A DNA stretch of 64,000 nucleotides from Phaeosaccion multiseriatum (GCA_965112735.1 OZ218953.1:4650001-4714000), one strand, 5' to 3'. Shown: positions 1 through 64,000, counted from the stretch's first letter. Translations and numbers: made by a program. The notes: generated by a model from the letters alone, not told the origin.

Positions 1-1092
1 CCCCCTAGCCTTCGTTTGAATTACCTGTAAGGTCTCGTCCTACTTGATTTGACCTCTCGAATTCACGTGAGTGCGCGCGCAGCGCCAACTTATCTCGTTA
101 TATTTCGAATATTCTTCTTCCCTTCTCCCTTTCGCTAACTACCTCACACTGGCCTCTCTTGGTGGGTGGAAGCTCTAGTTGCAAGTCCTCTGACTCCTCC
201 CAAAAATGCTGCTTGATTGAGACATTGTAAGAGTCTCATCCTGATGCGCGCTGCCCTGGCCGTATCGATGGCAACAGATGCTCGAAGAGACTGCCTTGTT
301 TGTCCTCATATTACAGGAGAGAATGGAGGAGCAGAGTCCACCCCTGCCCCGTTTGATGCAGTAGTGAGGAGAGAGAGAAGCAGCACATCTTGCGCTTGCG
401 CTTCCTTTCCTTCTCTCTGATGGAGCGACTGGCGGCGAGGGGCAGTGGTGTCGACCCCTGACGTGCTATCGCCCACAATCTCGATAGCAGATAGCGGATA
501 CCACGTCAGGGGTCGAGTGGTGGGCAGTGGGGGGGAAACGGCAGAGGCCAGGCACAGAGTCAACAGTGGTAGGCACTCTGCCCTGACCAGCACCATGGCT
601 ACGCAGGGCGTTTGAAAGGGCAACAGGAAGGAAAAGGGTGAGAGGGAGGAGCATGGAGTTGGAGAGCTGGAGAGAGGAGAGATGACGGAGCAGTACAGGT
701 GTAGAGACTGGGGTGAGAGTGAAGCTGTTGGATACCGTCAGAGCGAAGCAGCAAACTCTTCAGGCAGTGGGCTTCTCCTGCTTGCAGAGCATATGGTCAT
801 GTGTGGAGTGAGGTGGCGCACACAGAATGAGACCGGGAAGGACTATCGCGGAGGATGGGGCCCCTGAGCAGCACTATTCGGAGCTGCCGCACCATAGCTC
901 ACCTCTTTTAAAAAAAAAAACCCCAACAACAACTAAGAAGAAGGAAGAGAGGGTAGAATTTTTTTTTTCGCTTCTTACTGTAGTTACTTACAATACTTAA
1001 AAAATGTGGTTCGAGAAAGAAAGAGGCAAAAGTTCGCTCTGTGCGTACCAGAAACAGGTAGGATGATCTCAACACGCGAGGAGAAGGAGCCG

Positions 1093-2012
1093 TCACCGCC
1101 GGTAGTGTAGATTGGGGTTTACAGCGTCGCTCTTGGACGTCATTCTTTGCCGTGCCGCCCAGGAGGTGAACTTTTGAATGGAGGGGTCCGCCCGAAGGAG
1201 ATCGGCGCTAGCGAAGCTCAGGGCTAGTGCCATTTCGTCATGAGTGCGGTGCACACAACTATGACACGGTCTACAGATGTTTATAGTCACGCTAAGGTCC
1301 TTATCCGCAAAGGCCGCTTTCCTGCATAAGCGCTGAGAGAGTGAGAGAGAGAGAGAGAGAGAGAGGCAGAGGACCGGGGCGGGGAGGAGGGAGGGAGGCG
1401 ACAAAGACGAATGGGCCGTCCATGACTTCTCAGAGAGACGCAAAGACCAAGTGCCACTTTCCCTATCATTCTTGTTCTCTGTCTCTGTATCTCTCTCTCT
1501 TCTCTCATACCTTGTGCGTCATGCGGGGATACAAATGGTGTTTTGTCAAGGGCATCGGCCTTTCACACAGAAGACACGCTCCAATGGCAGCCAGGTCATC
1601 CTCACTTATCTCATCGTCCTCCCCGTCCGCACCTCCCCTCTCCTCTCCATCGACTTCTCCCTTGGGAAGGAAAACACGCCCGACTGCCCTGCACATATCG
1701 TCTACTAAATCATCTGATGCGAGAGAAGGGGCAGAGCAGAGCGACACGGAGGGGAGCAAGACATGTCAGCACACGCAAGGAAACCCAAGAATTCCCAAAC
1801 GACGACATCGTACCTTCCTCCTCCCCTCCCTCGATGAGACAGTCTTGTGGGAGCCAGTCCCTGAGTACCGTACGCATATCTTCAGGGGTGGAAGCCTCCC
1901 CTTGCTCCGCGGATGCAATAACTCCCTCCACGAGGGCATCGACAAGCTCTGGCTCCAGCGAGGGTAGCGTGAACCGAAGAGCTATGCCAAGAGCCTCACT
2001 CAGTTCTATCAT
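1093..2012 (-). CDS. HNH-endonuclease-like (YisB-like) Zn-binding protein, 3 exons (~2012-1814, ~1713-1512, ~1333-1093)
   Basis: Joining ORFs 1710..2051, 1505..1759 and 1093..1443 through GT-AG introns gives CLLCERPMPLTKHHLYP...ICRPCHSCVH (CxxC...HH...CxxCHxxxH), the treble-clef HNH pattern. Confidence 0.75.
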
Positions 2013-2283
2013 GTCGTGGCGAAGAGGAAAGGAAAATGTTTCCCCACTCAAACAAAGGTCTTTCTGAGGCAGCGCACCAACAATTCACTATCAGATGCCT
2101 CCTGAAGGGGGAGAGAAGGAGAAGAAGGGAACAGTTAGAGTTAAATAAGAAAGAGGAGAGAGAGAGACGATCGTTCGGCAGTCGCCAAATAATTTCGGAG
2201 AACCAATCGTCGCACAAGCTGCCCCACTTCGCTTCCGCTTTCTCGCTCGCTCGCTTACCCCCCTTTCTCTCTTTATTTTAATA

Positions 2284-4806
2284 ATGGCGTCCTTTGGCAT
2301 CGAGGCGGAGGAGATGGAGGAGGGGGGTGAGCTCTCTTCAATGACGCTGTCTCCTACTCTGCCCCCAGCGTCCCTGCCTCCGAGCCAAGGTCTCCCCGCC
2401 GCCAAACCCCCACCAGCAGCAGCAGCAGCGGCAGCAGACGCTGAAGGACCCCCGACGGACGAGGCCGAAGACAGCAAGGGAGAGGGCGCGAGTGTGGACT
2501 TGGAGCCGAGACCGCAGTCAGCAAGTACAGGTGCGTTAAGTGCGGAACTCTTTCCTTGTGTTCCCTACTCTTACAAGCTCTTGGTCACTATCGTCTGACC
2601 CTGGTGCAGTCTTGGAGGGGATACGACGCTTCGAGCAGGCTCGGCGGCGGCACTTTCAGTCTCAGCTGGAAGCGAACTCCCTCTACTGGGAATCCTTTGT
2701 GGCTCTCGTCAGGCACTCTCAGGCCAATAGCTCGCGATGTAAGGCCTTTGTGAAGGCCAAGATCGCCGCCGGGAGGGCACAAGCGGCCGTCAATTACAGC
2801 ATTCGGTGAGTGGGAGGAGAGTATATGCACAGTGATCCCTGATTCGTGACGATTCTTTGTTCGATGTGCAGAGACACGGTTGAGGGAGACAAACCAGGCA
2901 CCAACAAGGCGAGATTGGAGAATATTAGAAAGGAAGGAACTGCCAGGCGATTGGGGACGCGGCAGCCACAGCAGGAGCACGAGGATGGAGAAAAGCCCAG
3001 GAACGCTCTGGATGAAATGTTTGCGATGGAAGAGAAAGTAAGTCGATAACGTCGATCCTTTGGTTCTCAGCCTCCTGGCCTGTGTTTCACAGCGGCTTTC
3101 CCCCTCCTAGGCTGCCTACGCGTCGGAGCAGCTAAGCAGTAGCTACGAACGGGATGTGATGCCCATCATGACGGACACAATAGACCGAATCAGCCAGGCT
3201 CTCGACGACCTCGTGGAGCAGGCAAGTGGGTGTGTATGGGTGGACGATCTGGTATAGTGGCAGGCCAGGCAGAGGGGAGGGGGCATGCGGCATAATGACC
3301 TTTGCAATCCCCGATGCCTACGTAATCTGGATGTGATTAGCTCTCGAGGCCTTTCTGTATCTTCGTGGGTGTTCGGAGTGTACTTTTTTTGTGGACCTAC
3401 TGTTGACACATCAGCCTGCTGTCCCCTCCTCCTTGTTTCTCGAGCTAAGCACAATCTTTGCTTCCCCCCAGGGTACCGAGCTGCTGTCTGTGGTGACAAA
3501 GCTTGAACTAGGCTGCCAAGACTGTTACGCGGCCTGTGACAGCGGTTCAGCAAGCTCCAGAGAGGGAGAAGGAGGTGGAGCATCTCCAAGCACAGATCCT
3601 TTCCTTGGGGAGGTGAATTACAAGGTTGCGGTCAGAACCCAGCAGCTGGCGTGGGAGCAGATGAGTGAATGTATGGGAGGATTTTTCAGCCGAATGAAGG
3701 ACTTGGAGAGCGAGAGGAGGATATATATTCGGGAAGCGCTGTCTGTCATCTGCAAACGACAGGAAGAGCTGTGGAGGTCGTGTCTACCTCTCAAGGACCC
3801 CGTACTCCTCACGCTTGAGAGGGTTAATGTGGACAGGAGGTACATAGAAGTTGAAATCACCGACTCGACAAGGCAAGGGGCGGCTCGCCTTAAGGCCACT
3901 GGACGAGCCGGAGCGATAGGAGCAGGAGAAGCAGGAGAAGCAGGAGGAGGAGGAGGAGGAGGAGGGCCCGGGGAGGCTGCTTCGCTCAAGAAGGAACACG
4001 CTCGGCTGAACATGGCGTCTCCCCTGGACAGCGCTCTCGTGCAGCACACTCAGTGCGTAGAGAGGAAGGTGTGGTACTAGCTACTCCTCGCCAATCATCC
4101 CCCCCCCCTCCCTTGTTGCACAAGACACTCAGCCCCCCCGCCCCCTACCCCCCCTCATCTCGATCCCGTGCTGTGTGTGTGTGTGTCCTCTGCCTCACTA
4201 TCGCCGCCTCTCTCCGACAGAGCACGAGTGTGCTGGGCCTGACCAAGTGGTGCCCCTGCATTCTTGTGGTCACCAGTCAGGAGATGGTGCATCTCTTCGA
4301 CCTTCCCGTCGGTATAGAGGCGATGGGGGGCGGCAAGAAGGGCTCGCAGGAGGCCTTTATGAAACTCATTCCGCAGCAGCAGGCCACAGATGGCGTGCTG
4401 GGCATCTTCATTAGCGAGGAGCAGCAGCAGCAGCAGCAGCAGTCAGGGGGGGGGGGGGGGAGCAGCCGCAGTCAACAGCAAGGCGAAAGGAGTGGTTGCA
4501 AAGGTGGTCAAGAGTGGTAGTACTGTAGTGGGGAAGAGCAGCCGAAGCCCCGTCAAGCCCCTCTCTCCGACTCTGTCCATCAACCTGCGTACATGTCAGG
4601 TGGATGACGTGACAACGAAGGGGGTGGTGGAGCTCGTGGAAATGGTCAGTCGGAAGGGCGTTATCGCTGCCTTTGGAGTCGGTGCGGCAGCGGTGCGGCA
4701 CTCCCTGCGAGGCGACCCGGCAGACCCGCTGGCTCTGCAGCAGCTGGCCGCTGTGGTGCGGCAATTGGGCGGCAGGATGTCGCAGAGAGGGGGACGGAGC
4801 TCGTGA
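2284..4806 (+). CDS. Coiled-coil (BAR-like) plus PH-domain protein, Slm1-like architecture; multi-exon, apparent frameshift at a G15 run
   Basis: Spliced helical segments (LEGIRRFEQARRRHF..., QQLAWEQMSECMGGFFSRMKDLESERR...) are followed by PH-like strands (CVERK/STSVLGLTKWCPCILVVTSQEMVHLFD...PTLSINL...LQQLAAVV). GC donor CAG|GCAAGT at ~3222. Confidence 0.6.
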
Positions 4807-4926
4807 CCAGCTGTCTGTCCGTGTAGGCACACACATGTAGTTACAATTGTAAGAAAAAAAAACGTGTTGGTGGCTTTTCGACTCACAGATCCGGCTTGGC
4901 AGTTAGATCGTTCGATCGTTCACAAC

Positions 4927-7191
4927 ATGGGATGGGGGGAGGAGCCGAGAGGCTCCGACTACATACCTCTAGAGGACAGCGGGCCGTCCCCAAGAAGGCA
5001 GTCAGTGAGGAGGGTGCTGGTCGGAGCAGCCGTCGTGGTGGGATCTGCAGGGGCGGCGCTGGTGCAGTGGAGTGGAGGGGGTGCTCCCCTGACAGCGGGG
5101 GGGGGAGGGGCAGCAGCAGCGCTGAAGCTCAGTAGTGGTGGCAATCCAAGCAACGGTAGACCGGCAGCGGCAGAGGAAAGCACGTTGGGGCTTGAGGTGT
5201 GGAACGACGACTATGCTCCAGTAAGTAGACATGTCTACCCCTGGGCATTTGTTGCCGAGCCGTACCGCAAGACTCGCCTAAAGGTTACAGGATTAGAAGA
5301 GGGAGAGACCGTGTTGTGGGAAGTGAGTTCAACAGCAGATGACGAGGCTCTACTGCTGGAAGGACTTGAGGAGGAAGGCGCGGAGGTATCCCTGACTTGC
5401 ACAGAGGCCGGCATGATGCTCTTCGTGGACGTGACGGTGATGCCCGCAGCAGGCGTGTCACCGGTGGGTGCAGCCGTAGCAAAAGATTCCTTCGAATACA
5501 GTGAGAGTGGCGAGCAAGAAGGTGCCTCATTGCACTCCTTCCGGGAGGAAGTTGCGTGCAAGTACGTTCGGCGAGAGCTGCGACAGCTTACTGAGAGTGA
5601 CCTCAGTCGCTACCTCGACGCGCTGGAGGTGATGCATCGTGCAGATGCCGACGAAATGAGAGCGACGTTGCTCTCCTCCGTCGGCTCTGAGGAAAAGAGC
5701 ACGGGCACGAGCGGTGCGGCGAGTCGATTCACCAACTACAGGGAACTGACGGTAAAGCACTTGGGGCGCATCACCCTCGACGGTTACACCGCCTTCCACA
5801 ACGGCATGGTATTCCTCACGGCCCACTTTGCCTTCTCGCTGGAGATTGAGCAGAGTCTGCAGGCGCTGGATCCCACCATCGCCCTGCCTTACTGGGACTA
5901 CACGCTGGACTCGGAGCTCTATGGCCGGGAATGGGCCGAGCTGTCCCCGATCTTTTCAGCAGACATGTTTGGCAGCTACCCCGCCGACCCAGGAGCCATT
6001 GGCGGATTGGTCAGCAGTGACGATAAGAGTAGTCGGTGGTGGCGGCTCCCCATCCCGTCGGACGTCAATGAGCCGGAGCACAATGCTTACGGAAGGTTAA
6101 CAGACAGCATCAATCCCAACCCGGCCCGCTGGGTAGAGCGCGGTGCGGAGCTGTGTGGACTGGAGACCAAGGCCCAGTTACCGGGCTGCCACGAGCTCAT
6201 GGGAGTGCTCAAGTCGAGTTCTCTGAGCGAGGCCTCCAAGAGGATCGAGTACGGCTTCCATGGCAACCTACACGCCCTCATTGGAGGCTACTGGGACTGT
6301 CCATACTCACTGGGCAACGTGGTGGAGCGCTTCGGTGACTCGGCCGCTCCGCTGGCAGAGGCACTGGGTATGATCGCCAATACGCTGTGGAGGAGTGTGC
6401 AGATTCGCAACGGTATGACCTGTCCCACCGCGCAGGAGTGTGCGGAAGGCGGCGGCGAGCTCCGAACGGCGTGCAGCTGCCTGTCCGAAGAGATTGACAG
6501 CTTGGCAATAGAAGATTTGCACTTTGCAGATGCCTATGCCTTTTTGGACCGCATGAGCGTCATCGACATGATCTCACACTCTTGGTTCTTCATTGATCTG
6601 ATTGAGTTGGTGGATGACTCACAACTGGGCCTGAAGACGGACTCCGGCAAGGCCCTGCGTTTCCGTGCGCTGTCCGACTCGGGTAACAAGGAGCTGTACG
6701 CCTTCCTGGCTCGCTTCGTCGTCCACCCGGGGAAGATGGCACCCTTTGCGACCCCTCTAGCGGCTACCAACGACCCCATCTTCAGCGCCACGCACAGCGC
6801 CTATCTGCGGGTCATGGGGTCCATGCAGCTCGAGGGGAAGCTCGAGGAAGAGGAATGGGACAAGAGCGATCAAGACGCGGCGCGCCAGCCGGGCACGGGG
6901 CTCCACGACAAGCAGCCCTTCTCGGGCTTTCTGCTGGGGGATGAAAAAGGGGAGGAGTTTTGGTACACGAATCAGGAGCTGCTGCAGATGATGCGGCTGG
7001 AGAACCCGCTGCTGCCCTACGTGTACGCCGATTTTGACTGGGGGAGTTGTGTCGAGGAGACTACTGGTGGTGAGGGTGGTGATGGGGTTGGGGGTGTTGA
7101 CCACGATGATCCTCCTCATACGGATGGTGTTGAGGGTGGTGGGGGTGATGGTGACGGTGTCGGCGCATCCGGCCGAGAAGAAAGAGAGTAA
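4927..7191 (+). CDS. Tyrosinase / type-3 copper protein, N-terminally membrane-anchored, intronless
   Basis: YVRRELRQL entry motif; CuA H..FHNGMVFLTAH and LPYWDY; CuB HGNLH and NDPIFSATH; hydrophobic N-terminal segment VLVGAAVVVGSAGAALV. Confidence 0.9.
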   Translation: MGWGEEPRGSDYIPLEDSGPSPRRQSVRRVLVGAAVVVGSAGAALVQWSGGGAPLTAGGGGAAAALKLSSGGNPSNGRPAAAEESTLGLEVWNDDYAPVSRHVYPWAFVAEPYRKTRLKVTGLEEGETVLWEVSSTADDEALLLEGLEEEGAEVSLTCTEAGMMLFVDVTVMPAAGVSPVGAAVAKDSFEYSESGEQEGASLHSFREEVACKYVRRELRQLTESDLSRYLDALEVMHRADADEMRATLLSSVGSEEKSTGTSGAASRFTNYRELTVKHLGRITLDGYTAFHNGMVFLTAHFAFSLEIEQSLQALDPTIALPYWDYTLDSELYGREWAELSPIFSADMFGSYPADPGAIGGLVSSDDKSSRWWRLPIPSDVNEPEHNAYGRLTDSINPNPARWVERGAELCGLETKAQLPGCHELMGVLKSSSLSEASKRIEYGFHGNLHALIGGYWDCPYSLGNVVERFGDSAAPLAEALGMIANTLWRSVQIRNGMTCPTAQECAEGGGELRTACSCLSEEIDSLAIEDLHFADAYAFLDRMSVIDMISHSWFFIDLIELVDDSQLGLKTDSGKALRFRALSDSGNKELYAFLARFVVHPGKMAPFATPLAATNDPIFSATHSAYLRVMGSMQLEGKLEEEEWDKSDQDAARQPGTGLHDKQPFSGFLLGDEKGEEFWYTNQELLQMMRLENPLLPYVYADFDWGSCVEETTGGEGGDGVGGVDHDDPPHTDGVEGGGGDGDGVGASGREERE

Positions 7192-7525
7192 GGGAGAAGC
7201 GAGCAGCTCGACCCGCAGAGAAGGGGAGATGAGCGTCGAAATTTTAACATCAACTGCCATCTGGCGGCCCCTGTCGAGTATGCCAACAACCCCGGGGTGT
7301 GTTGATCCTACTCCCTCCCCATTTTTGCTCCCTTCCTCGTGCTCGCTCTCTAGAAGCTTGTGAACGGATTTGTTGTCATTGAGGAGAGCCTCTTTCTGCT
7401 CTACCATATCCCCCCACACTTCGGCAAACTTGATCCCCCACAGGACATGTCCTCATTGATTTTCACTCTCTCCTTTTAGTGCTCCCCTCCCCCGACGAAG
7501 GCCCTAGCGGCTCTCTCTCTCTACC

Positions 7526-10189
7526 ATGCGTCTACCGGGACAGGGGATCTGTCTGAGGTGCGGCACAGCGTCGGTAGTGATCATGAGTACCATCGCTGCC
7601 TTGCTCCTGCCTCCGGGTAGGGCACTCTTGCAGGCGAAGGTGATGCGGCCTCTGTGGGGGGGGATAGGCGCCTCTTCTTTGCGTTCGGCCAGCAGCAGGT
7701 GCGTCAAGAGTTCGGGAAATGGCCTGAGTCGTTGGCCGTGCAGAGTATCAGTCGGTTGGGGCCGATCTTGGGACAGCTGGCATAATAGTTGCAGCGGGGC
7801 CGGCGGGACGGAGCTACAGCATACACTGCAACTTTGTGCATCCCCCCCTTGCTATCGCTCAAGTGCTGGCATCGAAATCTCCTCACCCCCCCTCCCACCA
7901 CCACCACTACACCACCACACGATCTGCTCTCTCTCTCTCTCTCTCTCTGCCATGCTCTGCATTATGTCGACGGATCCTCCCTCCCCTCCATTTGCATCTT
8001 GCATCTCAACCAATATCCCATGTTAAACAGTTCCAACTCCGTGGGCCGAAGTAGCGTTGTCCAGGGTCAATTCCGAAGGGAATACATCAAAGGCGTGCCC
8101 TCCGCGCCGGTGCCGCACGTGGTTCTGGGACAGAAGGATGTGAAGGAGAGGGTCATCCTCATCGGCGACGTGCACGGCTGCTGTGACGAGCTTAAGCTTC
8201 TGCTGGAGAAGCTGGTGAGTTACCCACCGCGGCGGAGGCGGGGGAGATCGTGCAATGCGGAAGTGCACTTGGTAGAGATTGGGAGAGGTTTTCACTGCGT
8301 GCAGGTCCGCCAAAGATCTATAATTAAGTCTCTTACCATAGTGTATTCCGCTCATCAGCCTCGCTTGCTGTCCTTCCATGTCTCCATCTTGGCAGAGCTA
8401 TCGAAGAAATGACACCACAGTTATTATAGTCGGGGACCTTGTCAACAAGGTGAGTACGGAAGGCAAGGGGCCGTGTGAAGGGCCCCTCCAGCAGCGCCAA
8501 GGGGCACGGAGGAGGAGGAGGAGCAGGAACAGCAGCAGCAGGAGGAGGAGGAGGAGGAGGCAAGGGGAAGGAGAGGAGGAGGAAATTCATGGGGAGGTCC
8601 GCTTCTCCTCAGAGAGGTAGACGCCCCAATTGATTCTCTTACCCTTCTCCCCCCCCCCCCCCATTTGCTCAACATTTGCTCCCTCGAATGAATGGAGCAG
8701 GGTCCAAACAGCGAGGGAGTAGTGGAAATGGCCCGGACGGAGGGTTTTTTGGCGGTGAGGGGCAACCATGAGGAGGCAGCACTGGCTTGGGCACTGGGGG
8801 CGCTGGAGCTTCGAAAGGGAAGCAAGGATCGTTGGGCAAAGGTAAGGGTTACGTAGGGAGGATGGTGTCAGTCAGGAGGGGGGTTAGCTTCACTTTGGGG
8901 AGGAGACATGCGTTGCGAATGGACAACGTGACACTCCTGCTCGATGGTGGCTCGTATTGTCGCCGCTCCCTCTCTCCCTTCTTACAAGAACCGCTCAAAC
9001 CGCTGACTCCCGTGTTTCTTTCGACGGCTGTCATGAAACGGAGACTGCTCGCCTCACCACTTGTGTGCTTTGCGTGGGCTGTCTCTCTCGTGCAATGCCC
9101 GCCACACCCCCACCCGCTGCTTCTGTCTCTTGTCGTTTGGCAGCGATTGAGTAAGGATAACGTGGCGTACCTGCTCAATCTTCCCTACACGATTCGGATA
9201 CCTCACTTCAACGTCATCATCGCCCATGCCGGAATCGTGCCCGGAGTGCCCTTAGAAGAGGTATGTGTATGTGCGTGTGCATGTGTGAGTGTGTATGGGC
9301 TGCTACGGATGCTCGAGCTGCTACGGATGCTCGAGGGTCTGAGTGGGTGTGTGTGACGGAGGGGGGGGGGATGCAGGGGAGCACAAATGGGGCCAGAGAA
9401 GAGGGGGGATGGGAAATCTCACCATAGGCAATTACACAGGACCAGTTAAGGAGAAGAGTGTGATCTATTCATTCGCAAGGCTCATCTTCACTTAACCTGT
9501 CCTCCATCCACCTGCATCTGTTGTCTGCAATTCTGCAACAGCAAACCCCACGGAATCTCGTGAGCATGAGGAACCTTGTGGCTCTCCCCGGGGGCGGCTA
9601 CGAGGCGCAGGAGAAGGTACGGTGGTGCGAGTGAGTGAGTGAATGAATGAGTGATCCGAGGGTCAGGGGCTCGAATGAAGAGGTGGCGGCGGGGAGAGGG
9701 GGGAAATGGAGGAGATTGCAGGGAAACATTCCCACTGCATTTTGACCTAGGGGGGGCACTTCTCATCACACACCCTCATGAGGCCCGTTCGTCCAGTTCG
9801 GTCGTTCGCGTGGCAGCATTCTATTTGGCTCAAGTTCCGTGGTGCGGGTGTGTCCTTCCTCCCCTTCCTCTCCTTCCTCCCCTTCTCCTCCCCCCCCTAC
9901 GTCCCCTTCTTCTCCTTCCTCTCCTTCCTGTCCTTCCGGTCCTCCTCCTCCTCAGGGCTTTGAGGGCGGACCGTGGGCACCTCTGTGGCCCGGACCAGAA
10001 CATGTTTATTTTGGGCACGATGCGAAGCGGGGGTTGCAGAGAGCAGCCTATGCCACGGGGCTGGACACGGGGTGCCTGTATGGCAAGAAGCTCACTGCAT
10101 GTGTCTTGCCTGAGCGGAAGATTGTCAGTGTGGACGCGCTGAAGCAGTACGTTGAACCGGGGCACAAGCTCGGGCATGCCGCCGTCTGA
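7526..10189 (+). CDS. ApaH-like phosphatase (calcineurin-like metallophosphoesterase, ALPH family), ~7 exons
   Basis: Spliced motifs IGDVHG, VGDLVNK|GP, VRGNHE, AHAGIVP, YFGHDA and GLDTGCLYG; Arg/Ser-rich N-terminal extension resembling an organellar presequence. Confidence 0.88.
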
Positions 10190-11163
10190 AGTGGGTCTCT
10201 ACATTGTACCCAAGAGGGAGCAAGTGGCTGGTAATTGGCCCACAGCGCGCAGCTCCTCCTGACACCCAGCCAGCCCGCAGCATTGTGACATGAGTTTGAA
10301 GGGGCAGGAGGCGGAGCAGGTGCAGTGGACACGAAGGAGAGAGAGACCATGGCAGTAGCCTCCCCCCCCCCACAACTCCTCCCGCCCCTCCCTGCCCTGC
10401 CCTGCCCAGCTTGGAGTTGGAGTCAGAAGGGTAGGGGGGTGAGCGAACTGCGTTTTGTTGGGAGGGTAGAAGCTAAGCCCAACTGCACGTCTTCTCCTCA
10501 TTCCTGTGGGTGTGTGCGGCGGTGGCGCTCTGCTCAGGGGAGCTTCTTTCTGTCTGTCCGCCTTGATTTAGCCATTCATTCCTCCTCCTCGTCATCCATC
10601 AAAATCGACTCGTGGCTCCCTCTCTCTGCTGAGGGTGATGGATCTCAGCAGAGCAGTTCATGTGTTGGAGCTTGGTGCTGGAGGGCTCTGCGGTGTGGCA
10701 TGACGGCGTAACCGTGGGCAGATGACAGCGCAACAGGCCAGAAGTGAATGGGCCTTCCTTCGCCTACTTGGCCTTTGCTGCCTCTACCCATGAGGGAGAT
10801 GCAAGCGTCTCTGCTCTGCCAGCAGCGGAGTCGCTGGTGATGCCTTTTCCTCGCCCAGCAGATGGCATTCTGTGGCAGTCTTTGGAGCGAGGCACGCACG
10901 TACGCACACACGTTCAATGTTTTTGTGATGATTTTCTGCAAAGGATGGAGGAACTCGCATACTTTCTTTCTTTTAATTAATGTTGCGGTACTCGACTCGA
11001 TGTCTCTTCTCCTTCAACAAAAGAGGGCCACGTGAAGTGTGGGATGTCGTTCCATTCCATGCTTCCTTTCCCCTTTGCCGCTGCCCCAACAGCATCACAT
11101 CCTATCGTGGATTGATTTCACATATTCTTGACTGGATGGGACTATCTACGATCCACTTAACGG

Positions 11164-12700
11164 TTAGTCCAGGATCTTGCTGATGACGCCGGCCCCCACC
11201 GTCCTTCCTCCCTCCCTCAGTGCGAATCTGAGCCCCTCCTGTACCACAGTGGGGGTGATGAGCTCAATCTCCAGTGTGGTGTTGTCTCCGGGCATGACCT
11301 GCCGAGGAGTGGGCGGGCGGGGGAGGGGGGGAAGGACGGTGAGTTTCTTTGGAGGAAAGGGAGAGAGAAATCAAAGTGATTGAGTTTGCCGTGGATGTCA
11401 ACACACGAACCAACCAATGAAGCAGTCGGGGGCGGGTGTACTCAAGTCAAGTAGCGGACTGCATATATCCGACCACTCCCTCCCCCAAGCTTCCATCTTC
11501 TGCCCCCTGTGTTTGCCTCTTCCTCTTTTCTCCCCCTCCCCCCCCCGGCCCGGCCCAGATTGATCTCCCCTCGCACCCCCTCCCTTCTCTCCCCTTACCA
11601 TCTCTGTGTCTCCGGTGAGTCGAACGTTTCCGGTAACGTCCGCCGTTCGGATGAAGAACTGCGGCCTATAGTTGTTGAAGAAGGGCGTGTGCCTGCCTCC
11701 CTCCTCCTTGTTGAGCACGTACACCTCCGCCTCGAATTTGGTGTGACACGACACTGTGCCAGGCTTTGCGAGCACCTGAGCGCAACAGAGAGGAGAGGAA
11801 AGGGGCAGCCATCCAACCAACCAACCAACCAACCAACCAACGGAGGACAACAGAGTCAGCCACGCGACACAAAAAAGGGAGTGATGGAGAAATACGAGTC
11901 CTCAATGAACAAAACTGAAGCTGAAACTGGAACCGAAGGAACAAACGAGCAGGGAGCAAACAACAACAACAACACTCCCTGTTCACTCACCTGTCCTCGC
12001 TCAATGTCCTCTCTCTTGAGCCCTCTCAGCAGCGCCCCGATGTTGTCCCCTGCCTGCCCCTGCTCCAGCAGCTTCTTGAACATCTCCACCCCCGTGCACG
12101 TGGTCGAGGCGGTGGCCTTGAGCCCCACCACTTGTACTTCATCGCCAACCTGTGAGTCAGAGTGGCATGTACGTCAGCAAGGATATGTGACACGTTAGCA
12201 TTGGATATGAATCTATTCATTTCGTTCTAGCGAGGGCCAGCCAGCGGGTCGGAGAGGGAGGGGAGACGGAGGGGAAAGGGTCTCACAGAATCGTTGGTAT
12301 GACAACAAGGACAAGGACGCAAGTCATCCCTTTCTGTCCATCCGTCTGTCTGTCTGTCTCTCTGTCTGTCTGTCTGTCTGTCTGTCTGTGTGTCTGTGTG
12401 TCTGTCTGTATGTCTGTGTGTCTGTCTGTCTGTGTGTCTGTGTGTCTGTCTGTCTGTCTCTGTGTCTGTCTGTTTGTGTGTCTGTGTGTCTGTGTGTGTC
12501 TGTCTGTCTGTGTGTCTGTCTGTCTGTCCTGTCTTGTGTCTGTGTGTCTGTCTGTCTGTCTGTCTGTCTGTGTGTCTGTCTGTGTGTCTGTCTGTCTATG
12601 TGTCTGTGTGTCTGTCTGTCTGTCTCTGTGTCTGTCTGTTTGTGTGTCTGTCTGTCTGTGTGTCTGTCGGTCTGTCCTGTCTTGTGTCTGTGTGTCTGTG

Positions 12701-12763
<63 letters not shown>

Positions 12764-15423
12764 GTGTCTGTCTGTATGTCTCTGTGTCTGTCTGTTTGTG
12801 TGTCTGTGTGTGTGTCTGTCTGTCTGTGTGTCTGTCTGTCTGTCTGTCCTGTCTTGTGTCTGTCTGTCTGTGTGTCTGTCTGTCCGTCTGTCTGTGTGTC
12901 TGCCTATAATCACGTACATTGAGAACTCCCTGCTCTACCCTGCCGGTCACCACAGTCCCTCGTCCTGCGATGGAGAAAACGTCCTCCACAGGCATCAAGA
13001 AGGGCTTGTCCAATGCTGCACAAGGAGGGAAAGGAAAGGAAAGGGAAGGGGGGGGGGGGGGAGGAAAGAAGTATCACAGCAGTACAGGGCAGAACAGGAC
13101 AGACATGATCGAGGTGAGAGGGCTGGAGGGAGGGCTGAAGGGAAGGGAGGTGCAACTAAGAAGGAAGACAAAACACAGAGGGGAGAGAGGCGAGCCCCTC
13201 GTTTCCTCCTCCTCCCTCGCAGGGCCCCGCCAGAGGGTGACAAGAGACATCAGCGGGGGGGATGATGGAACGCTGGCCGCAAGCAATCACTCAGGATGGA
13301 AGGCAAGCGATTACTCACCGCGCTCGGGGATTGGGATGTGCTCATCCACAGCGTTCATGAGCTCCATAATCTGATGGATGGAACAGGCAAGGAAGCACGC
13401 CGGACCGGAGACCGGAGCAGCAGTAAGAGAGGTTATTCTACGTACCAACCAACTGACCGATAGACATATGCAGTACAGTGTGTACCTGCACCACACAGTA
13501 CCGCACCACCGCACCTTTTCTGAGCCAATTTCGGGCGTCTTTCCCTCCAGGGCTGCCAGCGCAGATCCTCTGATCATAGGGATGTTCTCTCCATCAAACT
13601 CGTAGAATGTCAGCAGCTCCCTAATCTCCATCTCCACCAGCTCGAGAAGCTCCTCGTCATCGACCATGTCCACCTTGTTCATAAACACAACGATGTGGGG
13701 GATGCCCACCTGCAAGGAGGAGGAGGAGAGGGAGGGGGAGGAGAAGGAGGAGGAGGAGGAGGAGGGGTAGGAGGAGGGGAGGGGTAAGACGGAGGAAAGG
13801 GCTTTCCGCCTGAGAGTGGTCCCTCTTCTCAGTCGCTCGCGCAGGTCTGGTCTTTGTTGTGCGGTGACATTCAGATGCAATTCAGATTGAGCCCGCACCT
13901 GTCTTGCCAGCAGAATGTGCTCCCTCGTTTGGGGCATTGGCCCATCTGTGGCGGACACAACGAGGATGGCCCCGTCCATCTGCGCCGCTCCGGTAATCAT
14001 GTTCTTGACGTAGTCTTGGTACAGAAGCGCGTACACACGCCCACAGAGAGAGAGAAGGAGGGAGGGCGAGAGAGAGGGGAGGGAGGGAAGAGAGGTTCCA
14101 GTAAGGTGTTCTGTTCTTTGTGCTTGCCCACCCCCCTACTCGATAGGACCATCGCCTGATCATGATCATAAAGATCGTTGCTGCACTGCAGACTCATATT
14201 CTCGCTCATCCGAAGGCGGAGTGCGCACTGACTGAGGCGCATGGCACAGCATACAAGCAGCAACTCTGATGTGATGTGATGCACGCCATGCGCTCTGCCC
14301 TCCAACCCCCTCCTCCGTGGTGCCCGTCATACCCTCCTCTCCGCGTGGATGGCGTTCCTCCACTTACCAGCGTGCCCTGCAAGGTGGAAAAGAGGTGGAA
14401 GAGTGGCGTCAGATGCCAACAACGAAGGAACACAAAAGAGGGCAGCCAGGGATGCGTCAGAGGAGAAACGCAACGGAATGACAGTGACAATGCGGCGAAC
14501 GTGGACGCCTCTTCTTCTATGGGTATTTCTCGATCCGGCTGCTCCTTCTCTTCCTCCGTCGCGCATAAGACGCCTTCCTCCCCGCTCTCTCTCTCTCTCT
14601 ATAGCTTGCCTGGGCAGTCCACGTGCGACACATGGTTCTTGTTTGTGGAGTACTCCACGTGTGCTGTGTTGATAGTGATCTTCCTCGCCTTCTCTTCTGG
14701 CGCCTGGAAGGTAGATAACGATGAAGGAGGGAGTGAGTCAGCAGGGGAGGCAGAAATGCGTCTGAAGGCCTTTGTGTAAGCTCCCTGATGCCCGCAAAGC
14801 CCGCTACTTCTGTCGTGTGCAAGAATCTCTTTAGGGGGCTGCCCGACTGACCTTGTCGATGTCCTCGTACGTTTGGCCGTCGGCAAGCCCATGGTCTGAG
14901 AGCACCTTCGTGATGGCCTGTGAGAGAAAGTGGGTCAGTGGGGGAAAAGGGCAGGGCATCAGGGCAATAAGCAGTGAGTCGAAGAGAGTTAAAGCACCGT
15001 AACGCCGGAACCAGTAGAGCCACACGACTACGAAAGAACCATTCTTCACACACGCCGATTCTACCAGCAGCAGATCACAGAGGTGGCTCACGAGGACATA
15101 GATGAGCACATAGATACTCCCCTCTCTTGACTCTCTCCACTCACCGCCGTCAAGGTGGTCTTCCCGTGATCGACGTGACCAATGGTGCCGATGTTGAGAT
15201 GGGGCTTCTCACGAGTGTACGTGGAGCTCGATCGAGCGGCAAGAGCTCTGCTGCACTGCAGCAATGACGAGGGGGCGGCTCGGCGTGCGGCGGAAGAGAG
15301 CGATGAAGAAGAGGGCAACAGCAAGTTCAGCGAAGAGAAACCGGCCCGCTGAACAGCGGTGGCCGCTGCTCCCGCAGGCCCTCTTCGCGCCCACAGGTTG
15401 GCAGATCGCAAGACGAGCGTCAT
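11164..15423 (-). CDS. TUFM: Mitochondrial translation elongation factor Tu, many exons
   Basis: [73 protein letters not shown]; N-terminal Arg/Ser/Ala-rich mitochondrial presequence. Confidence 0.97.
12330..12905. repeat. Compound (TCTG/TGTG) microsatellite of ~570 bp inside an EF-Tu intron
   Basis: Direct reading; the variant block gtcctgtcttgtgtctg recurs at ~12526, 12674 and 12846. Confidence 0.95.
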
Positions 15424-15637
15424 CTTCGAGATTGATCGATGAAGAGGGGGCGGCTGTGGGTAACCAAGCCGGATACGGGGTGTCAGGACAGAATGTAGAG
15501 GAGTATGGGAAAGGACGGATCTCTCTTCTTTGGTGGGGAAGGTGGGAGCAGAGACGAAGAAGGAGGTCTTGACAGGGGGGGCGACGGGAACGGACACGGA
15601 GAGCTGGAGGCGTTGGATATTTCTTATTAAGCTGCTT

Positions 15638-16027
15638 CCGAAAGCCAAGAAGCCAGCGCTTGCCTGCGGCCAGAAGCCCGAAGCCATCGGCTCCAGGCGA
15701 GGTTTCTCGGGCTCCCGATAAAGCAGAAGCCTGCAGCGGCCTGCGGCCGAAAGTAAGAAGCCTGCGGCTGGCCTGCGGCCAGAAGCCTGCAGAAAGTAGC
15801 GAGAAGCCTGCCAAGTCCCCCATTTTTCTCCCAGCCTGAGAAGCCTGAAGCCTGACCACTGGCCTGCGGCCAGAAGCCTGCGCTGGCCTGCGGCCAGAAG
15901 CCCGAAGCCTGGAGGGGGCTACGGCCCAGAAGCCTAAAGCCCGAGAAACCTCGCCTGGAGCCGAAAGCCAGGAGGGGGCTACGGCTTTGAAGCCAGGAGC
16001 CAGAGAAACCTCGCGCGGGGGCCGATT
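15638..16027. mobile_element. Nested MITE-like elements: inner copy 15687-15964 with perfect 27-bp TIRs, inside a truncated outer copy of the same family
   Basis: tcggctccaggcgaggtttctcgggct (15687-15713) is the reverse complement of 15938-15964; flanked by direct repeat AAGCCA; a second degenerate right terminus lies at ~15998-16025. Confidence 0.8.
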
Positions 16028-16155
16028 ACCTGATTGATTATGGCGCCAGCCGGCCTGATTATTGATTATGGCCGGCGTACACCGTAATCTTGTCCAGGGT
16101 CGAACCCTACATACTTCCGGACACTCTGCAGGCGCGGGCTATCTCCTGTCGATGC

Positions 16156-16362
16156 CCAGAAGGGTTAGAGGGGGGCGCGGCGGCGAATGCATCGGCGGCT
16201 CTCCCGGGTATCCAGAGCAAGGCATGGCTCCACTCTTGAACCATCGATACGAGTGAAGCCCTCCACTCTTGAACCATCGATACGAGTGAAGCCATGGCGT
16301 GTTGAGGATAGCCCGCAGAGCTTCCCAGACGTTCGCCGCCCCGCCCCCCTCGAACCCTTTGG
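16156..16362. repeat. Imperfect ~200-bp palindrome with a central 33-bp tandem duplication
   Basis: Left arm ccagaagggttagaggggggcgcggcggcgaa...catggctccactc pairs with right arm gagtgaagccatgg...ttcgccgccccgcccccctcgaaccctttgg; 16228-16260 is identical to 16261-16293. Confidence 0.85.
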
Positions 16363-16415
16363 TCCAAACAAACGCTATTGTGCGGAACAAGTCGACTGCC
16401 CATCTCGCCGAGCCT

Positions 16416-17087
16416 TCACCGGAGCAGAGTATCCAGCCCATCCAAATCGAGTGTGACGTAGGCCTTGTACGGCTCCGCCCCGTAGCCCCCGTTGCCGCCA
16501 CCAATGCCCATTAGCCGCGACGCCCACCCGGGCCCAATCGTGGAGTTGAGGCCGATAAACACCAAGGACAGGCCCAGCATAAAGTAGCTCACCCGGGTGA
16601 GTCCCAGCGCCTTTTCAAACTCTTCCCAAAAAGAAGACGCCATAGGTCCGTCTTCCTCGCTCCCATCCGTTGCGGTGAGCACTCCGTCTGTATCTCTGTC
16701 TCCCAAGCCTGTGATCCGAAACATCGGCCCTTCGTCTGCTCCCCCTCCTTTATCCCCCCCCGCTTCTCCTTTCCCAGCTCCCCGCGCCCCCCAAGCAGTG
16801 CTGAACGTTTGGTCGAAGTCTGACTCTTGCCCCTCGCCACTTGCACTGTCATCCTCTGCACCAAAGAGCCGAGCGCGGGCACTGCGTCTTCTCCCCCAAG
16901 CCTCAGCAGAAGGCACCCTTCTTCCTACAGCCCCAAACGCAGCAGCCACTTGTGCGGATGCAGGTCGAAGCTGCGACATTGCATAGGGACTCGGCCCCAC
17001 AAAGCCCCTTGCCCTCCCGACTCCCACCGCCAAGAGAGAGCAGACCAGCGGACTGCTGCCGCGCGCCCTCTTTCTCCCCCTCGCCAT
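16416..17087 (-). CDS. Putative plastid-targeted membrane protein of unknown function
   Basis: Single ORF; signal-like segment ending ARG-FV, transit-like region, acidic middle, one hydrophobic helix (YFMLGLSLVFIGLNSTIGPGW). Confidence 0.65.
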   Translation of the reverse strand: MARGRKRARGSSPLVCSLLAVGVGRARGFVGPSPYAMSQLRPASAQVAAAFGAVGRRVPSAEAWGRRRSARARLFGAEDDSASGEGQESDFDQTFSTAWGARGAGKGEAGGDKGGGADEGPMFRITGLGDRDTDGVLTATDGSEEDGPMASSFWEEFEKALGLTRVSYFMLGLSLVFIGLNSTIGPGWASRLMGIGGGNGGYGAEPYKAYVTLDLDGLDTLLR

Positions 17088-17450
17088 ATGCTTCCCCACT
17101 TCAACACTGCCCTAAAAAAGAGATGGATACACAAAGATACGCACAGAGAGAGGAGAGGGAGGTAAGAGAAATACCAGAGAGAGGGAGGAGAGGGAGAAGA
17201 GAAAAGGGGCAAAAACAAGGGAAGGGGTTTCCAGACTGGGATCCTTGGATGCTTTGGTTTTGAACTCTTTGCCACTTTTTCAACTTTCCCCTTCCTCAAA
17301 CTCTCTCTCTGCTCTTTGACCTGTTGCGGCCTCTGTTGGCAACCCCTTCTGCGGTAGTCCTGCGTTTGCGTCTGTTCTCTTTTGTGGAACGCCGTCAGCC
17401 CCATGTCTGAACGATGTAGGTCCTGGTGAGGCAAGGAGGTAGTCTCGACG

Positions 17451-20400
17451 ATGCAACACGAGGTGCTTGCTGCGTGTTTAGGGCACGCCGGCAGCATCAT
17501 CAAGGCTCACCGTACAAACTGTGGAGGCAGCAGCGGTAGCGACTGTGGGGGCAGGCCCGTGTTCATCGTAGACCGCACCATCGACTTTCTCTCGGCGCAA
17601 GAGAGGCAGGCCATCGACAAAATCGTCGTGCTGGGCGGTCATTACCTCCAACTGCAGAGCTTCGCAGAGCCGTACCGCCACAACGGTACTTCCCAGGTTG
17701 CAGCGCCAGCAGCGGCGAGGGCTTCGGGCGCCACAGACCATGGCAAAGCGGGGGGCATGTTTGGATATCTCCTGGCCTCAGCCGCGCAAGCCGGAGGTGC
17801 AGGTGCAGTAGCCGGAGAGTCTCTGCCTCAGCCGTCGAGTCGGCCTCTGCCTCCGTCCTCGGGCGGCAGCCTGTATCTCAGGGCCATGCGGGCGGGCGTG
17901 GAAGAAGTGCTGCTGCGCTACGTGTCCAAGCTGGTGCAGGTGGAGCAGGAGTGCATGGCGGACCCGTCCCTCCCCGTGTCTCACATACACCACAGAACGC
18001 GGGAGTATCAGCTCATCTTCCCGTATCTAGTGCAGGTATGAAAGGTCAACTACTCTGACTACTCTTTCGTGGTGTTGGCGCTGAAGTCCGCTGGCTGTCC
18101 ACCTCTTCCTTTGGACTCGGCTCTTCCGTTCGATCAAGGGCACCAGCGCGGCGACGGGGGCGTGAGGGGGAGGAGCTGTGGAGCCCTGCCGCACCTTGCG
18201 CGTGCTTTTGTTCTGTTCAGCTGTGAATGCACGCCTGTTTGTGCTTCCATTTGGTGCGGAGGGGGGGGGCGCTCCTTCTCTCCCGCTCTATCGGTGGCAG
18301 TTTCTATGCACTTTGTGTCGGCAACTTACAATTCGATTCTCTGCTGTCCGCTTCTCTGATTATCACGTAGGTCTGTGACGTGGCCCAGGAGCGGCGTTTG
18401 AAGGGCGGGGCGCTTCTGCAGCAGCTCTACAGGAGTTCCCGAGTGGGAACACCGGCTGTGCGCAGCACCCTCGAGCGCCTGCTGTGGCACTGCCAACAAG
18501 TTTGGTACAATCAGGTAATATACGGAAGGTGGACGACTCCATGGCCTCACAATGAGTGAACCAACCACCCTTCCCTCTGCGGGTGTGTAAGCATCTCACT
18601 CATGCGGCGTGTTCCCGTATATGTCTGCCTCCCACTCTTACGACCCACTCTTACACTACTTGTTCCTCTCACTCTGTGCCCCCAAGTCTCTAGCGTGGCT
18701 GCTGCACGGTGTGCTTGTGGACCCCCAGCTCGAGTACATGGTGCAATACAATCGCTCCAAGCAGCGCCGCTACGGCCACGCACACGTCGCCGCTCTCATC
18801 GCCGGCAAGGCGACGAACAGCAGCGCAGATGCCACCTATCCTCAGCTGCACCACCCGCAGCAGCATCAGCAGCAGCCGCAGCAGCACTCGCATATAGGAG
18901 GAACAGAAGGGGCCAGTGCGAACAGCGAGACGGCAGAACACGAATGGAACACCGACTACACGCTGAAGCAAAGCATGCGGCCCACTGACTACATTCCTGC
19001 CAAGCTCGCGTATCGAATACTCTTTGTGGGCAAGGCCGTTCGCGTGCTCTTGCGGGTGGGAGGGGCAGGCCATGGGGCAGAGGGGGGAGGAGGGGGGGGG
19101 CTGGCAGGCTTTGCGACGGGCTTTGGAGACACACACCACGCAAGAGAGCGCGGAAGGCGGCGGCGGAGGAGGAGGCCAGCAGGGTATGAGGACGACCGAA
19201 GCGGAAGAAGGACGCGCAGCCGTAGCAGCAGCAGTAGTAGTACCAGCAGCAGCAGCAGCAGCGGTGGTGAGGATGAGGAGGGGAGAGAGGAACGTGACTG
19301 CACCGGAGAAGATGAGGAGCAGCAGGAGCGAGAGGCGCTGGCGCTATTTGCCGAGCAGTGGGAGGGCCTGAAAAGAAGGCCCACTTTCCACTTGCTCTCC
19401 GTGGAGGAGGTGAGTCCGTGCCTTGCTTGAGCTGCACTTGGGCCCAATTATTGCTGTTTTCCCTCGGCTCCTCAAGTCGCTCTCGCTGTCTCTCCCTCTC
19501 CTTCTCTCTCTCAATTGGTGCGATGGGAGGTGCGGGTGGTGGAGGGGAAGGTTCTTTTCAATGCACTGATGTGATTGCCTCTGCAAGGGTCCGAGCAAGG
19601 GAGGGGCTCCGAGTCTGCATCTGTCCCTTTCAGAGTCAATCACCAGCCTCATGCCCCCCTCTCCGATGGTTGGCACCCCACCCCTTGGCACACACACATA
19701 CGCACACACACACATATATACATACGCACACGCACACACGCGCACATCCAGGCTGTGGAGAACATTGCTGATCTGGTGGCGAAGCACTTGTACCGGAGGG
19801 TGGTGGAGCAGGCCAGGCTGCCTCAGCACCTCGCCGCAATCAAGGTGAGAGCATTGATATCAACAAGACGAGGTGGACAGGCAGGCGAGGGAGTAGGAGC
19901 AATTGGTTACTGCCCCCTCCCCTCCTATGTTAAACCAATCAACCAATGAATAGATCGACCGTCTCTCTTAATCTCTCTTCAACTCTCCCTCCCTCCCTCC
20001 CCCCCCTTCCCAGGACTTCATGCTCCTCGGCCATGGTGACCTTTTCCACGCCCTCCTAACCGAGGGGCGAGGCATCATGGTGCATGCCAAGCCCACCGCC
20101 AAAGCTGCCGCTGACCTCAACGCGGGGCCTTATGCGATGGCTGCGAGGGCGTGTCAGCTGGATGAAGATGAGAGCTTTCTGAGGACCCGTCTCGTATTGG
20201 ATTTGCCCTACTTTAGTAAAGGGGACTTCAGGAGCGTGGCAGGCTTTCGAATGGCCGGGGATGCTCGACACTCCATGGTGAGGAGAAGGAGGGTGAGGGG
20301 AGGAGGGAGGGAGGAGTGAGTGGGACCCGTTACACCTGAACAGCTCTACCTTAAACTGAACATTGGCTTCCTTGCTCGCTCGTTTTTGTGTGCTCGCTCG

Positions 20401-23400
20401 AACAAAACAGGATCGGACCTTCGTGACGCTGTGTGGGCTTGACTGGCGGGATGCAGCGGCAGCACAGGCCACTGGAGGGGCGGCAGTCGCAGCGGCGGAC
20501 AATGACTCCTCGCAGGGAGGCCTCTGGTTCGGCAAGAGACGGCAGATGCACAAGGGGTTTCGTAGCTCCTTTTCCTTCCGCTCTACGCCCCTCCAACAGC
20601 GGAAAGACAGGAGCTCCCCCCCCTTCCCCACCTCCACCTCCTCCTCCTCCTCCTCCTCCTCCTCCTCCCCCTCTCCTGCCCCTGGCTCTGCCTCTGCCCC
20701 GGCTTTCATTCCGTCCGGCGTGTCCCTTGTGCTGCAGAGCCACACCTCTCTCCTACTCGGCCAGGAGGGCGCGGCGGGGCTGGGGTCGTGGGGAATCGTC
20801 AATAGCTTGGCCATCTGTCTGGACTTGTCAGGTCAGGGCCCCCCGGGGTGGAAGAGGAAGAGGGAGAGGTGCGGCGGTAGTACCCAGGATGGCGGTACCC
20901 AGGGGGGCGGTACTCAGGGGGGCGGAGATGACGATGGGGATGGGCATGCCCAAGGAAGCGGAGCAGGAGCAAGACAGCAGACGGCAAGGCAGGAGGGACA
21001 AAGACAGGATGCTGCACCCAATCCCAAGCCGCTTCTCTACGTGACGCTCAGCCCGGCGAGGGGTAGCACAGGCACAGGGCGGAGTAAGTCGAGGCAGCGG
21101 GGGCAAGGTCAAGGCCAAGGCGATCGGGGTAGCAGCGGGACTGTTGGTCTTGGCAGTGGGGGAGGAGGAGGGGGCGGAGGGGGAGCTCGTACCCACGTGC
21201 TGCATGGTGGGCGCTCGAGTGGACGGTTACAGAGCGTGGGGAGGGGTGAGCCTACTCGGGTCCTCGCGTCTTGCCCTCTTGAGCCGCCACCGCTGGCCGA
21301 GCAGGCGAATGGGAGAGGAGGAGGACGGAGAAGCAGGGCAGAAGAAGGGCAGGAGTACTCTGTCGTTGTGGAGTACACTCGCCTCACCAAGGCGCAGGCC
21401 CAGGAGCAGCTCGAGAGGCAGCAGGCGGAAGAGAGGATGAGGCAAGGGGGAGGAGGGGGGGAAGGGCTCTCCATCACCATTCGAGACGTCGACTCAGAGC
21501 GGGAGGCGCCTTCAGAGTCGTCAGCGTCATTGAGAGGAGGAGGAAGAGGGCGACAGGCAGGGGGAGGCAGAGGGAAGGGGGGAAGAGGAGGAGGAGGAGG
21601 AGGAGGAGGAGGAGGGGGAGGAGGGGTGGTGGAGGGCATGCTACGCGTGTATGTCAATGACAAAGACAAGAAGACGGCCCCTGCCCTTGAGGTGCCTCTG
21701 TTGCTGCACACTGTCATCGGGCTGCAGGGAGAGGCGGCTTACGTGGGCATCACCGCTGCTGGGGGGGGGGCTAGCAGTCTTCAGCTCACAGAGTGGGGCT
21801 TTTGGAGCTCCAATGAGGTGGGTACACGTATAGGTATATGGGTATGTATGTATATATGGCGTGACGCCTCTCTACCTTCTGGACATGTCGACCCCTCTAC
21901 CTTCTATATCGACCCCTCGATGCTCTCTACATTACCCCTCGGTGCTGTGTACATTACCCCTCAATGCTGTGTACCGACCTTGCCTGAGCCTCTCTACCCT
22001 CTATATCGACCCTTCGATGCTTTTTGTCGACATCCGACATCCCCTGACCCCTTCTTGTCGCCTTCCTTGCCTTCCCCCATTCCTTCCCCATGCCAATACA
22101 TGGTCATGGTCCTAACGCGATGTGGTGTGACAACATGTATACCCGTATACCCAGATCGGCGCCACGGGGGAGGACGGTGAGTGAAAGAGTGGAGAGAAGG
22201 GTCAGGGGTGTCAGGACACAGAGGGAGGTGTGGGGATAGAGTGAGGGATGCACAGGCTTTCGTTTGTACTCTTCTTCTCGCGCCCCTCTACCACTCATTC
22301 ACAGCCCTTCCTGCGCACAATTTTGGTTTCGCTCTTTAACCTCCGGCGTCCCTCCCCTCCCTTGCCTTGCCCCGCCCTTGCCTGTCCCCCCCCCCCTCTC
22401 TCTTGTCGTTGTGTTGGTGCTCCGAACAGTCGCCGACTCCACTCCGAGCCAAGGCTGGGACGCTCTCCAGTTGCACTACCGAGTAGAGTGGCCGTTACAT
22501 TTGGTCCTTTCGCAGGAACATCTGGTGCAGTATAACAGGGTCTTCTCGCTCATGTTCGCAGTCAAGAGAGCCAGCTTCGAGGTATGGATGGATGGATGGC
22601 AATGGATGGATGGGTATGTTGGCACGCAGGAGTTGAGTGAGTAGTGAGTACGCGAAGGAAGGGAAGAGAGGGAACGGGAGCCCCCCCCCCCCTGCTCCTT
22701 GCCCCTCTTCCATCATAGAGACACGCTACACCCTCTGTGCTCTCCCTCTCTCTCTCCCCCATACGCGCCAAATCGTACCATCCCCTTTCCTTCAGATCGA
22801 TCGTCTGTGGCCCTTGCTCATGCAAGGGAGGTATCGGAGACTCTCCCATCAGGACAACGCTTGGCTCATGTACGTATCCATGCATACTCATGTCCATTGA
22901 TACGCGCCCCTCCCTCCCTCCCTCCCCTCTCTCCATATGCGAGACACGTGCTACCACCCCACCCCCCTTTGGCCGGCTTGCATTCCTCCCCCTCTCCATG
23001 GGCGAGACCCCTCCTTCCCACCCATCCCATTGGACCGGCTTGCAGCCCCTGTCCCCTCTCCATATCACCCCCTTTACCCGTTATGGTACCGTAGACTGCC
23101 ATCTCCCCGTTTGATTTTATTTTCCACCACCTACGTTCTCCCCTCTTATATGGCCAGGCCCTTGTGGACAGTGCGATCAAGCATGTCCTTCTTCGTCAAG
23201 AACATCCTGTACTACTTGCAGGTGAGACGGGGTCGTTAAACGTCTCTCTCTCTCTCTTCCTCTCCCTCTCCCTCTCGCTCTCCCTCTTCCCCCCCCCCCT
23301 CTCTCCATCTCTTCCTCTCTGTTCTTTCTCTCCATCTCTCCTCCCCGATCTTTTCTGTCGCTCTCCGTCCCTGTCTCTCTCCCTCCTCCACCTCACTCAC

Positions 23401-24270
23401 TCATTCACTCCCTCAACCAGCCCACTCACTCACTCACCCGCTCACCCTCTCCTCTGCAGCTGGACGCGGTAGAGGCTCAGTACGCACGCCTGCAAGCAGA
23501 TCTCGCTGCAGCGACGGACTACGACACGGCGGAGCTTGTGCACAAGTCTTTTGTGCTCGCCCTGCAACACAAGTGCTTCTTGGATGTTGTTACTGTAAGC
23601 CAGGCCATTCCCAAGGTGAGTGGAGGGGAGAGAGGAGCGGAGGGGAGAGGAGAGGAGCGTCTGTATCTGTATGTGGCTGTGTATGTTTCTGCACGACGAC
23701 ATGACTCACTCACCCACTCACCCACCAACCCACTCACCCATCCACCCACTGACTTACTACCCCCAGGTGTTGCAATGGGTGCACGCCTTTTGTGCGCTTG
23801 CCAACGCATACACAGACGCCTCCCTCATCCCTCACGCACACGTGTGCGCCATACAAACCAATTTCGCCGAGGAGGTGGACTGTTTGCTGGCCATTGTCAG
23901 CAAGGCCGGGGCGGAGGAGCTGACTCTCCGACTCGACTTTAATTCCTTCTTTAGCAGCAGGAGGGACCCGGCGGGTGGAGGAGGAGGAGGAGGAGGAGGA
24001 GGAGGAGGAGGAGGAGGAGGAGGAGGAGGAGGAGGAGGAGGAGGGGGAGGAGGAGGAGGAGGAGGAGGAGGAGGAGGAGGAGGAGGAGGAGGAGGAGGAG
24101 GAGGAGGAGGAGGAGGAGGAGGAGGAGGAGGAGGCGGAGGGGGAGGAGGAGGAGGAGGAGGAGGAGGAGGAGGAGGAGGAGGAGGAGGAGGAAGAAGAGC
24201 AGCAGAAGCGGAAGGAGCAGGAGTAGGAGGAGCCGGTGTAGGGAGGGGCGGGGGGCGAGGCCAATATTGA
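17451..24270 (+). CDS. GCP4: Gamma-tubulin complex component 4 with inserted lectin-like domain, ~11 exons
   Basis: MQHEVLAACLGHAGSI start; SLYLRAM; YIPAKLAYRILFVGKAVRVL; HLAAIK|DFMLLGHGDLF; GWDALQLHYRVEWPLHLV; FFVKNILYYLQ|LDAVEAQY; LTLRLDFNSFF. These are GRIP1/GRIP2 motifs typical of GCP4. Confidence 0.92.
23975..24192. repeat. (GGA)n microsatellite in the last GCP4 exon (poly-Gly)
   Basis: Direct reading, about 70 units. Confidence 0.95.
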
Positions 24271-24647
24271 GGGGTTAAGGGCCCAGAGGCTGTGACGGAG
24301 GGAACGCCCCTGTTCGCCCTCAAAAGGAAGAAAATTTGGAATGCATATTTGTCATCTTGATGTTGATAAATTACGCACACCGACACCCCCTGATTGTTTC
24401 TCTCCTTTTACGATTTATGCTAGAGGTTGTTGTTGTTAGCCTCCCACCGCCCCACCACATGCACTCCTCCCCTACTTATATTGACATACAATCATCCACT
24501 GTACTGTTGCTGTTACTGCTCGCATAAATACAAAATGGGGCCCTTCCGCCCTCGCACCCTTCCGCCCTTCCGCCCTTCCGCCCCTCCCTCGCCCCCCTCG
24601 CCCCGCCCTACCCCTCCTGCCTGCTGCCTGCCGGAGAGAGGGTGAAC

Positions 24648-24710
24648 CCATGGCCCACCTGCCCACCCACATGGCCCACCTGCCCACCCACATGGCCCAC
24701 CTGCCCACCC
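24648..24710. repeat. 21-bp tandem repeat x3 (catggcccacctgcccaccca)
   Basis: Direct reading; lies between two convergent genes. Confidence 0.9.
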
Positions 24711-25308
24711 ACGTCGTCGTCAAGTACACGTAGGACATACTGGACCAACGGCGAAGGGCCCCCCTCCTCTCCCTCTCTCCCTCGCCCCTGCCCCTTCCTT
24801 TTGGCTCTTGTTAGGGCCTTTTGTGGGAGTCCCCCGTTTGGGGCTCTGTCTCTGCTCGCGCTGGTGAAAACAAACATAAGCGGCGTCTCCTCTCTCTCTC
24901 TCTCTCTCTCTCTTCGGAGCCCCCCCCGCCACTCCGTCTGACGCTCTCTCACTATCTCCCTCATCCCCCCCCCCCCCCCCAAGCCCCTCACCTGTTGAAT
25001 ACACTGCAACTTGAACCCAGTAAAAATCACTTTCCAACAAGACATAAAAACTGTGTGCCCTGTGCCCTGCCCTTCCTTCCTCAGTTGGACAATCGCACAA
25101 AAGCAGCGAGGCCCCCTGGCTTACAATGTCCTCCCCTCCTAAGAGCAGCGCCGCGGACGTTACAAAGCCCTCCCCTCCTGTCTGGGCCGGGGATGGCGAG
25201 GGACGCGCCATGATCTCGATGGAAGAAACAAAGTCGAGGTAGACAAACGTCGAGGCAGGGACGAATGTCGAGGCACCAGCAGCAACACAAGTAACCGTAG
25301 TCGCTACC

Positions 25309-25352
<44 letters not shown>

Positions 25353-25368
25353 TAGCAGCAGAAGCGCG

Positions 25369-28300
25369 CTAGCTCTTGTTGTTACCCCCGCTATGCCCCG
25401 GTGTGGAGGAGGGGTCGTCCAGCACCTTCCCCTCGAGAAGCAGCTGCTGCGAGTCCCTCTTCTCATACGCCTCCGTGCCATCCATCACCACCCCCTCCGC
25501 GATGCGATGCAATGTTCTCCCCGCAAGACGACGTGCAAACTTCTTGCCAATCGTGCCTGCTCCTGGCGCCATCAAGGGAAGCACGGGTCTCAGTCGCCTG
25601 GCTCCTCGCAGCACGTCGCCTGGGCTCGACATGACGGACGACAAGATGCCTCGATTGGCCACAAACTCATCCTCCACTTCGTCTGCGATGAGCGCGAGTC
25701 TAGCCTCGTGCGCGGTGGCGCCCTTGGTCAAGGGGTTGGCGGGCCCTGAGTCAGAGGCATTCATGAGTATCTTGAGGAGGCGTCGCAGCGCACGAAGGGC
25801 CTCCTTGTCCTCGTTGTTGAGCGCCATGGTCTTCTCGTAGGTAGACACCATGCGATACACCATCATAAAGGGCAACTGAAGCGGCAACATCAGAAGGTTC
25901 GGAGGGCGGTCCGCGCTGGGGCGAAGAGACAGCATGGGGATGGGCGGGTCAGCGATGCGGTCCGTCACCTTGCGCATGGCATGCGCAATCTCCAGATTGA
26001 GTTCCCTGCCCAAAGCGTCCGTCATCCTTGCCATCTCCTCCACAACAAGGTCTTGCACATAGTTGCCCTCCTTGGCGAACAAGAGCTTGATGGCTTCAGC
26101 CGCCACCGGGTCCGCCGTGGGGTCGAAAGCAGCAGACATGGACACCCCAGGACGAGGCAGGAAGCCGCGCAGACGAGACCTGATCCCAGCTCGGGTACCA
26201 GCCCCCGCTGCAGTCAAGTCTGATGGGCGGTTGTTGTTCCCACCGCTGTGGTTCAGGCCCTGCTGTGAGTCGCTGCTGCTACCGCTGCTTCGACCGGCGA
26301 AGGCCTCTGATTCGAAGGTGTCCATCATGAGAATGTTGCCGTCCTTGCGCGAGGCCTCTGCTGCCAGCGCGGTAAAGGCTCTGTATCCCTCGATAATTTC
26401 GTCAAGCTGATCCACATGCAGCACATCTCCCTCCGAGCCGTAGAGAAAGGCCTTGAGCATCGATCGCATTCGCGGCGAGTCCTCCGTGAGCAACCGCCGG
26501 CACATGTACGGGAAGCATTCCTTAACGATGGAGTACGACGGGTCCATGGCCAGTCCGAGCCCCTCCAGCGAGCCGAAGGCCCGGATGATGAGCCCAAAGT
26601 AGGGCGGGATAGCAATGGGGTAGTTGCGCGCCAAGTCTTGTACCTCCTCTCCGACGGACTCAATGGTGATGGTCTGTGCCCCTCCACCCTCGCTGAGTTG
26701 CTCCAGCACGGTGGCGAGGAGTGGCACCACCAGCGCCACCTTGTCCTCGTCCTCGGCAATCTCCTTGGGCACGAACTCGAGGGTGACGAGGTCCTGCAGC
26801 GTAGCGTGATAGTCCTTGGCGATGAGGTGAATCACGTACTCGAGGAGAGCGTAGCGCTGGTCTTCCGTCACCTCACATACCAAGCCGTAGTCGAGCACGG
26901 CGAGGCGGCCGTCTTTCGTCACCAGGAAGTTTCCATAATGCGGGTCTGAGAGGGGTGGAAGGGGTTGATGGTGGGCGGCGAATGCGTAGGCAGGTGAGGT
27001 AGGGAAGAAGAAGTAGGAAGGTAGGGATGGAAGGAAGGAGATCATCGTCACCAGTGAGAGGGAGCGACGAACAAGAAAGAAGCCTGCCTGTCCAGCCTGT
27101 CCACTCATCCACATAAGATCCACAAGTGTAGGCTGCCTCTGCCACTCATTTGGCAACTTATTCACGGGACGAGGCCTTCCACCATGCGCCCACAAGTGGA
27201 GACAGACCATCCCCAACGGCACGGCGCTGCAGGTGAGGGCAATTAGATGAGCGTCAAGAGCGGGTGCTCCCGCACGGTCTCTTACGCTCGTCGTCCCTCC
27301 TTTCCCCTCCCCTCCCCTCCCCTCCCCTCACCTTCCCTTCCCTCCCCCCCCCTCCCCTCCCCTCCCCTCCCCTCCCCTCTCCTCACCGGCATGAAGGAAG
27401 CCGTTCTCCAGCAGCTGTGTGAGGTAGCTGTTGAGCAGAGTGGCCTGAATGGTTGCCATCCTGGCCTTGCCGAGGGGCGACTCAGTCTCAAGGTTGGACA
27501 CCTTCACCCCATCCACCCACTCCATCGACAGTACATAACGTGTGGTCATGCTGCCGTACACCTGCAGTCAGAGGGAGCGACGAAGGTGGTGTGTGTGGGG
27601 GGGTGAAGACGAGGCGAAGGAAAAAGGGTGAGAATGACGGCCTTGCTTGGAATCCTCTCGCACGGTGCCTCGCCCCAATCTCCCACACACTCACTCACTC
27701 ACTGTCTACCACCCCCTGTAAGCAGCTAGCTGCTACTCCCCCCCCCCCCCCCACCCCCCTGCGGGACTCTGTCACCCTCCCCATCCCACGCAACACCACA
27801 CTCCTTCTGGGGCCAACCCTGGGACCTCTGCTCGTGCTCCTCCTCCTCCTCCTCCTCCTCCTCCTCCTCCTCCTCCTCCTCCTCCTCCTCCTCCTCCTCC
27901 TCCTCCTCCTCCTCCTCCTCCTCCTCCTCCTCCTCTTCCTCCCTCCTCCGTTCTTACCCCAGGCACGATGATGGCTTCGCCCAAAGCCTCGCTCTTGCTC
28001 AGATCACTGGCAAAGCGAGCAGCGTTGCGCGCCTCCTGCATGTAGTCAAGCTCATCCATGAACCGCACGGCCCACGAGTCAATCATGGCTCGGAAACCAA
28101 GCGCGGCGTCACGCACAAAGCCCACATTGGAGATAATGTTGAGGATGATGCGCATGACAAATAAGTCACGTGTAACCGTAAAGAGCACCCCGGGTCGCTG
28201 CACCTTGACGGCAACGGACTCCCCCGTGGATTTGAGTGTGGCTCTGTACACCTGCCCCAGGGAGGCGGCGGCAATAGGCTTGTCGAACACCGATACATCG

Positions 28301-29598
28301 GCATATACATTCTCCAGTTTGTCCCCGAGCTCCCTCTCCAAGATGATCCTCGCCTCCCGAGCGGAGAAGGGCGGCACCTCATCTTGCAGCTTGCCCATCT
28401 CGATAATGTATGGTTGAGGCAGAATGTCGGGCCGCAGACTGGCGCCCTGCCCTACTTTAATAAAGGCCGGGCCATTCTGCGCCGTGAGGATTCGCATCTG
28501 CTCGGCGCGCTGGGGCATGTTCTCAATCCATTTCTCGCTGACAATGTCCACGAGAAGGGAGATGACGAAGGAGATGAGCATGTAGCTCACTTCGCTAGTG
28601 CGAGTCAACACAATGAGAGGGTGGCGGGAGTAAAACTCGCCCAACGCGTCCAAGTCGTAGTCGCGGGGCAGGTTCTCCATGTCCTGCTTAAGGCACTCGT
28701 CGTTGAAGAAGCCCGTCAGCGTCTGCATGACAGTGAAGGTGCCGAGCACCGCCAAGAGCCCCACGGCCATTTGCGCCATCTCCGCAGGGAGTCCAATCGC
28801 GGTGAAGAAGCCTTCCGCCATGTGCAGGGCGGGGCGCAGCAAGTCCTCGGCGACCTTGGCCACATTCTCCGTGGTTTCCAGCATGGCGTGAGTGACGGGG
28901 TTGGCGGCAAGCGCGTCTGTCACCATGTGGCCCATGCGCTCCGCAACGGTCGAGATGTGCCCCGTAACGGTTTGGTCGGCCATCTGCCCCAGTAGCTGAA
29001 GTTGCTCGTGGTTGAGCACGCTCAGCAGGACGGGCGAGGCGTCGCCGGTCATGCCCTGATAGCCGTCCACGTAGGCTGCCATCCTTTGCCCCACCTCGTC
29101 GGTCATGTCGAAGCCCATGCCCAAGCCCCCCTCCGCCAGGCCCATGGAGAGCGCGGAGGAAGAAGTACCCCTGCTGCCGTCTTTGCGGCTCCTGCTTCTA
29201 CTGCCTCCCATGCCATTTCTTCCAATTCTGCAATTTAGGCATCGTTTCACAGCACTAGAGCTTACCGAACCCCCACCAGCGCCAGTACTGCTCCCGCTCC
29301 TGGTACCCCAACCACTAGTCTTGCCCTTGTCTCCCCCCGTCGCCCACGCTGCATTGCTGCTGCCCGCGCGGGTGTGCAGTGCCGGAGCCACGAGCGGTTC
29401 TACAAGGAACCCCCTGCCCTGTTGAGCTAGCGCCCCGAGGGCCGCGGCGAACAGGGATGTTTTGGCCACCTTACGCCATGGGCCGGACGCCGCGGCCCGT
29501 GGCGCTTCTGTGGAGGAGTGGAACTTGGCTCCCTGACTTGGCCCCTGCTGCTGCGGCTGCCGCCGCGGCCGCTGCGGCTGGTGCTGCCCTACAGCCAT
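25369..29598 (-). CDS. ABC1/UbiB atypical kinase (ABC1K), probably plastid-targeted; exons ~29598-27958, 27561-27387, 26946-25369
   Basis: GPAFIKVGQ, PIAAASLGQVY, VAVKVQRP, ELDYMQEA, MEWVDG, GFLHA|DPHYGN, LDYGL, PPYFGLIIRAF; signal ending GRG-FL. Confidence 0.93.
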
Positions 29599-30046
29599 GG
29601 TAGCGCCCGAAGCCAGCAGCACGGGTGGGAAGAGACGGTGGATCAGATCACACGCAGATCTCGTCCCCGCTGAAACTCGTTCTGAGGTGGATGACAAGAA
29701 ACAAGTGCAAGGGCGCCGCACTTTCCTTGGAAGTTCCTCTCCTTCCTCCTCCTAATACACCGTGCCACTTTACTGATTTGCTGTTGCTCAGCTGCGCAGG
29801 CTTTGGCTCCACCTGCACGGTCGTTATCCACAAAAAAAAAAAAAAAAAAAAAGGGTGGTGAAATGAAGCGTTTCATGTTTCATGGTTTCACCCTCTACCT
29901 CGACTTTGAAAATAGAACTCCATTTTGGCCTCTCCTCTATTTTTTTTTCTTTTCCCCTTCTTACAATCATCCACCCTCCACCTCCAGCTTCATACAGACC
30001 TCTGCCTCTCTCTCTACTTCACTCTCCATCCTTCTTTCTTCTCAAG

Positions 30047-30947
30047 ATGGCGAACATCGCGCGGGTGGTGAGGTTAAACGTGGGGGCAGGGGTGGCCAAA
30101 CCCGGTCCGGCGATTGGCCAAGCCCTGGGCCCTCTGGGGCTCAATATGATGGAGTTCTGCAAGGCCTTTAACAGCAAAACAAGTGAGATGATACCGAGCA
30201 CACCAATTCCGGTGCTGCTGACCGCCTACAACGACAGGTGAGGCTATTGGCAGAGAGGCACTCCCTGATCTGCACCATCAATCCAGCTCATGCCACAAAA
30301 CTCCATTCCCTTCTTTGCCGAGCAGGACTTTCACTTTCGAAGTTCGCACCCCTCCGACGACTCACCTCCTGATGAAGTGCGCGGGTATCGAGAAAGGTAG
30401 CGAAAACCCGGGTGGCGAGTATGTTGGCGAGGTACGTGCTTCTCCTCTCCAACCCTCTCTCAAAAGGTGGCACCAGCGAGTGTACATTCGTGGGTCGACC
30501 ACCGTCGTGCCGCATCCCTCAGTAGCTTCCTTCCTTTTCCACTTACCCTGCTGTCGTCTCGTGCTGTCGTCGTGCTGCCGTAGGTGAGTGTGAAGGCCTG
30601 CTACGAGATTGCCAAGATGAAGCAGACGGAATCGCACCTCACCTACATTGACCTCAGGAGCCTCACCCGCTCAGTGGTGGGTACAGCGGCCTCCATCGGG
30701 GTCAAGGTGAGGCACAGGAGGCTAGAGATGCTAACTAGGGGGCAAGAGTGGGAGGAGAAGGGGTTGGGTTGGGCTGCTGAGACGGGTTGGCACGTGATGA
30801 AAGCAAGAAGCTAAGCTCTCCTTGCGTTGCGTCGCCCCCGCCCACCCCATGGGACAGGTCATCCATGACGTCAAGAAGAAGGAGGCACCAACCGAAGCAG
30901 CAGCCCCCACCCCAGCGGAAGAGGAAGAGCCTGATGCGATGCTGTAG
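30047..30947 (+). CDS. MRPL11: Mitochondrial ribosomal protein uL11, 4 exons
   Basis: AKPGPAIGQALGPLGLNMMEFCKAFN, R|TFTFEVRTPPTT, YEIAKMKQ, SVVGTAASIGVKV; no plastid presequence. Confidence 0.93.
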
Positions 30948-31080
30948 TTCCAATAATGGAGTCGTCAGACAGACACGTGGATCGGCCTTGGCTGCGGGTA
31001 CTACCGCCCGAGGAGGGAGTTCGATGCTTCCCGTCAGCACGCTATCCCTCTATCTCCCTCTCCGCCTTTCTCTCTCTCTT

Positions 31081-31112
<32 letters not shown>

Positions 31113-31973
31113 CCCTCTCTCCCACTTGGTGGTGCACTGTGTGAGGGAGAGCCAGCACGATGGATTGCTTGAGGCGGACGTCGTGATATTCTCAGAGGAT
31201 CGGCCGAGGGAAGCTCTCAACCCTCAGCAACCAACCGCGGAGCTGTAAGACGGGGCGAGCCGAGTAGCCGAGGCCGAGGTTTGCTCCTTCCTGCTGGCTA
31301 TGGCCTGATTCCTGGCTGGTGGTCGCTGCGCCGGCCTGGCCCCGAGAAAAAAGAGGGTGTGTGTATCTACCCTGCTACGCTCGGAAGGAAGTGCTCAGAG
31401 GATTTGGAGAGCGCCCCGGAGCGCCTGGAGAAAGGGAACGGGGAAGGGGAAGCCGACTGGGACAAAGTGAACAGATGCGGTGAAGCCTCGCCCCTCAGTG
31501 GGAAACAGCGGGGGTGTGGGTTGGGCGCGACAAGTACGAGCTCGGAGATTGTTGGAGAGAGCCTGCAAGGAAGAGCTATGGGCCTGTTGGAGTGGAGAGA
31601 GGCCTGCCTATCTCCACCCAGTGAGGCTTCGGTACTTGGGGGAAGGGAGAGGGGGAGGGCCTATTGGACTTGTTTTTGGAAGACTTTCTTTCCTTTTTCC
31701 TCATTGCTGGTTACTGGGAAGGGTGTACCGCACCGATGCATCACTCCCTGTTCGTCACACTGCAGCTTTAAAGCTTCCCTTCCTGGGACATGATCGCTGA
31801 GGCCCTGTGCCGATTCATTCGGAAAGCCTGCTCTCCTCTTCTACATCGCACGGCTGTCTCGCCTCCACAGTCACTCATCAGTGGCTGTGGGGGGAGGATT
31901 GTGACTGAATTATAGGATTAATGGATTAATAACGCTCAGAAAGAGACCTCAACCGGACAAGCGGGGGGGGCTC

Positions 31974-33627
31974 TCAGTCTTTGTCATAGGCCTTGAGCCT
32001 CTTTCGCAGGGACAAGAGCATCTGTTGCGTTGTCGTTTCCAGAGGCAACCAAGCAGGGACAGGGAGAGGGAGAGAGAGGCCGGCGACAGACAGCGGAACA
32101 GGACCGGAGGGCGAGAGGGACGGGAGCGCGGTGAGCAACAAAGGAAGGAAAATAGAATCACTCACTCGGAGGGAGCAAATGATACTCACTGATAGAAGCT
32201 GAATGCTGCTGCCGTAGTGGCCGGCCGGCAGAAAATGATGTAGGTACATGGGCAAGAAATAAGGACACAGACAGAAAAGGGGAACACCAACCACGCCACT
32301 AACACACGCGCACACGCGCTCACCTTGTGCGTTGGCGAGTCAAGCTGTGTGGCGAACGCCTTGTTGTGATAGTGCAGACTCTCGTAGTAACGGTGTTGTC
32401 TCAGCAGGTCTGTGCGGGTGATGAGACCGAGCAAGTGATCGTTCTTGTCCACCACAGGCAAGCGGCCCTCCCCAGTCTATACTCGGCAGAGCGACAAAGC
32501 GGCAAAGGAAGGGCGAGGGTGTGGGTGTGGGTGTGGGGCGCGGGGCACGCGCGGGAAGAGGTGAGGAGGAGTTATGTAGGGGTACACTTTCGGAGTCAGC
32601 GAAAGTCAGGCAGTCATGCAGTCATGTAGTCAGGCAGTCAGGCAGTCAGGCAAGCAATCACTCACATCACCCAGGTCACTCTCTCATCACTCACACCACT
32701 CACATCACCTACACCACGCAGGACTACTCATGAACACCTACGTCATGCACACGACTCTTGAACACTACATATGTCACCCCAACACCAACACCACATCCCT
32801 TACACGTACGCCACTACACGACTTACGTCACCCCGACACCACATCCCTCACACCTACGTCATTCACCACGACTCTTGAATACTACTTACGTCACCCCAAC
32901 ACCAACACCCCTTACACTTACATCGATGAGGATTCGCTCGACGTCTTGCACTCGGAGGTCGCGTCGCACTTTATTCATGGGCCTGAGCGTCTGCATCCAG
33001 CCCTTGACCTTCTCGCTGCCCTTCTTCTGCTCGATGGCCTTGTTGACCTCCTTGTAGCTGATCATACCCACTACGGTGTTGGTCTCAACGTTGGTCACCA
33101 CGGGCATGCCGCGGATCTGTAAGTCCTTCAGAGACTGCGCCACCTTTGGGTGTGTGTGGGGAGGGGAGGGGAGGGGGAGAATTTGTGGAAATGTTGTTGC
33201 ATGGAGGGGGGCGGGGGAGGGGGGAGGGGGGAGGGTAGCCACCACCGGGTATAGCAAGGGGAAGAGGTTAATTAGTTAGATAGTTTGGAAGAGACTGGAG
33301 GTAAAGGAGACTCTCTCACCTCTGCCTACCCAACAAAAGGTAAGGGACTCTCTGAGCTAACCAAACACGAAACGCCATAGAGGCATGCTTAGGCGAGCAG
33401 GGCATTGGGGGGAAGGTGGCGGGCATTGTGGAAGAGTGCTGCCCACAAGACCGAGTAGAGAGCCAAACAGTGCCAAACACAAGTGCTACTTGATTTTATG
33501 GTTAAAACCCGCTTCAGGCACTTTTCCACCCCCCACATCCACCCCAACCCTCTTCCATTCAAAAGACAACCCCAAACCAACTCCTTAGACAATGACAAGA
33601 CGAAAAACCAGAACAACAACAAAAACG

Positions 33628-33687
<60 letters not shown>

Positions 33688-34041
33688 GCAAGGACAAAGA
33701 GGCCCGCACTGACTGACTGAATGACTGACTGACTGAGTGAGTGGGTCAGTAAGTGAGTGAGTGAGTGAGTGACTTCATCGTACAGCGTACCTTGAAAATG
33801 GTGTGGTTGGTGGTGCACGTCAAGACAGGGGACGTCATAATGTCCTCTGCGGTGATCTCGTCCTCCACCATGGCCATGACGCTCTCCACAACCTCCTTCA
33901 GCACCTCCTCCGGCAGCACTCGGTCCTCTGAGCTCACAGCCACACCCCCTGCCTCCACCACCTTCTTCTTGTATTGCTTCTTGCTCTCAGCGGGCTGGGG
34001 TACACTGTCCTTACTACTACTGCTGCTGCTACTACTGCTAA

Positions 34042-34086
<45 letters not shown>

Positions 34087-34199
34087 CGCCGCCGCTACCT
34101 CCCCCTCCTTCTGCTGCGTCTGCTGCTTTGCTACTACTTACACTTACTTCTCTGACCCCCCCACTGCCACTACTACTACCACTACTACTACTACTGCTG

Positions 34200-34240
<41 letters not shown>

Positions 34241-35445
34241 GTTACCACTACTACTACTAACACTGCTGCTGCTATTGCTAATTTCACTGAAACTCCATAC
34301 ACTGTGCGCCTCGGCATCCCTCAGGGCCTCAATCACGCGAGCGTCGTCCAAGCGAAAGGAGGCAGCACTAGCTTTCTTGTGCCCACCTCCCCCGTACGTG
34401 GCGCAAACCTTGTTGAGGTCCACAGCCTCGCTGACCCACGACTTTGCCCTTCCGATCAGGCACATATTCCTCGCCTCTTTCCCCTTGCGCTGTGCAAACA
34501 CTGTAGCGAGGACGAAAATGTCGGCGTTGGTGATGTCGAGGATGTTCTGGGCAACACGGGCCAGCCCGTTCACGTAACCGTCGCTGGTGTATCGTTGGTT
34601 TGTGGAGTTGGTGAAGAGGGAGAGAAGCAGCAGCAGCAGCACGAGCCGGGAGAGGGGGGGGGGCGAGAGAAGACAATGAGGAGGGGAACAGAGGAGGTCA
34701 CGAGATGAGGAATAAGACAAGTCTCCTGCAATGTCGTTGCGGAACCAAGGGGGTGCCTGCTACGCTTGACCTCTCTCTCCCGACAAGCACCCTCCACCCC
34801 CTCGAAGTATTATGGGACGCACACACAAAAACACGCTTCTCCCTCCTGTGCTCTCCTCCTCCTCCTCCTCCTCCTCCTCCTCCTCCTGCTGCTGCTGCTG
34901 CTGCCACCCACTGGGCGCCACTTACGTATGTATGAGAGCTGTGGCGATGGTGGCACCGTTGTGACTTGTCCGATTGAGGTTTCCAAAGGCGTCCGACATG
35001 CAGAGCTGCTGCTCGGGAGACAGCCCAGCGTGTCCGTACTCTGCGATGGCCGCCTGGCTCGCCCCACATCCCATCAGCCACGCCAATGCTGCTGCGTCAC
35101 GGCCGGTGGCGCTGTCGAAAGTAAGGCTACCGGTGTCGGAGTGTATCCCGAGGCAAAGCAGAGTGGCCTCCGCCTCGCCCACCTTCAAGCCGCTCTTCTG
35201 CAGCATCTCCGTGATGATGGTGGTCACGCTACCCACCTATCGTGACCATGAACAGCAACAGATTCACGATAGTGAGCGAGAGAGCGAGCGATGGAGTGGG
35301 CGAGCAAGGCAAGTAAGCATGCAAGGCACAGACGCAAGGACACAACACGCAAAGTCGAGGTGGGGCAAGGGGCTGTCTCAGAGCCTTGTTTGATGTTGTC
35401 CCAGAGAGGACATGCATTTCTCCAACGTGACGTGAGAGATCGCAG

Positions 35446-35480
<35 letters not shown>

Positions 35481-36295
35481 GTCTGTCTGTCTGCCTCCCT
35501 CTCCCTTTCCGTCTTTCTCTCTCTCTCTCCCCCTCCTTTCATCTCCCTCACCTTCTCTATGACCAGGTTGGTGGCCTCAATGTCGGTGGTCATTTCCACG
35601 TGGTGGTCGTACACGTGCACCTCCTCAGCCTCGGCCACAAGGTCTGCGGCAGGCCCCACGCGGTCCAACCGCTGAGCATCTACCAAGCCCACGCGCTTCA
35701 CGCTCCCTCTCCTAATCTCCTTTAAACCCTGGATTGGGTAAAGGTTCTTGTGCAGTGCCAAGAAGGCGTGCACGGTCGGATGCGCCCCCATCGGCAGGCA
35801 CACGTAAGCGGGAGTATCGGGATCCTCCTGCGCCCACAGCTTGGCCAATCCCACAGCTGCCGCCAACGAATCGAAATCTGCAGTGGTGTGGGTGAGTACC
35901 ACGTTCATGGTGTCGTTCACATAGCCGCCTCCCACCGTAATAGGCACGGCCGATCTTACTTCAGCAGCCTCCTTCGGTACCAGTCTTTGGACAGTCCGGT
36001 GCTGAGGCTCGGAAGGAATGGCGTAAAGAACCGTAGAGTCGTGCTGCCGCGCTCCGCCGTGCTCGCCACTCCTGCTACCCTGCTGCTGCCAACTCCTCCC
36101 ACCACCCCCTCCCTCCAACAGTAGCGCGGAGGGGACAAACGCCGCGCAGCTGTGTCCTCCGTGCTGCTGCGGAAGGAGGTAGCACAACAAAGCTAGGGCC
36201 GTGGACGCCGCAGCTGCCTTGCTCAGCGCTCTGCCCCTGCTCAAGGCCCTGCCCATGCTGCTGCCGTCGCGTTTCCTTATCCGCGCAGAGGCCAT
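31974..36295 (-). CDS. Plastid-targeted DHH-DHHA1 phosphoesterase with a CBS pair
   Basis: THTTADFDS, VDAQ, YDHH, LGIHSDTGSL, YGGGGHKKAS; CBS motifs AEDIMTSPV, GMPVV, GRLPVV and LLGLITRTDLL; signal ending CAA-FVP. Confidence 0.88.
33612..33687. repeat. (AAC)n microsatellite, intronic
   Basis: Direct reading. Confidence 0.9.
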
Positions 36296-36979
36296 GCCAA
36301 GCAGCAGGCGAGTCGTGGAGACCTCTTGGTTCTACGCGAGGCAAGGCAATGGCTTTAGAGTGGGACAAAGCCTCTGAGAAAGAGGGGGGAGAGAAAGAGA
36401 GAATGAAGGCGTGAAAACTGAAACTGATACGACAACCGAGCTCGAACGAGCGAAGGCGCGTGAGGTCGTGAGGCTATCCCTGCACCCTGTCAGCTACTTG
36501 CAAGAGAGTCCACTACTGGTCGCGCTGCGCGTACTGTCGAGAAAGGTCGTCGAAGCCACCTGGCAGAGTTAACGAAATGCGCCCCGTCGATGCGAAGGCG
36601 AACGTGGGTGCGTGCGTGCGTGCGCCCTGCGGCGCGGAAGCGCGGAAGGCGGCAATTGCAGCAAGGAAGGGCCCCTGAGCCGATATCCTGAGCCCCTCTG
36701 ACTCTCTGATCCTATGGCCAGCCAAACTTTGCTCTAGGCCTGAGGGCAATAGACGGTGGTCGGGCCTCGCTGGGCTGGGCCCAAGTAAACTACACCGCAG
36801 GCTGTGGTCCGCAGCACCACAGTCCATCAGACCTCGTCACGGGATCACGGCGCGGGTGCTCGTCAAAGAGTCGGAGCGAAGAGAGAAACGGTAGCCTGCA
36901 TTTGGTAGTACGTCCGCTGTTGGCTTTTCATGTGCGTGTGTTGAGTGTGTGTGTGAGAGACGGGGGGGGGGGGGGGGCT

Positions 36980-37143
36980 TCGGCCCCAGCCAGGCGAGGT
37001 TTCTCTGGCCCCCGATAAGCAGAAGCCAGAGGCGGCCTGCGACCATAAGCAGAAGCTAGAGGAGGCCTGCGGCCGAAAGCAAGAAGCCAGGAGGGGCCTA
37101 CGGGAAAGAAGAGAGAAGGCAGAGAAACTTCGCCTGGGGCCGA
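36980..37143. mobile_element. Shorter copy of the 15.7-kb MITE family
   Basis: Imperfect TIRs tcggcccca..ggcgaggtttctctg / cagagaaacttcgcctggggccga; shares internal cccgataagcagaagcc and ggcctgcggccgaaag with 15687-15964. Confidence 0.75.
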
Positions 37144-37495
37144 TTCGTTCGTCTGCTGTTTGTGTGTGTGTGTGTGTGTGTGTGCGTGTGGGTATGGGTG
37201 TGTGTGTATGTATGAATGTGCGTGTATGCGTGTGTATGTGTGGGTGAGATTGTGTGTATTTTCTCAGGTGTTGTTTGTGATGATGTGTCTTGCGTGTCGC
37301 GTGTGTGTGCGCGTGCGTGAGTGCGGGTGCTTTTTTCTTTCCTTGTCCTCCCCCCCCCCCCGGAGCCTAGAGAAGCCAGAAGCAGAGGCAGGGTAGAGGT
37401 TGAAGGAGCCTCCAGAAACAGACAACTTTACAATAACAAGGGCACCTGGCTGAAAGAAGAAGAAGAAGGAAGGAAAATAAATAGGGGATGTGTTT

Positions 37496-38120
37496 TCGGC
37501 CCCGTGCACGCCTAGCGGCCTAGGCTCTAGGCCGCTAGGGGCCGCTCGGCCTTCGGCCGAAATAGTCCTAGGCGGCCTATAAATAGGCCGAGGGCCTACG
37601 GCCCTCGCTAGGCCGGGCAATTTTCCAAAATATCGGCCCCGTGCACGCCTAGCGGCCTAGGCTCTAGGCCGCTAGGCCGCTCGGCCTTCGGCCGAAATAG
37701 GCCTAGGCCGGCGGCCTCCGGCCGCTCTAGGCCGCTCACTTTTCAGCCCTAGGCGGCCTATAGCCCGCCTCTAGGCAGCCTCCCAGTGACCGTGGGCGCG
37801 TGCGTGGTGCCGCCCAGCCAGTGGGTAGCAGCACACCTGTAGGCCTGCACTCCTCGTAGGGCCAGCGAGGCGGAAAGAGACAACACGAACCAAGTCTACT
37901 CCTCACTTATCGCATACATTTGCTTAAAACTGACGACACTTGGGCGGGTTCCGGGCCAGCCCAGGAGGGGCATATGAGCATATTCCCGCCCTGGACCTGC
38001 GCCTAGTTGGCGTCTGCCCTAGGCCGCGGGCCTCCGGCCCCCGCCTAGCGGCCTATAAATAGGCCGAGGGCCTACGGCCCTCGCTAGGCCGGGCAATTTT
38101 TCAAAATAGCATAGGCCTAG
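37496..38120. mobile_element. Hairpin-rich element present as a short (37496-37632) and a long (37633-~38108) tandem copy with the same ends
   Basis: Both copies begin tcggccccgtgcacgcctagcggcctaggctctaggccgctagg and end gcggcctataaataggccgagggcctacggccctcgctaggccgggcaattt(t)..caaaata. Confidence 0.7.
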
Positions 38121-38349
38121 CTTATTTGACCCCCCCCCTGGAGTTGTTGACTTACGGCCTTTCTCCTCCTGGCTCCAGCTTCAGCTCGTGTGCAAGTCGT
38201 AAAAAAAACGCAGGCCCACGCATTATTTTGACCCGAAGTGAAGGCCGCCAGCAACAGTATCAGTAGCAGCAGCAGCAGCAGTAGCGTAGCGGGGAGCGGG
38301 GGGCGGCTAAGTTGCAGTGCAGAGGAGGGGGAAAAAAACCCTTTGAAAC

Positions 38350-39772
38350 ATGACTCGACTCATGCTCCTAAGGTGAGAGACGTAGAAGCCCTTGATGTGC
38401 GATTACCCTTTCGGCGCACACCTCTGGGAAGCAGAGTTTTGTGAGCAGAAAGGTGGAGAAGGGTCGCTGGGGGGGGGTGTAACCCGCGCCCGAGGGAACG
38501 ATTCAATCCCACTGAGCTGCAAAGGGGGGGGAGGATGGAGAAATGAAGCTCCCAGGAAGGAACCCCGCACACGGCTCCCCTCCTTTATCAAGAGCATTAA
38601 GAATCCTGCCTTTTATAACGCTTATCACTTTTGCCCACGTCGTGTGCGTTATCTCCTCTCTCCGGCAACGACAGCTTCCTTGTTTCAGCGATACTGGCTA
38701 CCGCTGCGGCGTTTGTGCTCCCCACCTCACCCTTTGCCAGCTCATCTCTCTCATCCGCCGGACGCGTAGGAGCTGTCTCAGCCCAAAGAACGTCAGCAAC
38801 AGCGGCATTAGCAGGCGCGAAGGCTCCTCAATGCACACGGTGTGGGCCGTTGAGCATGTCGTCAGTCGATTTGGGGGGGGGTGATGATGAGGAGGACGAG
38901 ATGATGGACTTTCAGAGAAATCCGGCCAACATCCAGGTTGGAGACACGGTCAAAGTGCTAGGAGATAACGTCCTAATGTGGCACATCAAAGACCACAGGG
39001 AGGAGGGCCTCGTTGTATCGTAAGTCTTCAGTCTCGAGGATGCCTGAATATGGATGGTTTCATCTGTGATGTTTGTTGTCTGACTGGGAAAGAGATGGGC
39101 GAGGGGTTCAACAATTGCTGCGTTGATGAGGAAGTGTGATGAGGCATCGGGCATGTTCTTTTTATCTCCCCCTCCATGATTCAGATGCTCATCTTTGCGA
39201 ACGCTTTCCCCTCCAGTCCCTCATCAAACCGCCTTGCCAATGTCCTCCCCCTTTACTCCCATACTGTTATCTCCTCAGAGGCATGGTGGGTAAAGTGAAA
39301 ATGATCAAGCTTAAGAGCCGAAAGGGGGGGTCGGTCACCGCTAACCGCCCCGTGGTCGTGACCTTTACGGTGAGTGAGTCCTTTTCCGTCCTCTGCTTTC
39401 GTTTGCCGAGGGCTTTTGTCTTTGTCTGGCGCTGGGAACTCGGTTGGTTGGGGCAACCGCTAAAGAGAGGCCTGGGCGTTTGGATGCCTCCTCCTAGGGG
39501 CTTTGTGGGCTCTAACACGCCATCTCTGCTTGTGTGGAAGTCGTAACCTTGACTGCCCTCGAAGAACCGGCGTCCCTTAGCTCTGTTGCTCTCCCTCTGT
39601 CTTCTCTTGTCTCTCTATGAGTCTCATTCTCTTTCTACTCGGCTCCTCTCTTTCCTCCATCTTGCTCACTCCCCCTCTCTCACTCCGACTGAAACCATAG
39701 GACCCTAAATTTCTTGCCCATTTTGAGTTCGGCGAGCTCGAAATTGTCGAGCGGGCACCCGAGGAAGACTAA
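38350..39772 (+). CDS. ftrV: Ferredoxin-thioredoxin reductase variable (alpha) chain, plastid-targeted; exons ~38350-38372, 38675-39019, 39279-39369, 39701-39772
   Basis: Spliced: MTRLMLLSFLVSAILATAAA-FVLP...VGDTVKV...MWH...GMVGKV...TANRPVVVTF|DPKFLAHFEFGELE, matching the FTR variable-chain pattern. Confidence 0.85.
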
Positions 39773-40432
39773 GCCGTTAGAGGCACTTGCAACACTGGGC
39801 GCTTCGAAGCCGTGGAGAGGCTTATTTACGGGCCTTTGATAAAACCACGTGCAATAGGAGCAGCAGCATCGACGTGGGTTCAGGGGCTCATGGCTGATGA
39901 GGAGGATGACCTGTATAGAATAGAGACGAGGAGAGGGAAGACGCCTGACATTATTATTTACGCAAGTTTCATTTAGAAGTGGGGGATTGTTTGTTCCCCT
40001 TACGAAGCAGTCATAGCTTGATAGAGAAAGAAAAAAACGGAAGAAGTCCGCAAAATGACGCTGGGAGAAGCGCTATAGCTCTTCGTGTAGCTCTTTGAGA
40101 TGCCTACCGACACATAGTCTCTCGTTTTTCGACGCATTTGGGCGATTCTTACATGTACGCAAGAACGGAGGAAAGAGCGAGGAGGAAAGTAGAAAGTAGC
40201 AGGCAGAGAGGGGTGTATCACCAACCCGCGCACAAAAATGCGTTCGCAAAAACTGAAACTGTCCCTTCCCTTCCCGGGCTGTCCACTCCGCAGCATGGGC
40301 ACGTAGGTGGGAGAGTGGAAGGGTGTGGAAGGGTGGAGCTGGTTCATCGAGTGCTGGCGAAGCAACAGAAAGGGTGCTCGCCTGCCCTTCTCGTGAAGGT
40401 CTACCCTTCACAACGGAGAGTGATAATCCAGC

Positions 40433-41503
40433 ATGCCGGTAAGGCGCGCTCTCCTTCTCTAGTTTAAAGGCTTCTTCTCTAAAGGCTTCTTCTCCCCTCT
40501 TTCTCAATTCCTTCGCGTTCTTCCTTCCTCTTTAAACAGGCCTTCAAATGGTGCGGGAAAAGGTGGCACTTCAATAGCGACGACTTGCCAGTGCCTCTGC
40601 TGCTCAGCTGCATCTTCCGAGGGCTATGGATTATAGTGCTCTTGACCCTTGCCTCTTTCAACTGGGACGATATCGATGGGAAAGGGGGCGGCACTTTTAT
40701 CACGTAAGACAGACGGCTGGCTGCCTTGTGTCTCCTGTCTCCGCCTGGCTTGCACCGCCTTCACCCCGGCTCGCGTTGCCTGTATCGCCCCCCCGCCCGC
40801 CCCCGCTCAGGCTGTATGTCGGGCTCACAATCGTGCTCTACGCATGCACCATCATCATAGGTGAGTGTGAGTGGATCAATGCTCTCGAGGGTCCTTCTTC
40901 GTGTCGCTGCTGCTGGAATGAACGCATTCAACTGTGTCCTTTGTCCTTTCCAAACGTCCCCATGGCTTTCGTCCAGAGCTGACGGGAGCTCGCCTGAGCC
41001 TGCGGGGAACTATCACACACACAAGCCCCCGTGACAGGCCCGTAGGCCGAGCGCTGGACGCCAAGGTGCTCGCCGGCATTCTCCAGGTTAGGAATGAATG
41101 AGCTGTGCAAAGAGAGAGTAACGCAAGAATGCAAGACAAGAAGAAAGCACGGTGGGCTTCTCTCCGCTCCTTGAACCCCTCTTGAACTCACTATATGCCC
41201 CCTACCCCCACCCTTCCGTCCTCCCTTGGCCCTTCTCCTCTGCTGCTCTTGTCGAAGACGGTACTTCTGCTTTGGGGCGTCACCATCCTCATTCCAAGCG
41301 TACGGGAGAGCCTGTACGGCGACACGCCCATGCCAGGTCGACTTGACGTGTTGGTGGTGCTGTGCATTGTCTCGCAACTCTGCGATGTGTTCATGATGAG
41401 CTGTTGTGCCTACGTCCTTGCAGCGGGGTCACTAAAGGTAGGTGGTGTGGCAGTGGTAGCAGCAGCAGCAGCAGTAGAAGTAGTAGTCGCAGCAGTGAAA
41501 GTG

Positions 41504-41569
<66 letters not shown>

Positions 41570-41668
41570 ATAGCAGCAGCAGCAGCAGTAGCAGCAGTAG
41601 CAGTAGTAGTAGTTGTAGCAGCAGCAGTAGTAGTCGCTGCAGTGGAAGTAGTGGCAGTAGTAGTAGGG

Positions 41669-41737
<69 letters not shown>

Positions 41738-44700
41738 ATAGTAATAGTAGTAGTAGTAGTAGTAGTAGTAGTAGCAGCAGCAGCAGCAGCGGTCGTAATT
41801 TTCTCTGTGTACCGAAAAGGAGGGAAGAGACGACAACTCAACTCACCCATACAGTACACGTATTTATATCCCTTACTCTGTCGTGATGAGAAGGCACACG
41901 AGTCCCCCGGAGCTCTGTGGCTCGAGGCCGGTAGCGGAGATGGCATCGGAGACGAATATATGGCTCTTCGCGAGCATGTCTATCACAAAGCACGCAGCGT
42001 GAGAGTGGAGCAGGTGCGTGCGTGGGTGTGTCTTCGCTGGGAGAAGAGGGGTTTCAAGTTTCGCTGAGCACAGACAACCCTTGCCTCCCCTTTGTGCTGG
42101 TGTGCTCCTTTTGTATCATCAACCACCCCCCCCGCTCCGATATCCCAGCAGTGGTGTGTCCTTAACTCCCTCCACCGCTGGTAAATAGTAGAAGAGGGGG
42201 CAGAGTCGGCCTGAGAGCGATCGAGCGGCAGGCATACATTTTCTACTTGAACCCTGCCTTAAGAGACAAGTCCCCGCTTACCCCCGCTACCCCGGCTACC
42301 CCAACGTCTCTCCCTCTCTGCCTCTCTCTCTCTCTCTGGGCTTAGGCGGCTGTGGACTACGAAGACGGGTGCCGTATCTGCTGCAAATGGGTGTCCTGCC
42401 TCACCTGCAACGCGTTTGGCGGCGGCGGTCAGGAAGGAGACTTCCAGCACGTCAGCAGGGTCATGGCTCGTATCTTCTTCCTCGGTGCGTAGTAGTAATA
42501 GTCGATGGCAGTCAATGGCAGTCGATGGCAGTCAAGGCAGTCGGTGGGAGGCAAGAGGGATGCATGTAATGATGTGATGGTATGTGGCGGGTAGTAGTGT
42601 GTTCTCCTGCGATAGGGAGATGGAGAGGGGTGGGGCGCCGCATGTGTATAGGACTGATGCACTGCACCTCACGGCAGCACTGGCTCGTGCACAGTGGCTC
42701 TTTTCTTGCAGTGAGCTTTGCCCCATGTGCCGCACCACGCACTCGGGCACCTAGGCCCCACCCGATTGGGATGTTTGAAACCCCAATACTGAGGCCCAAC
42801 ACTGAAGACAGAAAACTCGCTCTCGTGCTCGGTCCCCACTGATCCTCGCATTGGATCGATCCCACCTTTCACGCAGAGCAAGACCTGGATATCGTGGCGA
42901 GCGACTTTGCAGCCGGCATCGTGCTGCTGCGACACAAACAAAAGACCAGGCAATATGCTCGCCTCAGGGCTGTGGAAGGTGGTGGTGAATCTACTGGCAC
43001 TGCCGACCAAGCTACAGTGGAGGAGCGAAGGAGGCGGAGGGAGACAGGAGGAGGAGAAGGAGGAGGGGAGGGGGGGGGCGGGCTGGGGGGGAGAGGAGGA
43101 GGAGGAGAAAGAAGACGACAACAAGGAGGAGGAGGGTGCATTTTGGAGCAGCCAAGAGGAGAAGGTGGGCCCGAGCTGTTGCAGTCCAGCAAGGTCCCCC
43201 TGTGCGATCGACGCGAACTGCACCCGACCTTTTACAAGGTGGGGGACGAGCAGGTGATGGACATGGACCAGCCTGAGGACAGGGAGGTGTTACAAGAGGT
43301 GCTTCGCTTCTCATGGTATGCTTTGGCCATCTACACCTGGATGCTCTATGCGTATACGAAGGTGAGTGACTTGGGCTCTCACATGGCGTGGAGGAGCACC
43401 TCGTGCTCACGCCAGTTGCAGTGGCAGTTTCTTAGACCCTACCCAGAACACCACTCAGAGATGGATCTCATGCCATTTGTGGCTGTGGAGGGAGCCGGAG
43501 TAGCAATGCGCTGCTCCCTGAGGCTCCACCCCCCGGGGTCCCTGATCTCTGGCCTCATCCGCTTCAACGCCTCCTCTCTTATCTCTCTCTCTCTCTCTCT
43601 CTTCTGTCCTCTCACCAGCCGTTGACGGGCTTGCCGGACTTGTGCGCCGCAAGGTGGAGGGGAAAGGGGGTGTTCTCCAAGAGCGGCCGAGTCACAGAGG
43701 AGGGGGGAGGAGAGGGGGGGACAATAGAGGACGGGGTGGGGGAGGAAGGGGAGGAGCAGCAGCAGCAGCGGCAGAAGCGCCAAGCGCGACGGACGATTGC
43801 TTGGGGTGTGTGTCCCTCCGCACAAAGCCCTACGGAATCAGAACCTTCGGGGGTCTCTGCCCGTTCTTCCGCTGCTAGCTCGGACTCGAACTCGAGCGCA
43901 AAGAGGTCTGACACGTTGCACGAGTACGCGCTGCGAAAGTTCCTGGAGCCGTGTGCCCCTGATATTGACGTTGTGCTCTCGCGCTATGAAAACGGCATTC
44001 TCCAGACACCGTACGCCATCTTTGTGGACCATAAGGTGTGTGTGTGTGTATTTGTGTGTGTGTATTTGTGTGTGTGTGTGTGTATGTATGTGCGTGTGTC
44101 TGTGTGTCAGTGTGTGTCTGTCTCTCTCTCCCTGTGTGGGGTGCGTTTGTGTGTGTGGAGAGAGGACCACAAGTATCTATACTCTCAGTGCTGTGTTGCG
44201 CTTGTTCTATGCTTGTGCTATTGCTGCCCTTTTCTTTGTCCGAGGGCTTTCTGGCGTACCAAGTTGTCCTCAAGTTGTCCTCTAGTCTCCGTCGCGGCTG
44301 TCTTTGTTGCTTCTCCTCACCTACTCCCTCCATCCCTCCCTCCCTGCCTACCTGCCTGCCTGCCTGCCTGCCTCCTGTGTGTGTGTGCGCGCGCGTGCGT
44401 GTGTGTTCGTGTGTGTGTGCGTGTGTATGTTTGCTCGTGCAGTGGCAGTGCGTGGTCATCGCTGTGCGAGGGACGATGAGCTTCGAAGACTGTTTGGTAG
44501 ATGCGACGTGCGACCCTGCCGCTATGGAAGGATGTGGAACTAAGTATGGTACGGAAGGGGCGAGGCAGAGCTATGCGCTTTTCTTTCGCTTGTCTTCCTC
44601 AGCGCCGACCCCGTTTGCTACTTACGTACTCTTACTTACTATCGCTTTGCTTCACCCCTCCTCCTCTCTGCTGGAAAGAATAGTGGTGTAGGGCCATATC

Positions 44701-45317
44701 CTTCTTCAATGAACATGAGCTTTCTTGTTTGACAACCGAGCCTTTGATTGTCTGACCCTAAAGTACGATACCCCCTTTCAAACGCGTCCCAACAGGCTTT
44801 GATGGAACAGACATGTATGCTCACAAGGGCATGGTAGAGAGAGCTGAGTGGATCATGCAGGTAAGGCAACGAACTCTGGAGGGAGCCTGAGGCAAGCAAG
44901 CAAAGGCAAGGCAGGCTCAGGTCATCGCCACAGAATGCCCCCTCCCCCTCCCCCTCTCTTACATGGTGTACTGAGCAATAGACGGCTTCTCTGTTCTCTG
45001 CCCCCCCCCCCCGGCTCCCTTCCGTCCATCTTTTGTGCCCCCTATGCGAAGGATCTCGACAAGCACGCCATGCTCGACTCCCTCCTTCGCCGAGAGGGAG
45101 GGGAGCAGCAGCGGCAGCAACATCAACAACAGCAGCAACAGGAACAGCAACATCAGCAGCAGCGGGGCCGTGTTCCCTTAGGCCCACACCAAAGACGAGG
45201 CCAGGATTACGCTCCCTTGCACAGCCCTCAGCAGCAGCAACGAACCCCCTTGATGGAATCCTTCGGCGTCACGCACAACTACTCCCTCAGGTAGATGGTG
45301 GTGGTAGTGATGATGAC

Positions 45318-45378
<61 letters not shown>

Positions 45379-45482
45379 GTGTTGGTGGTCGTAGTGATTA
45401 TGACGATGGTGATGGTGGTGGTGGTGGTGGTGTTGGTGGGCTGTGGTAGTGGTGGTGGTGTTGGTGGTGGTGGTAGTGGTGA

Positions 45483-45516
<34 letters not shown>

Positions 45517-47848
45517 GGTATTGGTGGGGATAGTCCCCACTATATTTTCTGCGTCTTGTGAGTGATCTGGTGACCCCTCCTCCTGCGAATGAGGCGTGGT
45601 CGAGGAGGGGAGGTCTAAAGGTTCGAGGGAGATGGATGTGTGGAACGCAAGGAAAAGACCCGTGTGGCTCCTTATTGGTTTGAGAGGGCGCTCTGGACCG
45701 AGGTACTGAAGCTCACATCCCCACCAAAGCCCTCTCAACGACGTACGGAGACATTCTCTTGCTTCTCGCTCCTATGCACTACTTTCCGTCTCTCTCTCTG
45801 CCTTTCTCTTTCTCGCTCTCTCTCTCTCTGCCCGTCTCTCTGTCTCTCTCTCTGGTCTCTCTCTCTCTACTTACATGCTCATCCGTCGCTGCCCTTGCAT
45901 CTCCCCTCTGCGCTGTGTCCATCCCCCATGCCTACTCCATGCCTACTCCATGCCTACCCCGCCGTGGCACAGGCTCACGGGCCATTCGCTGGGGGCTGGT
46001 GTGGCCGTGCTCCTCTCGACCATGCTCAGGCCGAGATACCCTTCTCTGAGGTGAGCGGTTTGGTGATACGCACATACGTCACTGACCATATGACTGCCTG
46101 GCTCCATATATGCACAACTTTGAGGAAACAAAGACCAGAATTGAAACTGAAACTACCCCCCTGAGTCACTTCACCAACTACCCTCTGCCCCCTTCGTATT
46201 TCCTCTCTATCGCTCTTGTGCCCTCCTTCCCTTCTTGTTGGGGCTACTTTCAAGATGCATTGCTGTGTCTCCTCCAGGCGGGCTTATCAGCGAGGCGCAT
46301 GCCCGGAGGTCCAGGGAGTGGTGCGTGTCCCTCGTCAACAACAACGACCTCGTGAGGTGTGTGTGTGTGTATGAAAGTGCGTGCGTGTGCTCGAGCAAGT
46401 TTTGTAGCTCGCTGTACTGCCTGATGGATTCCCCTCCGTGACATTCTCATCCTCGCCCACATCGGCCATCCTTTCTCTCCCGTTGGCCCGGAGCTTCCCC
46501 CACCTCGGTCTCTTCCTCTCCTCTCTGGGGCATTGGGCACCATCTTCCCTGCACCCTTGTTCCGTCCCATTCCACCCTGTACTATTCCATTCAACTCTGT
46601 TCCATCCCATTCCACCCTGTTCTATCCCATTCTCCTCGACGGACTCTTTTAACCCTTTGTTTTGTCTGTGTCGGTATCTCGTGTAGGAAAGAGGTTACTC
46701 ACTCTTTCAATCATTGCATCTCTCTCCACTCCTCACCCCCATCCCATCCCATCCCATCCCAACCCGACCACCCTTGGCCTCAATTCCGCACTGAATACAT
46801 CTCTTCCACCCCTCCTCCCATCCCAACCCAACCATCCTCCCGTCTACATCACTTTTATTACTTCCAAACAGTCGCATGTCCATGCAATCCGTTGAGGGTT
46901 TCCGTGACGAGGTGTTGGAATTGGTGGGCCTGGCCACCGCCAACAAGGCCAGCATCATGAAGAGTCTCCTCGAGCGCTCCAGAGAGGCCAACGACCTGAG
47001 CAGGTACCTGTCCAGCAAGGCCGTCGCTGCTGCTACTGAGGGCGGATCAAGTGCTGCCGCTACTGCTACTGATGCTGCTGCTGGGGCTGCAGCAAAGCCG
47101 GGGCAGGGCGATGAAAGCACATGTCCTGGCGGTGAGGAGGAGGCGAAGGGCAGGGCGGGTGGTGAGGATGAGGAGGAGCAGGAGGGGGAGAAGGTCGGCA
47201 GGTGGGGTGGCAAAGGTGAGAAGGACGGCAGCAGAGACTCTGCCTCCTGGTCTGACTCGTCAGCGTACCAGCGGTCGGTGCAGATGTACAAGAGGGCGTG
47301 CGAGCAGAGGAAACGGCTCGAGAGGATGGACGGGAGAGTGCATCACGTCGACTTGGTCCTGCCTGGCCGCATACTTCACATGGTAAGTAAGATGGAAATA
47401 ACCGTAACTGACGTTGCCGTCCTCCAGCCCTCCAATCCTCCAGTTCCAGTCAACCGGAATCGTACCTCGGCACCAAGTAGAAGCACGTATCGCTTTCCGG
47501 TGATGGAACTTAACGACCTTTGCCCTTGTCATTCCCTCCCCTTCCACCCCCTGCCCCCCCCCCCCTTTCCTGCCTTTAATGAATTAACTTTATTTCTTTT
47601 TCTATATATTGTACTACTGTATATATTATATATATTATATACATCAGGTCCGGACGGCATGGGAGCCCAAGCGCAACTGTCTGGGGACGGCGTCCGGGAA
47701 GCGCCCCGTGCACACCCCGTGCTGGGCCGCGCAGGCTGATCTCTCCGAAATTGCTGTCAGCAGCTCCATGATTCATGACCATTTTCCTGACCAAGTGTTT
47801 GAATGCCTGGCAGGCATGTGTAAGGATCTGGGCATAGTATCGGAATGA
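40433..47848 (+). CDS. DAGL: sn1-specific diacylglycerol lipase-like protein (lipase class 3, N-terminal TM helices), many exons
   Basis: MP|AFKWCGKRWHFNSDDLPVP N-terminus, SLRGTI, DIVASDFAAGIVLL, PYAIFVDH, VIAVRGTMSFEDCLVD, AHKGM, GHSLGAG nucleophile, NNDLV, MIHDHFPD. Confidence 0.92.
41445..41790. repeat. (AGT/AGC)n compound microsatellite in a DAGL intron
   Basis: Direct reading. Confidence 0.95.
45292..45528. repeat. (GAT)n/(GGT)n compound microsatellite in a DAGL intron
   Basis: Direct reading. Confidence 0.92.
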
Positions 47849-48219
47849 GTGAATGAGTCTGTTGGGTGGAGTGGTGTAGTTGTTGGGTAGCGGGGGGAGA
47901 GGGGGGTAGGGTTAGCTTCCCAACATCACGGGCGCGTGGACAGGAGAGCAGCGGAAGACAATGTGGAGCTTTCCTCTCTGGTATCGCTTCCGCAATTCTC
48001 CAATTTTGCTCGGCAACTGTACTGTAAGCATTTTTTGGTTGTTTAAGTTTTGATTTTAATCTTTTTTTTTTAATTAAAAACAATAAAAAATATAAAACTA
48101 GAAAACAAAAAGGCCGAGACGGTCGTGCACATTGCAGGACTCGATAAATACGGCGCACTTGCATGTCCGCCGCTCGCCCTCCATCCCCGTAAAAGTTCAA
48201 CTATGTATCAATTTTTTTA

Positions 48220-49865
48220 TCATCCCCTCCCGTTCTCATCATCCCCTCCTGTCAATTTACTGACAGATCCGCCAACGATGGTGCCTCCCATGAGAATGCC
48301 CAATGCAGGTTGCACCAGGGGCGTCCAATACTCGTTAAACTGGACATTAAACAAGAGAGGAAAGAGCGAGCGAAGGAATGAGAAAAAGAGGAGAGAGAGA
48401 GAAAGAGAGGGGGAGAGAGAGAGAGAGGAGAGAAGTGAGCAGCGGCCAAGACGTGAGAGGACAGGCAGGTCAGGTGAAGTCCAACTATCCCTTGCAGTGG
48501 GGTGGAGCAGTCCACCAAAAAGGAGCCGGGGATGCAACAGCACAGCACTCAAGCTCTCATCCTCAACTCACCTTGTCCAGCAGGAAGGTGTCCTTTGGGC
48601 CGTAGCTCATGCCCACTCCCACCAAGAACCACCCCAGAAAGCTCAGCACCACGAAGAAGTCGAACACCAGCAGCCACTGCACCACGTTCTGTGGGCGACA
48701 GATATTGAGCATTGGAGAGAGCACAGCAGCAGAGCAGACGGCAGAGGATATTGCAGAGGGCAGAGCAAGAGCAGCAGCAAGGCGGGGCGTCGCGTGAGTG
48801 AGGATTTGCAGAGCATGCCAGACTCGGCAGATGTTCGACGCGGGTTTCTTTTGTCTTTGTGCGCGGAAGAGGGGTTTTGACCTTTTCTACTCAGTGGGGG
48901 GGGTGCACAATGGTATGAAGCTCAGAGCGGAGATTCTTCAGGGGCTGCCTCCACCCAAAGCGCAACCCAAGTTCACAAGCCGCTAGCCCTCCCTTATCCC
49001 TCCGAGGACACACAAAACACGCCCCTCCCTCTCTCCCGCCCTCCCTCCCTCACTGACACTGCGTTGCCCTTTCTCACCTTTGCTTTGCCCACAATGCCGC
49101 CGTCGCCTCGCACGTCCCCCGCCGCCTCCCTCTCGGCCCTCCTTCGCTTCAGCTTGGCCACATCTGCCCCCAGATCGTCCATGTTGGTGGACACACGGTT
49201 CCCCTCTGCATTGTAGGCAAAGGTCGTCCTGGGAGGCTTTGGTGCCTCCTCCTCCGCTGGTGCTGCTGGTGCTTCTGCTGTACGTATTTTCGTTGTCGTG
49301 AGAGGGAAAGAAAGTGATTCGCGAGTGTGAGTGAGCGCGCGAGGACGTACTTTGCAGGGTGGGAGAGAGCTCTTACGAAGCAGCGCGCTCTAGTCAGGGC
49401 GAAAGGGTTTTTATTAGCCCCCTACTCACCAACCCCCTTGAAGGACTCACCATAGGAATCTTCCTCGTCTCCATCGTCATCCTCCAATAAGACCTCTGAT
49501 TCGTCGCTTCGCCCCTGCCCTGGCACGATGATCACGCTGGCAGCCCCCCCGTCATTGTCCACTGCTGCATCTTGCCTGGCCTTTCTGCGTCGCTTCCTGG
49601 CAGACAAGATTGCATCACTTGCTGAGGTGGGCAGAGCGTCATCGCCCCCACCCTCTCCCGACGCTTTCAGCCAGCTTAACCCGCGCACTACAGCTGCTCC
49701 TTGTCCTGTCGTGGGCACACCTTTGGCGCGGTGCCTGCATGTGGCGCTCTGTTTGGTCAAGCCGCTAATCGGCGCATGAAAAGCGAAGGCGGACGTTGTG
49801 GACATGTGCGAAGAGAGGAAGGAGGCACCCGCCACTGCTGCTGCTCTCGCCGCTGCTTTCCTCAT
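48220..49865 (-). CDS. Putative plastid membrane protein with two C-terminal TM helices, ~4 exons
   Basis: Signal ending TSA-FAF; spliced C-terminus NVVQWLLVFDFFVVLSFLGWFLVGVG...LLDK|FNEYWTPLVQPALGILMGGTIVGG. Confidence 0.7.
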
Positions 49866-50435
49866 CGTGCTCGGACTGAGAGAGAAGGAAGAGAGGGGAA
49901 GAGGAGGAGCATGCGAATCCATTAAGTGCCATCTGTTTTTTTTTTTTCTCTCCCCCCCCCCCTTTTTCGACTTTTTGTGCGCTTGGTTGCTTCAGCCTTC
50001 GTGGCTGCCGCGAGTGCCTCCTTCGATGCCTTGGCACGATTGGTGATGTTAGTGGCATCTTAGATCTTTTGGATTACTTTGAGTTCCCCTTTCCCTCAGG
50101 GCCCGAGTGGTCAGGGGTCGACTTTCTATGGGGGCCGGCTTGGTTCCCTTCAAAACATGCTTGCTACCTGCCCCACCAGGAGGAGACGCTGCATCACTCC
50201 GCAAGGACCTTGCCCTAACCCTCTGATGAAACGACTGCGCCGGCCTCTGCAGATCTGCACAATGCCCGAATCCACACCGCTGCGAACTGCAGATGCGTTG
50301 AAGCCACGGCGGTGTGTGCTGTAGTGGTCTTACTCTCCGACCCGCAGCTCCAGGGGGGGGAGGCATAACGAGCCAGAGACTCGAGCAGTCCCAATCCAGC
50401 GAGAGGGAAAGGGAAATGCGCGTCCTGTTGTCCCA

Positions 50436-50614
50436 TCGGGCTTACCCACTGATCCTTTCTCTCCCTCTCCGTCGAGGGGTTCGGGCTTATTCACTGACTC
50501 TTTCTCTCCCTCTCCTCGAGGGGTTCGGGCTTATTCACTGACCCTTTCTCTCCCTCTCCTCGAGGGGGTCGGGCTTATTCACTGACCCTTTCTCTCCCTC
50601 TCCTCGAGGGGTTC
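50436..50614. repeat. 44-bp minisatellite x4
   Basis: Unit tcgggcttattcactgaccctttctctccctctcctcgaggggt; no spacers between units. Confidence 0.92.
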
Positions 50615-51512
50615 GTAGTATGTGTGGTATAGAAATTGGGCCTCGTCGTTGTCCGCCGCGGGAAAGAAGCTCATGAGCCTGCCGAAAGAGACCTGGGCGG
50701 CATCCAGAGCTTTGACGATGAAGTCAACCTTTTCTTCCGTCATCGTGTTGAGGGCCACTTGGGAAGTGAACTCCTGGTGACGAGTGGGTGTGGGTGTGTG
50801 GTGGCGGTGGGTGTGAGGAGGAGGACGGAGCAGACGAGGAGATAAATTAAGATGTGGCCCTCACGCGCGAGGGAAAGGGGGTCGAGTAAAGCCCCCACCA
50901 CCAGAGAAGAATCGAAGACAACGCACCTTCTTCAGCGCGTCGAAGCCATCGAACTCGACAACAGAGAGAAGGTATTCATACGCATCAAGGCCAGCACTCT
51001 TTGCCTCCTGTGTTCAAGAGATCAGGTACCGCAGATGGATGAGTCGTGAGCTGCGAAGTGAGGAACAAAGAAAGCACTGCAATCGAACCCACCTCTCGTC
51101 TTCGCCTGTCCAGGTAAAGCGTGCTGTCTATGATGGCGTCTCTGAGCATTAGCCTTTTCACCAATCCCTTGACGAGGGCTCTACAGGTGTCAGTCTTTTC
51201 ACCCTTCCTCAAATCTCGGGCCAGATTCTTTGCAAATTCGTCGGCTTCCACCACCGCTGTTAAGTCGCGTCGCAGGGGAGCCGCCGGTTTAGTCTCAAAC
51301 CATGAGGCGGACGCCACTCCAGGAGCCCCAAGAACAACGCAGGAAGTGGAGGCCACGACACCCACAAATTCACCTCGTGTCGAGGAGACTGCTTGCAGCG
51401 GCGTCAAGGAAGAATGCCGCAAGCACGGAGTCGCGATGAGAAAGCAGAAGACGGAGTTGAAGAGGTGCAGCAGCACGAGCACCCTCCCGAGCTCGTTCCT
51501 AAGCAAAGACAT
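50579..51512 (-). CDS. Putative thylakoid-lumen helical protein, 3 exons
   Basis: Signal (VFC-FL), STRGEF plus hydrophobic stretch plus ASA (lumen-transfer-like). Exons splice to ...YLDRRRRE|EAKSAGLDAYEYLLSVVEFDGFDALKK|EFTSQ...KVDFIVKALDAAQVSFGRLMSFFP. Confidence 0.65.
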
Positions 51513-52208
51513 GAACGTTTTGCTGTACTTCTCCCTCTCACCACTCCTCCTCCTCCTGTCCGGCCGCTGACCTCCACTCAAAGCACTGTCCAGCTACTTC
51601 TTTCCAGACATGCTGCTTGCCTGTGGAGAATTTATTATTTATTACATGGAAAAAAAAAAGTCAACAAAAGGGGAGAAAATAGACAACTTCGCGTCATCCT
51701 CATCCACAGTTTAGCCGTAGCGCTCCAGCGGGCCCGACACGAACGATCGGTTCGCCACAGGATCCTGGCTGGTATCAACTTTGTTCCAATGGGAAGAACT
51801 GATGAGTCAGAGGGACACGACCTCGAGGGCTAAGTTCCCCGGGGCGGTGAGACATTACTTTTAGACAACCATAGATGGCACTTAAGGGTGTAATATATTG
51901 AAACTCATCCACAGTCGCCATGTGTTGGAATTTGAAAAACAAATACGAGATAGCTAGCCTACTATCAATACGAAGTCATTTGTAGCTAAACGCCCACCCA
52001 GAGGAGGCAAGACGGAGGCAGCGCAGGAGCTCGTAGAGGGCTGAGATCAAACAGTGCAAAATTTTCACTTCACAAGCAGCAGGGCGTTTTGGACGTCCCC
52101 CCTGAAGATCAGTATCGCGCTCTCTACTGGCGTGCTGCACTTTCGGGGCGGGCCTCGGGTTGGGAGGCACCAGAGCTGGCAGCAGCAGCTGCTGCAGCAG
52201 AGGAAAGC

Positions 52209-54111
52209 ATGGAAACAAGCAAAGGCGCTGGAGGGGTCCGCCTCCGCGCAAAGGAGATCTCGGCGATCTCGCGAGGTGACTTGAAAGAGGTTGGGGAGCT
52301 GCTAAAGATGTACACCCCCGTAGGCCATCCCCAGTCTGTGCCCCCAGGAGCCAAGCGGCACCCCGGAATGGGAAAAGACAGGGCCGAGAAGGAGAAGGAG
52401 GGAAGCTCCAGCGGAGAGAGCAGGGAGGAGGAGAAAGATCCCGAGTTCGCCCCATGGGCCTACAACCGTGTCTTTCTGGGCAGCAACGGTGAGTCGTGAA
52501 CAGGTGCAACGCCATGCCATCATCCACTCATGATAAAGAGTATTCAAACCTAACGCCCCCCCCCCACTGATCGACCCCACCCAACAGCTGTGCCGCCCGT
52601 GTGTCTGGCAATCTCGGCTGGCAATAACGACATGCTCATTAAGTTGTTTGACTTGGGTGCCGATCCGCGGGCCAAAGTTGGCGACGGGCGAGGCACCATC
52701 CTCCACTGGACCATAGACTTGGGCAGCCTGTCCATGACCCGTACCATCCTCGGTGCAGCCAAGAGGGCGGGCAGGAAGGTGCTACGCGACTTGCTGGAGG
52801 CGCTGAACAAGAACAGGCTGTCGCCGCTCATGCTGAGTGCGCGCAGGGGGCCGCACAACAAGAGTGGCGGGTGTGAGATTGTGCGTGTTCTGGTGGAAGC
52901 AGGCGCAGACATAACGGCAAAGGACAAGACAGGCTTCAACTCGCTCATGTGGAGCCTTGAGATCCTTGAAGCGGCAAATCTCAAGTTGGTGCTAAGCAAC
53001 AGCAGCTATGGAGACTACGTGGTGGAGATCTTCGAGTATCTTGTGGAACAAATGGCACTGCATGAAGGAGGCCTTCAGCTCCTGCTTCAACCCGGGGGGG
53101 GCTGTCAAATGACCGTGCTGCAATGGGTCTGCTGCTACGCTTTCTACCACCCTGAGATCTGCAGCAAGCTAGTCGATGCTCTGGTCAAGCACGGGGTCGA
53201 GAAAGTAGAGAACGCGTGGATGGAGGCAACGTTCCCATTGGAAATGAAGAATCGAAATAGGGTTTTTGCCCCGCTCAAGCGCAGTGATTCGGTCATGACG
53301 CTGGAACAAAGCTTCACTTTGGAGAAGCTCCTGCACGTGGGGGTGAAGGGGTGGGCGAGGCCACAGCCGCTCGACTTGGGGAGACCGCAGCGGGGCGCTC
53401 AGCAGCTCGTCACGCCGGCCGGGCAGGAGCTCAGCAACAAGGGTGAGTGAGCGATCGGAGAGGGAAAGGATTTGTATGGGCTGCTGCTGTAGTAGGGAAT
53501 GAATGGGAGGGGCAAAAGAGCTAGATAATTCTGAGAATTAATATGTTCCACCCCTTTTGCTGACTAAGCTCCTTGAGTCAGTACCAATGACTCAGAGCGG
53601 GCCGTAGCTCCTCTGTGCGAGTGCTCCGTCGCATGTACAACCAACTCCTACAGTGGGCCATGGCGAGGCTGAATCTGCTTCCCCTTTATACAAGTCACAG
53701 CTGAGTTCCTTTCGGCAAAGTCAACCCCCACCCCTTCCCAAACCCCAACGTTATTACTCATTTGTTTTCGCAGACGTCCGCGTATTTCCGGACGAAGATC
53801 ACGTCCCTGAAGAGGCGATGGTCCCTTCCGGCATCCTCGGTGGTGCCTCTTCGTCCTCCTCTTCGTCCTCCTCCGCCGCTGAGCGTCACTCAGAGGGCCG
53901 GGAGGACGACAAGACCAGCGTTGTACAGGACCAACAGGCAGAGGTTCTGCACATGTGTAGCTGTTGTGGGGGGAAAGGCACGCTTCGTTCGGTAGAGGCG
54001 ACCTTTGCGGATGCTGCCGCAAGGGCCGCTGTTGCGCACAGGGCCGCGCTGCAGGAGGCTGTGGATGGCAGCGAGGAGGACCATCAAGCGGATGGAAGAC
54101 GACTGGCGACA

Positions 54112-54144
<33 letters not shown>

Positions 54145-55768
54145 ACAGCAGCAACAGCAGCAAAAGCGGCGGCAAGTCTCAAAAGGGGGTTGCGAGGACG
54201 AGGAGGAGGAGGAGGAGGAGGAGGAGGAGGAGGAGGGGGAGGAGGAGAAGAAGAAGAAGAAGGAGGAGGAGGAGGAGGAGAGGGAGCGTGCGCAGCTGAA
54301 AATGCGAGCTTGTCAAAGAAGAGGCGAGCGGGGGGCGAGGAGGACTCCCTCTCTACTCTGCTGAGGCCGGCGCTTCCTCTGCTGGTGCATCTCGTCAAGG
54401 CCTTCGTGCGTCGCATGCCACCGCTCTACGACATTGTGTGGGAGGATCAGCTTACGAACACGCACCCACACGTGAGATACGAGGGCAGAGGACTAGAGTT
54501 GGGGAGGGAAGGAGGTGGGCAATTCTGTAACGGTCTCTGCATATGCTCGACCCCGGCCGCAGACTGCCTGGTGGGGCAGTGAGGGCATACCTCGAAAATG
54601 TGTTTCCATTGTTATGTGTCCCGAGTCGTTTCCTATTTTCGTAGCACCCTCTGACCCCGTCTCTCGCTCCATCCCACCTTCCTTTGTTCCTTCGTGATTG
54701 ACTGTTGTGCTCTCCAACTAAACAGACGATGTCTCAGTCCACCTTCCTGCTGAAGCAAGCTGTGGAATTCAACTGCCCCGATGCCGACAAAGGGTTCAAA
54801 ATCGTGTCTCCGAAAAGTATCACCAATACTGCTGAGGCTGAAATTCTGAAGCAAGGTTAGTACGTAAGGAGGGTAGGGTCAGTGCGTAAGGAGGGTAGGG
54901 GTGCAGGTGGGAGAATCAGCTGTCGAAGGGCTGTTGAAGGGGACTTTTGAGGGGGACAGGTCGTCTGCATCCGCACACACAAGTAGAGGTTAAGGCCTCT
55001 CACACCGGCCAATGGGATGGGCACACAACCAAGGCCAACATACACTGCAAATACACACACGCGCCTCTTGTCACCTCCATCTCCCTCTTCGCGTGTGCCG
55101 ACCTAATGTTACCCCTCTCTCTCTCTCCTCCTCTCCTCTCCCCTCCGCTCCCTCCCTCCCTCCCTCCCTCTGTCCTCTTTGCTGTACGCGTAGTGCGCTG
55201 CTTCTTCCACAAGAAGAGGCCTAACGAGACGGTGGGCATGCGCGTACAAGAAGTGGGGGAGCACGACCCTCGCGGGATGCCCGCAGGCTCTGGTAAGTCA
55301 TGGGGGGATCTCCCTCGGTGGGCCCACAGAACATTTTGACCATAATTCAAGGTCCGAGGGCGAGGTCGGGGGAGGGGAGGGGCAGAGGGGGGATTAGTCC
55401 TGAAATACAGAGAGTCCAGCCAATGCTCTGACGCACGCACGCACGCACGGACTCACACACCACCCTCTCATTTGTGCTGTTTGCGAATACACACTGCATT
55501 GTGCGTGTGATTTGGTGTGGTGTGGTGTGGTGCTCAACAGCGAGGGGCGTGGCCAGCAAGGACCTCCCTGCCTACCACGTGTTGGGTTTCTACGCCGGGG
55601 TGATCAAGGTGGAGGACATCAACACGGCCCCCAGCGTCAGGGAAGCTCTGCTCTCGCAGGCCTACTCGTACAGCTTCAGCACCAAGTAAGTACAGCAAGG
55701 GAAAGCGAAGCAAAGCGAAGAGCCCGGCCACAGTAGAGCTGTGGAGTAGGGGGGTGGGGCCTACTTCG

Positions 55769-55799
<31 letters not shown>

Positions 55800-57782
55800 C
55801 GTATGGTTTCTGCCTTTCGTTTTGTGAGCAAGAGTGTGTCTCCTTCGTCTTTGAGCGTCTCTCCTTCGTCTTTCGTGTTCCTTTCTTCCTTCCTGTCCGC
55901 CCAGGGTCAAGCCCCCGACTGTTTCGAAGCAGCGGAGGGGCGAGGCGGGCCTGCTCTCTCTGGCCATGGACTCGTACGGCTCCTCGTGCAACGCAGTCGC
56001 CGCCATCAACGACCAAAGGAACTCAGGCCACAAGGTGAGAGACAGGGGCTGTGGTACATGAGCAAGGGAGAAGAGATGGTAAGAGGGTCAGAGGGGGCTG
56101 TTGTTGGTGGTGGTGTGTGAGAAAGTGTGCGGGAGAGGTCTCCTTTCTGTATGAGCAAGTGCAGGAGAGAGGTATGTTTGCCCTTTTCATTCTTGTAGTG
56201 TTGAAGGCCAAGGGCCCTTCGAAGAACTGATGTGAGGAAGGAGAGGCACCCCTGAATGAACTCAGCACCTCTTGCTCCCTCTACCTTTTTCTTGGCCGCT
56301 TTACTGCTGCTGCTCTGCTGCTCTACTGCTGCTCTACGGCTGCTGTTACTACTGTACTACTGCTCTACTGCTGCTGCTGCTGCTGCAGGCCAATGCGATG
56401 TTCCTTGAAGTGACGAGGATGGGGTGGCCTTACGCCTTTGTCATGACCTTGGAGCGTGTCAAGAGCGGAGAGGAGCTCCTGCTGGACTACGGACCCTCCT
56501 ACTTCGCCTTCGAGGAGACGATGATGGTGCGATCCGATACCCAACCCTCCTTCTCCTGCTTCATGTACATGTAACGCTTTTCGTTTCATGAGTAGAGGCG
56601 TCAAGAGGGCAGGAAAGGGAAGCAGAGCAACGGCACGCAATGGGGGGGGGGGGGAGACAGAGATGCACAGGCAGAAGAGGCATCCGCGATTGTATCGTAG
56701 AGCCTCTGCTGACCCACACATGCTCGCAACTCGCTTCTCATTCGCTGCAACACCGAAAGCGGGACTGGCGCTTACTTGCATATTGAAAGAACCGTACAAT
56801 GCGAAGCTGCTCAGCCCGCTTCACCTCACCCCGCCCCCTCCACCCCACCCGTAACTGTTCCTCAGGCCCATTGCGGGAACACTCTGGACGTGGCAGCTAC
56901 GCCCGAGCAGATTGCCACCCTGGGTGGTGCCTACGAGACGCTGAGTCAGGCATGTGTGAAGGAGTGTGGGCCGGAGTCACTGCAGCAAGTCGCTCGGCAG
57001 ATGAAGTCCGCCGCACAGGAGTACCTTGCCGAGCACGCAGCGAGGGAGGTGCGTGTCAGTCAGTCAGTCTGTCAGTCTGTCAAGTCTGTCAGTCAGTCAA
57101 TCAGTCAATCAGTCAGTCAGTCAGTCAGTCAGTTAGTCAATCAGTCAGTCAGTCAGTCAGGCGGGGTTGCGGTGGGCGGGGAGGGGCAGCAGGGGCAGCA
57201 GGGTCTGCTGTGAAAGGGAATCTTGAGGGCGTGCTAGTGAGATGTTTATATTCAACTCGGCTTGTGTTGTCTTCTTCTGTGTGTTGTAGTAGTGTATTCA
57301 TTGCAACCTCTGACTTTGTTTTTTGACTGGTCTCCGTCCGCCCACCGACGCAGGGTCTGAGGGCTAAGGCGCGAGAGGCAGGGAAGAAGCAGAGAAGAGA
57401 CAAGAAAAGAAGCTCTGCTGAGAAGAAGGCGGCGGCAGCAGCGGCAGAAGAGGCGGCCGCGGCGGAGGAAGCCGTGGCGGCTGTGGCTATGGCGGAGGCA
57501 GCGGAGGCAGCAGCAGCGGCGGCGGCGGCGATGGTGGCAGGGCCTGCAAAGAGGAAGGGTCGATCCGTGAGAACACAGGGGCTGAAGAGAGTGAAGGCTG
57601 AACGACAGAGCGAGGGGGAGGAGGAGGAGGATGAGAAGAAGACTGACACCGAGAGTAGGAGCGACAGTGGGGACAGCAGCAGCCCTCTCGCGCAGGAGGA
57701 GGACGACGAGTTGTTGGGAGTGGGACCCGCGCCCACGCTGGAGCTGCGAGATGACGAGGGGGTCTATTTTATGAGTTCATAG
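52209..57782 (+). CDS. Ankyrin-repeat plus SET-domain protein, ~10 exons
   Basis: ANK repeats (PPVCLAISAGNNDML, TILHW, SPLMLSA, GADITAKDKTGFNSLMW). SET pieces: GVASKDLPAYHVLGFYAG, AAIND, NAMFLEV..GWPYAF..VKSGEELLLDYGPSYF. Confidence 0.82.
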
Positions 57783-58164
57783 ACAGACACGTCATCAGTT
57801 TGGTGATGATTGTGATGACGACGACGACGAGGAGGAGGAGGAGGAGGAGGAGGAGGAGGAGGAGGAGGGGGGATGATGATGGAGGACCGGAGGCACCCCC
57901 TTCTGGGATGCGCTTACTCCGCTGCACGTGCGAGGACGGTGGTTGGGTGCTTCGGGGACTCAAGAGACTTCGGTAGGCGGGTGGGCGATGCAGTGATCAC
58001 ACATCTTGCCCAATGAGGCGAGATGGACGCAAGAGATGGACTCACGAGATGAATGCACACATGTGTTTGGATGGGCGCGTGGGTCACAGTGATCTTAAAA
58101 TGTCTTGCCAAGTGAGGCCAGACTTTCATACACAGTACTTTTTTTAGTTCATTATTTTTTTCTG

Positions 58165-58542
58165 TGATTTCGCGGTTGAGTGGCACTTTTGACGCCCCGT
58201 GAATTTTTTTTGACGCCAAATGACGATTACTTTGACGACGTTTGACGACTTTTGAACCCCTTTTTTACCCACTTTAAAGCCCCATTTTACGCACTTTGAC
58301 GCCCTTTGACGCTCTTGACGCCCTTTGACGCCCTTTTCCGTGATTTTATTTTACGTGATGTTTTTTAAACGAAATTAAGGCGAATTATGATAAAAGGGCG
58401 TCAAAGGGCGTCGAAGTGCGTCAAATAGGGCTTTAAAGTGGGTAAAAAAGGCGTTCAAAAGTCGTCAAACGTCGTCAAAGTAATGTCAAAAAAAAAATAA
58501 AAAATCACGGGGCGTCAAAAGTGCCACTCAACCGCGAAATCA
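58165..58542. mobile_element. AT-rich foldback/MITE with ~170-bp TIRs and repeated TTTGACG motifs
   Basis: tgatttcgcggttgagtggcacttttgacgccccgtga... is mirrored by ...tcacggggcgtcaaaagtgccactcaaccgcgaaatca. Confidence 0.85.
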
Positions 58543-59113
58543 ATAGTTAATTAATTAAAAAAAAAAAAAAACGCATCTGCAAAGCAGACTGCAAAGCAGA
58601 ACGTATTAGTAGAACACTTCTTCAGCAGAAGCAGCTTGAAGTCTTACTTGCTTGCCGCGCGCCCCCTTCAAGGTGAGCACTGAGTCACTTCGAGCCTCGG
58701 CGAAGACGAGTCTCTCGGGTGAGTTTCGATTCTGCTCTCCAATGCAATGCTGTGTCTGTATCACCAACTCTCTGTCTGCACACAGCCCTTACGTCCGCTG
58801 TTAGGTGTCTCCACACACACCCACCTCGGCCACTATCAAGCAAACCAGCACTGAGTCCGTTCGCCTGCCCATGCTCCACTCGCGGTTCGCTGCAGAGCAC
58901 CTTTCTCTCGTGCTGCAGTTGCTACCTCTTAGGGCCTCACAAGGTTGGGGGGATTTGATTGGTGCGCTTGGGCATCCATCCGGGCCTTACCAGCTCTGAA
59001 GCAGGCCGTCTTGCTGGCCTGCCCGGCGCCCTGCTCATGCAGCTCAAGTGCACCACACTACACCACATCGTCCCGACCCGTCTCCGAATCAAATCCCCAT
59101 TGGCGGCGCCATC

Positions 59114-59145
<32 letters not shown>

Positions 59146-59877
59146 GCAGGCCCTTTCCATCCATGTGCCCCCTTGCTGATCTCGGTTAGCGGTGGCAGCA
59201 CCGCATGCCCAAGAGCGCCAAGGTCCACAGCAATTGAACTCTCCCGGCCACAACCTTCCTTGCTGCAAGCATCCCTCCTCTCTGACGTCTGTCGGCAGCT
59301 CCTAGCACACCTTCTCGTCTGCATACTTGGCGTTATTTGTTTTTTATTCAGAGCTTCGCGCCGGATGGCATGGCCACCCAGCCAACCCCTGACAGCCAGA
59401 CAGCGACTCCACCGCAGTTCCCATGCCCAAACACTCGGTCTTTCGCTCTTTCGCACTTTCGCTGGACCCTCCTCGGGCGGCTGAGGCGCTGTCCAGCGAA
59501 AGGGTACACGGTGCGCATGTCCAGGGCAGGGCCCCCACCTTCTGTGCGTGCCGGCGCCTTCGTTCGTGTACGAAGCGCAGAAGCGAGAAGAACGGTATAA
59601 TGCAGGCCATCACTCTCGCCACCCTGTCGTCTGTTGTGGTATATTGTCCACACATGCTCCCATCAATCGAGTCCTGCAGTCGTTGCCAGGGCTGTGCTAT
59701 TCATCGCACCCGGTGGGAATGCACTATGGCAGCCGATGGGGGGAGGAGGGAGGAAGGAGGCCGTTGCCTCCCTCCCACCCACTCCACCCACACTTAGGCT
59801 GGTCGTCGCTGGAGGGGTGAGACACACCCTGACGTGAAGGGGGAGAGAGGGTGTGTGGTTAAGAGACTTTCATCCTT

Positions 59878-60723
59878 TCAGATGAGCTCCAGCTCCACCT
59901 TCCTCTTGGCGAGCAGCCCTGCCCGCCGGGACTCGTGAATACCGAGGCGCGCGTACTGATTCGCGCACACCGAGAGAGCCGCCACCGCGCACGTTCTTGC
60001 ACTACCTGTGTGTGACAAGTGACGATGATGACACATACACACGGTAGGCAGGAGAGAGAGATTTGACGGTTTAAGCAGTCGCTTTAGCAGTACATAGCAC
60101 GCGGAGAGGAAGAAAGGCACCCACATACCCATACACTCACGCACCTGCAGAGCGCTCTACAGTGAGGGAGTAGTCGAGGCCCTGGAGGGAGCTGACGAAA
60201 GCGATGGCCGCCTTCACCATGCAGTAGCCCTCCCGACTGGCCCGGATGATGCAGGTGCGCGAGACGGGGTCATAGCAGCGCGCTGAGAGGGGGGGGGAGG
60301 GGGGTTATTGAACGCTAAGTGGGCTTGAGTGTCGGGACAGGGAATAGAAACATAAAGTTCGACCCTCCCAAAGTCCCCAACGAGCGAGATTGATTCTCTG
60401 AGTATCCTCTCTGACCTTGGAGATTGTACAAGGTGACACCCGAACCAAAGTCTCCAAAGCTGGTTTGGATGGATTCCTGCGTAGGAGAAGCAGAGTAGCA
60501 GGAGAAGCAGCAGCAGCAGCAGTATGTAAGCCATCGATCCATCTCACTTTGACGGGTCATATGGTCTCCACACCTTTATAGCAGCGTAGATGTTGGAGGA
60601 GGAGAGGCCGCCCTCCCCCTCTTCGCCTGCCTTGCCAGCAGCAGCGTTGCCAGCCCTGGAGCTGGTCTCTTCATCGAAGTGAGGCATGATTGACACAACG
60701 AGATATCTATTCTTCACTCTCAT
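59878..60723 (-). CDS. POP5: RNase P/MRP subunit Pop5 (Rpp14/Pop5 family), 4 exons
   Basis: MRVKNRYLVV...IYAAIK|ESIQTSFGDFGSG...|..TCIIRASRE..MVKAAIAFV...SA|GSARTC. Confidence 0.88.
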
Positions 60724-60875
60724 CCCCCCTCCTATAACCTCTCTTCTTCGATCCTGGGCTGTGCGATGTGCCAAGGTCCTGCCTAAAAGTAAAGGGAGGG
60801 CTGGGCCGGTATCCCATTTTGTGTACGTTGTAAAGGGCGACAACCACGATCTGTGGCGGTCCCGTCAGACGTAAG

Positions 60876-62137
60876 ATGCCAGGCAGTAGAAGCCGTAGCC
60901 GCGGCCGTAGTAGTTGCAGCAACAAAAGTAGCAGGAGAGAGCGGCGCACTGATAAAAAAGAGGAGGAGGAGGAGGAGAGGGGCCGGGGGAGGAGGAAGAG
61001 GAGCAGGAGTAGGGGAAGAAGTAGGAGTAGGGGAAGAAGTAGGAGTAGGGGCAAAAGGAGGAGAAGGAGGAGTAGAAGCAGAAGTATAAGCAGGGGCAGA
61101 AGACATCGCGGCAGAGAGAGGGAAGGGCGGTGGAATGGACGAGGGGAGCAGCGAGGACGGAGGGGAGACAGCAGAGACCGAAGAAGGGAGGAGGAGGGGA
61201 GGTGGGGAGACAGAGATCGTTACGAAAAGGAGGATCGAGGGAGGGGCAGAGATGCGAGGGAGAACGAGGCAGAGAGTAGGGAAAGGAGGCGAGGAAGGAG
61301 TAGAGAAAGACGAGAGAGAGACGGGCGAGAGAGAGGAGGGTATGGGGCTGCGGCGGCGCCTGCTGCTCCAGATAAGAATCCTGACGAGGGAACGAAGAAG
61401 AAACCGACCAGAGCAAAGAGCGGGATCTTCCAGGTGAGTGGGAGAATGCTTAAAGGGAAAGAAGTATCCAACTCTTTCCAATGTAAGGAGGATACTGAGA
61501 CCCTCGACTCCCTCCCGGCTTAGGCTTTCCTCAACCGCGCAACGCTCACTTTTGCCTTCTCTCCCCCCTCACTTTTTCTTAGTATATTCTGAGTGACGCG
61601 AAGCTCAAGGCCAAGGCCAAGGCTTCAGGCCTGCATCTCCCTGATGCTCCAACCAGCAGCACGGCGGAGGGTCAAGCGAAGGACGGTGACGACAACTCCT
61701 CTACAGCAGTAGCAGCCGCCGCTGCAGCAACAGCAGACGGACTTGAGGGAGGAACAGATTCCACCAGCCGCCGGCAGCAGCTCAATCTCAAGCCCAATTC
61801 CGCTGCCATGAGCGCGCTCCTTCGCGGCCACCAACGCTCGGCCAAACGACTCGACCACCTGCAGGCAGAGGCGGCGTCTTCCAAGCTCAAGCAGCTCCTC
61901 AGTGTGGCCGGGGACAAGGGGGTGGTGAGCGCGGGCACTTCTGTGTCGGACACCTTTAGCAAAGGGCTGAGGCCCGACAAGGTTCATGACCGGGAGATGC
62001 CCTACCTGTGTGGCAAGTGCGGGGCGGACTTCCCCCTGGCCACGGTGCTGAGCGAGCACCTGCTGGAGGCACATGATGTGAGGAAGCATCCCAGCCTCAT
62101 ATCAGCGTCGAGCTCCTCCGCCCCGCTCGAAGATTGA
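60876..62137 (+). CDS. RS/Arg-rich protein with a C-terminal C2H2 zinc finger, 2 exons (~60876-61433, ~61583-62137)
   Basis: RSRSR repeats; YLCGKCGADFPLATVLSEHLLEAH; canonical GT-AG intron. Confidence 0.72.
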
Positions 62138-62372
62138 ATGAAAAGACTGACTGGCTGAGTTTCTGGCTGACTGTGGTGTGTGTGTACGTGTGTGTATATG
62201 TATACCCAGTATGGCGTACGTACGAAGACTGAATGAAAAGATCCACTCACTACCTAAAAGACTTAGGGGAAAGCACAGCAATTGTAAAGACATGTACGTT
62301 TATTAACAGAGAGAAAGCTTCCCTCCCTACTGTGGCGTCCTCTTAGCTCCATACAAAGTACCTCATCACACC

Positions 62373-64000
62373 TCAAATGCTATCTACACTGTCCTTCTGC
62401 AAACCCTCGTAACACGTGAGACCCTCCGCATTGAGCAGAGAGTCGTCCGCGCCTTTGCCCAGAAGATACTCTCCCAGTCCCTTGTGGCCCAGCGAGAAGC
62501 AAAAGTGCAGCGGTGAGTTGCCTTGGTGGTTCTGCACCACGAGAGACGCCCCCTTTCGCAGCAGAAACTTGATCATTCGCTTGTTGCCCTGCTGCGCTGC
62601 GAGGATGAGCAGCGTGTTGCCCATTACGTCGGCCGTGTCCACCCCCACCCCGTCCTCCAGCAATGGCTCCAGGGTCTCGAGGTTGCCGGCCTGTGTGGGA
62701 GCGAGGGGGAGGGAGGGGGAGGGGGGGACGGGGGGAGCGACGACGGGATGGGGTGGGGGGGGTTGGGGGGTGAGGCAGATTCGCAGTGGATGGGGGGGTG
62801 GGGGAGTGCCCGAGAGTAACAATGGTACGCCCTCACCCCACAAGACCACACGCAAAGAGGAACACAGACACAGCCGCACCCCAGGGAGCGAGCGCTCTAC
62901 CTCTAGCGCTCTACCTTTAACGCTCTACCTCTACTCTTAACGAGGTTCTACTTCTACTCTCAACGTCTTAACGAGCGTTAACGAGGCACTACCTTTAGCG
63001 GTCTACCTCCACTCTTACCTTGGTGGCGATGAGGGCCTTCTGCTCCTTTTCATCCATCTTCACGTCCTTGCCCTTGCGATTGTCCACCTCCGCCATGGCC
63101 ATCAGCTGACGCTCGATGGACGTGAACTCCTGTGGGCCTGCCGCCGCCATGGCAGGCACGTTGAGAGGGGTGCCGTCATCGTCCAATGCCTCCTCTTGCT
63201 TGGCTCGTCTCTCGGCCTCTCCCAGCAGCTTGGCATGCTCATCCACCACGTCACTGATGAACATCGTCTCGTGCAAAGGGCGGGTGTCGTGGTCGCTCTT
63301 GGTGGCCTTGGACGGGTCAGTCATGCCTACCATTCGCGGGGCAGGCGCGCTATTGGTAATGCTATGTTCCCCCTCCTCTGTGGGTAAAGAGGGCCCAAGT
63401 GTGTGAGGCCGCGTGCACTTCTCGAGAAAGTTCTTTGCGAGCTTCTCCCCCGCCACACGCCGCCATCCTTTGCCCTTGAGGTGATGTACCAGAGCGCGGC
63501 TGTCTTCTTTCCCCCCCGTGCCATCCCCCTCCTCCGTTTCATTGTCAGTATCAGTGCCAGTGCCGTTGTCACTCCCGTGGTTTCTTTTGCGCCTCTTCCT
63601 CCTACCCGCTCCTCCTCCTCCTCCTCCTCCTCCTCCTCCTCCAAGGTCGAGCGGGGGCACCATGGAAACAGGCGGCTTTGTCTGCTTGTGCAGTCCGTGC
63701 ATCTCCTCCTCCTCCTTCCTCTTTCTGCGCGCCATCCGCTGCACCCTCGCCTCGGTGTGATCCTGCACAAGCTCCCCGGGCGGCTCAATGAGGTCGCCCG
63801 CCTCGTCCTCACTGTCCGAAAACACATCGTCGTCGCTCTCGAGCATGACCTTGTTTCTATTCTCTTCCGTCTCTGAATCGTCATCGTCGTCGCCCTCCCC
63901 AGCCCCAGTTCCGCGGTGTAACGGCGGCTCTCGGCCGTCCCTTCGAATGTCCTGAATGGGTATGCCCAGTCTCCACGCCAGCTGCTCCAAGAGCTGACCG
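62373..64000 (-). CDS. 3' part of a protein with C-terminal ankyrin repeats (starts beyond the window)
   Basis: ...ALIATK|AGNLETL...GNTLLILAAQQGNKRMIKFLLRKGA...GNSPLHFC...GADDSLLNAEGLTCYEGL; intron ~63018-62691. Confidence 0.85.

Follow-up and report, generated by a model that had tools for sequence, protein, structure and literature searches.

A predicted gene for GCP4, a core subunit of the gamma-tubulin ring complex, lies on the plus strand of the 64 000 nt stretch of Phaeosaccion multiseriatum DNA analysed here (the window). Its GRIP2 domain, the gamma-tubulin-binding half of the protein, is interrupted by a long segment resembling L-type lectins. This raises the question of whether the segment is a genuine part of the protein and, if so, what a lectin-type fold may do on the ring complex.

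Identity and structure of the host gene

The gene model (17451–24270, 12 exons) comprises exons at 17451–18035, 18371–18514, 18687–19409, 19752–19844, 20014–20277, 20411–21817, 22155–22176, 22430–22581, 22796–22869, 23158–23221, 23460–23615 and 23767–24270 (ending with the stop codon). GT–AG is found at every junction, and translation of the model gives a spliced frame without stops and a product of 1395 aa. GRIP1 was recognized by PF17681 (GCP_N_terminal) on the first and third exons (39 and 41 bits, respectively; cut-off 29.4) and GRIP2 by PF04130 (GCP_C_terminal) on 22432–22581 (53 bits, cut-off 25.8; E 4e-14; profile positions 88–131), while exon 5 (20014–20277) aligned with residues 359–421 of human GCP4. 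In a PDB search with the first exon, GCP4 chains were the only matches (E 2e-9), and a full-length orthologue, P0008, was far closer to GCP4 (E 7e-67) than to GCP3 (1e-19) or the others (1e-19 or weaker). These comparisons agree with the preliminary description of this DNA in identifying the gene, by homology, as GCP4, to which it is closer than to GCP2, 3, 5 or 6.

The protein belongs to the same family and orthology group as vertebrate GCP4 (TUBGCP4; PDB 3RIP and 6V6S chain I), with GRIP1 and GRIP2 colinear from the N terminus (MQHEVLAACLG in the window, MIHELLLALSG in vertebrates) to a C-terminal LRLDFN motif. It has no N-terminal extension, GRIP1 beginning at residue 1. The window GCP4 also differs from its vertebrate counterpart in the large low-complexity segments inserted within its GRIP1 region and in a poly-Gly tail ~70 residues long.

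Position of the insert and continuity of the reading frame

Between GRIP2 residues ..LRTRLVLD and ..GWDALQLHYRVEWPLHL, the window GCP4 contains ~500 extra residues, made up of the end of exon 5 and the whole of exon 6 (20411–21817). Compact orthologues have ~240 residues here, and human GCP4 has a loop of about 25–33 (about 412–444). Alignment of P0008 with human GCP4 marks the same point, with residues 4–396 matching 3–411 and residues 640–850 matching 445–656, and the insert falling between. Exon 5 opens with the start of GRIP2 (DFMLLGHGDLF...LRTRLVLD) and runs on into the first lectin strands (LDLPYFSKGDFRSVAGFRMAGDARHSM, 20197–20277); in alignments this tail matches the insert start of every orthologue as well as the N-terminal strand of lectin domains. 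GRIP2 resumes in exon 8 (22430–22581, ..SQGWDALQLHYRVEWPLHLVLSQEHLVQYNRVFSLMFAVKRASFE), which is 66 % identical to P0008. The peptides listed in the preliminary description were all present, in the order given, in the spliced translation: YFSKGDFRSVAGFRMAGDA at the end of exon 5, followed in exon 6 by GGLWFGKRRQMHKGFRSSFSF, SGVSLVLQ, GLGSWGIVNSLAICLD, YSVVVEY, LRVYVND..PALEVPL, AYVGITAAGGG and LTEWGF. Its accompanying claims, that both flanks are GRIP2, that one exon is shared by the GRIP2 start and the first lectin strands, and that the insert occupies the place of a short loop in human GCP4, likewise held. Three metagenomic orthologues encode GRIP2, insert and GRIP2 in a single uninterrupted ORF (L001 4710–6353, L003 6282–8846 and L005 278–4486), which indicates that the in-frame fusion proposed earlier is a true one.

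The intron separating exons 5 and 6 (20278–20410, plus strand, 133 nt, phase 0, gtgagg...acag) sets the junction 20277/20411 at the spacing seen in orthologues, with eight residues between G-x-A and V-x-L-C. Exon 6, with 469 codons, encodes the rest of the L-type-lectin-like domain together with four long low-complexity loops. It is extremely improbable that this exon is missing from the mature GCP4 mRNA, as an intronic, cassette or relic sequence, with 20277 joined to 22155. With the exon skipped, the first lectin strands, encoded by exon 5, would be orphaned, and the strands of exon 6 align block by block with orthologues whose insert ORFs are uninterrupted. There are no stops in frame against 4–15 in each of the five other frames, and the frame was open in 2 of 20 000 first-order Markov simulations, giving odds of 1e-4 by chance. 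Tandem repeats within the exon have periods of 3, 15 and 3, all multiples of three, in contrast to intron repeats, whose periods mostly are not. Skipping would nevertheless keep the frame (1407 nt, phase 0 at either end), the whole exon has no significant match in Pfam, and GC by codon position (0.67/0.63/0.66) shows no clear periodicity, a flatness attributable to GGN/AGC-type repeats.

Downstream, a proposed micro-exon of 22 nt (22155–22176, plus strand; IGATGED plus 1 nt) restores phase between exons 6 and 8. Its splice signals are strong (acceptor ending tatacccag, donor beginning gtgagt) and its flanking introns are 337 and 253 nt long (range for the gene 133–342 nt). A donor at 21821, followed by gtacac, spliced to 22430 would keep the frame too, with an intron of 608 nt.

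Homology to L-type lectins and predicted fold

In a library of 1.8 billion proteins, the window exon matched the lectin-domain proteins P0002 (E 3e-6) and P0004 (E 3.6e-4), the former having a domain that passes Pfam Lectin_legB (PF00139; 55 bits against a cut-off of 26.3). The C-terminal core (21629–21817) shared 47 % identity with a Lectin_legB-positive domain across 57 residues (pairwise BLASTP 2e-9), and hhalign gave a probability of 92.6 % for an alignment confined to the 57 C-terminal columns. Recognition by lectin profiles, which the preliminary description had proposed as a check, was partial. PF18483 (Lectin_L-type_dom) gave sub-threshold matches to three orthologue inserts (E 6e-6 to 1e-4), with orthologue inserts scoring 22–26 bits against a cut-off of 78.3, and to the window core piece at 20708–20833 (15 bits, E 0.019, profile positions 68–102), but no L-type lectin profile matched the window exon or the orthologue inserts above its curated Pfam threshold. 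For a profile built from GCP4 inserts alone, the E-value with a legume lectin of the PDB was no better than 0.29. On the library-wide and pairwise matches, the insert is a homologue of L-type lectin domains, as had been claimed. Motifs in common with this group (PF00139 and PF18483; legume lectins, bacterial surface lectin repeats, Emp46p/Emp47p and ERGIC-53) include G-x-x-W, GF-x-x-F-x-F, x-G-x-x-(L/F)V(L/I)Q, GI-x-x-S-x-A-(V/I), L-x-VY-x-(N/D)D, A-(Y/W)-VG-(I/L)-TA-x-x-GG and W-x-F.

In AlphaFold runs whose alignments contained genuine lectins, and whose fold may have been steered by them, the compact insert of P0008 was modelled with a pLDDT of 77 and a pTM of 0.81, and the window exon with confident strands. 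The best 50 Foldseek matches of the P0008 model in the PDB were all L-type lectins (legume, Emp47p and ERGIC-53 only; E from 5e-8, TM 0.46–0.60), with about 225–235 of 241 columns covered in comparisons with legume lectins. Top matches of the window exon model were also all L-type lectins; the best E-value, 0.07, is weak because half of the model is disordered loop. In these predicted models the insert is a beta-sandwich (jelly-roll) with the L-type lectin strand order, in line with the fold suggested earlier. By alignment and modelling, a lectin-type beta-sandwich is inserted into GRIP2.

Core strands and loops alternate along the plus strand of exon 6. The strands GGLWFGKRRQMHKGFRSSFSFRS (20510–20596; AlphaFold strands at exon residues 36–39 and 49–60; block pLDDT 86–91) include G, W and F columns that hardly vary and are common to lectins. 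They are followed by a Ser/Pro-rich loop containing (CCT)16 with period 3 (20597–20707, pLDDT below 50), without counterpart in the compact orthologues in the alignment, and by the core IPSGVSLVLQ...GLGSWGIVNSLAICLDLSG (20708–20833; strands 103–109 and 132–138), where conservation within the insert is highest. A Gly/Gln/Asp-rich second loop with three copies of a 15 nt repeat (20834–21022, pLDDT below 50) leads to the strand PLLYVTLS (21023–21058; strand 208–214), which aligns with L-x-V strands of orthologues. Beyond the third loop, rich in Gly/Arg/Ser (21059–21250, exon residues 221–277, pLDDT below 50), lie the strands TRVLASC and EYSVVVEYTRL and a predicted helix, KAQAQEQLERQQAEERMRQ (21251–21445; strands 283–289 and 314–324, helix 327–345; block pLDDT 85–88), with YSVVVEY aligned to the H-x-x-RVEY strand of lectins. 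The fourth loop, Gly-rich with (GAG)35 of period 3 (21446–21628, exon residues 350–404, pLDDT below 50), precedes the C-terminal core MLRVYVNDKDKKTAPALEVPLLLHTVIGLQGEAAYVGITAAGGGASSLQLTEWGFWSSNE (block pLDDT 81–94). These four long Gly/Ser-rich loops of trinucleotide repeats between strands, ~260 residues, are probably disordered, and in-frame trinucleotide-repeat expansion has probably inflated them in this genome while the strands were kept.

Distribution and conservation of the insert

The same insert was found in four other GCP4 proteins, from the ochrophyte Chrysoparadoxa australica (CAM9404819.1) and three metagenomic eukaryotes, and was recognized by eye only in GCP4 of the oomycete Phytophthora nicotianae (KUF76976, supplement of PMC10454807). 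The novelty suggested in the preliminary description stood in part: no description of a lectin-fold insert in GCP4 was found in the literature searched, but stramenopile GCP4 sequences already deposited contain the feature without comment.

Pairwise identity was 18–35 % for the insert and 25–46 % for GRIP2; by this measure, conservation of the insert comes close to that of GRIP2, even between very divergent lineages. The best-conserved part is a Gly-rich loop, LG-x-GG-x-GLGS-x-GI, on the former ligand-binding face. The insertion is probably old and maintained at the same GRIP2 site across stramenopile-type GCP4s, a whole lectin beta-sandwich having entered a surface loop and replaced the human-type loop of 25–33 residues. 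Such conservation, with a peak in a surface Gly-rich loop and not in the core strands alone, makes it unlikely that the domain is a tolerated passenger, folded and functionally neutral in a permissive GRIP2 loop since an early stramenopile, with just enough conservation to remain folded and leave GCP4 undisturbed. That explanation draws on the variability of the loop at this site in other eukaryotes, with about 25 aa in the human protein and about 45 aa in that of Arabidopsis, on the very large low-complexity expansions tolerated elsewhere in the same gene and on the greatly inflated insert loops of P0009 and the window. Diatom sequences labelled GCP4 (PMC10454807) had no lectin motifs on inspection by eye, so the insert may also be dispensable.

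Replacement of the sugar- and metal-binding residues

Column comparison with lectins bore out the replacements reported for the window: in the block at 20708–20833, PSG replaces A-D-G and AICLD replaces AVEFD. Across all five GCP4 inserts, the sugar-binding Asp is changed to G, S or A and the metal-ligand Glu to C or Q, and the N/D/H metal loop is unrecognizable in every one. The canonical set found in L-type lectins, comprising the Asp of A-D-G and the V-E-F-D ... N ... D ... H metal ligands (Mn/Ca), is gone. Since these residues are replaced in all copies, the domain has a lectin fold but is probably not a lectin, and it probably does not bind sugar in the canonical way. L-type lectins are secreted or lumenal, whereas the insert is embedded in a cytosolic helical protein.

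Binding of another ligand at a non-canonical site (a glycan, an O-GlcNAc-type modification or a nucleotide), coupled to microtubule nucleation or MTOC attachment, would be compatible with the retention of the fold and of Gly-rich loop B. It appears quite improbable, given that 5/5 copies lack the conserved loop A Asp, the Glu/Asp/Asn/Asp/His metal ligands and the entire metal-binding loop, and that GCP4 resides in the cytosol, which lacks classical glycans. L-type lectin domains can bind non-sugar ligands; ATP, for example, is bound by the lectin domain of DORN1, a plant receptor (PMC5008829).

Possible roles on the gamma-tubulin ring complex

We consider it fairly probable that this GCP4 carries an old, maintained lectin sandwich with a dead sugar site, acting on the gamma-tubulin ring complex as a putative module for protein contacts and not as a canonical sugar binder. 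From its conservation and the loss of the sugar site, the insert may be a protein-binding or bracing appendage, much as the preliminary description had proposed, in which the former ligand face would dock a lineage-specific partner or brace the neighbouring spoke or gamma-tubulin. Re-use of this kind is familiar from the arcelins and alpha-amylase inhibitors of legumes, which have the lectin fold, have lost sugar binding and bind proteins. Their metal and sugar loops are shortened or altered, but they are secreted, stand-alone seed defence proteins and not insertions in a cytoskeletal protein.

A broader proposal, which we hold to be rather unlikely, is that the architecture of the stramenopile gamma-tubulin ring complex differs from that of animals and fungi, with the GCP4 lectin-fold domain as an integral brace or dock. 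If so, the domain would be either an inter-spoke brace or the place where a lineage-specific MTOC tether or activator docks, doing the work done elsewhere by the GCP5/6 insertions, the Spc98 insertion or CM1/NEDD1-type factors, and the face that once bound sugar would have been adapted to read a conserved peptide or small ligand.

Fungal Spc98 (GCP3), likened here by domain and not by site, may serve as a precedent for a functional lineage-specific insertion in GRIP2. Its insertion (N626–L656 in C. albicans, K674–H713 in S. cerevisiae) bridges to GRIP2 of the neighbouring spoke (Spc97) and sets the spacing of gamma-tubulin; function is impaired when it is deleted (PMC7658347, PMC8099430). Unlike the insert described here, it is a strand or loop segment of about 30–40 residues that does not form a domain of its own, and it belongs to GCP3, not to GCP4.

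Gene model and identity of the host gene

The insert lies in a gene of 12 exons on the forward strand (17451–24270), in GC-rich (about 57–60 %), intron-containing eukaryotic sequence. The exon model was built from GT-AG junctions picked by eye and then checked by script, giving exons 1 to 12 at 17451–18035, 18371–18514, 18687–19409, 19752–19844, 20014–20277, 20411–21817, 22155–22176, 22430–22581, 22796–22869, 23158–23221, 23460–23615 and 23767–24270, and a predicted spliced product of 1395 aa with no internal stops. Pfam placed GCP_N_terminal on exons 1 and 3 and GCP_C_terminal on 22432–22581. In a comparison with all PDB sequences, the matches of exon 1 were confined to GCP4 chains (E 2e-9), and human GCP4 residues 359–421 aligned with exon 5 (20014–20277). 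On these similarities, the host gene is identified as GCP4. Its GRIP2 region is 30–41 % identical to that of the relatives found.

The preliminary description had placed an in-frame L-type lectin domain within GRIP2, and every peptide that it quoted was recovered, in the stated order, from the spliced translation. As it proposed, the first lectin-like strands (..YFSKGDFRSVAGFRMAGDA..) share an exon with the start of GRIP2 (DFMLLGHGDLF..), and the remainder fills exon 6 (20411–21817, 469 codons). This exon contains no stops in frame, against 4–15 in the other five frames, and of 20000 Markov simulations only 2 produced an open frame. The exon holds three tandem repeats, of periods 3, 15 and 3, while most intron repeats of the gene have periods such as 22, 16, 26, 4 or 8. 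Antisense and alternative-frame ORFs over exon 6 were rejected as genes, as no Pfam family matched them.

Exon 6 is phase 0 at both ends, and skipping it would keep the frame. Skipping, or a non-translated exon 6, would orphan the lectin strands of exon 5 and is contradicted by the ORFs of the orthologues described below, but an isoform lacking the exon could exist. Gene predictors may drop a frame-neutral, repeat-filled exon, so stramenopile GCP4 models deserve checking. The 22 nt exon 7 (22155–22176) has excellent splice signals, and with it all introns remain at 133–342 nt; the alternative, also in frame, joins a weaker donor at 21821 directly to 22430. Beyond exon 6 its frame remains free of stops for a further 121 codons through the proposed intron (21818–22180), giving a mechanical ORF of 605 aa (20363–22180), and the intron holds a 22 nt repeat of 2.9 copies at 21912–21974.

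Rfam and tRNA scans of the whole window gave no match. Neighbouring long ORFs (4864–7191, forward; 25369–29721 and 33746–36295, reverse) have no evident link to GCP4; domains found in neighbouring ORFs were tyrosinase, ABC1 atypical kinase (in two ORFs that are probably parts of a single gene) and DHH/DHHA1.

Orthologues carrying the insert

Exon 6 was searched with full HMMER against 1.8 billion representative proteins and returned four matches in total: two GCP proteins in which an insert occupies the same position and two lectin-domain proteins. The GCP proteins are from the ochrophyte alga Chrysoparadoxa australica (P0001, CAM9404819.1) and from a foraminifer-associated metagenome, where it lies on an unbinned contig of eukaryotic origin (P0003). 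The lectin-domain proteins are P0002, a protein of 3085 aa in a bacterial gene neighbourhood whose repeats pass Pfam Lectin_legB, and P0004, a lectin-EGF protein. Word-index searches added two further metagenomic GCP proteins, P0008 (854 aa, full length) and P0009 (1402 aa), and besides the queries returned nothing else; a metagenome scan recovered the PJEL contig alone and no further carrier.

In P0003, P0008 and P0009 a single uninterrupted ORF runs from the N-terminal part of GRIP2 through the insert and into the C-terminal part (4710–6353 of L001, 6282–8846 of L003 and 278–4486 of L005, respectively). The fusion is thus independent of any splice prediction. In Chrysoparadoxa, the exons that hold the two ends of the insert also encode GRIP2 sequence. 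P0008 is a clear GCP4 orthologue (E 7e-67 to GCP4 vs 1e-19 to GCP3), and its alignment with human GCP4 falls into two blocks (residues 4–396 with human 3–411, and 640–850 with 445–656), so that about 243 residues stand in for human residues 412–444. On L001 (PJEL010010922.1), GCP4 is present as two ORFs about 335 nt apart, one with the GRIP1 part (3575–4312) and one with the GRIP2-with-insert part (4647–6353), a split caused either by a single intron or by a frameshift in the assembly.

The same insert was recognized by eye in Phytophthora nicotianae GCP4 (KUF76976, 850 aa; PMC10454807, supplement 7), with the motifs ..GSVWWRHAQMDGHSFSSEFNL.., ..MLAVVVNDV..QIDLQQVLNL.. and ..GEYWMGLGFSS..LTDWSL.., followed by LWHALNLRCNVRWPLQL. 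Arabidopsis and human GCP4 printed in the same source have short loops only, and the diatom sequences labelled GCP4 there showed no such lectin-like motifs by eye. Diatoms may have lost the insert, or the sequences so labelled may be something other than true orthologues of GCP4. On the sequences compared, the insert is a clade-level trait and not peculiar to the window.

Evidence for a lectin fold

Library-wide, exon 6 matched P0002 with an E-value of 3e-6 and P0004 with 3.6e-4 (1.8 billion proteins). BLASTP of exon 6 against one P0002 repeat gave 47 % identity over 57 residues (E 2e-9) together with a colinear second segment. Three orthologue inserts independently matched PF18483 (E 6e-6 to 1e-4), as did a sub-piece of the window's core (15 bits, E 0.019), all far below the curated threshold; the entire exon 6 matched no Pfam family, and phmmer of exon 6 against PDB sequences returned only poly-Gly linker noise. 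Alignment of an insert-only with a lectin-only profile by hhalign gave a probability of 92.6 % over the C-terminal strands, and a legume lectin ranked first when the insert-only profile was searched against the PDB (E 0.29).

Structure prediction pointed to the same family, with the proviso that the alignments behind both AlphaFold models contained true lectin rows. The AlphaFold2 model of the P0008 insert, built with such rows, had 13 strands, a pLDDT of 77 and a pTM of 0.81. Its best 50 Foldseek matches in the PDB were all legume lectins or Emp47p, with E-values from 5e-8, TM scores of 0.46–0.60 (nearly all at least 0.51) and nearly full-length alignments. The exon 6 model had confident strands at exon residues 36–60, 103–109, 132–138, 208–214, 283–289, 314–324 and 409–466, and a pLDDT below 50 in four long segments. 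Foldseek matched it exclusively to L-type lectins (the M. jannaschii lectin domain, Emp46p/47p, ERGIC-53 and legume lectins) at target-normalized TM scores of 0.5–0.58, with no E-value below 0.07. The lectin fold first proposed from the sequence is supported by this sequence similarity and by the predicted folds.

Loss of the sugar site and conservation of the insert

The inserts were compared column by column with the domains of P0002 and P0004, which retain A-D-G and V-E-F-D...N...D...H. In all five GCP4 inserts G, S or A takes the place of the sugar-binding Asp, and C or Q that of Glu, the first of the metal ligands; none of the five has a recognizable metal loop in this comparison. The replacements first noticed in the window (ADG to PSG, AVEFD to AICLD) were exact. 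Judging from these residues, the insert domain, although of predicted lectin fold, is probably not a lectin.

Exon 6 aligned block by block with the compact inserts of the orthologues, and junction 20277/20411 gives the same spacing as in them. Pairwise identity was 18–35 % for the insert and 25–46 % for the surrounding GRIP2, similar values that indicate comparable constraint. Conservation within the insert was highest in GG-x-SLVLQ...LG-x-GG-x-GLGS-x-GI-x-x-S-x-AVCL. Two cysteines, in V-x-L-C (20424–20435) and A-V/I-C-L (20810–20821), occur in four GCP4 inserts, those of the window, P0001, P0003 and P0008, and both are missing from P0009 and, by eye, from Phytophthora. Their joint presence or absence suggests that they are neighbours in the fold.

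Possible function and significance

A conserved, sugar-site-dead domain of predicted lectin-type fold occupies a GRIP2 surface loop of GCP4. It may serve as a protein-contact module that would brace a neighbour, touch gamma-tubulin or recruit an external factor. Indirect support comes from conservation comparable to that of GRIP2 and concentrated on the former ligand face, and from human GCP4 Leu404, which lies eight residues upstream of the insertion site in a modelled gamma-tubulin interface (PMC3655011). A precedent is the lineage-specific GRIP2 insertion of fungal Spc98, which forms a bridge to the adjacent spoke and which the complex requires for its normal geometry and function (PMC7658347, PMC8099430); a contact role is demonstrated there, whereas for the GCP4 insert it is inferred. 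Rival readings of the same domain are a neutral passenger and a binder of a non-canonical ligand.

In the literature searched on GCP4/Spc97/gamma-tubulin complex together with lectins, stramenopiles or Phytophthora, no GCP was described as having a lectin-like domain, and a study of diatom and Phytophthora GCPs prints the Phytophthora sequence without remark on the insert (PMC10454807). The initial impression that the insert had not been described thus holds for the literature searched; the insert itself was already present among deposited sequences, which carry faint automatic Pfam flags at most. Lineages of oomycete, ochrophyte and metagenomic origin have kept a whole folded domain (predicted) of a carbohydrate-binding family in the gamma-tubulin-binding half, which suggests that in a large group of eukaryotes the nucleation template is built or anchored in a different way. 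GCP4 is among the most conserved and minimal parts of the microtubule nucleator, and its known lineage-specific variation consists, to our knowledge, of short loops. Among the members of that eukaryotic group are major algae and crop pathogens. The insert offers a concrete, deletable handle on MTOC attachment and gamma-TuRC regulation beyond animals and fungi, and a clean case of a (predicted) lectin fold re-used in the cytosol after loss of its sugar site.

Low-complexity loops

Ser/Pro-, Gly/Gln- or Gly/Arg-rich loops, partly made of (CCT)16, a 15 nt repeat and (GAG)35, account for about 260 of the 469 residues of exon 6. These loops sit exactly between strands, at the short turns of the compact orthologues, and resemble other coding repeats of the gene, namely the poly-Ser/Arg region of exon 3 and the (GGA)85 poly-Gly tail. 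They are purine/G-rich, in contrast to the C/T-rich introns, and are read from their sequence as translated, disordered expansions. Extra introns are an unlikely explanation, as the loops are G-rich like the coding repeats and their periods are multiples of 3.

The large insertion in exon 3 (18790–19330) lies between conserved GRIP1 blocks, begins His/Gln-rich and continues Gly-rich, Arg-rich, poly-Ser and acidic, and is missing from P0008 and P0001. The (GGA)85 tract (23977–24232) encodes a poly-glycine of about 70 residues between the conserved LRLDFNSFF motif and the GCP4 C-terminus. Microsatellites of CA, CTCA and CACC type (19689–19747, 23392–23445 and 23707–23750) occur in introns of the gene, as do long tracts rich in C/T; the introns are strongly negative in GC skew, in contrast to the G-rich coding repeats. 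The lectin-EGF protein P0004/P0005 (ENA and JGI metagenomes) has a poly-Gly/Arg expansion in the inter-strand loop that corresponds to the (GAG)35 loop of the window, which may reflect chance likeness between low-complexity sequences or may be a sign of a related GC-rich organism.
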